Positions 1 through 64,000 of a stretch of 64,000 bases of DNA are shown here, piece after piece (positions within the stretch are counted from its first letter, which is position 1; each line of letters opens with the position of its first letter). The DNA is from Octopus vulgaris. Lineage: Eukaryota. Location: NCBI GenBank assembly GCA_951406725.2, contig OX597817.1:144956001-145020000 (forward strand), given 5' to 3'. The notes beneath the pieces were generated by a model, which was not told where the DNA came from, did not search any database, and was given only the letters and a program-made list of their open reading frames with translations. The position numbers were made by a program, and so were the translations under genes.

Positions 1-631
1 TGTAACAATTTTCTCTGAAATTGATAACTAAACTTAATTTTTGTGTTTGGTCCTGTGGGAAATTATTCTATTTCCTTATTTTATTTCTGATTTCTGTTTC
101 AATAGCCTATTTCGTTTATCTACTAAATTTTTCAACTCCAGCAATTACTGTTTCCTGCTTTTCTCTTTTGTGGAAGAAAATCTAATAAAAAAAATATATT
201 TTTGTTTACTATAATGTCTGATAATTTTAGTTGAATACTTAGTTTCATTTGAGGTTTATTTTTGTTCTGTTTTTGTTTAGCTTTTATTTGAAAGGAATTT
301 TTTTTTTAAATTGCTCTAAACCACTAATGCCATTTTTTCTAATTAACAATTCAAAGCTTCCAATATATTTGTTACATCAATGAATTTGTAAATGATTCCA
401 GGACACTAGATGAACTATGTAACTATTATTGGTTGATTATTTGTGGTTAATTCTTCATTTTTTTTCTGCTTATCACAAGATACAGACTGTTACAAATCAT
501 TGGTGACAATAAAGGGATTTGAAATATAGCCTTAGGTTTTTTTTTTTTTTTAGAGCTTTTATTTTTCGTCACAACCCCACTCCAACCCTGATCTGGAAAT
601 ATAGGTAACACTTTTGAGTAGAAGTTTTTGA

Positions 632-1216
632 TGTCAGGTCATTCTTGAGCATTACTGGTGACATGTAACCCAGTATGACCTGTCGCATGGTCGGGTCGTC
701 GGTGACTAAACTGGCAACTCCATCAAGCTTGCTTGGTGAGGAGGGTGATTGTTGGACACCCTGCGGGATGGAAAATAAGACCCATCAAAGGGCGGAAGAA
801 CCAATGTGTAGTCAACGGCCAATTCAACAAGTATCTTGATGCGGTGAAGTGCCTGTGTGCTCCATTGACCCGGAGAGCTATGCTGGAGGGAGAGAAATCT
901 CCAGACAGGTCTTACTAGACTAGAGAGGTTGAAGGGTAAAAGACCGACAAAACCTTAATGACAATAAATCAAAGCATTGGCAACAGGGCATGGATTTAGT
1001 TATCGGTAGGACCTAACAGATCAGATTCCTGGCTTTGAACTAGCAGGACGTCCTACAGAGGATCTTGAATAGAAGACAATGGATGAGACCCTAATATTCC
1101 TAGTTAGATGGAAACTGTGGGACCACATGGAGAAGTGCCCTGTGATTCCTATACTATGCACAACCGAAACCCCTAAAAGGGGCATCCTATGGAACGACCT
1201 AGATGAGATGAGATTG
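632..1216 (+). mobile_element. Non-coding retroposon, probably an internally deleted or non-autonomous RTE-clade derivative
   Basis: GC-richer island bounded by a near-perfect TSD (agaagtttttga 620-631 / agaagttttga 1217-1227). Ends in a (GATGA)n tail. Structured 5' region with hairpins agggtg/caccct (742-762) and gatgg/ccatc (767-786). No credible ORF. Confidence 0.65.
637..714 (+). ncRNA. Candidate HDV-like self-cleaving ribozyme (degenerate copy)
   Basis: Element order fits the HDV fold: P1 ggtcat(637-642)/atggtc(687-692), P2 ccagt(670-674)/actgg(710-714), P3 atg/cgc (imperfect) around L3 acctgt, gg(693-694) for P1.1 with L3 cc, short P4, J4/2 ctaa (706-709). It sits at the 5' end of the retroposon. 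Confidence 0.45.
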
Positions 1217-1325
1217 AGAAGTTTTGAGTTTGAAATTTATATTTAAGTAGTTATTTGAATTCAAATGAAATAATAAAACTTATTTGATTGGTTACGAAAT
1301 GATACCATCATATTTTCTTGCATAT

Positions 1326-1770
1326 GCAGACATGGCTGTGTGGTAAGATGTTTACTTCCCAACCATTTGGTTCTGAGTTTAGTACCACTATGTGGCATTT
1401 TGGGCAGGTATCTTCTGCTATAGCCTCAGGCCAAACAAAGCCTTATGTGTAGATTTAGTAGACAGAAACTGAAAGAAGCCTATTGTATAAATATATATAT
1501 CTGTATACATGTTCGTGTGTATCTCTGTGTGTCTTTGTATATGTTTGTTCCCTCAGCACCACTTGACAACCAGTATTGGTGTGTTTATATCCCTATGGCT
1601 TAGTAGTTCAACAAAGAGACTGATAGAATAAGTACTTGGCTTTATAAAAAAGAAAAAAGCAAGTTTTGGAGTTGATTTGTTCAAGTAAAGTTCTTCAAGG
1701 TGGTGCACCAGCATGGCCACAATTTAATGACTGAAACAAATAAAAGGTAAAAAAAAAAAGATAAAAGATA
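1326..1770 (+). mobile_element. tRNA-headed SINE, family A (diverged copy)
   Basis: Head tggctgtgtggtaag...ggttctgagtttagtaccact, central TA/TG microsatellite, tail ggtggtgcaccagcatggcc...gactgaaacaaataaaag. Shared with more than 12 copies in the window. Confidence 0.85.
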
Positions 1771-1928
1771 AAAAAAAAATACAAGCCATTGTCATATTTA
1801 GTATAAACGTTGAAACCTCATCACTATTTTCCCAAATCCTGCTGCATTTCACATGGAATTTTCAGTCCCCCAAAGTCATCTTCATCCATTAGTGCCCAAG
1901 TGGTTTTATACATCTTTATCTGATACCA

Positions 1929-2155
1929 ATCATCATCATCATCGTTTAACATCCGCTTTCCATGCTAGCATGGATTGGACGGTTTGACTGGGGTCTGGGA
2001 AGCCAGGAGGCTGTACCAGGCTCCAGTCTGATCTGGCAGTGTTTCTACAGCTGGATGCTCTTCCTAACGCCAACCACTCTGTGAGTGTAGTGGGTGCTTT
2101 TTACATGCCACCGGCAGAGGAGGCTGGAAAACAGCCACGATCAGTGGGTGCTTTA
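1929..2155 (-). mobile_element. RTE-LINE 3' UTR fragment (family B), (GAT)n tail
   Basis: Reverse complement of the 3' end of the RTE copy at 54765-55680 (ggttggcgttaggaagggcatccagctgtagaaac...catggaaagcggatgttaaacgatgatg). Confidence 0.85.
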
Positions 2156-2960
2156 TAAAAAAAAATTTTATCACAATATTTGAAAGACACTCCAGTCTTG
2201 ATGACTAACTAAAGATATCTCAGAAAAATACAGGTGTTGCAGAAATATGATGGATTATCCTTGTGATCCTGAAAAAAATGGACCATGGGTGCTAATAGGT
2301 TCATGTATAAGTCAACCAATCTTTTCTTTGCAGTAAATTTTCATCTGAAAAATTCAACTTGTTAAGCTGGAAAATACAGAATATATGAACAGAACTACTA
2401 AGAGTTTCTTATTTTTGATACAAATACAACATTATAATAGAACTGGATTACATATAGACTAATTGAACTTTGGCCAACTGGTTGATTGTGACTCTCAAGA
2501 AAAACATGAAAGACACCTAAAGAAAATATTAGCGTTACATTCAAAATAACAACCAATATCATTATAATCACATTCATTCAAGTATCAATGAGGAAAGGTG
2601 TTTCGAGTCTATTGTATTTATTGCATTGTACAGTAAAATGGGAGCGAGGAAGTGCTTATAATGTATAGTAAATTAATAACAGTTATTGAAGTTATGTATG
2701 AGGTTGATAATTACTGAAGGAAAACATTGAAACCTTTATAGAGTTTTACATAAGATGAATAGGTTGTATATATTGAGTGTAAAAATGCTGTTTATCTTGT
2801 TCCTCTTTGCACCAGAATCTAACCTTTATTCAATTCAGTTCAGATTTTTTTTTTGTATTTTTTTTTATTTGTTTGTTGTTTTTTTTGTCATTATATGGCA
2901 ATGGAAGTAAAATTGCCTCTCAATATGAAGGAACAAAAGGCAATAACAGCAAAAATAACG

Positions 2961-3009
<49 letters not shown>

Positions 3010-3189
3010 CTAACCCAGTTAGCAAATTATATTTATTTCACACGTATATATAAAGATATAAATGATGGAGAAATATTATGCAGATTACCTGAATCTGTAT
3101 ATTGTGACACATACAAACATACACATATATATATTATATATATATATAAGAAAGAAAGATGCATACACAAACACATATATGACTGTGTC

Positions 3190-3537
3190 TGTGCATAGAG
3201 CATCGTCATCAAAATACAGGACCAGATGCTGCAACACCTTGGGCTTCAAGGGCCCACAGCTCTTTAATATCCTTCCAAAATGCCTGAGAGACCAGCATGG
3301 TGTGGATGTAAGTGTCTTTAAAACAAAACTGAATCTCTTCCTGTCAAGGGTTCCAGATGAGCCCACCTCACAGCAGGAAATGCAGATGAAGGCAGTAGCA
3401 TCTAACTCCCTCATTGACCAAATGCCACATATCAGAGGAGGTTTTAAATAATGGTGTAGCTCAGTCAACGGTGGTGCCCCAGCATGACCGCAGCTTTGAA
3501 GCTGAAACATTTTTAAATAGTTTAAATAGTTTAAATA
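3190..3537 (+). mobile_element. 5'-truncated LINE (CR1/L2-group-like): ORF2 C-terminus and 3' UTR
   Basis: Peptide ...NTLGFKGPQLFNILPKCLRDQHGVDVSVFKTKLNLFLSRVPDEP...ASNSLIDQ is typical of CR1-type ORF2 ends. Stop at 3449-3451, short UTR with a hairpin, tail of tttaaatag repeats. Confidence 0.75.
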
Positions 3538-3539
3538 TA

Positions 3540-3757
3540 TTGCTATCCTGTCTTGGAAGCTACTTTGTGATTTTGCTAGTGCTGGTGGCACAAAAAACGT
3601 ACCTGTGCACACTGTAAAGTGATTAGCATTAGGAGGGGCAGCTAGCTTTACAAACTACACTAAATCTGACACTGGAGCTCAATGAAGTCCTGTACCTCAC
3701 TGGATCCTGTCAAACTGTCCAATCCATGTCAGCATGGAAAACTGACATTAAATGATA
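3540..3757 (+). mobile_element. Degenerate family B (RTE 3' UTR) fragment
   Basis: gtgctggtggcacaaaaa...attaggaggggcagctagc...ccatgtcagcatggaaaactgacattaaatgat. Confidence 0.65.
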
Positions 3758-3835
3758 TGTTTTTCATTACAAAGGGCAGGCTGATGGCCTACACCAGGAA
3801 TTCATCATTTGCAGTGTTAGGTGTAGCCCCATATA

Positions 3836-4225
3836 AGCACCTGTGTGGCTGTGTAGTCAAGAAGTTTACTTCCCAACCCTGTGGTTTTGAGTTCAGTCCC
3901 AGTGCGTGAAACCCCAGGACTACTATAGTCCTGGGCCAATGAAAAGCCTTAGGGGTGGATTTGCTAGATTGAAACTGAAAGAAGTCTGCTTTGTGTGGGT
4001 GTGTTCCCTTGTCTTGATGTCATGTGATATTTGTAAATGATGATCATCATCAGCATACAACTGACGTACTTTGTTTACAGTCTTCTGTGAAAACATATCC
4101 AGTCATGAAGAAATATTATCTTGCATGGAAATATGGGAGGGTTGACAACAGGAAGAGCATCCACACATCTGCTTCCGTAGCAGATGGAGCATGGAAAAGT
4201 GGGTGTTAAGCAATGATGATGTTAT
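3836..4225 (+). mobile_element. SINE with family A tRNA-like head but RTE-type (family B) tail
   Basis: Head gtggctgtgtagtcaagaag...gagttcagtccc...gaaactgaaagaag as in family A; tail caggaagagcatcc...agcatggaaaagtgggtgttaagcaatgatgatg as in family B. Confidence 0.65.
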
Positions 4226-4235
4226 CATCATAATC

Positions 4236-4614
4236 TTCATCATTTAACGTTCCTTTTTCCATACTGGCATGGGTTGGATGGTTCAACAGGAACAGATGAG
4301 TCAAAAGGCCCCACCAGGTTCTCTGTCTGCTTTGGCTTGGTTTCTACAACTTGATGCCCTTCCTAATGCAAATTATTTAACACGGTGTGAGCAAAATCGC
4401 AATCGTGGCAGATACCGGTGTCATACAAATGGCACCCATGCCAGTGGAATGTAAAAGTACCCATTACACTCTCGGAGTGGTTGGCACTAGGAAGGGCATC
4501 TAGCCATAGAAAATCATACCAAATCAGACTGGAGCCTGGCGCAGCCTTCCATTGTGCCGGCCCAGTCAAACCATCCAACCTATGCCAGCATGGACAACGG
4601 ACATTAAATGATGA

Positions 4615-4617
<3 letters not shown>
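4236..4617. mobile_element. Two family B fragments in opposite orientation (4236-4380 minus; 4390-4617 plus)
   Basis: catcatttaacg...catgggttggatgg (minus) and cccattacactctcggagtggttggcactaggaagggcatc...ggacattaaatgatgatgat (plus). Confidence 0.75.
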
Positions 4618-4666
<49 letters not shown>

Positions 4667-4825
4667 AGAAATTGTACAAAATGTATAAATGGATGATGAG
4701 TAAAGCACCAGCAGAGTTTCAATTACCTGTTGTTATCCATAGATTTACTGCAGGAACTTCATAGTGGCAGTTGGGGTAACAGTATTACTAAAATAGGAGA
4801 TGGAATGTGTAATAGACTTTATTGG

Positions 4826-4867
4826 GTACAACACATGTTTTGACCCATTCTGGGTCTCTTCAGGTAC
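4826..4867 (-). ncRNA. Decayed minimal hammerhead motif in a Penelope-type terminal fragment
   Basis: Minus strand: gtac-CTGAAGA-gaccca gaa tgggtc-aaaac atgtg tt-gtac. Stems I and II are intact. GAAA>AAAA and palindrome acacgtgt>acatgtgt are both CpG-decay type changes. Flanked by (TA)n. Confidence 0.55.
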
Positions 4868-4890
4868 ATCAAAATCTGCTATTTTATTAA

Positions 4891-4936
<46 letters not shown>

Positions 4937-5281
4937 ATATAATATAAATATACGCATATATGCATATACCTACATGTGTATATATACATGCATATATGGG
5001 TACAGGACATAAAAAAAACATTGAACACAATGAGATACGTAAACATAAAAACAAAAACATAGAAAACAAACTTTTTTTTCAAACAACGAAAAAAACAAAC
5101 AGAGAAACAAGACATGCAACATAAAGAATGTTCCCCTTCATCAGTTGTCCCTGTTTCGTCTACTCTGCGTTAATATATATACATATATATATTTAATCAT
5201 ATCAAAGGTAAATGGAAATTAATTAAAATTTACATTTCCAGTGGTCTAACGTGTAAAAATTTAGTCCAAAAGACTATATAT

Positions 5282-5681
5282 TAGTCATATGATATAGTGT
5301 ATATTTAAACATATGAGGAATCCACTTATAGGAATTCAACACGCTAGAAAGAACAGCTAGGTTCTATAACGACAGGAATGAAATGAAAAATATAAACATT
5401 TTACCATCTAGTTTCTTGGACCAATTGGTTTCTGATTTTAGTTTAGTGAGTAAAAGAACTCGCCAGGTGCAGTCTTCCTCAGCAGGACCACTTTGGGTTA
5501 AACGTATACACACGGGGCGATCAAACTACTTGCCCCGTATTTATACATCCTAACTTTTTCAAAATCTACTGCGCAGCCACAGTCCTTCGCCGGCAATAAA
5601 AAAAATACCAACTTTCTAGCATGTTGAATTCCTATAAGTGGATTCCTCATGTGTTTAAATATACACTATATCGTATGATTA
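5282..5681. repeat. Element with ~70-bp terminal inverted repeats inserted in (TA)n
   Basis: 5282-5351 (tagtcatatgatatagtgtatatttaaac...gctagaaag) is the near-exact reverse complement of 5612-5681. Confidence 0.8.
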
Positions 5682-7204
5682 TATATATATATATATATAT
5701 AATGATGAACAGGTAGAATTACAGTGATGAATATAAACATATCTGGATATGGTGCATATAAAATATAGCCATTCATCAATATTAATAACAGTATTCAATT
5801 GTGTGAATTACACACATTTGTATGTATGTATATATGTATGAATATACACACACATATGTAATACTGTACAGTTTCAATGTGTTTTAAGTATATAAAGATG
5901 GCAACTAGAATTTAGATTTTTTTTTTTTTTCAAATATGTGTAAGCTTTGATATTTAAATTTTAAAGTTGGTGGTCAGGAAGTGTTTTAATGGTGATGGCT
6001 TTTATCTGCAAATTAAACAAGTCTGCAGAAACCTTTTGAAAGGTTCAGCTAGGTAAAAGACGATAGATATACACGAGGCAACAAATTGTGGGGTCTGGAA
6101 AGTGAAACTATCAGCATTGTAAATAAACACCAATAAATGGGTTGTAGATAGTATCTTGACAAAAACTGATTTCTCTGAAAGCAGGGCCTTTCAGAATCTG
6201 ACTCTGTAACCCAGAATTTAACCCCCTGCTCCATTGACTTTCTACACAGAACCCCTAAATCAGTAGCTTGTGTTGATTGCTTTAGTTTCAATGTTATAAG
6301 AAAAAAATATAATATAATATAAAAAAAAAAGCCAGATGTTGTGTTCTGTTGATATGTAAGAATCTTATGATCTTGTTGGTCTACAATATAGGATTCTGTC
6401 ACTGGCACTCTCAGGAAATTTGTTTATATTTCTCTTGAGATTTAGATTCTTTTTATCTATTTTATTTATTTAATGCTGCTGTTGCTGCTGCTGTCGCTGT
6501 TGTTGTTGTTCTTTTTCTGCTGTTTTTCAACATTAACATGAATACATTTCTTGAATGTTGTTCTGAAAGCAAACACCCCTATCTTCTTACATAGAAAAAG
6601 CTGCAATCACCCCTTCACTTAACCTCACACTAATTATCTTTACCCTTTTCCACAAATTCTCCCCCACCCACCCCACCTTCGTTCTATTCTTCAGAAATCT
6701 TTCTCAATCATTTTTTTTTTTAATCTTTTATCTTTTATACCTGTTTTCATTTTCTGAAACATTTCTTCCAAGTTTTCATTTCAATCCCCTATCAAACCTT
6801 TCAAAAATCTTTTCTCTCTGATACATTCGTTATCAAATTCAATTAATCAATTACTTTTTTTCCTTTTTTCTTTTTACATTCTGCTTTGGTTATATTTTCA
6901 TTTTGACATCATACCAATATCTTTTGGATGAATTAGAAAATACAAATGTTTCAAGATGCTCTTTAAATCTAAATAACATAACATTTCCAAAATTATTTTC
7001 TGGCTTCCTTATCCTGGTATTTTCCATATTAAAATTACATATTTTCTAAAATATTTTATTTGCCAAAAGGAGATTAAAGAGATAAATAATAAATACATCA
7101 ATGCAAATGTATAAAAATATATAAGCAGTGTGTACATGTATACGTGTATAATTATACTTAATTGTGTGTGTGTGTGTGTGTGCATGCATGTGTGTGTGTG
7201 TGCA

Positions 7205-7730
7205 TAGGCATGGCTGTGTCTTAAAATGCTTGCTTCCCAATAACATGGTTCTGGGTTCAGTCCCACTGTGCAGCTCCTAAGGCAAGGGTCTTCTACTAGA
7301 GCTTCAGGCTGACCAAAGCCTTGTAAGTGGATTTGGTCCACAGAAACTGAAAGAAGCTCATGTGCGTGTGTGTGTTTGTGTGTGCTTTTATGTCTGTGTT
7401 TGTGTGTGTTTTTATGTCTGTGTTTGTGTGTGTGTCTGTGTTTGTGTGTGTGTCTTTATGTTTGTGTTTGTCCTCCACCACCACTTAACAATTGTATGTA
7501 TATATGTGTGCGTGTGTGTGTGTATGTTTGTGTGTCTGTGCTTGTCCCCCCAATATTGCTTGACAACCGATGCTGGTGTGTTTATGTCCCCATAACTTAG
7601 AGGTTCAGCAAAAGAGACCGATAGAATAAGTGCTAGACTTACAAAGAATAAGTCCTGGGGTCTATTTTGCTCAACTAAAGGCAGTACTCCAGCACGGCTA
7701 CAGTCAAATGATTGAAACAAGTAAAAGAGT
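7205..7730 (+). mobile_element. SINE family A with expanded (TG)-rich centre
   Basis: Full head, body and tail as in the other family A copies. Confidence 0.9.
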
Positions 7731-8321
7731 ATAAATATACATACACACCTACATGCATGTGAATGTGAATATTTTTGCATTTGAAGCCCATGTTTCCCTG
7801 TCCTACAGAACCATATTCTGTACACAAACCTCACACAACTTGTCCTTCTCTTTAATGGCGATACTTCATTACCAGAAGAGGTAATAATTTCCTGAACTCC
7901 CCCACCTCATTCTTTTAAACATTCTGATTATGTTTTCAGAATATTTACCTCCACTGCTAATTAGGTCACCTAGAACAGATAAACACACTTTCTGGTAGTT
8001 AAAAGAAGGCCTTAACAGTAATAGTTTCATATGATTGGGCTTGAAGTTTGTCTCTGTTGTATGGATAAAGCTAGGGAAGAAAAAAATTCCTGAGGTATAC
8101 TGACAGTTGAGAATAAGGGTGTCTCTAGTGCTATATAGCAGCAGGGTGGGGATCTTTAGCTACAAGATATCATATTTGGTAGTAGGGGTGGCCAGGTGGG
8201 TACATCGCTTAACTTTATATAGTGATTAACACAGATTTATTAGAATTCTCTAAATTTGGTCAGTACTATTTTGAAACTGACTCGAAAGTTAAAATACAAC
8301 AATAATATTGTATAACTTGTA

Positions 8322-8750
8322 AAGGCAGCGAGCTGGCAGAATCGTTAGTGTGCTGTATGAAATGCTTAGTGGTATTTTGACCATCGCTACGTTCTGAGTT
8401 CAAATTCCATCAAGGTCGACTTTCCCTTTCATCTTTCTGGGGTCGATAAATTAAGTACCAGTTATTTGCTTTCTGGGGTCAACCTAATCAACTGGCACCT
8501 TCCCCAAAAATTTCAGGCCTTGTGCCTAGAGTAGAAAAGAATCATTAGCACATTGGATGAAATGCTTAGCGGTATTTTGCCCATTGCTACATTCTGTGTT
8601 CAAATTCTGCCGAGGTCAACTCTGCCTTTCATCTTTTCGAGATCGATAAATTAAGTACCAGTTGAGTACTGGGGGGGGGGTCAATGTAATCGACTCATCC
8701 CCACCTCCCCGTGACTGCCCTTGTGGCAAAAATTTGAAATAACTTGTAAA
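8322..8750 (+). mobile_element. SINE family C, two tandem copies
   Basis: ggcagcgagctggcagaatcgttag (A-box-like), gagttcaaattcc (B-box-like), core gcctttcatcctttcggggtcgataaattaagtaccag, tail ggccttgtgcc. Confidence 0.85.
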
Positions 8751-9304
8751 TATATATTATAGAATATAAATATGATGCTTTTGTTTGCATAAAATTTTAA
8801 TTTTGTCTATATACAATTAAACATGTTGAAGACATAACAACATCACTAATGCTTAAAACACAATTAACAGCAGCAAATACAATCTGTAAAGTGATTGAGG
8901 AAAGGTAACCATAGAAACTGCGAACCATGCAAGTGAGGTGTGGTTCTCCAACCACACCTGAGAGGACAGTAACTCAGAATAAGAACTGACTTGATCTGTG
9001 ACAAGCCATCTAACCCATGCCAGTTTGGAAAACAGATGTAAAGGATGATGAAAAAAGTTCATCTAGCTTGAGTTCTTCAAGAGAAAAAATATATAATATT
9101 CTTATAGGTATATCTTTTGCTGAGATATATTAATCAGTAAAGGTTAAATACACTAAGAAAACTAGTAAACCTGAGCTTTTCAAATCAAGTCCTTTGGGAT
9201 ATTTGTTTTGCATTGAGTTACAGTTACTCCTTTGTTACTATTGCCATCAGAAATATCATAAACCATTGATTGCCTCATTGGAAACCTGCAGTGATGCCAT
9301 TCGT

Positions 9305-10120
9305 TTATCCTTTGTCTTTTTTCAGTCATTAGACTGTGGCCATGCTGGGGCACTGCCGTAAGGGATTTTAGTCAAATGAATCAACCCCAGTACTTTTTTC
9401 TTTTTAGCCTGGTACTTTATCAATCTCTTTTGCCAAACCACTAGGTTACGGGTTTGTAAACCCATCAACATCTGTTGCCAAGCAGTGGTGGGGGATAAAC
9501 GCATGCATGTACACACACACACACACACACATGATGGTTTTTTTACAGCTTCTGTCTACCAAGTTCACACACAAGGCTTTGGTTGGCCTGAAGAAGACAC
9601 TTTCCCAAGATGTTACTCAGTAAAACTGAACCTGGAACCATGTGGCTAGGAAGCAAACTTCTTGCCACATGGCCATGCCTGCACCATGAAAAAAAAAATA
9701 ATATAATTTGGAGCTTTATATTTTTACCATATTTAGACGTAGGAGTGGCTGTGTGGTAAGTTGCTTGCTTACCAACCACATGGTTCATGGTTCCTTGGGC
9801 AAGTGTCTTCTACTATAGCCTCGAGCCGACCAAAGCCTTGTGAGTGGATTTGGCAGACGGAAACTGAAAAGAAGCCTGTTGTATATATGTATATATATAT
9901 GTATGTGTGTGTATAAATTTGTGTGCCTGTGTTTGTCCCCCCAACATTGCTTGAGAACCGATGCTGATGTGTTTACGTCCCCATAACTTAGCGGTTCGGC
10001 AAAAGAGACTGATAGAATAAGTACTAGGCTTACAAAAAATAAGTCCTGGGGTCGATTTGCTCGACTAAAGGCGGTGCTCCAGCATGCCCACAATCAAATG
10101 ACTGAAACAAGTAAAAGAGT
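9305..10120. mobile_element. Two SINE family A copies, divergent orientation (9305-9685 minus; 9736-10120 plus)
   Basis: Reverse-complement and forward matches to the family A consensus. Confidence 0.85.
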
Positions 10121-10719
10121 TTCAAAAGTCTATAAAGGAAAATTAAATTTTCAGTAGTTAAGACAAAATATAATTGTTAATTACCGGATTAAGGAGCTTA
10201 TTGAAACCAGTGATTTAGAAGACATAGTTTCAGTTCACTGGTAAAACACTTATCCCTTTGTAGATAGAGCATAAACAGTGTATTACTACTTTACACAACC
10301 AAAGAAACATCAATCTTTTCCTTAGCTCTGTGTTATCCTCATCATTATCAACATCCTTTAACATACTTTTTTCCTGTGCTTTAAACATTTCTTCTAAAAT
10401 ACAGATATCAGCCCCCGTACCATTTATTTGGAAGATCCAACATTATCAGCAATTTTGATTTGGCTACTTTATCCTCAGCCTCAGCCAAGTCTATCTTGAA
10501 AGAAGGCTCCTTCTTCCATCAACTTATGATACATGTTTCTTCAGCTTACGTCACATATTTCCATACCAACAGACTTGTTATTCCTGAAAATATTGGAAAT
10601 GCTTTTGATGTCCAGTAATTTTCCCATCTCACCTGCACTCAATCTGTATTATAGATTTACTGTTAACATAAGCACAGGGCAGTCAGTCTATCCAGCATAT
10701 GTTTTCATACCAGCAGCAA

Positions 10720-11102
10720 GTGGAGGCACAATGGCCCAGTGGTTAGGGTAGCAGACTCGCGGTCGGAGGATCGTGGTTTCAATTCCCAGACCGGGCGTTG
10801 TGTGTGTTTATTGAGCGAAAACACCTAAAGCTCCATGAGGCTCCGGCATGGGGGGGCGACCCTTGTTGTACTCTTTCGCTCCAACTTTCTCTCACTCTTT
10901 CTTCCTGTTTCTTGTACCCGACTTCCTAAGCAACCACTGAGCCTGGATGCGCATTCATCCATCCATCGATGCTCTTGATGTCGGGGGTTGACCTGCTTTC
11001 TCTTCTGCGGGTCTTACGAATAGCAAAGGACCATGTTTCGGACTTCTCTCATCTTGCGAGCTCTGGGACGAAGACCATTCGCTCAACAACAGCAACAGCA
11101 AC
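10720..11102 (+). mobile_element. tRNA-derived SINE, family E (variant 1), (CAA/CAG)n tail
   Basis: A box tggcccagtggtt, B box ggtttcaattcc, tail caacaacagcaacagcaaca. Possible TSD accagcagc (10709-10717 / 11103-11111). Confidence 0.8.
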
Positions 11103-11892
11103 ACCAGCAGCGATTCTCCAAATTTCTTCAATGTTTGTGTACAACTCTGATTTTCCAGCAACTCTTTTAATCCAGGTAAATTACAAGGTGGGGGACTTGA
11201 AATTCTTGTTGCTGCTAGTCTAGTTCACTGTGTAACCACAGTGACATTGTGTGTACTGTGTATTTATATGTATTTCTCAACTGCATTTGTTAGTGGCAGA
11301 ACCAAAATTTCAAGATATCCTCTTCTTATTTACCTTAAAGCTATCCTTAGCTATTGCTACTACAGGTGAGAAAGCTGAGAGCATCAATGATAGTGTCATA
11401 TGTAGACATCAATCCATATGATTTAAGATAAAGTAGGTAGAATTGTTGAAAAAGATAGACCATGGTATTTCAGAAGGTAAACTGTATGATACCTGTGACT
11501 TTGGTTCATCTACTCTTTATGGTATAAAGAAGCAAAGGGATAAAATTTCCACATCATCAGCATTTCTAGACTTTCACAGTCACATCTTCAGGATGTAAGA
11601 AAAATGTTGAAATGAGAACATAGTCATGTGTTCAATACATGTGCATGTGCGTGTATATAAGAGTTTGTGAAATATGAAGTATTTCAAATATAGTAAGTAT
11701 TTTAAATGTAGTAAAACTCAAAGCAGATGATAAATCTAGAAATGATCGCATGTAAATATTGGCTTGAATTGCACACGATTAGAGTTCTGACTTCTTGTTA
11801 TAAACAAGTTTTCTAATAGATGCATGTATACATATATACATACATGTGAATCTGTTTCTATGTGTTGGTGTGTTTATGTGCTTATGAGTTGC

Positions 11893-12324
11893 TTAATCCA
11901 TTTGCCTTCAAACCAGCCATATCCAGCCAAAATATTCTAGGGAAAGTTTACGAAAAAAACAAAAGACGAAGACAGGTGGTGTACAAAACAAACAGATGTA
12001 TTAGTATAATGCTCAGGAATAGAAAAAGTCTTTTACGTTTCGAGCCTATGCTCTTCTACAGAAAGGGATACAGAAAAAAACAGGGAGAGAAGAAAAGGAG
12101 AGAAAAAAATGTGTGTAGTGACTAACGATTTATCATGGCGAAAATATTCTACCAGTCTTTATGTTCAAACTGGCTAGATCTGGCCTCTCATACTTTACCT
12201 TACAACTAAAAAGCAACTGCACCATTGAAATCTCAAAGCTACAAGATAATGCCTGACTAATTCAAATGAATTTGAATAAATAAGTATTACATTTGACAGA
12301 GTAATCTGAATGCTAAAGTGTTAA
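11893..12324. mobile_element. piggyBac-like (TTAA-flanked) MITE interrupted by a Penelope-type insert
   Basis: ttaatccatttg...ttcaaaccagccatatccag at the left end, atctgaatgctaaagtgttaa at the right. A homologous copy without this insert lies at 57143-57480. Confidence 0.65.
11940..12140 (-). mobile_element. Penelope-like element terminal (pLTR) fragment with hammerhead motif at 12028-12065
   Basis: Homologous to 19610-19821. 11-bp TSD aaaatattcta (11929-11939 / 12141-12151). Minus strand reads cttt-CTGTAGA-a-gagc atag gctc-GAAACGTA-aaagac. Confidence 0.75.
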
Positions 12325-13149
12325 TGTTTAAAAAGTTTGTAGAAAAATGTTTGAACGTAAACTTCACAAACGAAATGATGCAGAAAAATGATAAGTGAAG
12401 GCATCTAGTTGTACAATTTCCGCAGGCCATTTCTGGCAGGGCAACGCATACATTAAACTATTATTGATAATAATAGTGTTACTGATGATGATGATAATGA
12501 TGAGGATGAATTAAGGACCACCTATGTACCAGAAGAGAGGATTCTAACAGAGTGAGAGATAGAGTGATAAGGAGAGAAAGTATTATCTTTAAAAATATGT
12601 AAAATGTTTCTTACATTGTGAGTTGACCCATGAATTATGTAATTAGGTCTTTAGAAAATTTTGTCAGACAAAATATCTTTAAAATAATATTATGTTACGA
12701 CATTTTATTTTTAAGTTGTTTGTGAATTTATGAGTATTTTGGTGAAAAGAAACTTCAAAACTTTTTAACTTGTCTCTCACATACAAACAAGCTCTAATGG
12801 TTTTATCTACATGAGTACACTTACATACACATGCATGCACACACACACATACATATGTGCATACACATTCTTCTATCTATCTATCTATCTATCTATCTAC
12901 CTATCGGGTGAATTGTTGGAACAAACAAGAAAAACAGATTTCAATATGTAAAAGTATATTTTTTAATAAGCTGCGAAGTTACATAAGTGACTCAAGGACA
13001 GACAGTTTAGTTTAGTGCATTGTACTTATCAACATGTGTGTGGTGTGTCTGTATGCACATACACACATGTGTGCACACATACATAGAAAAGCATACATAT
13101 ATACACATCACACTCAGGTGTGTGTGTGTATATATATATATATGTATGT

Positions 13150-13530
13150 ATTCTTTTACTTGTTTCAGTCATTTGACTGTGGCCATGCTGGAGTACCACC
13201 TTTAGTCGAGCAAATCTATTGCAGGACTTATTATTTGTAAGCTTAGTACTTATTGTATGTCTCTTTTGATGAACTGCTAAGTTACAGGGATGTAAACACA
13301 CCACCATCAATTGTCAAGCGATGTTGGGGGAACAAACATATACACACACATTCATACATATATATGTATATATACGACTGGCTTCTTTCAGTTTCTGTCT
13401 CCCAAATCCACTCACAAGGCTTTGATCAGCCTGAAGCTATAGTAGAAGACACTTGCCCAAAGTGCCACACAGTGGGACTAAACCTTGGACCATGTGGTTG
13501 GTAAACAAACTACTTACCACACAGCCACTC
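13150..13530 (-). mobile_element. SINE family A
   Basis: Reverse-complement match from tail (cttttacttgtttcagtcatttgactg) to head (cttaccacacagccactcc). Confidence 0.9.
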
Positions 13531-13739
13531 CAAATCAAATGTGTTTTTGCACATATTCATCTGTACAGCAGAGTATGCGCAAAAATGCATTCAGTCAAAA
13601 TGCTGTTGACTAAAAGTGCATATGCCTACTCATGCAAACATAATATTCATATAACACTTTCATACAAACACATTGGTTCAATAGTGTTATGAGTGAGGAG
13701 TCTAATGTGGGTCTTGTATTAGCATGCAATATATATATA

Positions 13740-13994
13740 TTAGACAAAATGAGATAATAAAGCCAAGGTTGTGAAGTGTTTTCAGGAAATTTATAAGGAA
13801 AAAGATGTAGATGTAGTCTTACGGCTGTTTCTGGGATATTAAGGATATCCCTTCATCAGAGACCTCTATTTAATCATCTCACATCATCTGATGAAGGGAT
13901 ATCCATAATATCCCAGAAACAGCTGTAAGACTATCTTTTTCCTTATAAATTTCTTGAAAACACTTCACAACCTTGGCTTTGTTATCTCATTTTG

Positions 13995-13999
<5 letters not shown>
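13740..13999. mobile_element. Inverted pair of Penelope-type termini, each carrying a hammerhead core
   Basis: ~120-bp arms (13740-13860 / 13887-13999) between (TA)n tracts. Minus arm: gtct-CTGATGA-a-gggatat cctta atatccc-a-GAAAC agcc GTA-agac. Plus arm: CTGATGA-a-gggatat ccata atatccc-a-GAAAC agct GTA-agac. Confidence 0.8.
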
Positions 14000-14035
<36 letters not shown>

Positions 14036-14182
14036 CATACAAACATATGTACATACATACAAACATATATATACATATATATACACACAGACACACACAC
14101 ACACATATATATATATACTCACACACACACACATATATATACATACATATATGTCTATATATATATACATATATATATATAG

Positions 14183-14223
<41 letters not shown>

Positions 14224-14280
14224 CATGTATATATATGTATATATATATATGTGTATATACATACACACACATACATATTA
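13999..14280. repeat. Compound (TA)n/(CA)n microsatellite
   Basis: Direct inspection. Confidence 0.95.
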
Positions 14281-14847
14281 CTCTCACACAAACCAGCAAC
14301 ACCCACCCAACTCCATCAAATATGTTAATACAGTAGTCATTCTCACTCAAAGAGGATCCTGGCCACCCCTTATCCACCACATTAATCTGTGATGCTCTTG
14401 GATGCAGCACCCCATGGCAATGTTTACATGGCCTCTTTTCTCTAAGTTGTGTATTTAATGACTTTGTCCCATTTACACACTTCTCCTGTCTTCAAAGTCT
14501 GCTGCTGCTGCTTCTCCTTGTCCCTACCCCACCCCCTACCCCATCTTCATTTGCTTTTGGTATGAAATCTCATCTGATTTGTTACCATTTCCATATCTCT
14601 TTCCTTTCCACCCCTTAAACTGACCTTTTAATGCCTCAGTGATAACAGAAGCTGGCAAAGTCTGCAAGAGAGAAGAAGTTCAGGGAATATTTGCTTGTAT
14701 GATATATATATATTGACTGACCTGTCATTAGCTATCTCTCATCACCATCACTACCACGACCACCATTATCATCATCATCATCATTTTCGTCATCATCTAC
14801 ATCACTCACTTCCACCAGCATTATCATCTGTCCATTTTTCTTTGAGG

Positions 14848-14998
14848 TCTTCTTCTTCTTCTTTGCCTTCTTCTTCACCTTCTTCTTCTTCTTCTTCTTC
14901 TTCTTCTTCTTCTTCTTCTTCTTCTTCTTCTTCTTCTTCTTCTTCTTCTTCTTCTTCTTCTTCTTCTTCTCCTTCTCCTTCTCCTTCTTCTTCTTTTT
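14848..14998. repeat. (TTC)n microsatellite
   Basis: ~150 bp of ttc repeats; source of the poly-S/poly-E/poly-K ORFs. Confidence 0.95.
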
Positions 14999-15194
14999 CT
15001 TCAAGACACACTCAGCATCCTGTGTTGTTTGACGGCTGTTTTCTGCATCTGTAAAAAAAAGAAGTGCCGTTCACACAACTGATTGATGGCAGTTCCAGTG
15101 TTCTCGCAAATTACATCACTAGTGTGATACAAGTTAATCCTGTATATAGAATTAGAGGCTGTCATTGTCTGTCTATGTGTATGTGTGTGTCTGA

Positions 15195-15330
15195 TACAAA
15201 AAAAAAAAACAAAGACAAAATAAAAAAACAAATGATGTATTAGGCTGACACTCAGGAAAATTGGAAGATGTCTTTAACATTTTGAGCTAATGCTCTTCTA
15301 TGGAAAGGCCAGAAGAGGAGAGAAAGATAT
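15195..15330 (-). mobile_element. Decayed Penelope-type pLTR fragment (same family as 11940-12140)
   Basis: gatgtattaggctgacactcaggaa...gtctttaacattttgagctaatgctcttctatggaaag aligns with 11995-12065. Confidence 0.6.
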
Positions 15331-15527
15331 GTAAATTTTGATATAACTTTTGTATCAGTTTTTCTTAGCTGGCTCGGAACTGAGCTTATTAAAGCAGTCT
15401 TTTATGAGCACATACCCTTCTTGATGCTGACCCTTTTAGTTGCCAGTAGCAATCTACAAACATACAGTATATGTCTTCCAAAGACTGGAATACACACATG
15501 CATACACACATGTATAGAATATATGTA

Positions 15528-16086
15528 CGAGGGTGAGTCAAAAAGTAATGCCATTTTGTTTAGGACATGTGTAATTACCAACACAGGAACATGTATCATC
15601 AAAAGGAAGCTGGTCCTCTGTGGATCACATCCCTACTTTTCAACATAGTCACCATTTCTCTCAATAGCAATGTTCCACCTTCAAATGAGAGCATGTATCC
15701 CTGCCCTGTAAAATTCTGTTGATTGTTCTTTGAGCCACTTCTTCACTACTGTTTTCACTTCCTCAGTGGAATAATATAGCACCTTCAGATTATCATCTGT
15801 TCGGCCCCATGAAAGAGGGTTTGAGAGGCAAACATTATTCCAGTGACGAGGAAATGAAAACTGTAGTGAAGAAGTGGCTCAAAGAACAGTCAACAGAAAT
15901 TTACGGGGCAGGGATACATACACTCATTCGAAAGTGGAACATTGCTATTGAGAGAAACGGTGACTGTTGAGAAGTAGGGATGTGATTCGCAGAGGACCAG
16001 CTTCATTTTGATGTATGATACATGTTCCTGTGCTCGTAATTATATCTGTCCTAAACAAAATGGCATTACTTTTTGACTCACCCTCG
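15528..16086 (+). mobile_element. Palindromic mariner-derived non-autonomous transposon with transposase C-terminal remnant
   Basis: TA TSD (15526-27 / 16087-88); ends cgagggtgagtcaaaaagtaatgcc / ggcattactttttgactcaccctcg; ~250-bp inverted arms. From 15776 the + frame reads IAPSDYHLFGPMKEGLRGKHYSSDEEMKTVVKKWLKEQSTEIYGAGIHTLIRKWNIAIERNGD (mariner APSDYHLF motif). Confidence 0.9.
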
Positions 16087-16239
16087 TATCGATATATTTT
16101 CGAATAGAATTAAGGATAAAATCACTTTAATGACTTCATTAAGTGGCTAGCGTGAAATTAAAAACCTTGTGGGTAACATTTTATATTAATTTATAATTAT
16201 ATGTATAATTATATTAAAGGGTGCGGATTAACCACACCA

Positions 16240-16455
16240 GCATGCTAGAAATAGAAACTAAATGGCTCTAAAACCACCTCAGTATTCTATTAGCACAGGT
16301 TGTAAGCAGGTAGATGGAAAACTTAAGATTTTCTAATTAATTGTAAATCAATTTCAAACTTAACATTATAAAACACCCAGTTATCATCTGTATGATATGT
16401 GCTAATGGAGTATTGAAGTGGTTTTAGAGCCATTTGGTGTCTATTTCTAGTGTGC
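16240..16455. repeat. Imperfect inverted repeat, ~57-bp arms
   Basis: 16240-16297 (gcatgctagaaatag...aaatggctctaaaaccac...ttagcaca) vs 16398-16455. Confidence 0.7.
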
Positions 16456-17241
16456 CCTTTAGTTTGTTTTCGCCATCATACTCAAGCCCATACTGGAACA
16501 CTGCTTTCAGATATATAATGACTTTCAGAAAAAAAAAATAGAAAAGCAAACAAAATTCTATTTTAACTATTTATTGACAAAACTTATTTAACTTTCTCTC
16601 ATTGAGTTCGTCCTTAAGTAAACAATAGGGTTTAAAAATCACCTTTTTTCTTTGTTTTCATTCATTTTAAAAATTTTGTTTCTGTAGCTTAAAGAACATA
16701 TTAGAATTCTCTGTTTTGGAAAAAAACACCTGCAAGAACATAAATGATTTGTATTTTGGTACATTGCTAAATAGATTTCTTTTATTTACATTTTTTCTCT
16801 TTATTTATATATTTTGAACTTCTCTTGTCCTCCTCCGTCCCACTCTCAGTTTTGTTTATATCTCTCCTCTTGTAATGGTCTACTTTATTCCAGGAACATT
16901 CACTGCCGATGATAGAGAGCAGTGTTAATAAATATTATCTTATCAGTCAGCAAGTTGTCTGACAGACTGATGGAAAATGAAGAAGAGATAAATGAAGAAG
17001 AGATAGGAACTATTCTTCCTTGTAGTTTGTGTTTTGGTTATATAGTTTCATTCCTTTACAAATGAGGAGCCAGCTGTGTGTGTGTGTGTGTAAGTAGATA
17101 GGTTGTATATATGTGTGTGTATATACATGTGCTTGTGTGTATGTGTATATATATATATGTATATATGTACATGTGTGTATATCTGCATGTGTGTATGTAT
17201 ATATGTCTCTCTCTCTCTCTCTGTACATATATATATATATA

Positions 17242-17613
17242 CTAGCAGTATCGCCCGGCGTTGCTCAGGTTTGTAAGGGAAATAACTATAAAGCATTTTT
17301 AGAGAGTTATAGCCAAAAAATAGCAAAAAAATGATGGTAAATTTTTTTGAGAGTTAAAAAAGGTGGAGTTGCGTCCCCTAGACGGTCTGTGGTTTGGGTT
17401 TCTGATTCTCGACCCCATGTCGAATTTATCGATTTTTTTCAGAACTGGGGGAACTTTTCAAAATTTTCGCTGCGTTAGTTTTGAATTATGACATTGGGCT
17501 ATGTGTGTGTCAAGTTTCATCAGAATCGGTTGAAAGCCGTGGTCAGAGTGAGGGTACGAGAAAACAGACACACAGAAAACGCACAGACAAACTGCCGTTT
17601 ATATAGAGAGAGA
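17242..17613 (-). mobile_element. Non-autonomous Helitron
   Basis: Minus strand begins TC(tctctctatataaacgg...) and ends ...gagcaacgccgggcgatactgCTAG, inserted between A and T with no TSD. GC-rich subterminal hairpin and internal (CAGA)-like microsatellite are typical of invertebrate Helitron-N elements. Confidence 0.85.
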
Positions 17614-17959
17614 TATATATAAGCATATGCATGTTTACATATTTGTGTATTTGTGCATGTATATCTGTGTATGTCTGTCTATGTATATCTGTGTATGTTT
17701 AACGTTTGTGTGTGTCTTTAGTTAAAAACGAATCTAGACTAACTTACATGGATCATTTACCTTATATCTCACTACATACACTATCTAAGTTTTTTTTTTT
17801 ACTTCTTGTGTCTGTTTTATTTTTGTTTGTTTGTTTTTCTTTGATATTTCTAAAATCTAAGAAATCTAACATTTCACCGACCCAGAATGGAAATACAAAA
17901 AAAAGAAACAGAAAACCACTTTAATACTCTGTTATATTTCCTCATTATCATTTTACATC

Positions 17960-18245
17960 AGCTTTTCTGTGTAGTCATGGGTCAGACAGATGAACAAGTA
18001 GCCAGATGCTGTGCCAGAGTAGACAGGTCTCCTTCAACACACCATCCAGCCACTTGTTCACCTCTTTCATGAGGTTCAGCATTCTGAAGTCATCTTTCAA
18101 GATCTTTTTTTTTCCTCTTCATCAGTCTTCCTCTCATGCCAGCTCCTTCCATTTCATTCAATTGGCATCTCTTTACTAAACCATTACCTTGCAAATGCAT
18201 TGCATATCTTGTCCCAACAATCTCTTTTCTCTTTCACTCTACTGC
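17960..18245 (-). mobile_element. Old, degenerate RTE ORF C-terminal fragment
   Basis: Minus strand gives, with frameshifts, ..VKEKRL..LVKRCQLNEMEGAGMRGRLMKR...KDDFRMLNL.., aligning with the RTE peptide at 54799-55071. Confidence 0.5.
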
Positions 18246-18496
18246 ATATATACACACATGCGTGCACATGCATGTGTGTGTGTCATCTTTATTCACATTG
18301 TTGCAATTTTTTAAAAGTAAATTCCCTTGGGGTCACAGTGACCATAGCACTTTTGCAGGCTCTTCCAGACAATTGACATTCAAGTCCAGCTGAATAATGA
18401 TACCAGTAGAAACACAACCCATCTAGCAGTTTTCTGCTCCTTATTATCCTAAGGGTTCATATGTATATGTGTGTGTGTGTTTCTATATATATATAT

Positions 18497-19821
18497 ATCT
18501 CCCACCCACGTTGCCGCACTTGCCCTTACCTCTCCAACACCACCCGCCTCACTAGCACCCACCATCGACCCTATCCCATCATCCACTCCTTCACCTGCAC
18601 CTCCAGCAATATTATCTATTGCATCTCTTGCTCTCTCTGCAATTCCTTGTACATTGGACAAACGGGACGCCGCTTGGCTGACCGGTTCGCGGAACACCTT
18701 CGTGACATCCACCTTGCGAATGACACACCGGTCTCACGCCATTTCCGCTCCACCGGTCACTCCTTGCAACACCTATCTGGGTTCGGTTTGTCCTTACACA
18801 GAGGCCATCCGGATTCCCGTTTGCGCCGTGAACAGGAATTAATCTTCTCTCTTCGCTCTTATACGCCATTTGGTCTCAACTCTCCCCCCTCCTCATCTAA
18901 CCCCCTCTCCCCCTCCTCACCTATCCTTTCCCCCCGACCCCTACTTCTTCAGTCCTTCATCCTTTCACCCCTACTCCCCTTCCCTTCTTCCCTCTTTCTC
19001 CCTCCCTCTTCCCCTTCCCTCTGCTCCCTCACTCCCTCTCTCTCCCCCCTCTCCCTCTTTCCTCCTTCATCCCTCTCCTCCCCCATCCTCTCTTCTTCCC
19101 CCTCCCCTTCTCTCCCCCCTCTTCTCCCCCTCTTCTCCTCACTACACCACATGACTTTACACATCACATCACATATGATGTGCCATACTAATACACACAC
19201 CAACTAATACATACTAATACGTACTAATACATACTAGTACATACTAATACATACACCAACCCTATACATACACACGTCCAGACCCCGCATACGCACTTAT
19301 ACTCTCTCATACACACACACACACACTTATACATACCAATACGTACTAATACATACTAATACATACTAATACATACACCAACCCCATACATACGCACGTC
19401 CAGACCAATCCTACGCACTAATACTCTCTCATACACACACACACACACACACACACCCTTATACATACTAATACATACTAATACATACACACATCCAGAC
19501 CGCTCCTACGCACTATTAGCTGGTCCCTCAACCCTTTTATCAACCCTATTATCTCCCCTTATTTCGCTCTCGCGTCTCATGTTTGATTTTTGACCTCTGG
19601 CCGAAATCAGATCGCCATGTTGATTCGTTAGCTACTGCACGCATTTTTTTCTCTCCTTCTTTCTGTGTTTTTCTCTCTCTGTGTATCTTTCTGTTGAAGA
19701 GCGTAGGCTCGAAACGTTAAAGACTTGTTTTATTTATATTTCCTGAGCGCCATACTAATACAATTGTTCGTTTGTTTTCCACCTGCCTTCGTCTTTTGTT
19801 TATTTTCATAAAGCTTCCCGT
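18497..19821 (+). mobile_element. 5'-truncated Penelope-like element: GIY-YIG endonuclease domain, low-complexity spacer and pLTR
   Basis: 18497-18880 reads CRTCP...FTCTSSNIIYCISCSLCNSLYIGQTGRRLADRFAEH...PVSRHF...H...RLRREQELIFSLRSYTPFGLN, the PLE GIY-YIG with an upstream CxxC (Neptune-like). Followed by a pyrimidine tract, atacatacta minisatellite and hammerhead-bearing terminus. (TA)n on both sides. Confidence 0.9.
19686..19723 (+). ncRNA. Minimal type I hammerhead-like motif (non-canonical core)
   Basis: tcttt-CTGTTGA-a-gagc gtag gctc-GAAACGTT-aaaga: stem I tcttt/aaaga, stem II gagc/gctc, palindromic stem III (aacgtt), as in PLE minimal hammerheads. Core A6 is U. Confidence 0.65.
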
Positions 19822-19982
19822 TATATATATATATAGTTGAGGTTATAAGAGGTAATGGTGTCATTGAGACCCAAAGGTGTCAGGCAATGCTGAATAAGTG
19901 CTATAGACAGATCATAGTTAAGTTCCAGATTCGATAATATTGCGAATAAAGGGTTCAATGTTGGTTCTATGTCAGCGTGTGT

Positions 19983-20090
19983 ATATATGAATTTTTTGCA
20001 TAATGAGATAAAAAACCAAGGCTGTATAGAATGCTCTAATATCTATACAGCCTTGGTTTTTTATCTCATTACGCAAAAAATTCCTATATA
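19983..20090. repeat. Near-perfect hairpin (~40-bp arms) in (TA)n, related to the termini of 13740-13999
   Basis: gaattttttgcataatgagataaaaaaccaaggctgtataga / tctatacagccttggttttttatctcattacgcaaaaaattc; aatgagata...ccaagg is shared with 13748-13768. Confidence 0.8.
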
Positions 20091-20101
20091 TATATATATA
20101 T

Positions 20102-20215
20102 ATTGGCCTGCTCGCTTAGCCAGCGGGGTGGCGTCATTTGAAGGTTAAAACAATGTGAAGCGCATTGTGACCAGCGATGTGTAGCAACATCTGATAGCCT
20201 GGTCGGTCACAGTGA
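20102..20215 (+). mobile_element. Short retroposon 3' fragment sharing its end with an RTE LINE
   Basis: gaagcgcattgtgaccagc...catctgatagcctggtcggtcacagtga aligns to the reverse complement of 37705-37770. Confidence 0.6.
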
Positions 20216-20257
20216 TATATATATATGTATATACATATATGTGTGTATGTATATGTA

Positions 20258-20551
20258 TGTTTGTTCATTCTCGAGTCATGCCTGGCTCATAAGGCCGGTT
20301 TCCCAGTTTCCTTGGCGTATAGGTTCCCCACCTGGATGGGATGCCAGTCCGTCGCAAGTGAGCTGCAAGATGCAGGAGGAAAGAATGAGAGAAAGTTGTG
20401 GCAAAAGAGTCAGCAGAAGTTCGCCATTACCTTCTGCCGGAATCGTGTGAAACTTTGGTGTTTCGCTCATAAACACACACATCACCTGGTCTGAGATTTG
20501 ATCCCTCGACCGCGAGTCCACTGCTCTAACTACTAGGCCATGTACCTCCAC
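20258..20551 (-). mobile_element. tRNA-derived SINE, family E (variant 2) with MetaSINE-like central domain
   Basis: Head gtggaggtacatggcctagtagttagagcagtggactcgcggtcgaggga shared with 10720. 3' part gcgacggactggcatcccatccagg...ggaaactgggaaaccggcc resembles the Meta domain (recalled similarity). Confidence 0.75.
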
Positions 20552-20708
20552 TATGTATATATATAGTTATTGTATATTCTGTTAAGAACGTAACAGAGTA
20601 CAGTATAGAGCTTGTTCACATTCAGATTTCACCCTGTGCTATCCAGTAGTAGTATTATTTGTACTTCCAGGTTTGCATTTGGGCATTTGTCCTCTGTGAA
20701 TAGATAAC

Positions 20709-20884
20709 TGAAAAGACTTGGAGTCAACAAGAAAGAGTATGGTTCGAGATTTATTTTCAATCACTACAATTATTTCTACATGATGTAGTTCTCCAAGTGT
20801 AGTTCTATGTTGCATAGAAACAATTGTAGTGATTGAAAATAAATGTCCAACCGTACTCCTTCCTGTTGACTCCAAATTTTTTCA
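20709..20884. repeat. Inverted repeat, ~70-bp arms
   Basis: 20709-20778 vs 20815-20884 (ttggagtcaacaagaaagagtatggtt...atttattttcaatcactacaatt / aattgtagtgattgaaaataaat...tgttgactccaa). Confidence 0.8.
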
Positions 20885-20920
20885 CTTATATATATATATA
20901 TATACACACACATGCATATA

Positions 20921-21131
20921 TATATATTAAAAATGGGGAAGGCCGGTTTATGGGATTACTTTACAGGTTTCCCATCCATCATCAGATCCCAAAAACCTGT
21001 TGGCCTGTGACCTCTTAAAAAGTATTTTTGAGAGGTTTTGGGGATCCAACAACATGCCATTAAGTTAAATCCTTTATGGACAGGAAACCTAAGGAAATCC
21101 CATAAACTGGCCTTCCCCATTTTTAATATAT
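20921..21131. repeat. Element with ~37-bp terminal inverted repeats in (TA)n
   Basis: tatatattaaaaatggggaaggccggtttatgggatt / aatcccataaactggccttccccatttttaatatata. Confidence 0.8.
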
Positions 21132-21183
21132 ACTGCTCTACATCTTAGAGTGTGCTTCTTCTTTCAGATTTATGTTTTTTACA

Positions 21184-21217
<34 letters not shown>

Positions 21218-21534
21218 TCAGTAAAAACAATCAAGATTCAAGTGTGTTCCTATGAATTCACATGAATGCGGTACTTAACTTAGATGCACCAGAAATCTAT
21301 ATGATATTAACCATAAAATAATGTGGGGTGATTATAAACAAGAAAAAAGCAACAAAATGAAGTGTCCCGTATTCATCAGCCAAAACACATATGAGTTTTC
21401 CAAACATCCTAGGGGGTGAGGCTACACTCATGAAGTATCGAAGAGAGTCTGCAATATTTGCAGCTTTTAATAAAGCTGTTCTTCGTATGAAACAATTGTA
21501 CTGAACAACTAATCCATTCTTGTTGCTTTTTTCT

Positions 21535-21590
<56 letters not shown>

Positions 21591-23578
21591 GTTTGTATAA
21601 ATAATGTATGTGTTGAAAGCCTTCTGGACTGTGCTATTCATCTTGAGAAGGTATCCCTTATAAACATACAGTGTTAAAAACGTAGAAAAATATCAGCAGC
21701 AGACAAAAGTGATGCAGCATCGGTGGTGAAATTGCTGTATCTAGATTTCTGCTTATTAGCTTCACCGACTGCAAATATCCATGTCACTTCATGTTGAGAA
21801 AACATCAGCTGCTTTATATTATCTGATCTTGCAGGGCAAGAACTGCACTTCAAAAGTTATTCTTCATGCTTTTCTATAGCTTCTCTCCATAATCTGCATG
21901 ACTGAAGAATGCCAAATAACACATTTACCAGTATGACTTCTAATTTAAGATGGTAGATTATGATTTGAAGGAAATTTGGCTGCTATGTCTAACAGGTTGT
22001 GGACTCATGTAGAGGCTTTCTTTTGTTTTCTCAAAGTGAATCTTATTGTATTTGTGTATCCACAGCTCAGTCATGGCTAAACAAAACTATGGTGAAATGT
22101 ATTCCAATTGTGACAATCGTGTCTTTTGTATATCAAGAACTATTGTTCATTATAACCTTTATCTAAGATGATAGAGTGTGATTTATGAGAGTTTGGGCTG
22201 TTATTTTTAGCTGGCTGAATGACTATATGTGTTTGGCAACTACTCTTTCTCAGATCTGTGAGCAGTACTATACTGTGATATATGTTTTGTAAAACAATTA
22301 AAAGTAGTTCAGAGCCAAACTATTTCCTAGTTGTGAAAACAGACCAGGAATTTCTTTGGTATTATGATGTAGCCAGCCTTAATGATGAAACACAGCTATA
22401 ATTTGCATGTCAGTAGCAGAAATATTCCCAATAAAACATTATAATATTCTTGCTGTAATACAAATAGTTTTTTTAGCTATGTAAATTACTTCCTAAAATT
22501 TACTAGTGTTAAGGAGGTTTAAGGTGTTTACAAGTTACAACAAAAACTATACATAATTTTCTTCTATTTCCTACACATCCACAGAGAATATACCTCTTCC
22601 CATCTTATTGGTACAAATAATTCAATAGTGTTTAAAACAGCATATGTTTTGAGGTTGAATGTACAGCAGTAATACAATAAAAAAGATTAATAAAAAGTTA
22701 CATATTAATAAAAAGCCATGTGTGTATAATATGTTGTGAGAATGTACGTAAATATTTTTGTTTTACCAAGTCAGTTGAATAATAAAGTTGTAGAAACTGT
22801 TCACATATATTTTCATGTTTGTAAAGTTAGATGTCTTCTAGCAAATAATGGTCAGTAGTTCAGAAAAAAAGTTGTGTTTATTTAATCTGGTGAACTTTTA
22901 CAATTGGCAAATGATTTCTCATTCGCTTGGCGTTTTTTATGACTTAAGACAGCTGATTTTGTTCTGTTGAGGCGAAGCAAAAAGAAGCAAAGTACAAACT
23001 AAAGAGAGAAAATATAATGAAATAGACAACTTCTGTAAAGTAAAAACAAGAAAAAGAAGAGGAAATAATTTGACTTCTGTTCAAATGGCAAAGATGGCCA
23101 ACATATTACTTGTCACTGATTGACTGATATAACACATGCAAAAAATGATAAAACACTACAATATAACTTGAAAATGAGGTTGCTACAAGTGCTTTCCTCA
23201 GTATTTCCAAACAACATTATATCAAAATATCTTTATCCTTTTAATATCATTTTTTTAAATATATATTTTTATATCTTATGAAATATGAAAATATTTCATT
23301 TTTTATTAGTTCTTCCATTTATAGACTATTTCATATGTCTCGTCTCATACATTTTGCTCAAGATATATTTTTGAATAAATTTTTTGATATACTTTCTAAG
23401 GTACATTTTATTTAATTTTTGTATATTTTTGATATTTTTTTTTTATATCTTTACTTTATTTTATAACCTGTTTTAGATATCTTATATATAATCTGAGTGA
23501 ATTGTTTGTTTATATTTGCAAGCAAATTTTATTATCAAACCTTATTCTTTACTCTTATTTTTCATTATTTCTTATCAG

Positions 23579-23661
23579 TCATGATACAGAAACTACCGAT
23601 TGGATTGACCCTCGGCTCTCACATTTACACAAGTCACAAACAGAAGACTATAGTGATGATG
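23579..23661 (+). CDS. MAGI: Internal coding exon: C-terminal half of a WW domain plus the linker to a second WW domain, MAGI-like (membrane-associated guanylate kinase, inverted)
   Basis: Polypyrimidine tract and acceptor (tttttcattatttcttatcag, AG at 23577-23578), donor G|gtaagt at 23662. Translation [..t] H D T E T T D W I D P R L S H L H K S Q T E D Y S D D [g..] matches the WW signature H-x-T-x-T-T-x-W-x-D-P-R, followed by an acidic linker like MAGI WW1-WW2 (HNTKTTSWLDPRL...EEC.EDE|LPYGW). Phase 2 start, phase 1 end. Orthology comes from recalled family similarity, not a search. Confidence 0.8.
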
Positions 23662-24549
23662 GTAAGTTTAATTTTATGTTATTCATACCTGAGGAGTGGT
23701 GGTAGCTACAATGAACCCACCTAAAAAAAAAAGAAAAATGTTTCACAAAGTTTAACTCTCTCCACAGGTATCACAACAATAAAAATGATAGCAACTTCTG
23801 TGTCCAAAAGTGGTGGCAATGATATAATAGAAAACTTGAAAATAAATACTCTCAGCATTGATTCATGTGATCGTTGTCATCACTACCATCATCATCATAA
23901 TCATTGTCATCATCACCTTCATTGTTGTCATTCACAGATCTCACAAAGCTAAATGTTTGTGCTTGTCTGTCCACTGCTTCATCTAAACTTCATTATTCGC
24001 AGGAGGATTTGTAGAATAGTTTAAGTTCACTTTCAATGAGGATTGAGGAATCTTCCTTCACTCCTCCTCTCTTTGCTAACTGAACTTATTTAACTATTCT
24101 AAGAATTCTCTTGCAAACTAATTGATATTGATGCAGACAATAACTATTTTCCTTGGATTTTACCTTTTATTATTCTCAATTTGGAAGGAATACTGACTTC
24201 TATTAGACATGAATCCCATTACATCAGTCCTTTTCAGTGTTCTGTTACTGTTCACTATTTAGAGAACATAAATTTACAGTAAATTTCATTGCTTTCTTCA
24301 TTTTTAGCACTTGTGGAACTATATGTAGCTTTAGAAAACCTTTTTTTTTTGTTTTCACTGAAATAATACAGAACTGAATTCCTTAAATAAGTTATTACAT
24401 GTATAAAAGCATTAATCACACTATTTGATCATTTATATTTATATCCATGTTTTAATTAGTATATTCTTAGATTTTCTTCAGATGTTTTATATATATATAT
24501 TCCAAAATGTGGATATATATACATTCCAAAATGTAACTACATGTGGATG

Positions 24550-24765
24550 TGGGCGATGTTTTTTTTTTTCTTCTTCCGTCTTGCCTTTCTTTTGGACTTT
24601 CCTCTGTCTCCTGTTTCTGAAGAAGAGCTTTGCTCAAAATGTAAAACACTCTTTCTTTTATTCCCTGAACATTTTAATAATACTTGCATGTACTACATCC
24701 TCGCATTGTTGTTTTTTGTCGTCTTTGTTCTTCGTCTTTCTTCTCCATTTTTTAAAATTAATTAT
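24550..24765 (+). mobile_element. Penelope-type terminal fragment with decayed hammerhead (24613-24647)
   Basis: gttt-CTGAAGA-a-gagc ttt gctc-aaaatgta-aaac (GAAACGTA after CpG decay); ends in (TA)n. Confidence 0.6.
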
Positions 24766-25057
24766 ATATATGTATGTATAAAAGTAAGCTAAAATTATAG
24801 AGTTATCCAAAATAAATTTAAATGGAAATAGCCCATTCTTTCTTGATATAATCAGTATATAAGCATATGTCCTTAAACAAAAGTTATAGCAACTGAAACA
24901 AAGCATGAGAGATTGTTTTCTCCATCAACTCCAATTCATGCTCAAACCTGGATTCCATAACAAACAATACAATTATAATACATGAACTGCAATATGCATG
25001 GAGTTGTAAATAATGGTTATTTCTCACACAATTTAAGGTTTAGCTTGTACTGCACAA

Positions 25058-25270
25058 ATGTGGTAAGTAGCTTGCTTACCAACCACATGGTTCTGGGTTC
25101 ATTCCCACTGTGTGGCACCTTGGACAAGTGTCTTCTACTATAGCCTCGGGCCAAACAAAGCCTTGTGAGTGGATTTGGTAGACGAAAACTTAAAGAACCC
25201 CGTCATATACAAGTATGTATGTATATATATGTGTGTGTGTCTGTGTTTGTCTAAAACAAGTAAAAGAGTA
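25058..25270 (+). mobile_element. SINE family A, internally deleted
   Basis: Head and body to the microsatellite, joined directly to the aaacaagtaaaagag tail. Confidence 0.8.
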
Positions 25271-25975
25271 TAGGTACAAGGCCTCACATTTAGGGATTGT
25301 CCAGAGTTGATTAGATCTAGCCCAGTGTTTTACTGGTGCTCTATTTTATCAATAAAAGTCACAGTTGACTCACAGTTGACCTACACAAGATTTGAACACA
25401 GAACCTAAATGATGCAACCAAATACTGCAATGTAAAAATAATTTTACCTGTTGCCTTACTGATTCTACTACCGTTTTGTAATATTAACTACTCTCATCAG
25501 CATTAGGATGATGGCAATAAATTTTACCAAAATCCTTTGAGTTATGGTTTATATTTACTTTTGAGAAATCTCCGGAAAACTATAAATTTTGATCCAGTTG
25601 GTTTACTTTCAAATTTATAGGGTAATTAATATACCAATTTGATCACTTTTTTTTAAAAATAAAAATTCATTTTTATTTTCTAAATATTTAAAATATTTCA
25701 ATCATTCAAATATTTTCTCTTGATAGTAATATAAACACGTAATACTTTTTATCTGATAAGCAAGATCACCATGTCACAAACATATTCTGTTATTCCTAGC
25801 TTTGTTTTTCTTTTTAGATTTTTCATTTTTTTTTTTTGTTAGAGATGTATGAAAATTTATATATTAATCTATAGGAAAGTCCCTTCTACACAAACACACA
25901 TGCATGCACACGCATAAATACTGAACAACTCAACCAACCAATCAATAAACTATACTATAAGAATGCATAAATAAT

Positions 25976-26212
25976 ATTTATTTCTTTATTGCTCACAGCG
26001 GGCTAAACATAGAGGGTACACACAAGGACAGACAAAGAGATTAAGTTGATTACATCGACCCCAGTGTGTAACTGATACTTATTTAATCGACCCCGAAAGG
26101 ATGAAAGGCAAAGTCGACCTCGGTGGAATTTGAACTCAGAACGTAACGGCAGATGAAATACCGCTCAGCATTTCACCCAGCGTGCTAACAATTCTGTCAG
26201 TTCATTGCCTTA
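25976..26212 (-). mobile_element. SINE family C
   Basis: Reverse complement of 55748-55970. Confidence 0.85.
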
Positions 26213-26379
26213 ATGCATAAATAATATTAGCAGATATGGGGAGGTTAAAGGAAAAAAGTTTTTCTTTTCTTTCTCTAAATGAAAAATTGAAAAAGATCTT
26301 TTTTCTGTTCAAAATTGATTCTTTACCTTATATGTGTGTAAAAGCCAACTTTGAACAGATTTGAAATTTTTTAATCCAA

Positions 26380-26755
26380 AGTGGTAAGTAGCTAGCTTAC
26401 CAACCACATGGTTCTGGATTCAGTCCCACTGCGTGGCACTTTGGGCAAGTGTCTTCTACTATATCCTCGGGCCGACCAAAGCCTTGTTGTGAGTGGATTT
26501 GGTAGACTGAAACTGAAAGAAGCCCGTCGTATATATGTATATGTGTGTGTGTTTGTGTGTCTGTGTTTGTCCCCCCAACATCGCTTGACAACCGATGTTG
26601 GTGTGTTTACATCCCCCGTAACTTAGCGGTTCAGCAAAAGAGACCGATAGAATAAGTACTAGGCTTACAAAGAATAAGTCCTGGGGTCTATTTGCTCAAC
26701 TAAAGGCGATGCTCCAGCATGGCCGCAATCAAATGACTGAAGCAAGTAAAAGAGT
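26380..26755 (+). mobile_element. SINE family A
   Basis: Near-consensus copy. Confidence 0.9.
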
Positions 26756-27611
26756 ATATATGTATGTATATATATATATATAGCTCCTGAAACCTTGGAA
26801 TGCAAAATTGTGGCTTTTGTTACACAGAAAAGTAAACTTCATGGTTTAATCATTTTGATACCAACTTAAATGAGACTGACCTTTGTTGTATGATACAAAC
26901 TTTTTGTTTTAAAATTGTCTTAAAATCTTCCTTCAAAATTTTTTGTTAATTTATGTCCTAAACACCAGATAATAACGACAAAGTTATTTTATTAAATTCT
27001 TCATTATTTTCAAAATTAATTGAAGTAAGGGCAGTGTATTTCAACAGAAAATGGTTATCAAAGTGGTTCAAGATATACAGTTAGAAGAAAAACCATTGTG
27101 TATCCCTTTCTAAAACAGAAGTTTGTCTAATTTCTGTTAATAATTGAAGCAATGGGTTTAGCACTTATCTCTGTGTCCTTGTTTTCTCTGCTTCCTTTTA
27201 TCACCTGTAACATTACAACTGCTTTTACAAATTGTTGCTTCTGCCATCAGGTATCTACTGCAACCCTTACTGTCATTATTACTACTATAACCACTATACT
27301 ACTCCTAATACCAATGCTAGCAATAAGCTGTATGTGGACACTCAGTGTACTGCAATAGCAGTCAAATCAACTACTAATTGCACTCTTAGTGTCTTAAATG
27401 ACAAGTACATGTTAAGGAGTATTGTCACAGATATACTATGTTCTTTCAACCATTTCATCCTGCAAGCTGTGGCCATCCTGGGGCACTACCACTGAAAAGT
27501 GATGCTCGCAGCACGTAGGTTGCTCAAGTGTCCATGCAACTAAGTAGTGACTGGGCTCAAATTTGCCTAACTTTGGTGACCAGAAGAGAACTGGTACATT
27601 CAGCGTGGTAT

Positions 27612-28000
27612 TCTTTTATTCTTTTATTTTTTTCAGTCATTTGACTGCAGCCATGCTGGAGCACCACCTTTAGTCGAGCAAATCAACACCAGGACTTATT
27701 CTATCGGTTCTCTTTTGCCAAACCACTAAGTTATGGGGATGTAAACACACCAGCATTGGTTGTCAAGCGATGTTGGGGGGACAAACGGACAAACACAGAC
27801 ATACAAACATATACACACACATACATATATATATATACATATATATGATGGGCTTCTTTCAGTTTTCGTCTACCAAATCCACCCACAAGGCTTTGGTCGA
27901 CCTGAGGCTGTAGTAGAAGACAATTGCTCAAGGTGCCATGCAGTGGGACTGAACCCAGAACAATCTGGTTGGTAAGCAAGCTACTTACCACACCGCCACC
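27612..28000 (-). mobile_element. SINE family A
   Basis: Reverse-complement match. Confidence 0.9.
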
Positions 28001-28562
28001 TCCTACAAACTCAAAAATATGATGGTCATGACTGTGATAGATAATGGGCCTACTCAATCAAAGCTGACCAGGGGTTAAACAACAACAATAGCAATAGCAA
28101 TGTCATGTCCCCCACCACACACACTCATCTCCCTATCATATATCACCACCACCACCACTACATAAATGCTGCTGCCATAGATCTATCAGTGATAGTTTTA
28201 ATGTTGTCGGCTTTTCAGTTCAGTAGACATCCGCCAACTGCTTCTTTCTCACACCATCACTACTGATACCACTGTACTACATCCCCACCTCCTCCCTATT
28301 TCTTTTAATGTAACCCCCTCGACCCGTTTCCTAATTACAATCTTTATTGTTACGTTATTCACTTTAATTCTATTAATTAATTAATTAATTAATTATTATA
28401 ATGATTATCATTCCACCTGTTGTTTGTCTGTTTTATAGTCTTAGAAATTCTGTTAATTACTTTACTAACTTTTCATACTTAATACTCATAAGCTAAAACA
28501 GTCCAATTTAGTTTACCATTTTAAAAATAAGTTGCTGGCATAAGTTAGCTAAAATTTATTGC

Positions 28563-28916
28563 TCATCGTTTAACATCTGCTTTCCATGCTGGTATGGGTT
28601 GGATGGTTTGACTGAGGACTAGTGAGCCAGGAGGCTGCACCAGGCTCCAGTCTGATCTGGCAAAGTTTCTACAGCTGGATGCCCTTCCTAATGCCAACCA
28701 CTCCGAGAGTTTGGAGCTATTTGATTTAATTTTCAATCTTGCCAATCTCTTCAGGTGTTATTCTTAAAGAAATTGCAAGACACTGAAACTCAAGTCGAAT
28801 AATTCCAAATTTAATTGTGCCATGTGTTATATATTTTTTGTTGTGTTGTATTAATCTACTGTTGTATTGGACACTGTATAACTTGGTTACTTATTTTTAA
28901 ATCATTAAGAAGGAGC

Positions 28917-29008
<92 letters not shown>

Positions 29009-29290
29009 ATCATCATCATCATCATCATCGTTTAACGTCTGTTCCATGCTAGGATGGGTTGGACAGTTTGACCGGGGTCTGAGGAGCCAGGAGACTGCAC
29101 CAAGCTCCAGTCTGATCTGGCAGTGTTTCTACAGGATGCCCTTCCTAATGCCAACCACTCCATGAGTGTAGTGGGTGCTTTTTACGTGCCACCGGCACAG
29201 GGCCAGAAGAGGCTGGCAAACAGCCACAATCGGTTGGTACTTTTACATGTCACTGACAGGGACACCAGTCAAGGCAGTGCTGGTATCATA
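28563..29290 (-). mobile_element. Two family B fragments (28563-28710, 29008-29290) separated by a Penelope-type fragment and (TA)n
   Basis: catcgtttaac...ttccatgct...gggttgga... matches. The intervening 28760-28800 (+) reads attc-ttaaaga-...-GAAAC tcaa GTC-gaat, a heavily decayed hammerhead-like motif. Confidence 0.75.
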
Positions 29291-29809
29291 TATATATATA
29301 TATAGATGCATGTACTGGTAAAGTCAATGTTCTTCTTGGGCTGCTGCTAGTTTACAGCTGCAGGTAAAACTGCATCAAATGCAAAAACGATGCCAAGTTA
29401 GGTGTCCTGTATGAATGGTAAAACCATTTGGCTCTAGCCTGCAATTTCATCAGTTTCAAAGCTCTGCTATAACCATCGATGTTTTATACACTAACAGAGT
29501 ACCCTGGGTATTAAAACAGGGTGTGTTGAACATAAGGTAGACGTGAAGATAAGATAAGATAAGATGTTTAAATGATAAGTGTTATATGCTGAGAAATAGT
29601 GGAGAAAATGACAAATAGATAGAAAACTTTGTTGAAGTACATGAGTAAGATGCTAAATATCTGCTTCTTGTCTTCCTTAAGTTCTGACTGACTCAGAATT
29701 TACAGGTATAATCAAGGTGAAAAATAAATACCCCACTTCTACTTCATAGTTTTTATTGTAGTCTAGTCCCAGGTCAACCTTAGTCAAAGGCGTTCCATTT
29801 GTTAGCACA

Positions 29810-30000
29810 CTGTGCCGGTGGCATGTAAAAAGCACCCACTACACTCACGTAGTGGTTGGTGTTAGGAAGGGCATCGAGCTGTAGAAACACTGCCAGATCA
29901 GAATGGGCCTGGTGCAGCCTCCTGGCTTCCCAGACCCCAGTCGAACTGTCCTACTCATGCCAGCATGGAAAGCAGACGTTAAACGATGATGATGATGATT
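29810..30000 (+). mobile_element. Family B (RTE 3' UTR) fragment
   Basis: gtgccggtggcatgtaaaaagcacccactacactc...gacgttaaacgatgatgatg. Confidence 0.85.
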
Positions 30001-30424
30001 TCAATTTTATATAATGTCCAGTGTATTCTTTATTTAAGGAGCTTGGGTGTAATTTGTGGGAAGTTTAACTACCATTTCAAGCATGTTGTGTTTTGTGTAG
30101 GCTCCCTCCTTGACTTTAACTCCTCTTCACAAATGTGTGGAAAGACAATTATCCCCTTTGATACCAATCCATCTGAGACCACCCCTGCTGCTATCATACA
30201 AATTTCATGTTAATTTATGTTCTAAACACTGTCAATATTGACAGTGTATTTCAACAGGAATATGGTAACGAAAGGTTTAAATATTCAAATCATCACAATC
30301 CAGCTGACTTTCAAAAATGGAAGCATGGCAAAATATTTTAAAATTCATAAACTTATGCTATCGACCTGAACATTTCCCCATTGATTGCAGTCTAATTTCT
30401 TCTATAGAATTACATTTGTCATGG

Positions 30425-30745
30425 CTTTAGATTTGGTTTGCAAGATTCTTGGTGTAAACCTGTGTTAAAACACATTTTGAGAATGCTTTGTGTAGGATGT
30501 GTGTGGTGCCTAGCAGTGTCTATTTTCTGTGTGTTATATATATTCATAAGTCCTGGTGTTTTGGTTATGTATTTGTATGTTTTTTTAATTATATTAATGC
30601 ACCTATTATTACAGAGATCATTTCTGTCCTCAGGCCCTACATTTGAGTTATCTCTATTTCGAGATCTTTATATTTTGAGAGTTCTTCTGTTTCTTTTAGA
30701 GATACATTGTCATCAGTTGGGACTGGTATGTCAATTATAAGGCAT
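30425..30745 (-). mobile_element. R4/Dong-clade LINE 3' fragment (restriction-like endonuclease end)
   Basis: Minus strand: KCLIIDIPVPTDDNVSLKETEELSKYKDLEIEITQM...; abuts (TAA)n; homologous to 38628-38962. Confidence 0.75.
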
Positions 30746-31051
30746 TTATTATTATTATTATTATTATTGAGTGAGAGAGCAGTGCATGCCATCAAAGTGA
30801 CATTGGGGTAAAATATGCGAAGCCCAGTATACCCATTGTGACTACCCGTTTGATAACGGTACACCAAGCACAAGCATCATAACTATATGTGTGCGACATG
30901 GTGATCTCATATCAAGATAAACAGCACATGACCTTGCAGGTGGAGCCCAGTTAGAATTTTCTTCAGGTCGAGTAGCTCATCCTGCTCAAAAGGTCCCTGA
31001 ATATATTATTATTATCATTATTATTATTATTATTATTATTGCAAAAGCTTA

Positions 31052-31085
<34 letters not shown>

Positions 31086-31744
31086 CATTGTTATCATTAT
31101 TATTATTATCATTATTATTGTTGTTGTTGTTACAAAAGCTTATTATTAAAAAATTTCAAATAAGCACGCGACAATTGAAGTTACTAAACCAAGTATTTCC
31201 TTGACTCTTTTTTCTTTTTCTCTTTCTCTTTGTAAAGCAAACTTAATTCTCTTCGATGAAAAGCATTTTGTAGTTATTTTTAAAAAAATAGAAATGCTGA
31301 GAAACCCACTGAAAAATGCTATGATTGGTGTTTTTTATTTATTATAGTGGGGGTATGTTTTAAAAGATCAACTGTGATTCTGGTTATCCGATTAAGAGTC
31401 AACTCCTACTGTGCTAATGAACCTGTTTACTAAACCTGCTATTCTGCCATATTGAGCTTCTCTTTGCTCACTTGCACCCTGCAGTATCCTCTATATTTTC
31501 ACTACCTCAATTCTATGTTGTCTGCAGTGTTTTCAGAAAATAGTAATGTAAAAATAGTTCATTTGTGATTTAGCTACATGAGGTTTCCAGGCTGTGGACA
31601 AGTTTCATGCTCCCAACACGATACTAGATAAAACGATATTTGTGTGCTTTAAGGTTCTGATAAAATAAGAAAAAAGGGAATTTAGAAGAAGGAAGAGAGA
31701 GAGAGAGATTTTGTTGAAAAGGAATTTAAGGATGATAGACTTTA

Positions 31745-32175
31745 TCATCATCATCATCATCGTTTAACGTCCGTTTTCCATGCTAGCATGGGTTGGATGG
31801 TTCGACCGGGGTCTGGGAAGCCAGGAGGCTGCACCAGGCTCCAGTCTGATCAGGCAGTATTTCTACAGCTGGATGCCCTTCCTAACGCCAACCACTCCGT
31901 GAGTGTCATGGATGCTTTTTACGTGCCACCAGCACAAGTGCCAGGTGGGGCTGGCAACGGCCACGACTGGTTGGTGCTTTTTACGTGCCACCGGTATGGA
32001 AGCCAGTCAAGGTGGCACTGGCATAGACCACATACGGATGATGCTTTTTACGTGCCGGTGGGGGCTGGCAACGGTCACAATCAGTTGGTGCTTTTTACAT
32101 GTCACTGGCCCGGAAGCCAGTCAAGGTGGCACTGGCATCGACCACGTACGGATGGTGCTTTTTACGTGCCACTGC
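31745..32175 (-). mobile_element. Family B fragment with internal ~60-bp tandem units
   Basis: (CAT)n start; repeated ggtgctttttacgtgccaccggcac units. Confidence 0.85.
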
Positions 32176-33019
32176 TGGGGGGGGGGGCTCTAAAAGTCTT
32201 GGAGTTACTGGCATTCTCTATGAATTTCCTGTCAATTTTTTATTATTAGATTTTTAATTAAATTTTTATATTTTATCAGAATATTTTCTCTTATGGAAAT
32301 GAATTTGATTATTTAACCCAAACAGGATCAAATTTTCCTATAAAATTCACTGAAATTATTGAGTTTTAAAGCATGCTATCATTTACCAAACTAATAAAGA
32401 TTTTCTGTTCCATTACTTTCAATTTTCAAACTTTTATTGAAGATGTAAATGGAAATTAAATTTATTAAATTTATCACACCATCTATTTATTGATATCACC
32501 ACCTCTTATCAGTCTTGCATGATATTTCGTACTTGTTATCTCAATCACATTGCAAGTCTATGAGGGCGGCTTCATGTAGCTAATCAACCTGCTAGAAATA
32601 ACAGACAAATTTTTTCTAAATCATATACTACCACTTTGATAAATGGAAGGACAGGTTAGATAGTGTATTACTAATTACTATTTAGAAGCTTGACCACAAG
32701 TTTATTCAGAGTTTATTTTTGGTCTAAACAACATCAGCCCACAATAAAAAAACCATTCATTAAAGCTTTACCGTTCTGTTTTGGTGGAATCCATTCTCTT
32801 ATTTTCAAGAAGTGCCAACTTCTCTGACTCTGCCAACAACAAAATTTGGCATTTATTTCCATTGCAAAAGTGGTGAAGAATCACACAACACCATTTTAGC
32901 ATTTTATGTTTCTTTCCTTTCCAAGTAACCAGTATTTACAATGGAACCATGTAATGTAAAGACTCAGTTCTCCTATATCATAAACCAGTAATATCTTACT
33001 TACCATCCCCTGGACACTA

Positions 33020-33205
33020 CTGTCTCAAGTCCTAAGGCTCATAGGGCCAGTTACCCCGTTCCCATGGCATTTAAGTGACCAAAATCACAATGTTCTCCCT
33101 GAATGGGGTTCTGGTCCATCACAGGGTTACTCACTTACTGTGGAGTAGACTGGAATAATGTGAAATGAAGTGATTTTCTCAAGAGCACAATGCACCCTAA
33201 TCACT
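33020..33205 (-). mobile_element. Degenerate SINE fragment with Meta-like domain
   Basis: ggctcatagggccagtt...ccatggc...ccctgaatggggttctggtccatcacagg aligns with 20284-20355. Confidence 0.5.
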
Positions 33206-35859
33206 AGGCTTTTGATAAATTCACTGAGAGCAATGGTGTTGCACTTACCTGCAAAACTTTTTGTTGCTAAGTTGATGGCCTACAATAGGTTCAGTTTGTC
33301 TCTTGTGTCTGTCTCTTTCACCAGAACTCTGTCTCAAACTTGCATTATAGTAACTGTCGTATACATTTGAGTTCTGCAAGTGCACACACTTCTGTATATG
33401 GAGGACCTTCCAATAACTCAGTCCTAGGTTGATTAAATCATCCTCCAATTTTCTTCAGCCTTCTGGTTATCCACATGTAATCTGGTGAAACTTAAACTTC
33501 TACAATGAACAAAAACGTTGAAAAACACACTTCAATGGGACACGATGATCTCCTCTCTTCAAAAACATCAAAACTCAAATCCTTCACATATCAAAGAAAT
33601 AATGTCACATCATTATCTTTACTTTTGACTGACATACAGCTAAAACCCTCAGATCTATTTACAAATGTTTGTTCTCACATCTCTATTAATCTCTCAAAAC
33701 ACCTATCCCAAAGACTAGGCTTCCTTTTTGTGGCCATAAAATACTTCAGCCCTGGTCAGTTAGAAGTACATTCTGCATGGATGCACTGTTTACACATGAG
33801 GTATAAAGCTGCTATTACATACAATGTAATAATATTGTCTTTGAGTATCTCTAAAATTTGGTATTTCTTTAAGGTTTCTCGTTAACATCCTACCTGAAAC
33901 TCATTATAAAGGTCTGAGTTGTAAAAAGATATCTTCACCTTCATACTGTCAGACTGCATTATCATGTCTAGGCAAACTAGATTAGTGGAGCCCATCAACT
34001 TCTTAATAATACTCACATGAGGATCTGAACTAAGATTGCAAACTAATGGAACTATTCTTGATTTCTACAATGCTACCATTGCTTATAGCAGAATTTTTTC
34101 ACATTGCAATATTTATTTACAGCTAGGTGAACAGGGCCACACTGATGTTGCTGACTTCCAAAATGCTACCCCCCCCCATACGTTTTTAGTCCCTGGAGAT
34201 GATGAAGCTTACCATTAGAGAGTTCAACTTTGGTTACAAATATCTGCATATTTTCTTTTCTTTCCCCAATGGTTTCTTGCCATATGACACAAATCTGTTA
34301 CAAATGTTTTGTTTTCAAAATATATTAAGATATTGAGGAAACAAATTAATTTTATAGCCCTTTATTTTGTTTTAATAAGAAGTACTTATAGCTACATTGA
34401 TTTTGTAGTTGTTTTTTGTTTTTTTTCTTCAGGTTAGTAAGCTCTGAACTTTACAAACAACAAACCTCTTCATTTTTAATCTTCTATTATCACCTTCAAT
34501 TCCACCTGACTGTATCCACGGAACTAATAACCTTTTCTAATGCATATCTGGTTACATTTTTAAGCCATCTGTTGTTATTCTCCAATCTTAAAGGGATCTG
34601 TAACTACCGTAACTACCCTAGCAGCATCTCAAGTTCAAATATATCTGTGTGTGTGTTTGTGTGTATTTTCACCTCATTTTGCACTTTTTTTATTTTTCCT
34701 TTTAACTGTCAGTGGCAGGGAGTCCTGTTCATTTAAACATCACAGGAAAACTGCATGAAAGTCAAGCAATCCGTTTTCAATTATTCTTCCTTTCTTTGGA
34801 TGTGAGTAAGATTTTCAGAAACTGAGATCTAATGGTAGGCAGATGAGTTACTAGTTAATATAAGAGTATGTGGAAGATAAATCAACCTCTAAAATGCTTA
34901 ATTTCAATCTGCTGCCATCGCTAGGGAGATATGTATCACAGAACGTTTAAGTGTAGCTAGAATTATCTGTAATTTGGAAAATATTAACGAAATAAAGCGT
35001 TATCCACAATCAGCAGCATCTATCCAGAAATTTTTTATTGTATCTTTATCTGATATGATTGTCAAAATCTACACGATAAAAATGATTACTTGTGCAAATT
35101 ACTTTTAAAAAAATGTACATAACATATATATATATATATATATATATATCTTATATCAGATATATATATATATTGGAAAACAATAAAAAGAGATAAAATT
35201 ATAAGAAACATTTTTTTTAATATTAAGATGAAGATTCTTGTCCTCTTCTCCTTATCATCACTTTCATCTCCTGCCTTCTCATCATTATTATCTTATCATC
35301 TTGCAGAAAAACTTTGTATTTATCTGCTGAGTAGATTTATTAAGGCTATATGCTGCCCTCTCTGGCCTCGTTAATGTAGTTTAAATTGTGTTCTGAGATG
35401 TTGGAACATTATGTAATATGCCCTTCTTAAAAGCTAGCATAAGGCAATATCTTTAACAGGTTTTGAACTTATGATCTACGGCACTGTAATTTCACATTCA
35501 ACCACTAGCTACAACACTAGCTTTATCTTCAATGAGCCAATAAAGTTGCCTTTTTAGGATATGTTGATTGACTTGCTAGAAGTAGTAGCTAAATTCTTAC
35601 AAATCATATATTTTTCTGTCTTAAAAATAAACTCATTGATTAAAGTTATCCAATTCCTGAAAGTAAACAGGATGATCATGGCTGGATTGTCTTTGATCAT
35701 AATTTTGCTCAATCAGCACTGACCTGGGGCTACAGTTTACTCTCTTAGTTCTTAGTAAAAACCAATTTTTCTCAATAGTATTTTTTTTTTCTTTCTGTTC
35801 TTCTATGATAAGAAATTTTAAGAAAATAAAATTAAATTTGTATATTTGTGGCTATGTGA

Positions 35860-36250
35860 TAGGTGCAGGTGTGGCTGTGTGGTAAGAAGCTTGCTTCCCA
35901 ACCACATGGTCCCAAGTTCAGACCCACTGTATGACACCTTAGGCAAGTGTCTTCTACTACAGCCTCAGGCTAATCAAAGCCTTGTGAATGGAATTGGCAG
36001 ACGGAAACTGAAAAAAGCCTGCCGCGTGTGTGTGTATGTGTGTGTGTGTGTGTGTCTGTACCCAATCATCACTTGAGAACTGGTGTTGGTGTATTCACGT
36101 CCCCTGCAGCAAAAAAGACTGATAGAATTAGTACCAGGGTTAAAAAAACAGAAATATGTAGTGGGGTTGATTTGTTTGACTAAAGTTCTTCAAAGCAATG
36201 CTCCAGCATGGCTGCAGTCTGATAATTGAAACAAATAAAAGATAAAAGAC
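35860..36250 (+). mobile_element. SINE family A
   Basis: Head, (TG)n centre and tail present. Confidence 0.85.
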
Positions 36251-37703
36251 ATGCATTTTCTTCCTTGGTTTATGATTTGATATTCAAACTTTTAATAGCT
36301 TTGAGATTTATCTAGAAGTGATTATCTCCCTTGCAATCACTGGCCTCCAGGGTGCACCACATGTCTATTATTGTTTTAAAGAAAAACAATTGTTCCACCT
36401 ACAGGTAACTATTTATAACAATATAACATACTTTATGGGATTTGAGAGACAATTTGGCAGGATGTATAAATGTTATTTCTTTCATGGAGCATATCAACAG
36501 CAGTTTTCTACTCGCATCACATCAGTTCCTCTCACGGTTCTGGGCCAATAATGAACCAATAAAAGAGCAGAATATCTCCTGCAAAAATCTGCAGAGGTTC
36601 TGCTGTAGGTACAAAAAAACAGAAAACAAAAAAAAAAAAAAGAAAGATAGATAGATAGAAACCAGGATGTAGTTTTATGAAGAATATAGGGTTTGAGCAA
36701 GATCTGTCAGAGTTAAGAGAGGGATGTCATCTTGGTGCCAGTAATCTAATTTTCTATTTTCAGATCTATGATTCTAGTACTTAGGAATTCTTGTTATTAT
36801 AACCTCTTGTAATTACATGTGTGTTATTGTTGCTGCTGTACTTATTGCTGAATAATTTTTTTGTTGTATTGTTGTTTATATATTTGCATTGTTGTTTATA
36901 TTTTTTGTTGTTTCTATGAATCAGTTCCTTGAATATATTACGACACAGCCTCAGCCTCCTAGCTTTACAAAACTTGCTATTTTATTATTATTACATTACA
37001 TATCTTATTTTTATAATGAGATCCATTTAAGTGTTACCGTGAAATTCAACAGGTGCTTTTGATTTTATGAATACCAAAGAAGAAAGAATGAGATCCATAA
37101 ACCAGGAAGGGTGGAATTGTTGGTTAAAATTGGCGTAGATTATATTTAGATTAGATTGTGGGTTGGTGAGAAGTTGTGAACTGTAATGGAATTCCAAAAT
37201 AGATGTAGTTGTAAGGATGGGTGGTGGTGGTGGTGGTGGTGAAAGCCTATTAGTGTGAAGTGAATGAAACAGAAAAACTTGATTGATTACAGACTCTTGT
37301 AGAATGTTTCTTAGAATCTGAATCAGAAATGGTTCTGCTAACACATGGTAGCAACAACATCATAGAAGAGCCATTAGTTCTATTTTATCTTTTTATTGTT
37401 ATTAGTCAACTAGTTTAACCAGTTAACTAATCAACTGTTTGATTAATTCTTCCATCAGTCAATTAATCAACTTGGTTTGTCAGAGCTCCATTGATTAATT
37501 CTTAATCAATTTGGTTTGTCAGAGTTCCATTGTCACCATTCACAACCTCATCAATGATATGCCCTTTTTCTCCAGGTCTTATGGATACTCAGTACTATTT
37601 AGTAGAATACATATAACTTCTACAAAGTGTAAAGGTTGACAGTCTGATGACTGTCACTACAAACTTTTTCCTTGTTAGAGAGAGAGAGAGAGAGAGAGTG
37701 TGT

Positions 37704-37940
37704 GTCACAGTATCAGCCAGACCATCAGATGGCGTTATGCACTGCTGGTCAGCTGGTCACAATGCACTTCCAATTCTGTCTTGATTGTGCCAATCTTTTC
37801 CATCATGACCCAAATTGCTTAACTAGATCATCTTTCCATCATCCTGGGGCCCTTCCAGGTGGTCCTTTCTAATCTATTGGATACTATTTGGCAACTTCAA
37901 AAGTCCACCTGTTGTCTGTGAATTTTGTGCCACATCATTC
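37704..37940 (-). mobile_element. Degenerate RTE-clade LINE ORF end (second RTE family)
   Basis: Minus strand, with stops: ..TDNRWTFEVAK*YPI..GPPGRAPG*WKDDLVKQFGS*WKRLAQSRQNWKCIVTS, matching the RTE C-terminal DNRWT...GRP..RW.DD...W...A..R..W pattern. Confidence 0.65.
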
Positions 37941-38289
37941 ACTCTGCTCTGTTCTTGAATTATCTCCTTCCGAATATGCTCTCATAATGATATTTCTAGC
38001 AGGGACCCACTACCATCTGATATGTGGGAGCAGTACATAATTAGGACTCAGCAAATGAGGGCTGAAGTATTCTCTGGCTCTGAGGAGCAACACAGCTCTT
38101 GTGGTGGGGGAGTGGGGGGTTGTTGTTTTTTTGGTAAGATTGTCAAGAAGAATATTCAGTGACTGTCAGGCATAGAAATTGTAGTGACATTCAGTTGGTG
38201 AGTTGGAGATGTTTCATCATTTGTAGCATCTAAAAGGATCACCAAACAATTACTAAACGTATTTTATATATTAATGACTGCTGTATTAT

Positions 38290-39390
38290 TATTATTTTTC
38301 TTCGTCTGTCTTTACATTCTGTTCGTCTGTCTTTATGTTCTGAGTTCAAATTCCGCCAAGGTCAACTTTGCCTTTCATCCTTTCGGGGTCGATTAATTAA
38401 GTACCTGTTGTGTACTGGTGTCTATCTAATCAACTGGCCCCCTCCCCTAAAATTTCGAGCCTTGTGCCTAGAGTAGAAAAGATTATTGTTATTTTTGTTA
38501 CACATTTCTATGTAAGTTCTTACAATCCTTCGTTCTTGTATTGTCCAAAATGTTTTTGCTGCCTTTGAGGCCAATGAAGACTTATTATTATCGTTAAACG
38601 ATGATGATGATGATGATGATTATTATCCAGTAGTTTTATTTTTATAGCGTGCTTTCACTTCACTACCGAGCGTAGATTTGGGTGCCTCAGATATGTGCTG
38701 TGGTTTGCTGTGATGCTCTTATGGTTACTGTATTGAAAGTGTTTTGCGTAGGATGGGTGCAGTGCCCAGTAGTGCAATTTTCTGTATGTTATATATATTT
38801 GTAAGTCCTGGTGTTTTTGTTATGTATTTGTCTGAATATTTTTTTATCATACCTAATGCACCTGCGATGATAGGAATTGTTTCTGTTTTTAGATTCCACA
38901 TTTGAGTTACCTCTGTTTCCAGGTCTTTGTATTTTGAAAGTTTCTCCATTTCTTTTAGAGAAATTATTACTATTATTATAGTCGTTAGCACACTGGACAA
39001 AATGCTGAGCAGTATTTCGCCCGTTTCTACATTCTGATTTCAAACCTGCCTTTCATTTTTTCGGGGTCAATAAATTAAGTACCAGTGAAACACTGGGGTT
39101 GATGTAATCAACTATCCCCCAAATTTCAGGCCTTGTGCCCACAATAGAAAGGATTATTATTATGGTGGCAAGTTGGCAGATTCATTACCATGCTGGACAA
39201 AATACCTGCAGACATTTCTTCTGGCTTTACTTACTAAGTTCAAATTCTGCTATGATTGACCATGTTTTTGCCTTTCACCTTACCAGCACCAGTAAAATAA
39301 GTACCAATCGAGCACTAGGGTAGATATAATCAGTTAACCCTTTCTTTCATAATTGCTGGCCTTGTGCCAAAATTAGAAAGAACTATTATT
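38290..39390 (+). mobile_element. Cluster of SINE family C copies in (ATT)n, surrounding the R4/Dong fragment
   Basis: Copies at ~38290-38490, ~38980-39160 and ~39163-39390. Confidence 0.75.
38628..38962 (-). mobile_element. R4/Dong-clade LINE 3' end
   Basis: ISLKEMEKLSKYKDLETEVTQMWNLKTETIPIIAGALGMIKK...IQKIALLGTAPILRKTLSIQ* plus 3' UTR; (TAA)-like repeats on both sides. Confidence 0.85.
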
Positions 39391-40731
39391 ATTTCAACCA
39401 GCAAGAAATAGTATAAAAATATATTAGTTTTTACCAATGCTTTGTAGCCAATTTATTTAATTCTTCCAATGATATTTGTATAGTTTATTGGTATTGTTGT
39501 TGTTGTTGCAGTTTGCATCTTCAACAGAGTCTTTGTCAAATAATCATTATGTTAATGATTAAACATTTATTTTCTAATTTCCTAGAATTTTAATAGGATG
39601 CAACACAAGAATTGTTACAGCTTTTTATTTGGCTGTTTAGAGTGTTTTTTTATGTGTGTGTGTGTGTGTTTCATTTTGTTTTTCCATTGTAAACATTATT
39701 AGAAAACATGAACTGAGGTAAAAACCCAGATGTAAGTTATTTTTGTAAAATATTAATTATGTATTGAGATGCAGATCGCAAATTTGATCGCGGATATTTT
39801 AAAATTCATAATTGCATAATGTATTATATTGATTTCTTGCAAACACAATGTTATGTTTAGGTTTTCTTTGATAGGGAAGGCAAATGGTATCACATTTGTG
39901 TTTTCCATAAGTGTATTGATTTTTAACACTGGCACAAGGCTGCTCTAATTTTTAGGAATGGGTTTTGTTTATTAAATCAACTCGGTACTTGACTGGTACT
40001 TTATACTTCAATTCCTGGAAGGGTGGAAGACAAAATCACCTTAGTAACAGAAATGAAGTAAAATGGCCTTTTAATTATAATATTGGTTTCATGTATTTTT
40101 AATATGAACCGGGGTGTTGGAGGACTTGGAAATGTCATGAATATTGACCCCTCATTAAAACCAAAAAAGTGGCCCTTGGAGAATTTCTATGGACAGGATG
40201 TCTGTCCATCACAATGTTAACTCCAAGCTATTGCTGGTACTCATTGTAAGCTGATTGGACTGAAGCATTTTAAAATGAATTGTCTTGTCTAAGAATTGAA
40301 ACCATGACCTTATGATCATGAGCCCAAAACCCTAATCACTCAACTGCAGGTATATTGGATATGGGTACTTCCTTGGCATAAACTGGAGTTGTTTTCAGCT
40401 AAAACCACATGAAGCAGTGTTGAATAAAATATATTTGCATAAAGTTATATTTAACATACTTTATGTGAGAAGACCTTTCCCCGAAGAAAGAGTCATGAGA
40501 GAAAATTCTCCACTTAGACAATATATATGTGACAGCACACTGAGGTACTTTTGCCATTAAGAAATTGGGTTATCTCCCCACTAAAAAGCTAAGCTTATAT
40601 GCCAACAAGAGATTGGATTAAGAGGTCTTAGATCTTTTTCATTCAGTACTTCAACACATTGTTATCTATTGGCCTCCTCAATAGGCATGGTATGATTTGT
40701 TATAAAAATGTTATCAGATTCAATAAGAGGA

Positions 40732-41157
40732 ATAGGAGTGGTTGTGTGGTAAGTAGCTTGCTTACCAACCACATGGTTCCGGGTTCAGTCTCACTGCATG
40801 GCACCTTGGGCAAGTGTCTTCTACTATAGCCTCAGGCCAACCAAAGCCTTGTGAATGGATTTGGTAAATGGAAACTAAAAGAAGCCCGTCATATATATGT
40901 GTGTATGTTTGTGTGTGTGTGTGTGTGTGAGTATGTATGTATATGTTTGTGTGTCTGTGTTTGTCCCCCCCAACATCGCTTGACAACCGATGCTGGTGTG
41001 TTTACGTCCCTGTAACTTAGCAGTTCAGCAAGAGAGACTGATAGAATAAGTACTAGGCTTACAAAGAATAAGTCCTGGGGTCGATTTGCTCAACTAAAGG
41101 TGGTGCTCCAGCATGGACGCAGTCAAATGACTGAAACAAGTAAAAGAATAAAAGAAT
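40732..41157 (+). mobile_element. SINE family A (full length)
   Basis: Near-consensus head, (TG)n centre and tail. Confidence 0.9.
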
Positions 41158-42303
41158 ATTCAATAAGATGTTTAATTTTTTTCACTTTTTATCTTTATTA
41201 ATTTTTCATTGTTTTTTGTTTTTGTTTTATTGAGGGTTAAACAATTTTTTTTAGTTAGGGGAGATAAATCAATTTTTTTAATGGGTGTAAGATAACCAAA
41301 ATGTACCTACCCACACTGATTGTGAATGACATCATTAGAGTATTGGACTCATGTATTTCTGTGTTGTTATGTGTCATCAGCTATAAATACCAACTTATGC
41401 TTACAAAGAATAAGTCCTGGGGTCGATTTGACCAACTAAAGGCGGTGCTCCAGCATGGCCACAGTCAAATGACTGAAACAAGTAAAAGAGTAAAGAGTAT
41501 AGTATGTTGGTACTATTAACCACAGGTATGTTGGTGCCATATATTGACCCTGTCTTATCAAATAAGACAGAGACAGTCCAGACAGAGTTTGAATGTGACA
41601 GAGTGAGACATGGCAACATGATAAACAAAGCCATCTAATTCACTCACTGCCTCACTGTCTCAAGCCAACTCTAAACTGTCTTCTCTGATGTTTTTCTTCA
41701 TGTCTGAAGGTTGGTGATGATCCGTGGTGATAAGTAGGAAAAGTAAACAAACCTATCAACATTTGATGGGATGAAAACAAATTCGTTTATCTGCCTGACA
41801 TTTCTCTTGAGTGACTGATGGAGTGATCCGTTTCAGTGACCAGGGTCAACGTTCACTTGGAGTTGAGGCATTTCGCTTGGGTGGAATTAGACTAGATTCA
41901 ACAAGAGGTGTTGAAAAGGGGTGTTTAGTAGAAAGAAATGAAAGACCTACTGTATCAGATTTGTTGAAATGATGTAGAATCTGTCTTTTAGATGTGATTT
42001 TTGTCTTATATAGTTTATGGTCTGATGTTTCTCTCTGTTTTTTGTTTTCTTTAGGACAGAAATTTTTTTATGAGTAGCTATTTACATGACTGAGGTAAAA
42101 ATAGATTCGAGTGTGTGTGTGTTCAGATGAATATGGTACTTAAGTTAAAGGCACCAGAATTTGGTATGGTATTATCCATATAAATCAAATGGGGTGATTA
42201 TAATAAAAAAAAACTGATGTAATACTTACATTGTTTAATTAAAGGAAGTACCATGAAACGATTATATTACATTACCTTTGGATATCCTTGTTGCTTATTT
42301 TGA

Positions 42304-42339
<36 letters not shown>

Positions 42340-43102
42340 CTGTCTAAGTCCTGGAGTCAAATTGATCGACTAAAGATAGTACTCCAGCATGGCCATAATC
42401 AAATGATTGAAATAAATAAAAAGGATATATGTACATGTGTGTGTATATATATTTATATATATGAGTATATATATATGTGTGTGTGCATAAATGTGTTTGT
42501 GTGTGTGTGTAGTTATATTTAAACAGAAGCACTTTTGGAATAGAAGCCCAGATGTTCATTGATCTTGATTATTTTGACAGATTGGCAAAGTACATGCTAT
42601 TATTTCACTAATAGCTTTTACTACCACAAAAAAAAAATTACAGAATGAAGGAGTGTATCTTGCTGTGTACACTATTTCACCAATTTCTGGTGTGTGAAAA
42701 AAAAAAAAAACTATATTTCACAAAATAAAAGAAATAGTTGCTTCCTAAACGTAACTCTTGTAGCATTTGGTTAGTGACTCACCATTACAAGACATGTCTA
42801 GTGATGTGACATAATGTTCTGTCTCCTGTTTCACCAAGAATTCATTCAATATTTATCAGTTATGTTAAATTCTTTATAGTTTGTTTTAATTTAGTGTCTT
42901 GTTATTGAAACTAATTGGAGCTAATTTCCTAATTAATATCATGTTGTATCCAAACCAAAGTTAATTTCAGACACATGGTGTTCTGCATCTTTTATGTTTT
43001 ACTTGTTTCAGTCTTTGGATTGTGGCCATGCTGGGGCACTGCCTTGAAGGGTTTAATTCAATAAATGAACCCCAGTACTTATTTTTAAGTCTGCTACTTC
43101 TA

Positions 43103-43327
43103 TTGGGTTGTCCGGAAAGTTTGTGCCGATTTATAGTAGCTTACCTTTCGACTTACCCTCCCAGGCACCTCAATTCTGGGAAGAGGATATTTTCAAGTTA
43201 AAGGAAAGATGGAGACGCATTGTGCAACAAAATGGTTCATATTTGGTTGATTAAAAATGTTATGGCAAGTATTTATTGACCTTTTTCTTCCCTTTAAAAA
43301 TCAGCACGAACTTTCCGGACAACACAA
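43103..43327 (+). mobile_element. Mariner MITE with transposase C-terminal remnant, nested in a minus-strand SINE A (42988-43550)
   Basis: TA TSD (43101-02 / 43328-29); TIRs ttgggttgtccggaaagtttgtgccgattt / aaatcagcacgaactttccggacaacacaa; internal SQAPQFWEEDIFKLKERWRRIVQQNGSYLVD*. Confidence 0.85.
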
Positions 43328-44719
43328 TATTTCACCAAACTACTAAGACACAGGAATGTAAACAAACTAACATCAGTTGTCAAGCAGCGGTGGGGCACAA
43401 ACACACACACACAGAACAGTCTTTTGCATAGTTTCCATTTACGAAATCCAGAGCCCTAGTAAAGGCACTTGCCCATGGTGCCACACAGTGGAGTTGAACT
43501 TGAAATCATGGGGCTGCAAAGCAAGCTTCTTAACCACACAGCCATGCCTATTCCTAAAAACGTTTTTCCCTTTTAATAACCACATCTTTATTTGTTGAAT
43601 TATTCAAAACCTTGCATATTCAAATATCCTCTTTTTTTTTCCTTTTTTTTTTCTTAAGCATGGATTTCTAAAACTTAAAATTCTTTCTATAAACAGCCAA
43701 GTTATATTTTCCCATGGAATCTTTCCAGTAATATTCCATATTTCTGTGGCTGTGTTCTTGTTGATATCATATTACCAAGATTTATTAGCATGACATTTTT
43801 TTTTATTTTTCTGTTTTTAGGTACATGATAATAATTATTGATTAATAAGATATTTCACATTGCAGAAGATTAATAACCATATTGTTTATTTGAGGAGTAT
43901 TTATTTAAATACTTTTTTTTGTTGACTTTTTATTGTTGATGTAGGATTTTAAATTAACTTGATCTCTAAACAGACAATGTTAATGGACAATAATTTGATT
44001 CAAAATACAAATAAATAAATAAACAGATGGAACTTAAAATTGTCCAAAAAAGAAATAAAGATTATTTCATTTAATTTTCATTTTTTTTATATATTTTTCT
44101 TAATAGCAAAAGTGATTATTTAATAAAAGATTTAATTAAAGTTTTAAATTTAACAAAAATGTTATTTGAATCAAAATAACAACAGGAAATATATTTATAA
44201 TATTTCATCATGTCTGGACAAATAATCTCAACAAAATCTCCAAGGAATGGTTCAAATTTGAGACTTGCCAAAAATGATAAATGTTCATGCTGGGCTGAAC
44301 GCTTCGCTGCATTTCCTCCATCTTTATGATCAGAGGTCAAATTCCTCTGAAGTCGACTTGGCTTTTCATCCTTTCGGGGTCAATAAAACAAGTACCAGTT
44401 GATGACAGGGGCTGATGTAATTGACTTACCTCCTCTCCAAAAAGTACTGGCCATGTGCCAAAAATTTGAAATCATCATTATTATCCTTATTATTATTATT
44501 ATTATTATTATTACCTATAGAAAATATGTAAATGAAAATAAAGTTTATTTGGTAGCTAAAAGATTATTGAATCTTTTGATACCCTATATGTCAAAATTAG
44601 CAACTCAGTTTTCAAATGCATAAGGAACATACAGACACACACACACAGACATACAAACGCTCTTTTATATATATAGATTAATACGTTTAGTGAAAATTAT
44701 TAATGAAATGAAAGCATAG

Positions 44720-45535
44720 TTGCAGGCATGGCTGTGTGCCTGCATCTATAGAAGTTCACTTTGCAACCAAATGGTTTTGGGTTCAGTCCCACTGTGTGGC
44801 ACCTTTGGCAAGTGTCTTCTATTATAGCCCCAGGCCAACCAATGCCTTTGAGTAAACTGAGTTCATGGAAACTGTGAGGGAGTTCATTGTGTGTGTGTGT
44901 GTGTGTTTATATTTGTATATGTGTGTCTTTGTGTTGTTTGTTCCCCCCCTCCATCACTTGACAACCACTGATGGTTTGTTTATGGCCCCCTAACTTAGCA
45001 ATTTGACAAAAAGAGTGGTACAGTAAGTACCAGGCTTTAAAATAAGAACTGGGATCAGTCTGTTTGACTAAACCTTTGAAGGCAGTGCCCCAGCATGGCC
45101 ACAATCCAAAGACTGAAACAAGTAACAGATACAAGATAGAATTTGTTAACATATAGCCATAGGAGTGGCTATGTGGTAAGTAGCTTGCTTACGAACCACA
45201 TGGTTCCGGGTTCAGTCCCACTGCGTGGCACCTTGGGCAAGTGTCTTCTACTATAGCCTCGGGTTGACCAAACTGAAAGAAGCCCATCGTATATATGTAA
45301 ATATATATATATGTAGGTGTGTATGTGTTTTTGCGTCTGTGTTTGTTCCCCCAACATCGCTTGACAACTGATGCTGGTGTGTTTACGTCCCTGTAACTTA
45401 GCGGTTCGGCAAAAGAGACCGATAGAATAAGTACTAGGCTTACAAAGAATAAGTCCTGGGGTCGATTTGTTCGACTAAAGGTGGTGCTCCAGCATGGCCA
45501 CAGTCAAATGACTGAAACAAGTACAAGAGAAAGAG
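44720..45535 (+). mobile_element. Two tandem SINE family A copies (older 44720-45140; younger 45158-45535)
   Basis: Two heads and two tails in direct orientation. Confidence 0.9.
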
Positions 45536-45924
45536 TATATGAGCCACATCTGGATAAAAGGTATCAACATTCTCAAATCTTTCTGTTTTTTTTCTTTTGT
45601 GATGGAAGATGTTCTTTTCAGGTACATTTACTCTAAGTTAGACACAATGAAGTCATTAGTCTTTTTATGGAGACACAAAACTCAGAATAGAATCTCAGCT
45701 TTTATTCTTTACTGAATCTTATTCAGCACATTGGTTTTATTTTAGACTCAAATTACGACCAGCATCAATTTTGCTTTTAATCAATTCTCTAGAATTCATT
45801 GAATAACTACAAGTGGGCCCACAAAATAGTAGCCATCTGAACCAACAAGGAAGGTACTATGTGGTTGTTCAACCTGCTAGAGATAGTAGCCATATCTCTA
45901 TAAAATAGCTCATTGCAACCTTAA

Positions 45925-46374
45925 CCCTTTCGATATCAACCCGGCTGAAACCGCCTCTGGCTCTGTAGTACAAATGTCTTGCTTTCATAAGTTTTGAATT
46001 AAAATCTTCCACCAAACCTTAGTCACAATTTATGTTCCTAACACTACCTTAAAGATAACTAAGTTTTTTTTTACTAAATACTTTGTTATATTTAAAATTA
46101 ATTGAAAGAAACACAAAGCATCTCAAAATAAATACAGTTACAAAAGGGTTAATCATTTTGATTTTGATTTTCATACCAACTCATCTGATATCACCCCTGG
46201 TTCAGTGATACAAAGTTTTTGTTTTAAAGTGATACAAATTAAGACCTTTCATGCAAACTTTAGGTTCCAAACACCAGCTTAATAACGACAAAGTTATTTT
46301 CCTGAATCCTTCATTAGTTCCGAAATTAATTGAAACAAAGGCACTGCATTTCAATAGAATTTGGGGAACGAGGG
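45925..46374. mobile_element. Two adjacent piggyBac-type MITEs
   Basis: TTAA-CCCTTT (45921-45930)...AAAGGG-TTAA (46143-46152), then a diverged relative ending aggg-ttaa (46371-46378). Further copies at ~26847-27070, ~30150-30280 and ~62358-62580. Confidence 0.8.
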
Positions 46375-47419
46375 TTAATATCAAATATTACATCTTATAT
46401 AATCATTTTTTTGTAGAAATTTTTCAATCTAAACATCTTTTTAAGTAGTTTATCCAATCTAAATCCTGTTTAAGGACCTAAATTATGTGTTCTGATGATA
46501 TACATAATAGAATTCTTCATAATGAAATTTTTATATTTTTTTTATTTATCTAATGCAATTGTTGCTCTGATAATGGCTCCTGTGTAGTACTTTAGTTTGA
46601 TGAGGTGTCAGCTTCCAATGAGAACTAATGTACTCAGGTATCTTGCCCATAATTGACTTCACTTTGACACTGTTGTGCTTCCTGCCATTATAACCCCTCC
46701 TCTATACCTTAATGCATTCTCCTTTCTTTCTCCCTCTTCCTCGTTCAGTTTCGCTCCCTCTCCCCTTTTCTCTTCTCCCCATATTAATATCTGTTCCCCT
46801 CCACTCATTAGAAAACCCCTCTCACTCTCTCTCTTCATCTAGCATTACCTCCCTTGTTGATTATTAGTGATGCTTCTCAGCTCTCTAACAACCAACTAAC
46901 TGCATGCATGCTTCATAACAAACAACAATAGAAAATAAAAAGTGTCAGGCCAGGTAGCAATACAGCACCATGTTTTCCTTTAGGAAAAAAGTATTAGTGT
47001 CTTGTTTTAAAAAGAAAATATTTAAAGGTAAGACAGATTGTGTGAAACAAATATTTACTGAGTCTGACAATGTGTACCTTTGGTAGTCCCCACTTATTGC
47101 TTTATATTGTCCTTTCAGTTGGTAAACTTTATTGAAATACTCCAAACACGAGAATCTGATCTGTTGTTGCAGTGGCAGTGGTGGAGGGAAGGGGGCAGAG
47201 GGGAAACTGTAAAGAGCTTATGTTGGCTTGTTGTATGGAGTTTTTAAGAGATGTTAATTATAAGGTTATTTCATATACTACTCTCGTCTTACTAACTCGG
47301 TAGCAGTAATTATACTTGTACTATTACTAAACACACCGCTTACCTTGTTGATGTAGGAGTGCGTGTAACTTGATACAACCCCCCCACCTTTGTTTCCTTT
47401 CTGTCACTATCTTTCTCTG

Positions 47420-47471
47420 TTTATGTGTGTATGTTTACGTATGTATGTATTTATATATTTGTGTGTGTGTG

Positions 47472-47502
<31 letters not shown>

Positions 47503-48080
47503 ATGTATGTATATGTTAATATTTATATATGTGTGTGTGTGTGTTTATGTATATGTTAATATTTATATGTGTGTGTGTGTTCAGATAATTTGTAGGCATG
47601 TTCTACTTTTACTATCTTCTAAGTTAACTAAGTAGTTCTCAAACTAACAGATGTAATTACATGATTAATATTTTGTGGGGTTTTTTTGTGTTAAAAATAG
47701 TTAAAGCAATTTTATTGATAATTTTTCTTTATCTTCTTTGACTGGACACACAGTAAATTTAAATAACTCCTGAAAGTGGACAAAAACAAATGTGTGTAAA
47801 TGCACATATGTATTTGTGTGTATAATATATAATACATAAACATACAATATAATTAATATAATGCACATAATGTGTGTATATATATATATACAAATGTGTA
47901 TATGCACATATGTCTATATTTGTATATATATATATATATATGCATATGTCTATATGTATGTATGTATGTATGTATATATATATGTATACATACATAAATG
48001 TGTATATGTTTATATATGTATATGTCATATATGTGTGTATGCACATGTGTATAATATATATGTATGTATGTTTGTGTGTG

Positions 48081-48130
<50 letters not shown>

Positions 48131-48140
48131 CATGCATATG
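47420..48140. repeat. Compound (TA)/(TG)/(CA) microsatellite field
   Basis: Direct inspection. Confidence 0.9.
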
Positions 48141-48617
48141 CATCTATAAATATTTTTTATGTGAAGTTATTTGTGAAAAAACAATTTGTGCTGTACAGAA
48201 GGATTACCCAATACTTGTTAATCAAGTATCTTCATCATCCTCATCATTTAATAGCCCTCAAAGTTTTAGCCTGTTTTTCTTTCATCAAATAGTCTCATGA
48301 TAGCAAAAGAGGTCAAAACTTCAAAGTTGCAAAACTTCAACTTTCTCCTTGTAAAAGTTAATAAATGTATACATATATTTATTATCTATGTATTTACCAG
48401 TGGGTGCTTTAAGGGAATCACGAAAGGACTGGTAGGAGGCCCAACCTTCTAAGTTCTTTTACAGGGCTCAGAAAAACTGAAGGATCGCTGCTATAAGTGT
48501 GTGAATCTGAGAGGGGAATGTGTTGAATAAAGTTATAATTATAACTGATCCTCTTGTATTTTCATGTATCCAAAGCCAGGAACTTTTCAGCACCCACCCC
48601 ATCGTGTAAATGTCTGC

Positions 48618-48649
<32 letters not shown>

Positions 48650-48965
48650 TGGCTCACATGTTTGTATATATGTGTGTACATGCATGTTGAAGAAATTGTC
48701 TTCTTTGATGAGATGACAACTTTTACTCACTAGGTTCTAACTTCTGTTACTTTAAGATGTATTAACATTTCTACCTCTGTGTAGTCACACCTGAGGGAAA
48801 GATCGACACCTATTTATACACACACACATACTATGTGCAAGGGTAGACATAATTTTCCATAGAAGTTCAGCCAAACTGGGCCAGTAATGCTGGTTCCTCC
48901 CACTTCCCCTATTGTTTTGTCTTCAGCAGCTGTTTTTGTTGATTGGCCCATTCAATGATTATATC

Positions 48966-49033
<68 letters not shown>

Positions 49034-49053
49034 TCACACACATACTTATCGTC

Positions 49054-49087
<34 letters not shown>

Positions 49088-49289
49088 TTATATATGTATG
49101 TATAATATATATTTGTGTGTGTGTGTGTGTATATATAAATACATGATCATTTGTCCAACAAAATATATTTTGTTAGACTAGTGCTTATGGATTAAATGGT
49201 TATTCACTCAGAGACTTATCTTTGAGTTCTTTATTCTTAGTGACAAAACATAACTTCTTTGAACTTGTCACTCGCTGGAATACATACAC

Positions 49290-49322
<33 letters not shown>

Positions 49323-49353
49323 CACACATATTGTACTAATTATTCTCTTAATC

Positions 49354-49418
<65 letters not shown>

Positions 49419-50246
49419 CCACAGTTCTGTCAATCTATCTCTTCTTTGTCATTTTTTCATTCTCTTTTTTTTAGCTCTTTCTTCCTCCCTCCCTCTCTCT
49501 CTCCCCCTCAATAGTGTTTTCTTAGGATACTCAACGTTTGAAGTATATTTTTTGTGTGAATATTAACAATTGCGTGTGTGTGTGAGACAAATGGATTGTG
49601 TGTGCGTTTGAGAGAACAAGAGAGAGAAAGAAGGAGTGTAAAATAGCCATGGGATGTTTGAGTGTATGTGTGTGCGTGTGAGGGAAAGGAACAATGCATA
49701 AGAGAAAAGAACACTGTGTGTGTGTGTGTGTGTGTTTGAAAGAGAAAGAAACTGTGTGTGTGTGTATGTAAAAGGGAAAATAACTGTGTGCGTATGTATT
49801 TGATTGCATGTGTGCACGCGTGATTGCCTAAGTTGATGCACACCTTTGCCACCAACATTACTAATGCTTGTTGCTGCACATATGTTCGCGGGTGTCTGTG
49901 TTTGTGTGCAGATGTATGCATGCAGATGCACGATTGCACAAGATTTCATGTCATGACCAATGCTATTGTCAACACCGTCTCTACTACCGCCACCACCGGC
50001 ACTAGCATAACAACCTATCCGATCACCACCACTGCAACTACCACCACCACCACCACTGCAACCACCACCACCACCATCACAGCTAATATTTTCTATGGAC
50101 ACTACTAGTAACGGCATAGTACCATTGTCGTTGTGTCTGCTACAACTACCACTACAAACAAACACCACAACTGCAATCATCTCAACCACTGCAGTGACTA
50201 ATACCACAGGTACCGCCATCACTCCCAACACCACCACTTCCATCAC

Positions 50247-50707
50247 CACGACCATCATTCCTGTGACCAACACTATCACCAGAGCACCCCCTCAACACCA
50301 CTAACACTCACTACCAGAATCACTATCACCTCCACCACCTCTTTTACCCATCACTGTCACCAACACCAACATCCACCACTATTACCACCCCTACTACCAC
50401 GACCATCACTCCTGTGACCAACACTATCACCAGAGCACTCCTCCCAACACCACTAACACCCACTATCAGAATCACTGTCACCTCCACCACCTCTTTCACC
50501 CATCACTCCCACCAACACCCACATCCACCACTATTACCACCCCTACCACCTTGACTACCACGACCATCACTCCTGTGACCAACACTATCACCAGAGCACT
50601 CCTCCCAACACCACTAACACCCACTATCAGAATCACTGTCACCTCCACCACCTCTTTCACCCATCACTCCCACCAACACCCACATCCACCACTATTACCA
50701 CCCCTAC
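50247..50707. repeat. Three tandem ~150-160-bp ACC-rich units within a low-complexity region (49950-51200)
   Basis: Units start cacgaccatca(c/t)tcctgtgaccaacactatcaccagagcac at 50247, 50398 and 50559. Confidence 0.9.
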
Positions 50708-51219
50708 TTCTATCACTTTTTACTACCAACACTACTCACTACCGATACAACTAGCACCACCACGGAACTAGTTACTACCAACACAACCCACTACCACTGA
50801 CACCACTACTGCTGCTACCATTACACTCAGCCTTTTTATTATATTTCCTATGCAAACATTTAAAAACTTTCTTTTGTGTTATATTAACGTTTTTGAAAAA
50901 TGAAGCATTGTCCATCGACTCACATCTCCAGCTTCATCTTGTTGTTAAAATTTCCCTAACGCACTTTGCCTTCACCATCCTCTTGCATATGCACAGTGCA
51001 TCTTTGTTGTCCGGTTGTTGTTGTGCACAATTCATTAATACCATTGCAGCCAACAGCTCTATAATTATTACCACACCCACTAGCTACACCACCATCACCA
51101 TTACCACCATCACCTCCACCACCAGTATTTATATTCTACAATACAACTACCATCACTACCATTAATGTCTGACCATTGACACCTCACATACCACCACCAT
51201 CTGAATGAATGAAGCTCTG

Positions 51220-51405
51220 CATTGTTGATTGGCCTGCTTGAAATAGCAGCCAAATCTTTTTTCAGATCAAATTACTACTGACTTGGAAAAGGAAGGACAT
51301 ATTAGATAATGTAGTTTCTAAAAAGATAGGGTGGTCACATCTGGAGCACCTTTGATCAGAGTTCTAATCATCAGTGTTAATCTAGGGCTAAACAACAAGC
51401 ACAGC
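51220..51405 (+). mobile_element. Old interspersed repeat (family D), ends ggggctaaacaacaa
   Basis: cctgct(a/t)gaaatagcagccaaat...ggatggtcac...cctttgatca...gggctaaacaacaa; relatives at ~21930-22230 (-), 28010-28090, 32570-32735, 35560-35735 and 45855-45920. Confidence 0.65.
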
Positions 51406-51529
51406 CACCTCAACCACTACCATCATCATTTTCATCATTTAACAATTGTTTTCCAAGCTGGCATGGGTTGGATGGCTTGACAGGAGTTGACAGGTCAGAA
51501 GACCTCTTAGCACATTGACCCCTTAACCC

Positions 51530-52088
51530 TTTGCTTGTCCAAAGCATTTTTATAAGTATGCTTGAGAAGACCTGTTGAGTCAAGTAAAGCCAATATCGTA
51601 GCTGTGGCCAATACCCCTTGACTGGCTCCCATGCCTGTGACACATAAAAATCACCATCTGAATGTGATCGATGCTAGGTTTGCATGACTAGCTCCTGTGC
51701 CAGTGGTATGTAAAAAGCACCATTTGAACATGGCCGATACCAATACCCCCAGACTGGCTCCCATGCCAGTGACACGTAAAAAGCACCATCTGAACATGAT
51801 CGATGCCAGGTCAGCCTGACTGGCTCCCATGCCAGTGGCACATAAAAAGCACCATCCGAACATGATCGATGCCAGGCCTGTCTGACTGGCTCCTGTGCTG
51901 ATGGCAGGTAAGAAGCACCCACTACACTCTTAGAGTGGTTGGTGTTAGGAAGGGCATTCAGCTGTAGAAACATTGCCAGATCAGATTGGAGCCTGGTGCA
52001 GCTGCTGGCTCACCAGACCTCAGTCAAACCGTCCAACCCATGCCAGCATGGAAAGCAGACGTTAAATGAGGATGATGATGATGATGAT
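51530..52088 (+). mobile_element. Family B (RTE 3' UTR) with about five tandem ~60-bp units
   Basis: gaagacctgttgagtcaagt (as at 55149) then repeated gactggctcc(c/t)(a/g)tgccagtggcacgtaaaaagcaccatc, terminal domain and (GAT)n. Confidence 0.85.
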
Positions 52089-52279
52089 CCATGTTTCTTT
52101 CCAGACTTTTAGTTTGCCCTTTTTTTGTCATATGTTCTAAGTAATATAAAATTTTCCAGTCATAAGTTCCAAGTTACTTTGCTGGTTTACAAAATATTGG
52201 GAATGTGTATCTTATATGACGCATGGACTCCAAAGGGAAAATATGTCCTGTCTATCACGTGATACACAGCACAGGCAAA

Positions 52280-53055
52280 GGGTCAACTGGGTTATGTTGA
52301 TCTTGTAATGACTGGGCTACTTTTAACAACTGGGTTATTTTGACCTCTTAATAACTGGACTAATGACTCTGTAATTACCAAGTCACATTGACCTCTTAAC
52401 AAATGAGTAAATTAACCATTTAACAACTGGGTCACATTGACCTCATGGCAACAGGTTAGCATTGACTTTTTGGCAACAAGTTTATATTGAACTCTTAGCA
52501 ACAGGTTTATATTGACCTTTTCGCAATTAAACTACACTGACATTTTAACAACTGGGCTTCATTGACCTTTTAGCAATTGGGACACCTTGATATTTTAACA
52601 TCTAGCTTATATCGACCTGTTTACAAATGGGCTACATTGACCTCTTAGCCAGTGGGTTGTATTGAAACCTCCATCCCCAACAACTGGGTCACATTGACTA
52701 ATTAATATGCTCTAGATTAACCACTTAATTGGGTTATATTAATTCTTTAACAACTGGGCTACATTGACCCTTTAACCCATTAACAACTGAGCTACATTGA
52801 CCACTTAACAATTGAACTATATTAAACTTTTGACTAGGCCATATTGACTATTTAACAACTAGGCTAACAGTAACCTCATAACAATTGGGCTAATATTAAC
52901 TCCTTAACAGCCTGGCTATATCATTTTCTTTGCAGCTGGGCTATATTGGTTTCTTAATAGCTGGTCTATATTAACTCTTAAGCAAATGGGTTATGTGAAC
53001 CCCTTAATTGAAGTAAATTGGCCTCTTAAAAATTGGGTTACATTGAACTGTTAAC
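52280..53055. repeat. Ancient degenerate ~25-bp minisatellite (roughly 30 units)
   Basis: Recurrent unit approximating ttaacaactgggctacattgacctc. Confidence 0.8.
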
Positions 53056-53202
53056 TATATTTATTACATTTTGACACCTTATGGTTAATTGTTATTTATA
53101 GATAGTTTCTAGTAATATAATACAATAAGATGTCCCAGTAAGATTTCTAAAACACTCGCCCACTTTGCAATGGTGGCTGATGAATATGTTGATAGTTTTA
53201 AA

Positions 53203-53772
53203 AAGGCGGTGAGCTGGCAGAAACGTTAGCATGCCAGGCAAAATGCTTAGCAGTATTTTGTCCCCATAACTTAACGGATCAGCAAAAGAGACTGATAGAA
53301 TAAATGCTAGGCTTACAAGAAAATAAGTCATGGGGTCGATTTGCTCAACTAAAGGTGGTGCTCCAGCATGGCCACAGCTAAATGACTGAAACAAGTAAAA
53401 AGAGTATATATATAAATGTGTCTGATCATTGCCAGCATCGTCTTACCAGCACATGTGCCAGGGACTTGTGAAAAACAGCATTCAAGCATGGTCGTTGCCA
53501 GTGCCACTGGACTGGCTCCCGTGCTAATAGCACGTAAACACTTTTTGAGCGTGCCCATTGCCAGAACCGCCTTACTGGCCCTCGTGCCGGTGACACATAA
53601 AACACACCCACTACACTCTTGGAGTGGTTGGCATTAGGAAAGGCATCCAGCTGTAGAAACTCTGCCAGATCAGATTGGAGCCTGGTGCAGCCTCTGGCTC
53701 ACCAGTCCTCAGTCAAACCGTCCAACCCATGCCAGCATGGAAAGCAGACGTTAAATGATGGTGATGATGATG
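53203..53772 (+). mobile_element. Patchwork: SINE C head (53203-53260), SINE A 3' half (53258-53405), family B fragment (53415-53772)
   Basis: Consecutive matches to the three family consensuses. Confidence 0.8.
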
Positions 53773-54490
53773 TGTGTATGTGTATTTGTGTACTTTTCGT
53801 TCCCTTTTATTCTTGTGTCTTCTTCATATTATGTTTATAGTGAAAATTTGCTAGCTTATGCTAGTCTAGAGAAAGCTTATATTTATATATATATATCTGA
53901 GAAAGAGAGATACGCATATCAAAAGCAATTACTATATTGTCAGATCCTGTATTAACCCAACATAATTCCAAGCTGATACTCTTCAGTGATAATGTGTGTG
54001 TGTGTGTGTGTTTTATATGTTTGCAACATTTTTTGCTGTTGGTACTAGCCAGGTGTTATTTAAGCATCTTATCTGTGCTTTACTAGCTTAGAATAACGCC
54101 AGTGCCATTTCCTGTGCTATTGCCAGACAGTGTTGTGTAGTGACTTTGTCTATAAACAATCTTCTCTGAAGTATTGATAGAAGAGAAGACACCCAGTCGT
54201 ATGTAACCTTCGTTTTAGCTACATTCATCTTAAGAAGTTTAAAAAAAAATGAGGCTATATTAAAAATTACATTCACACTCACACGTAACAGGCGCATGCA
54301 AATGTGCAAGTTTTTCTTCTCTAAATCACATGTAATGAGCACTTTCTATGTAAATCAGCCAAAGTAAAAGAAGCAGGGCCTGTAACTTTTCTTTGGTCCT
54401 CCTTGCATCCTGTGGAATAATAGCCAAGGGCAGAGTCTGTTATTGATATTCACTTTCATATTATGTATATTCTTTTATCATCAATAATAA

Positions 54491-54752
54491 TAAACAGAAA
54501 CAATTCCTATCATAGTAGGTGCATTAGGTATGATAAAAAAAATATTCAGACAAATACATAACAAAAACATCAGGACTTACAAATATATATAAAATACAGA
54601 AAATAGTACTACTGGGCACTGCACACATCCTATTTAAAACACTTTCAATACAGTAACAATCAGTGCATCCCAGCAAAGTACAGCACATACCCAAGGCACA
54701 CAGAGCTGCGCTCAGTAGTGAAGTGAAAGCACGATATAAAAATAAAACTACT
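54491..54752 (+). mobile_element. R4/Dong-clade LINE 3' end in (AAT)n
   Basis: Same family as 38628-38962 (acagaaacaattcctatcatagtaggtgcattagg...gtgaaagcacg...aaaactactg); aataataat on both flanks. Confidence 0.85.
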
Positions 54753-54764
54753 GAATAATAATAA

Positions 54765-55680
54765 TGTCAGTGTACTTACTCGACAGAGTGTTAGTTCCTT
54801 GAGAGAAATGTTGTACCTAAGAAGCATCAGTTGTGGTGTGCAAGAGAGACGATTGCGCTGGTATGGTCATGTGGTGAGAATGGATGAAGATAGGTGTGTG
54901 AGAAAGTGCCAATCCCTAGCAGTTGAGGGAACCCGTGGAAGAGGTAGACCCAGGAAAACCTGGGACGAGGTGGTGAAGTACGACCTTCGAACGTTAGGTC
55001 TCACCATGGAAATGACTAGAGACCGAGACCTATGGAAGTATGCTGTGCGTGAGAAGACCCGGCAAGACTAGTGAAGCCATAACCCGTGGCCCCTACCTGG
55101 GACGTAGTCAGTCCACCTGTGCATACCTTCCTTCTTGTGACACTTGTGAAGACCTGTTGAGGCAAGTGAAAATCAAATCAAATCAAATCAAACCAAATCA
55201 AAATAGATGAACATCAATGGAATTTGTATCCTTGTGGTACCAGTGCCGGTGGCACATAAGAAAACCATCCGAACGTGGCCGTAGCCAGTACCGCATCGAC
55301 TGGCGTCCGTGCTGTGGGCACGTAACAAACACCATCCGATCGTGGCTGTTCGCCAGCCTCGTCTGGCACCTGTGTCGGTGGCACATAAAAAACACCATCC
55401 GAGCGTGGCCGTCTGCCAGCCTCGTCTGGCACCTGTGTCGGTGGCACAAAAAAAACACCATCCGAGCATGGCCGTCTGCCAGCTTCGTCTGGCACTTGTG
55501 TCGGTGGCACATAAAATCACCCACTACACTCTCGGAGTGGTTAGCGTTAGGAAGGGCATCCAGCTGTAGAAACACTGCCAGATCTGACTGGCCTGGTGCA
55601 GCCTTCGGGCTTGCCAGACCCCAGTTGAACCGTCCAACCCATGCTAGCATGGAAAGCGGACGTTAAACGATGATGATGAT
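54765..55680 (+). mobile_element. 5'-truncated RTE-clade LINE: ORF C-terminus and long 3' UTR with tandem repeats
   Basis: 54799-55071 VQERRLRWYGHVVRMDEDRCVRKCQSLAVEGTRGRGRPRKTWDEVVKYDL...DRDLWK is a canonical RTE end. UTR has (aaatc)n, about 4.5 units of ~62 bp, the family B domain and a (GAT)n tail. Confidence 0.9.
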
Positions 55681-55747
55681 TATTATTTGAGGCTTTGTGC
55701 TTCCAGTAGAAAAGATTATTATTCCCTCCCCACAAATTTGAGGCTTC

Positions 55748-55969
55748 TGGCAGAAACGTTATCACGCTGGGCGAAATGCTTAGCAGTATTTCGTCTGCTG
55801 TTACATTCTGAGTTTAAATTCTGCCAAGGTCAACTTTGCCTTTTATCCTTTTAGGGTCAATTAAATAAGTACCAGTTAATCACTGGGGGTCGATGTAATC
55901 AACTTAATCCCCTTGTCCGTCCTTGTTTGTCCCCTCTATGTTTAGCTCCCTGTGGGCAATAAAGAAATA

Positions 55970-56016
<47 letters not shown>

Positions 56017-56283
56017 TTATTACTACTACTACTACTATTATTATTATTATTATTATTGTTATTAAGGTGGCAAGCTGGCAGAATCAGTTGCACGCTGGAC
56101 AAAATGCTTAGTGGTATTTCGCCCATCGCTATGTTCTGAGTTCGAATTCTGCCAAGATTGACTTTGCCTTTCATCCTTTCAGGGTCGATAAATTAAGTAC
56201 CAGTTGATTACTGGGGTCGATGTAGTTGACTAGTCCCCTCCCTGAAAATTTCAGACCTTGTGTCTATAGTAGAAAGAATTATT

Positions 56284-56335
<52 letters not shown>
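55748..56335 (+). mobile_element. Two SINE family C copies separated and followed by (ATT)n
   Basis: Copies at ~55748-55970 and ~56063-56285. Confidence 0.85.
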
Positions 56336-56336
<1 letters not shown>

Positions 56337-56466
56337 GCTAAGGTCAACATTTGTCTGTTTATTAGCAAAGTCTCATATGAAATATTTTTTGTTTTAAATG
56401 GATTTGATTTATATTAGGTGACTTTTCACCAACCCCATATAATAAAGCTAATATTTACACACACAA

Positions 56467-56498
<32 letters not shown>

Positions 56499-57142
56499 TC
56501 ACATTGTAGTATTTAAAGGAAGAACTTACTACATTAGTTTTGAAACATTAATGCAACCCACTACAGTTCTAAATTAGGTCTCCTTGAGTAAATAAATAAA
56601 TAATAATAATAATAATATCAATAATAATAATAATAATGAAATTATTGTATACAGTGCTCAGGTGCACCACAACTTGTCGTAAGTGCATATAAAGTATATG
56701 CAGTAATGTATAAATGTCTGGAAAGTGAACAGTGTATGAGTCAGATACATGTTCGTATGTGTATGGAGGGGAGAAAATCAGGGGATAATTCTTGCTTTAT
56801 GGTATGATGCTTCTTTGTCACCAATCAACCCATCCTTTTTGGAACCACAAGTAATTCAATATACATACGTGTGTGTGTGTGTGTGTGTACGTGTTTATAT
56901 GTTACTGTATTGCTCACATATGTTCTTGTATCAAAATTGTTTTGTTTCTTAATTTTTTTAATGGATTTTAGTCTAAACAACTTTTCTTATCCTTTTTAGA
57001 ATATGTAAACAGTTTATCACTAAATTCTGAGAATGATTTAATTTTACCAATTCTTTGAGGAATCAGGTTTAGCATATCGTTTAGCAGCTTGTTCCATTAA
57101 TTAAATATGAAACATTGTCAGCTTTATTATGCCAAGCTATGC

Positions 57143-57480
57143 TTGACCCTTTAGCATTCAAACCAACCATATCCAGTCCTAATATTCAACCTGTTTTATG
57201 CTCAAACTGATCAAATCTGGTTTTTCATACCAACCCTACAATGCCATTTTAACCATTAGCTTGTTTATGTGCATCTCTCCCATAGCTGCAGGCACATTGT
57301 GTTGCATGGAGAGGGGAGAAAACTCACATGGCAATATGATGCATCTACATCATGCTAGAAGTTAAAGATAATCACATCATCAAAATTTTGAAACTACAAG
57401 ATAGTGCTGGATTAATTCAAAACAATGTGAATAACAAAAGCATTGGATTTGACAGTGTAATCTGAATTTGAAAAGATTAA
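57143..57480. mobile_element. piggyBac-like MITE with a nested TTAA-flanked mini-element (57249-57365)
   Basis: Homologous to 11893-12324; nested insert bounded by ttaa with gcatc/gatgc inverted ends. Confidence 0.55.
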
Positions 57481-57979
57481 ACCTTCTTTCTTCAACAACA
57501 AAAAAAAAATTTTCAAAGACATGTTCTCCATTGTACGTGGTGCTAAATCTATCTTTCCCTTCTAATCCATATCTGTTTAAATAATTCCTGAGTCTCTCAG
57601 ATTCTAATAAATTTAATTCTTGCAGAAGAATGTTTTTAGTTTTTAGCTTGTTTTTTTTTTTTTATGAAGAGGTGTAAGTTGGTTGGTTTAATCTCTTATG
57701 GACATTTTTGGTATGACGGCGTCTATAGAGTATCAGACAAAATGCTTAATGATATTGAGTTACAGTTCTGGATGTTCTGAGTTCCATTCCAACCAAAGTT
57801 TTGCCTTTCAATTTTCCAAGGACTAAAAATAAAGTACCAGTTAAGTACAGGAGATGAATTAATCATTGAAGTGACCCCTCAAAATTTCTGGCCTATCATT
57901 GGAGTGGAGAACTAGCAGAAATGGAAGCTTGCTGATCTAAGAACTAAATACTTTGCCTTATTTAGTTATTTCTCATTGT

Positions 57980-58280
57980 GAAGGCACATAGTTTAGCGGT
58001 TAGAGTATTGAGTTCAGGATCGTACAGTCATAAGATCAATTCCTGGCAGCATGCTGTGTCCTTGAGCGGGATACTTTGTTCTGTGTTTCTCCAATATACT
58101 CAAGAAGCAAAAATGAGTAGTACTTGTGTTTGAAAGGGTTAACCTTGTCACATTGAATCTCCCTGAGAACTACATTAAGGGTACATGTGTCTGTGGAGTG
58201 CTCAGCCACTTGGATGTTAATTTCACAAGCAGGTTGTTCCATTGATCGGATCAGCTGAAATCCTTGTCATCGTAACTAAT
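57980..58280 (+). mobile_element. Old tRNA-headed SINE (family F)
   Basis: A-box-like tagtttagcggttag, B-box-like agatcaattcc, then gtgtccttgagc...aaaatgagta body. Confidence 0.55.
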
Positions 58281-58720
58281 GTTATAACAGCGCAAGTCTC
58301 ATTATATTCCAAGTTCAAATATTACCAAAGTCAACTTCATCTTTTCAACCTCCTGGCAGGGTCATTAAATCAGGCCTGCTCAAGTTCTCAACTGATTAAA
58401 CCAACCAACTTACACCTCTTCACCAGAAATGTTAATTGGTGTCTGTTAAAAACCATTATTAATTTTACAATTTTTATAAGTCTGTTGGCAGAATCATTAG
58501 CAAGCTGGGCAAAATGTTTAGTGGTGTTTCATCCATCTTTATTTTCTGAGTTCAAATTCGGTCAAGGTCAGCTTTGCATATCACTCTTTTGGGAGTAGAT
58601 AAAATAAGTACCAGTCATGTACTGGGGTCACTGTAATCAACTTACCCACTCCCTTGAAATTGCTAGCCTTGTGCCAAAATTTGAAACCAGTTTTGTACAT
58701 TTCACTCTATAATTGCCCAA

Positions 58721-59007
58721 GGGCATATAGCATAGTGGTTAAGCATGCAGGCTACTAACCCCAAGATTTCAGGTTCAATCCCAGGAAGTGACTTGAATAA
58801 ATAATAATAACATCAGAACAAATACCTTAGGAATAACAGAGTACTACAATAGTCAAATAAAGGGTTGGGTTCAAAATTGCACCAGGACACTTAATGAAGG
58901 CTGGAGAGTAAATCAGCCGAAACATGGTAACAACAAACAAGGTGAGGTCACTTACCTTTCCAATGTAAATAATGTGCATAATTCCTCATCTCTAAAATAC
59001 AGAACAT
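58721..59007 (+). mobile_element. tRNA-headed element carrying a decayed hammerhead-like motif
   Basis: A box tagcatagtggtt, B box ggttcaatcc; at 58887-58930 acac-ttaatga-a-ggctg gagagtaaat cagcc-GAAAC. Confidence 0.55.
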
Positions 59008-59398
59008 TAGTTTTGTAATTTTATAAAAATGCTATCAGCTTTATCATAAGACAAGGTCATAAGATTATTATCTTGTGATTGCATTCATGGCAAACTCATT
59101 TGTTAACTCCCTCTGGGCTTCTCTTTAACTGAAATCAAGTTTCATCAGGTGAAAATAGATAGAGGTTTCTTTTGGGTTTTTTATTACCAGAATATAAAGT
59201 TATTTCAGTTGGGAGGTGTCATCTGTCTCAACCAATCATATGAAACTCGGTGATTTTGACATGTTTTCACTGACAGCACTTACAAAGCATATACTTTAAT
59301 GCATTACATTCTTAGTCAATTTTCTTTTAGAGTATTTACCAGTTACTACTACTACTGTTGTTCATAATTAGCCAAAGGTTAGCACTGATGCAGGAGAC

Positions 59399-59894
59399 CA
59401 GTGATTCTCAAATGGAGTCTGTATGACCCTTGCGGGTCCATGTAAGATTTTGTTGTTTAATTTTATGTGCAATAAACCGGTTATTCTTCTACCAATACAC
59501 AAAATACCTTAACAATATTTTATGAAATTCGTAATATTTACAGAGATGTAGTTGCTATGCAAGTGACCTGATCTGAGATCGTGTGCAGGAATGAAAACAA
59601 TTGCAGAGTGGAAGGTGTTTATAAGCCATTTAAGAAACATGCAGCACGGAATTTTGTCAGTGAACAGATCGCGGTCTCAAAGTGATGAAAATATTTTGAC
59701 AAATTAAATTTAAATGTTGAAGTGAATCTAACGGATTTTGTGTGTTTCTTAAATGGCTTATAAACACCCTCCACACTGCAGTTGTCTTATAAAAAAATAT
59801 GAGATTTTTTTAACATCAAATGGCTGTGAGAGTCCAGCCAAGTAAAAGTGGAATCCAAGGTGTCTATGGGCTAAAAAATGGTTGAGAACCACTG
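59399..59894. mobile_element. hAT (Charlie/MER5-like) MITE with nested inverted-repeat element
   Basis: TIRs cagtgattctcaa / ttgagaaccactg; 8-bp TSD caggagac / cagtagac (7/8). Internal inverted repeat ~59598-59640 / 59740-59785. Confidence 0.75.
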
Positions 59895-60486
59895 CAGTAG
59901 ACCTGTGATTAGAAGTGTTTATGATGTGACCTTTTCCTCTTTTAATTTCATAGTATTAGGAAGGACATTCAGCCTTAGAAACCATGCCACAACAGACAGG
60001 TGGACTCTGGACAGCTCCCTGTTAGCCAGCCCCATGTCAAACTGTCCAACCCATGCCAGTATGGATGACAGATATTAAATGATGATGATGATTGAACTTA
60101 AGGTATTTAGTGCATGATTGTATGGAAACCTGTGCTGTACATGATGTTGGTTGGTAGATATGAATAACCCCTTGTCTACTTTAAGACAATCCACCTGACT
60201 CACAGGTGTTTATAGTGAAGTTCATTCTATCGTAAATATCTCAAGCAGGTCTCTGATTTGTTAACTTTGGCCTTCCATCCTAAAATAAGAGCCAACTGAG
60301 CACTGGAAGTGGATGTAATCGACTTACTCTCTCCCTTAAAAGATTTGGCCTTGTGTCAAAATTTTAATCTAATAATTTAGCATCCATAATCCTTAAAATT
60401 ATTTCAGGATGTTTATCACCCCTTCGCTAATGACACACCCCTCCCTAGAGGTCAGTATTGACAACTCTGCTGAGCTGATCTCTGAA

Positions 60487-60524
<38 letters not shown>

Positions 60525-61219
60525 CTCGTTATATCATTTTGTTGTCCCTTTTTGTATCACCTAGTTGTCCAGATATTTTGCGTTCTTGTCCCATTTTGTA
60601 TTTTATTTATATATATATATATATACATACATACAGCAGTGTATGTACACTTTGTTCTCTTATATGTAAGTACACACATATATATATATACACACACACT
60701 GTAGACTACTTTTGTTCATTATTGCAACTATTTAATTAGGACCGCATAAAGACATTTCCAAATTAAATACTCATAAATATTACTAAATTCGCATTTTGTC
60801 AGTTGTTTTTTTCTGAAGCTGTGTTGTTATGTAAGTACTTCCCTGGAGGAAGATTACAAATCCAAACATTCCAACAAGTTATGTGGCTGCAGAGAAATAA
60901 AAATGCTCTCTTGGGTATGAACAAAAAATATAACAGACTTTGTAGTTAAGACTACAAGAATAAACAAAGAAACACCCAAATTCTTTAAGCGTTTCCTTAC
61001 CGTTTGTAAATGCTAAGTTCAACTTAGTTGACAGAGGAAGGGTTCAATTTCATGTCAGTTTAATATGGGTGACAATTACAAGTTTTACATAAAAGTTAAT
61101 AAATAAACCAAAATGATGCACCAAATAATTTCCTTCTCCATTCTCTTCAAGATTTCCTCCTTTGGTGTTTTTGCCATATTCTTTCTTCACTGTCACTATT
61201 GTCATTTCTATTTTTGTTT

Positions 61220-61225
61220 TCATCA

Positions 61226-61271
<46 letters not shown>

Positions 61272-61440
61272 GTTATCATTATTATTATTATTATTGTTAT
61301 CATTATTATTATTATTATTATTATCATTATCATCATCATTATTATTATTATTATCATTATTATTATTATCATTATCATCATCATTATCATTATTATTATT
61401 ATCATTATTATTATTATTATCATCATCATCATCATTATTA
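61220..61440. repeat. (ATT)n/(ATC)n microsatellite
   Basis: Direct inspection; source of the poly-I/L/Y ORFs. Confidence 0.95.
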
Positions 61441-62047
61441 TAGACGTCACACAGTATACAATATCATGAGGTTGTTGATTGAAGATATTGTGTCTACTGG
61501 GGGTTTGCACTGTTTGTCAAGTCACAACAAGAACCTCAGACAGTCTTTTATGCAATATGCATGCAGTTCCCAGCAATGCTGACTTTTGCAATACACCTAG
61601 ATTGTAGAGTATTTCAAAAGTTTTCAGATTGGGTGGTATTGAACCCATATTTATCAACCATTTCTCTTTCTTTCATGATGATATGTTGATCTCCTGGCAC
61701 TTCCACGTCAATTATTAGGCACTCTTGTTTGTCTCTGCTAAAGATTACTATATCCAGCCTTCAACGCTCTAATACATTGTCTGTCTGGAAGTCAAAGTCC
61801 CAGAGGATTTTTGCTTTCCCCTTTTCTTCTTTTACCTATTCTGGTGTATGTTGGTACCAAGCATCTGCAACCTCATATCCATACTTACGGCGTAGTAGCC
61901 AGTGGCGGTCCTGCGCTACCTTGTCGTGTCTGTGCTTGTATTCTTTCTGCGCAACACTTTCACAAGCTCTAAACAATGACTCTCTTCCCACACATTCTGC
62001 AGATGTCCATTGCATTCGTGTGGTATATATTCTTTTTCACTGAGTTG

Positions 62048-62049
<2 letters not shown>
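61441..62049 (-). mobile_element. R4/Dong-clade LINE fragment (second family): CCHC knuckle and restriction-like endonuclease, disrupted
   Basis: Minus strand: CRMCGK...C...AQKEYKHRHDKVA...WYQHTPE...KILWDFDFQTD...DIVIF...CLIIDV.VPGD...LQKSALLGTA, with stops and frameshifts; long (TAA)n on both sides. Confidence 0.85.
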
Positions 62050-62132
<83 letters not shown>

Positions 62133-62142
62133 CATCATCATT

Positions 62143-63430
62143 ATAAGGCAGTGAGCTGGCAGAATTGTTAGCAAACCAGGCAAAATGCTTAATGGTGTTT
62201 CGCCCATCTTTATGTTCTGAGTTCAAATTCTACTGAGTTCAACTTTGCTTTACAGCCTTTCAGGGTTGATAAAATAAGTACCAGTTGAACACTGGGGTCA
62301 ATATAATCAACTTACCCCTCCCCAAAACTGCTTGTCTTCTGGTTATTATTATTATTATTAACCCTTTTGATACCAACCCGACTGAAACCACCTCAGGCTC
62401 TCTAGTACAAATGGCTTGTTTTCAGAAGTTCCGAATTGAAGATTTTCCACCAAACCTTAATCACAATTTATGTTCCTAACACCAGCTGAATGATAACTAA
62501 GTTATCTTACTAATTTCTTTGTTATGTTTAAAGTTAATTGAAAGAGCATCTCAACAGAAATATGGTAAGAAAAGAGTTAAAGTAGTAAGCTGGCAGAATC
62601 GTTAACATACTGGGCAAAATATTTAGTGGCATTTCCTGCCTCTTTACATTCGGAGTTCAAATGTCTCCGAGGTCAACTTCACATTATGTCCTTTTGGGGT
62701 GGTCAACAACTTAAGTACTGGTCAAGCACTGGGGTCGATGTAATCAACTTGGCCTTTACCCCAAAATTTCAGGCCTTATGTCTATAATAGAAAGGATTAT
62801 TATTATTGGAATAAGCTGGCAAAATCATTACTCTTTACATTCTGAGCTCAAATTCTACTAAGGTGGACTTAGCCTTTCATTCTTTTGGTGTTGATAAATT
62901 TAGTACCAGTTGCACACTGGGCTCAATGGCATAATCTAGACCTATTGCTCCCAAATTTCTGGCCTTGTGCATATAGTAGACTGGATTATTAATTTTAGTA
63001 TTATGATGAAAGGTGGTGGATTAGCAGAATAATTAAAAGTGTTGGAGAAAATTCCTTACAGCATTTACCTGCAAATGTTTACGTTCCGAGTTCAAATCTC
63101 ACCAAGGTAAACATTGTCTTTTTAGACCTCCAGAGTCAAAATAAAATACCAAACAAGTACTACAGAAATTTAGTTGACTAACCCCCTCCCTGCAAGTTCC
63201 TGGTTTTGCACTGTATTGTTTCTAATTTAGACACAAGGCCATAAATTTTGAAGGGAGGTGTTTAGTCATTTATATCAATTTTAGGATTTCGCTGGTACTT
63301 TATTTTAACAACTTGGAGAAAATGAAAGACAAAGTTGACCGTGGCAAGATTTGAACCCAGAATCTAAAGACTCAGAAGAAATATCACCAGGCAATTAATT
63401 TGTCCAAAGCTCTAATGATTCTGCCAAACC
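62143..63430. mobile_element. Cluster of SINE family C copies (mostly +, one minus at ~63225-63430) with a piggyBac MITE at ~62358-62580
   Basis: Repeated gctggcagaat...gagttcaaattc...taagtaccag motifs. Confidence 0.75.
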
Positions 63431-63509
63431 ACAATTTTGCTTATATTAGAACCACTTTTTGTTATCAGAGAAGTATTAAGGTAATGAACTAGCCGAATCA
63501 TTAGCATGT

Positions 63510-63868
63510 ATGATAAGAAGCCTGCTTCCCAATCACATGGTTCTGGGTTCAGTCTCACTCACTGTGTGGCACCTTTGGCAAGTGTCTTGGGCCAACCAAA
63601 GCCTTGTGAGTGGATTTGGTAGACGGAAACTGAAAGAAGCCTGTCATCGATATGTGTGTGTTTGTGTCTGTTTGTCCCATCCACCATCACTTGACAACCG
63701 ATATTGGTATGTTTATGTCCCCGTAACTTAGCAGTTTGGCAAAAGAGAAAGATAGAATAAGTACTAGGCTTACAAAGAATAAGTCCTGGGTTTGATTTGT
63801 TCGACTAAAGGTGGTGCCCCAGCATGGCTGCAACCAAATGACTGAAATAAGTAAAAGAATAAAAGAAA
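63510..63868 (+). mobile_element. SINE family A
   Basis: Head, body and tail match. Confidence 0.85.
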
Positions 63869-64000
63869 AAATGCTCAGTGGCACAGCCATCTTCACATTC
63901 TGAGTTCAAATTCTGCCAAGGTCAACTTTGTCATTCATCTTTTTGGGGTCAATGAAATAAGTATTGTGGTCAATGTAATTGGCTATCCCCTTCCCTCAAA

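Follow-up and report, generated by a model that had tools for sequence, protein, structure and literature searches.

How does a short, non-coding retroposon fix the 5' end of its own RNA? The question is raised by an insertion at positions 632-1216 of the window, by which we mean the whole stretch of 64,000 nucleotides of Octopus vulgaris DNA analyzed here (contig OX597817.1, positions 144,956,001 to 145,020,000); the coordinates of the element and its parts refer to the + strand. A sequence-only reading of this DNA had described a non-coding insertion with a TSD and a (GATGA)n tail, and this is borne out by the sequence. The 585-bp element is bounded on both sides by the TSD AGAAGTTTT(T)GA, with a one-T difference between the 5' copy (620-631, AGAAGTTTTTGA) and the 3' copy (1217-1227), ends in a short (GATGA)n microsatellite tail (~1201-1216) and is overlapped by four stop-to-stop frames of 70-82 aa but by no long one. 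The 5' TSD copy has a second possible reading, in which the TSD is the 9-nt AGAAGTTTT and a 4-nt leader comes after it.

Repeat comparison showed that the insertion is a copy of a non-autonomous, RTE-derived retroposon family, here called family A; its derivation from RTEs, also part of the earlier reading, is supported by a 5' end that autonomous RTEs have in common with it. Family A has a high copy number, with 2,041 first-look candidates in the 2.8-Gb genome, 40 of which were scored (84-100% identity). Thirty copies differ from the consensus by 5-13%, and the window copy, at 7.9%, is a decayed member and probably dead. The 3' part of the element (957-1200) carries predicted terminal hairpins and is presumed to be the recognition site for the reverse transcriptase of an autonomous partner.

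A WW-type exon at ~23579-23661 (+), with AG/GT ends and best PDB matches to YAP1/MAGI2 (E 0.015-0.02), appears to belong to a MAGI-like host gene, and a guanylate-kinase exon (E 0.002) lies ~95 kb upstream on the + strand. Because both exons are on this strand, the data suggest that the element lies in the sense orientation in an intron of a MAGI-like gene, in agreement with the orientation given previously. Elsewhere on the + strand of the window we noted, by eye, an open frame resembling the end of a Penelope-type GIY-YIG endonuclease (18410-19207) and fragments resembling the C-termini of a mariner transposase (15734-15970) and of a CR1-type LINE (3062-3451). A very high-copy short repeat directly follows the element (~1320-1760, +) and recurs many times in the window; in contigs from public runs its read depth far exceeds that of the 5' head of the element.

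The sequence-only reading had answered the question of the 5' end with an HDV-type self-cleaving ribozyme at 637-714. The strings that it named (ggtcat/atggtc, ccagt/actgg and ctaa) are indeed present in the window copy, but the HDV fold that they would form is not kept in the family. A641 with T642, in the proposed P1, and T676 with G677, in P3, are each found in just one of 34 full-length copies, that of the window, and the family consensus does not restore the pairing of either helix; in contigs from four public runs, C676 and A677 account for 90-100% of the depth. An HDV ribozyme at the 5' end of an element has a 7-bp P1 that starts at the cleavage site, but the 5' ends of copies do not cluster near 637: among 62 distinct copies that retain their 3' end, a sample biased toward the best-scoring ones, 34 start at 632-634 and two at 636-637. 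We therefore reject the HDV ribozyme at 637-714, since the consensus lacks P1 and P3 and the 5' ends gather at 632-634. When the window copy was folded by itself, no significant stability was seen (z -1.0 to -1.4). Several other candidates were set aside by eye: no twister P4/L4 motif was seen in the head, compared with a table in PMC8501958, no tRNA-type A or B boxes were seen, and other HDV registers, hammerhead, pistol and twister-sister gave no fit.

Comparison with RTE families showed that the first ~190 nt of the element (632-821) form a head common to a second short family, family B, and to five autonomous RTE families (RTE-a to RTE-e); it was also found on RTEs from marine metagenomes. 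In these elements the head stands before ORFs encoding APE (PF03372) and RT (PF00078) domains, one of the autonomous families having intact 1,123-aa ORFs, and from the look of the protein we take them to be RTE/BovB-like. The heads are 84-92% identical between families, against 58-65% for the APE proteins, and the remaining UTRs can hardly be aligned. Diverged heads were present in four of 80 metagenome RTE loci (L256, L243, L281 and L225; the best 80 of 349), and a covariance model recovered the whole fold described below in three metagenome RTE loci.

Family B is bipartite: its 5' and 3' ends both match RTE-b. It is ~555 bp long, has a (TATG)n tail, inserts into TATG microsatellites and looks like a younger derivative of RTE-b (copies L064, L068, L070-L072 and others; partner L204, L206, L208 and L209). 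At one locus, L311, 5' pieces of the family B head are arrayed in tandem and end in repeated CCCAGTACAA units, which suggests slippage of the reverse transcriptase inside the fold. For family A, the search for an autonomous RTE sharing both ends, as proposed in that reading, gave matches at the 5' end only: RTE-a to RTE-e share the head alone with family A and have no 3' match. In searches that scored top candidates only, a junction pattern for the partner gave 0 matches, a 3' query returned family A copies exclusively among the 30 loci listed, and the top 30 PF14529 loci belonged to an unrelated two-ORF LINE. The window also holds 3' fragments (54727-55071, +; ~1930-2140, -) of an RTE-type family that has a (GAT)n tail and is very abundant, with 50,518 candidates in the genome; the head was missing from eight long copies of this family.

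What the head contains became apparent when the families were compared. Its first 57 nt (633-689) are predicted to form a three-way junction closed by pseudoknots, a layout that we take to be that of a flavivirus subclass 1a exoribonuclease-resistant RNA (xrRNA), the fold with which flaviviruses block RNA-degrading enzymes. RNAs of this subclass form a ring around the 5' end and resist XRN1 independently of protein. The predicted parts are P1 (635-639/678-682), a variable P2 (640-651), a single C as J2/3 (C652), P3 with an A-U second pair (653-658/670-675), a first pseudoknot, PK1, in which G633 pairs with C676, a U634 placed to meet A654-U674 in a triple, and a second pseudoknot, PK2, between 662-665 and 686-689. 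The fold was derived by comparing families and only then checked against the published features of subclass 1a, as defined in sections of PMC12081666, PMC8571300 and PMC13161572. The family A and family B consensuses, RTE-a, RTE-c and L256 show every sequence feature of the subclass, for which PK1 has 1-3 bp and PK2 has 2-8 bp.

Individual features vary among heads. The bases of the U-A-U triple, which as such is invisible in sequence, are kept in 10 of 10 heads for U634 and in 9 of 10 for A654-U674. G633-C676 is found in 8 of 10 and never covaries; it is a G-U pair in the window copy and is missing in L231. The junction C occurs in 30 of 34 family A copies and in family B, RTE-a, -b, -c and -d, L256, L231 and L225. 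Its place is taken by U in the other four family A copies, the window copy among them, and in both autonomous RTE-e copies seen, the latter accompanied by a long PK2. PK2 spans 4 bp in families A and B and RTE-a, 5 in L256 and 6-7 in RTE-c and RTE-e; in most heads it is the palindrome CAUG/CAUG, and it covaries in L231 alone, where the distinct sequence GUUA/UAAC is found. All seven core features are kept in 12 of 34 family A copies. The window copy carries G641A, C642T, G651A, C652T, A660G, C676T and A677G and does not satisfy a descriptor of the fold. L231 lacks only PK1; L225 and two tested RTE-d copies fail the descriptor, apparently through decay.

Compensatory changes support P2 and P3. 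Across 10 heads, 95.6% of cells were paired, with seven two-sided pairs, all in P2 and P3, and 0-1 of 500 shuffles did as well; with PK2 included, eight heads again gave 95.6%, and 0-1 of 500 shuffles were as high. These counts are not probabilities, and the test is inflated, because related sequences defined the structure. For P1 and the 5' G and U the support is conservation only, since neither ever covaries. Freed of all sequence constraints, the descriptor matched twice (L256 and L231) in 75 kb of sequence lying upstream of the metagenome RTE ORFs, and gave no antisense match and none in 88 kb of ORF. Both matches carry CAGGT/ACCTG and the single junction C, and L231, whose P2, P3 and PK2 sequences differ, has almost no other sequence in common with the heads. 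The 15 matches of the descriptor across 560 kb of RTE loci all lay at heads; 508 kb of viral DNA yielded none, nor did the window.

Searches beyond RTEs returned little. The xrRNA structure was present in 0 of 120 sequence-motif matches from viral contigs, searches by pattern or protein found no head homologues in viral contigs or prokaryote genomes, and the covariance model, run over 81 sources, recovered its four seed sequences and nothing else. Among the 4,227 Rfam families, the top match of two intact heads was Flavivirus_SLIV, both for L088 (23.0 bits, E 0.029) and for L231 (22.3 bits, E 0.049), with identical junction lengths. Both scores fall far short of the gathering cut-off of RF01415 (54.5 bits), and no relevant Rfam match came from three further queries, the window, L195 and L256; these searches were small and were run after the xrRNA idea had arisen. 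As far as sequence comparison goes, the head agrees with an xrRNA in every test except the Rfam cut-off.

Could the head nevertheless be a self-cleaving ribozyme, either with HDV 637-714 as an alternative conformer or of a new class cutting near 632? Some of its features recall the HDV ribozymes of sister RTEs. The GACTAAAC at 704-711, assigned to J4/2 in the sequence-only reading, is near-invariant, with C706 kept in 32 of 34 full-length copies, and C706 and CTAAAC resemble J4/2 of the sister ribozymes, as CAT-GG at 686-690 resembles their P1'-GG junction. A P2-like pairing is mostly retained (92.5% of cells on eight heads, one two-sided change), although most RTE-a and RTE-b copies have an A-C mismatch there; its 5' strand overlaps P3 of the xrRNA-like fold. 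The core of the ribozyme is what fails. P3 and L3 are missing (46% of P3 cells paired on eight heads, the first pair in 0 of 8, with a loop of 6 nt where an HDV ribozyme has a 3-bp P3 around an L3 of 7-8 nt), and the complete HDV pairing proposed earlier reaches 81% of cells on eight family representatives, a value reached in 161 of 500 shuffles. None of 70 heads of the family A type matched an HDV descriptor, which does detect canonical ribozymes in sister RTEs (8-9 of 60 loci); the 5' ends are not at 637, and L231 and L225 lack the whole downstream part. We consider a ribozyme the least probable of the three alternatives weighed here, and a remote one.

Behind the xrRNA-like fold, the head continues into a structured module of predicted hairpins (689-786), which show two-sided changes and are also found in L256 and L243. 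This module could be what is left of an HDV ribozyme's 3' half, or else a small pseudoknot. In L225, a structured module of ~180 nt that follows the xrRNA-like fold is tandemly duplicated (2540-2900). The region bears on another explanation, in which the head acts as an internal promoter for RNA polymerase II, with an initiator-like TCAG at its start and downstream elements at 689-790, the fold being secondary. Precise 5' ends and strong sequence conservation across families would fit a promoter, and LINE-derived promoter heads common to several families are described in a section of PMC4758252. Fixed spacing, however, is broken by P2, which ranges from ~10 to 23 nt, while two-sided changes keep the pairing, and L231 and L225 retain the fold in front of unrelated downstream sequence. 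A promoter therefore seems to us very unlikely, if a little less so than a ribozyme.

The xrRNA-like fold begins at the element boundary, and we think it likely, judging from the comparisons above, that these first 57 nt, as a match to subclass 1a xrRNAs, define and protect the RNA's 5' end. The element would be transcribed within host transcripts, for example in introns, as suggested by the position of this copy and by what parts of PMC6765202 report of RTEs. After splicing, decapping or cleavage, a 5'-3' exonuclease (XRN2/XRN1) would degrade the host-derived RNA and is predicted to stall a few nucleotides before G633. In target-primed reverse transcription, an RTE reverse transcriptase would then start at the 3' tail of this trimmed RNA and copy it, yielding copies that begin at 632-634, where starts are observed to cluster. 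The head would in this way do the job held by the HDV ribozyme in sister RTEs. Of the self-excision from host transcripts proposed earlier, the exit itself is probably allowed by the predicted structured 5' end, but the ribozyme route is not upheld.

Class 1 xrRNAs halt the enzyme 2-4 nt before PK1, according to sections of PMC12081666 and PMC13161572, which predicts short donor-derived leaders between target and element. Among 17 usable TSD calls made with an ungapped finder on 34 copies, 11 showed 2-4 extra nt, compared to 15-21% in simulations (binomial p 1e-4). Inspection by eye found unambiguous non-target leaders of 3-4 nt in 4 of the 17, the others being possible indels or mismatches; one 9-nt call was wrong. 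The leaders do not track subfamilies (best p 0.009 among 155 tests). They lend weak support to exonuclease stalling, and untemplated additions would look alike. Of the 34 full-length copies of family A, 26 have a T four bases before G633 (window position 629), the next base being variable; this T could reflect a target preference or an inherited leader.

Position bears on a further alternative, that the fold is a binding site for the RTE protein (in second-strand synthesis or packaging) or a translation element, its likeness to an xrRNA being convergent. R2 proteins bind a 5' pseudoknot, as stated in parts of PMC12222951 and PMC6765202, and non-autonomous derivatives keep the head. This explanation accounts neither for the junction C, the A-U second pair of P3, the 5' GU and the junctions of 0, 1 and 2 nt, nor for a fold placed flush with the 5' end. 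We regard it as unlikely, though less so than a promoter; binding and an xrRNA role are, moreover, not mutually exclusive.

If the head serves as an xrRNA, it would share its place with true HDV ribozymes. Of 60 sister RTE loci, the HDV descriptor detected canonical ones in 8, or in 9 once P1.1 was unconstrained, and none antisense; several of these begin right at a flanking microsatellite, that is, at the element boundary. In L223 (~2660-2820) and L228 (~160-300) we noted, by eye, HDV-like layouts whose L3 holds an extra hairpin (a loop of 26-28 nt), which the standard descriptor missed. On a tree of APE proteins, xrRNA-type and HDV-type heads are intermixed, so that 4-5 changes of head are needed; a single clade for six xrRNA-type elements was rejected (AU p 0.005), and RTE-c groups with the HDV-headed L220 and L215 (support 99/98). 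The HDV labels for L215, L223, L228, L268, L270 and L277 were assigned by eye or by protein identity, and the trees draw on one 221-column domain with many weak forks, 33 of 86 proteins in one and 17 in the other, L201 and L184 being left out as their matches were too short. From the tree we infer that the head has been exchanged between RTE lineages.

Family A itself may record such an exchange. Behind the head, at 819-956, lies what homology to the exact 5' end of the RTE L264 identifies as a remnant of an HDV-like ribozyme: nt 203-321 of family A match that end at 74% over 121 nt (E 7e-18). In the family consensus P3 and L3 survive, P2 is lost and P1 is imperfect; the window copy has decayed further. 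L264 is an intact RTE with a 1,182-aa ORF that begins with an HDV-like ribozyme (121-266) in which the two bases of P1.1 have changed places, with G in L3 and C after P1, and P4 is ~100 nt long. None of the 62 family A copies starts at the internal remnant. An active internal ribozyme would remove the head, as argued in a passage of PMC5786205, and replacement of the head with loss of the ribozyme is for this reason the simplest reading. Family A would have been born when the head was placed before an HDV-type 5' end that later became inactive, an order of events that we deduce from the arrangement.

A 2021 review (PMC8374639) states that xrRNAs had been characterized in viruses only and names cases in eukaryotic genomes as an open goal. 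Among the best-ranked literature matches (engineering papers, reviews and surveys of transposable elements, with subscription journals largely outside) we found no natural xrRNA in a retrotransposon, and passages of two papers on octopus and mollusc repeats (PMC13282606 and PMC4758252) describe no such head; the families may be catalogued, or the fold noted, already. On balance, and by a narrow judgment drawn from sequence, we favor the view that these would be the first cellular, non-viral xrRNAs, RTEs across marine animals using, as an interchangeable alternative to the HDV ribozyme, a flavivirus-type block by which host XRN enzymes would carve the element's RNA out of host transcripts. The reverse transcriptase may have picked up the module by jumping onto a flaviviral subgenomic RNA as template, or the viral fold may itself stem from the module. 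The heads offer natural xrRNA candidates in thousands of genomic copies. If their role is as proposed, non-LTR elements would have a third way to set their 5' end, besides internal promoters and self-cleaving ribozymes; the sharp 5' ends of some ribozyme-less RTEs would be explained, and the question would arise whether flaviviruses and retrotransposons have exchanged RNA modules. The heads would also be natural 5'-protecting modules for retrotransposon-based gene insertion, for which 5' stability of the template is thought to be limiting, according to parts of PMC11331408 and PMC12222951.

Among known elements, family A resembles the bipartite non-autonomous RTEs Bov-A, RTESINE and WALLSI3, as portrayed in part of PMC5786205, in being ORF-less, with an RTE 5' end, a microsatellite 3' tail and no tRNA head; unlike them, it joins two different RTE 5' modules. 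The Twister T-variants of Perere-3 (PMC8501958) are likewise RTE-type elements with a different 5' RNA module, although the twister is catalytic and has a P4/L4 motif that the head lacks. With the HDV-like ribozymes at the 5' ends of RTE, R2 and L1Tc elements, reported in parts of PMC6765202 and PMC5786205, the head shares its position and the proposed release from a co-transcript; it has no HDV P3/L3/P1.1 core, and a host exonuclease would produce its end, whereas theirs is made by self-cleavage. From the flavivirus xrRNA of subclass 1a (RF01415; ZIKV, MVE, WNV), which resides in the viral 3' UTR, the head differs in sitting at a retrotransposon 5' terminus, in a last P1 pair that is U-A, in a P3 plus L3 of 23 nt versus 16 in the RF01415 consensus and in an Rfam score below the cut-off. 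In both, a three-way junction, predicted in the head, combines a 5-bp P1 with a variable P2, a single C between P2 and P3, a 2-nt linker, the 5' G-C pair, bases suited to a U-A-U triple, a loop pseudoknot of 4-7 bp, structure directly downstream and a GUCAGG...CCUG core.
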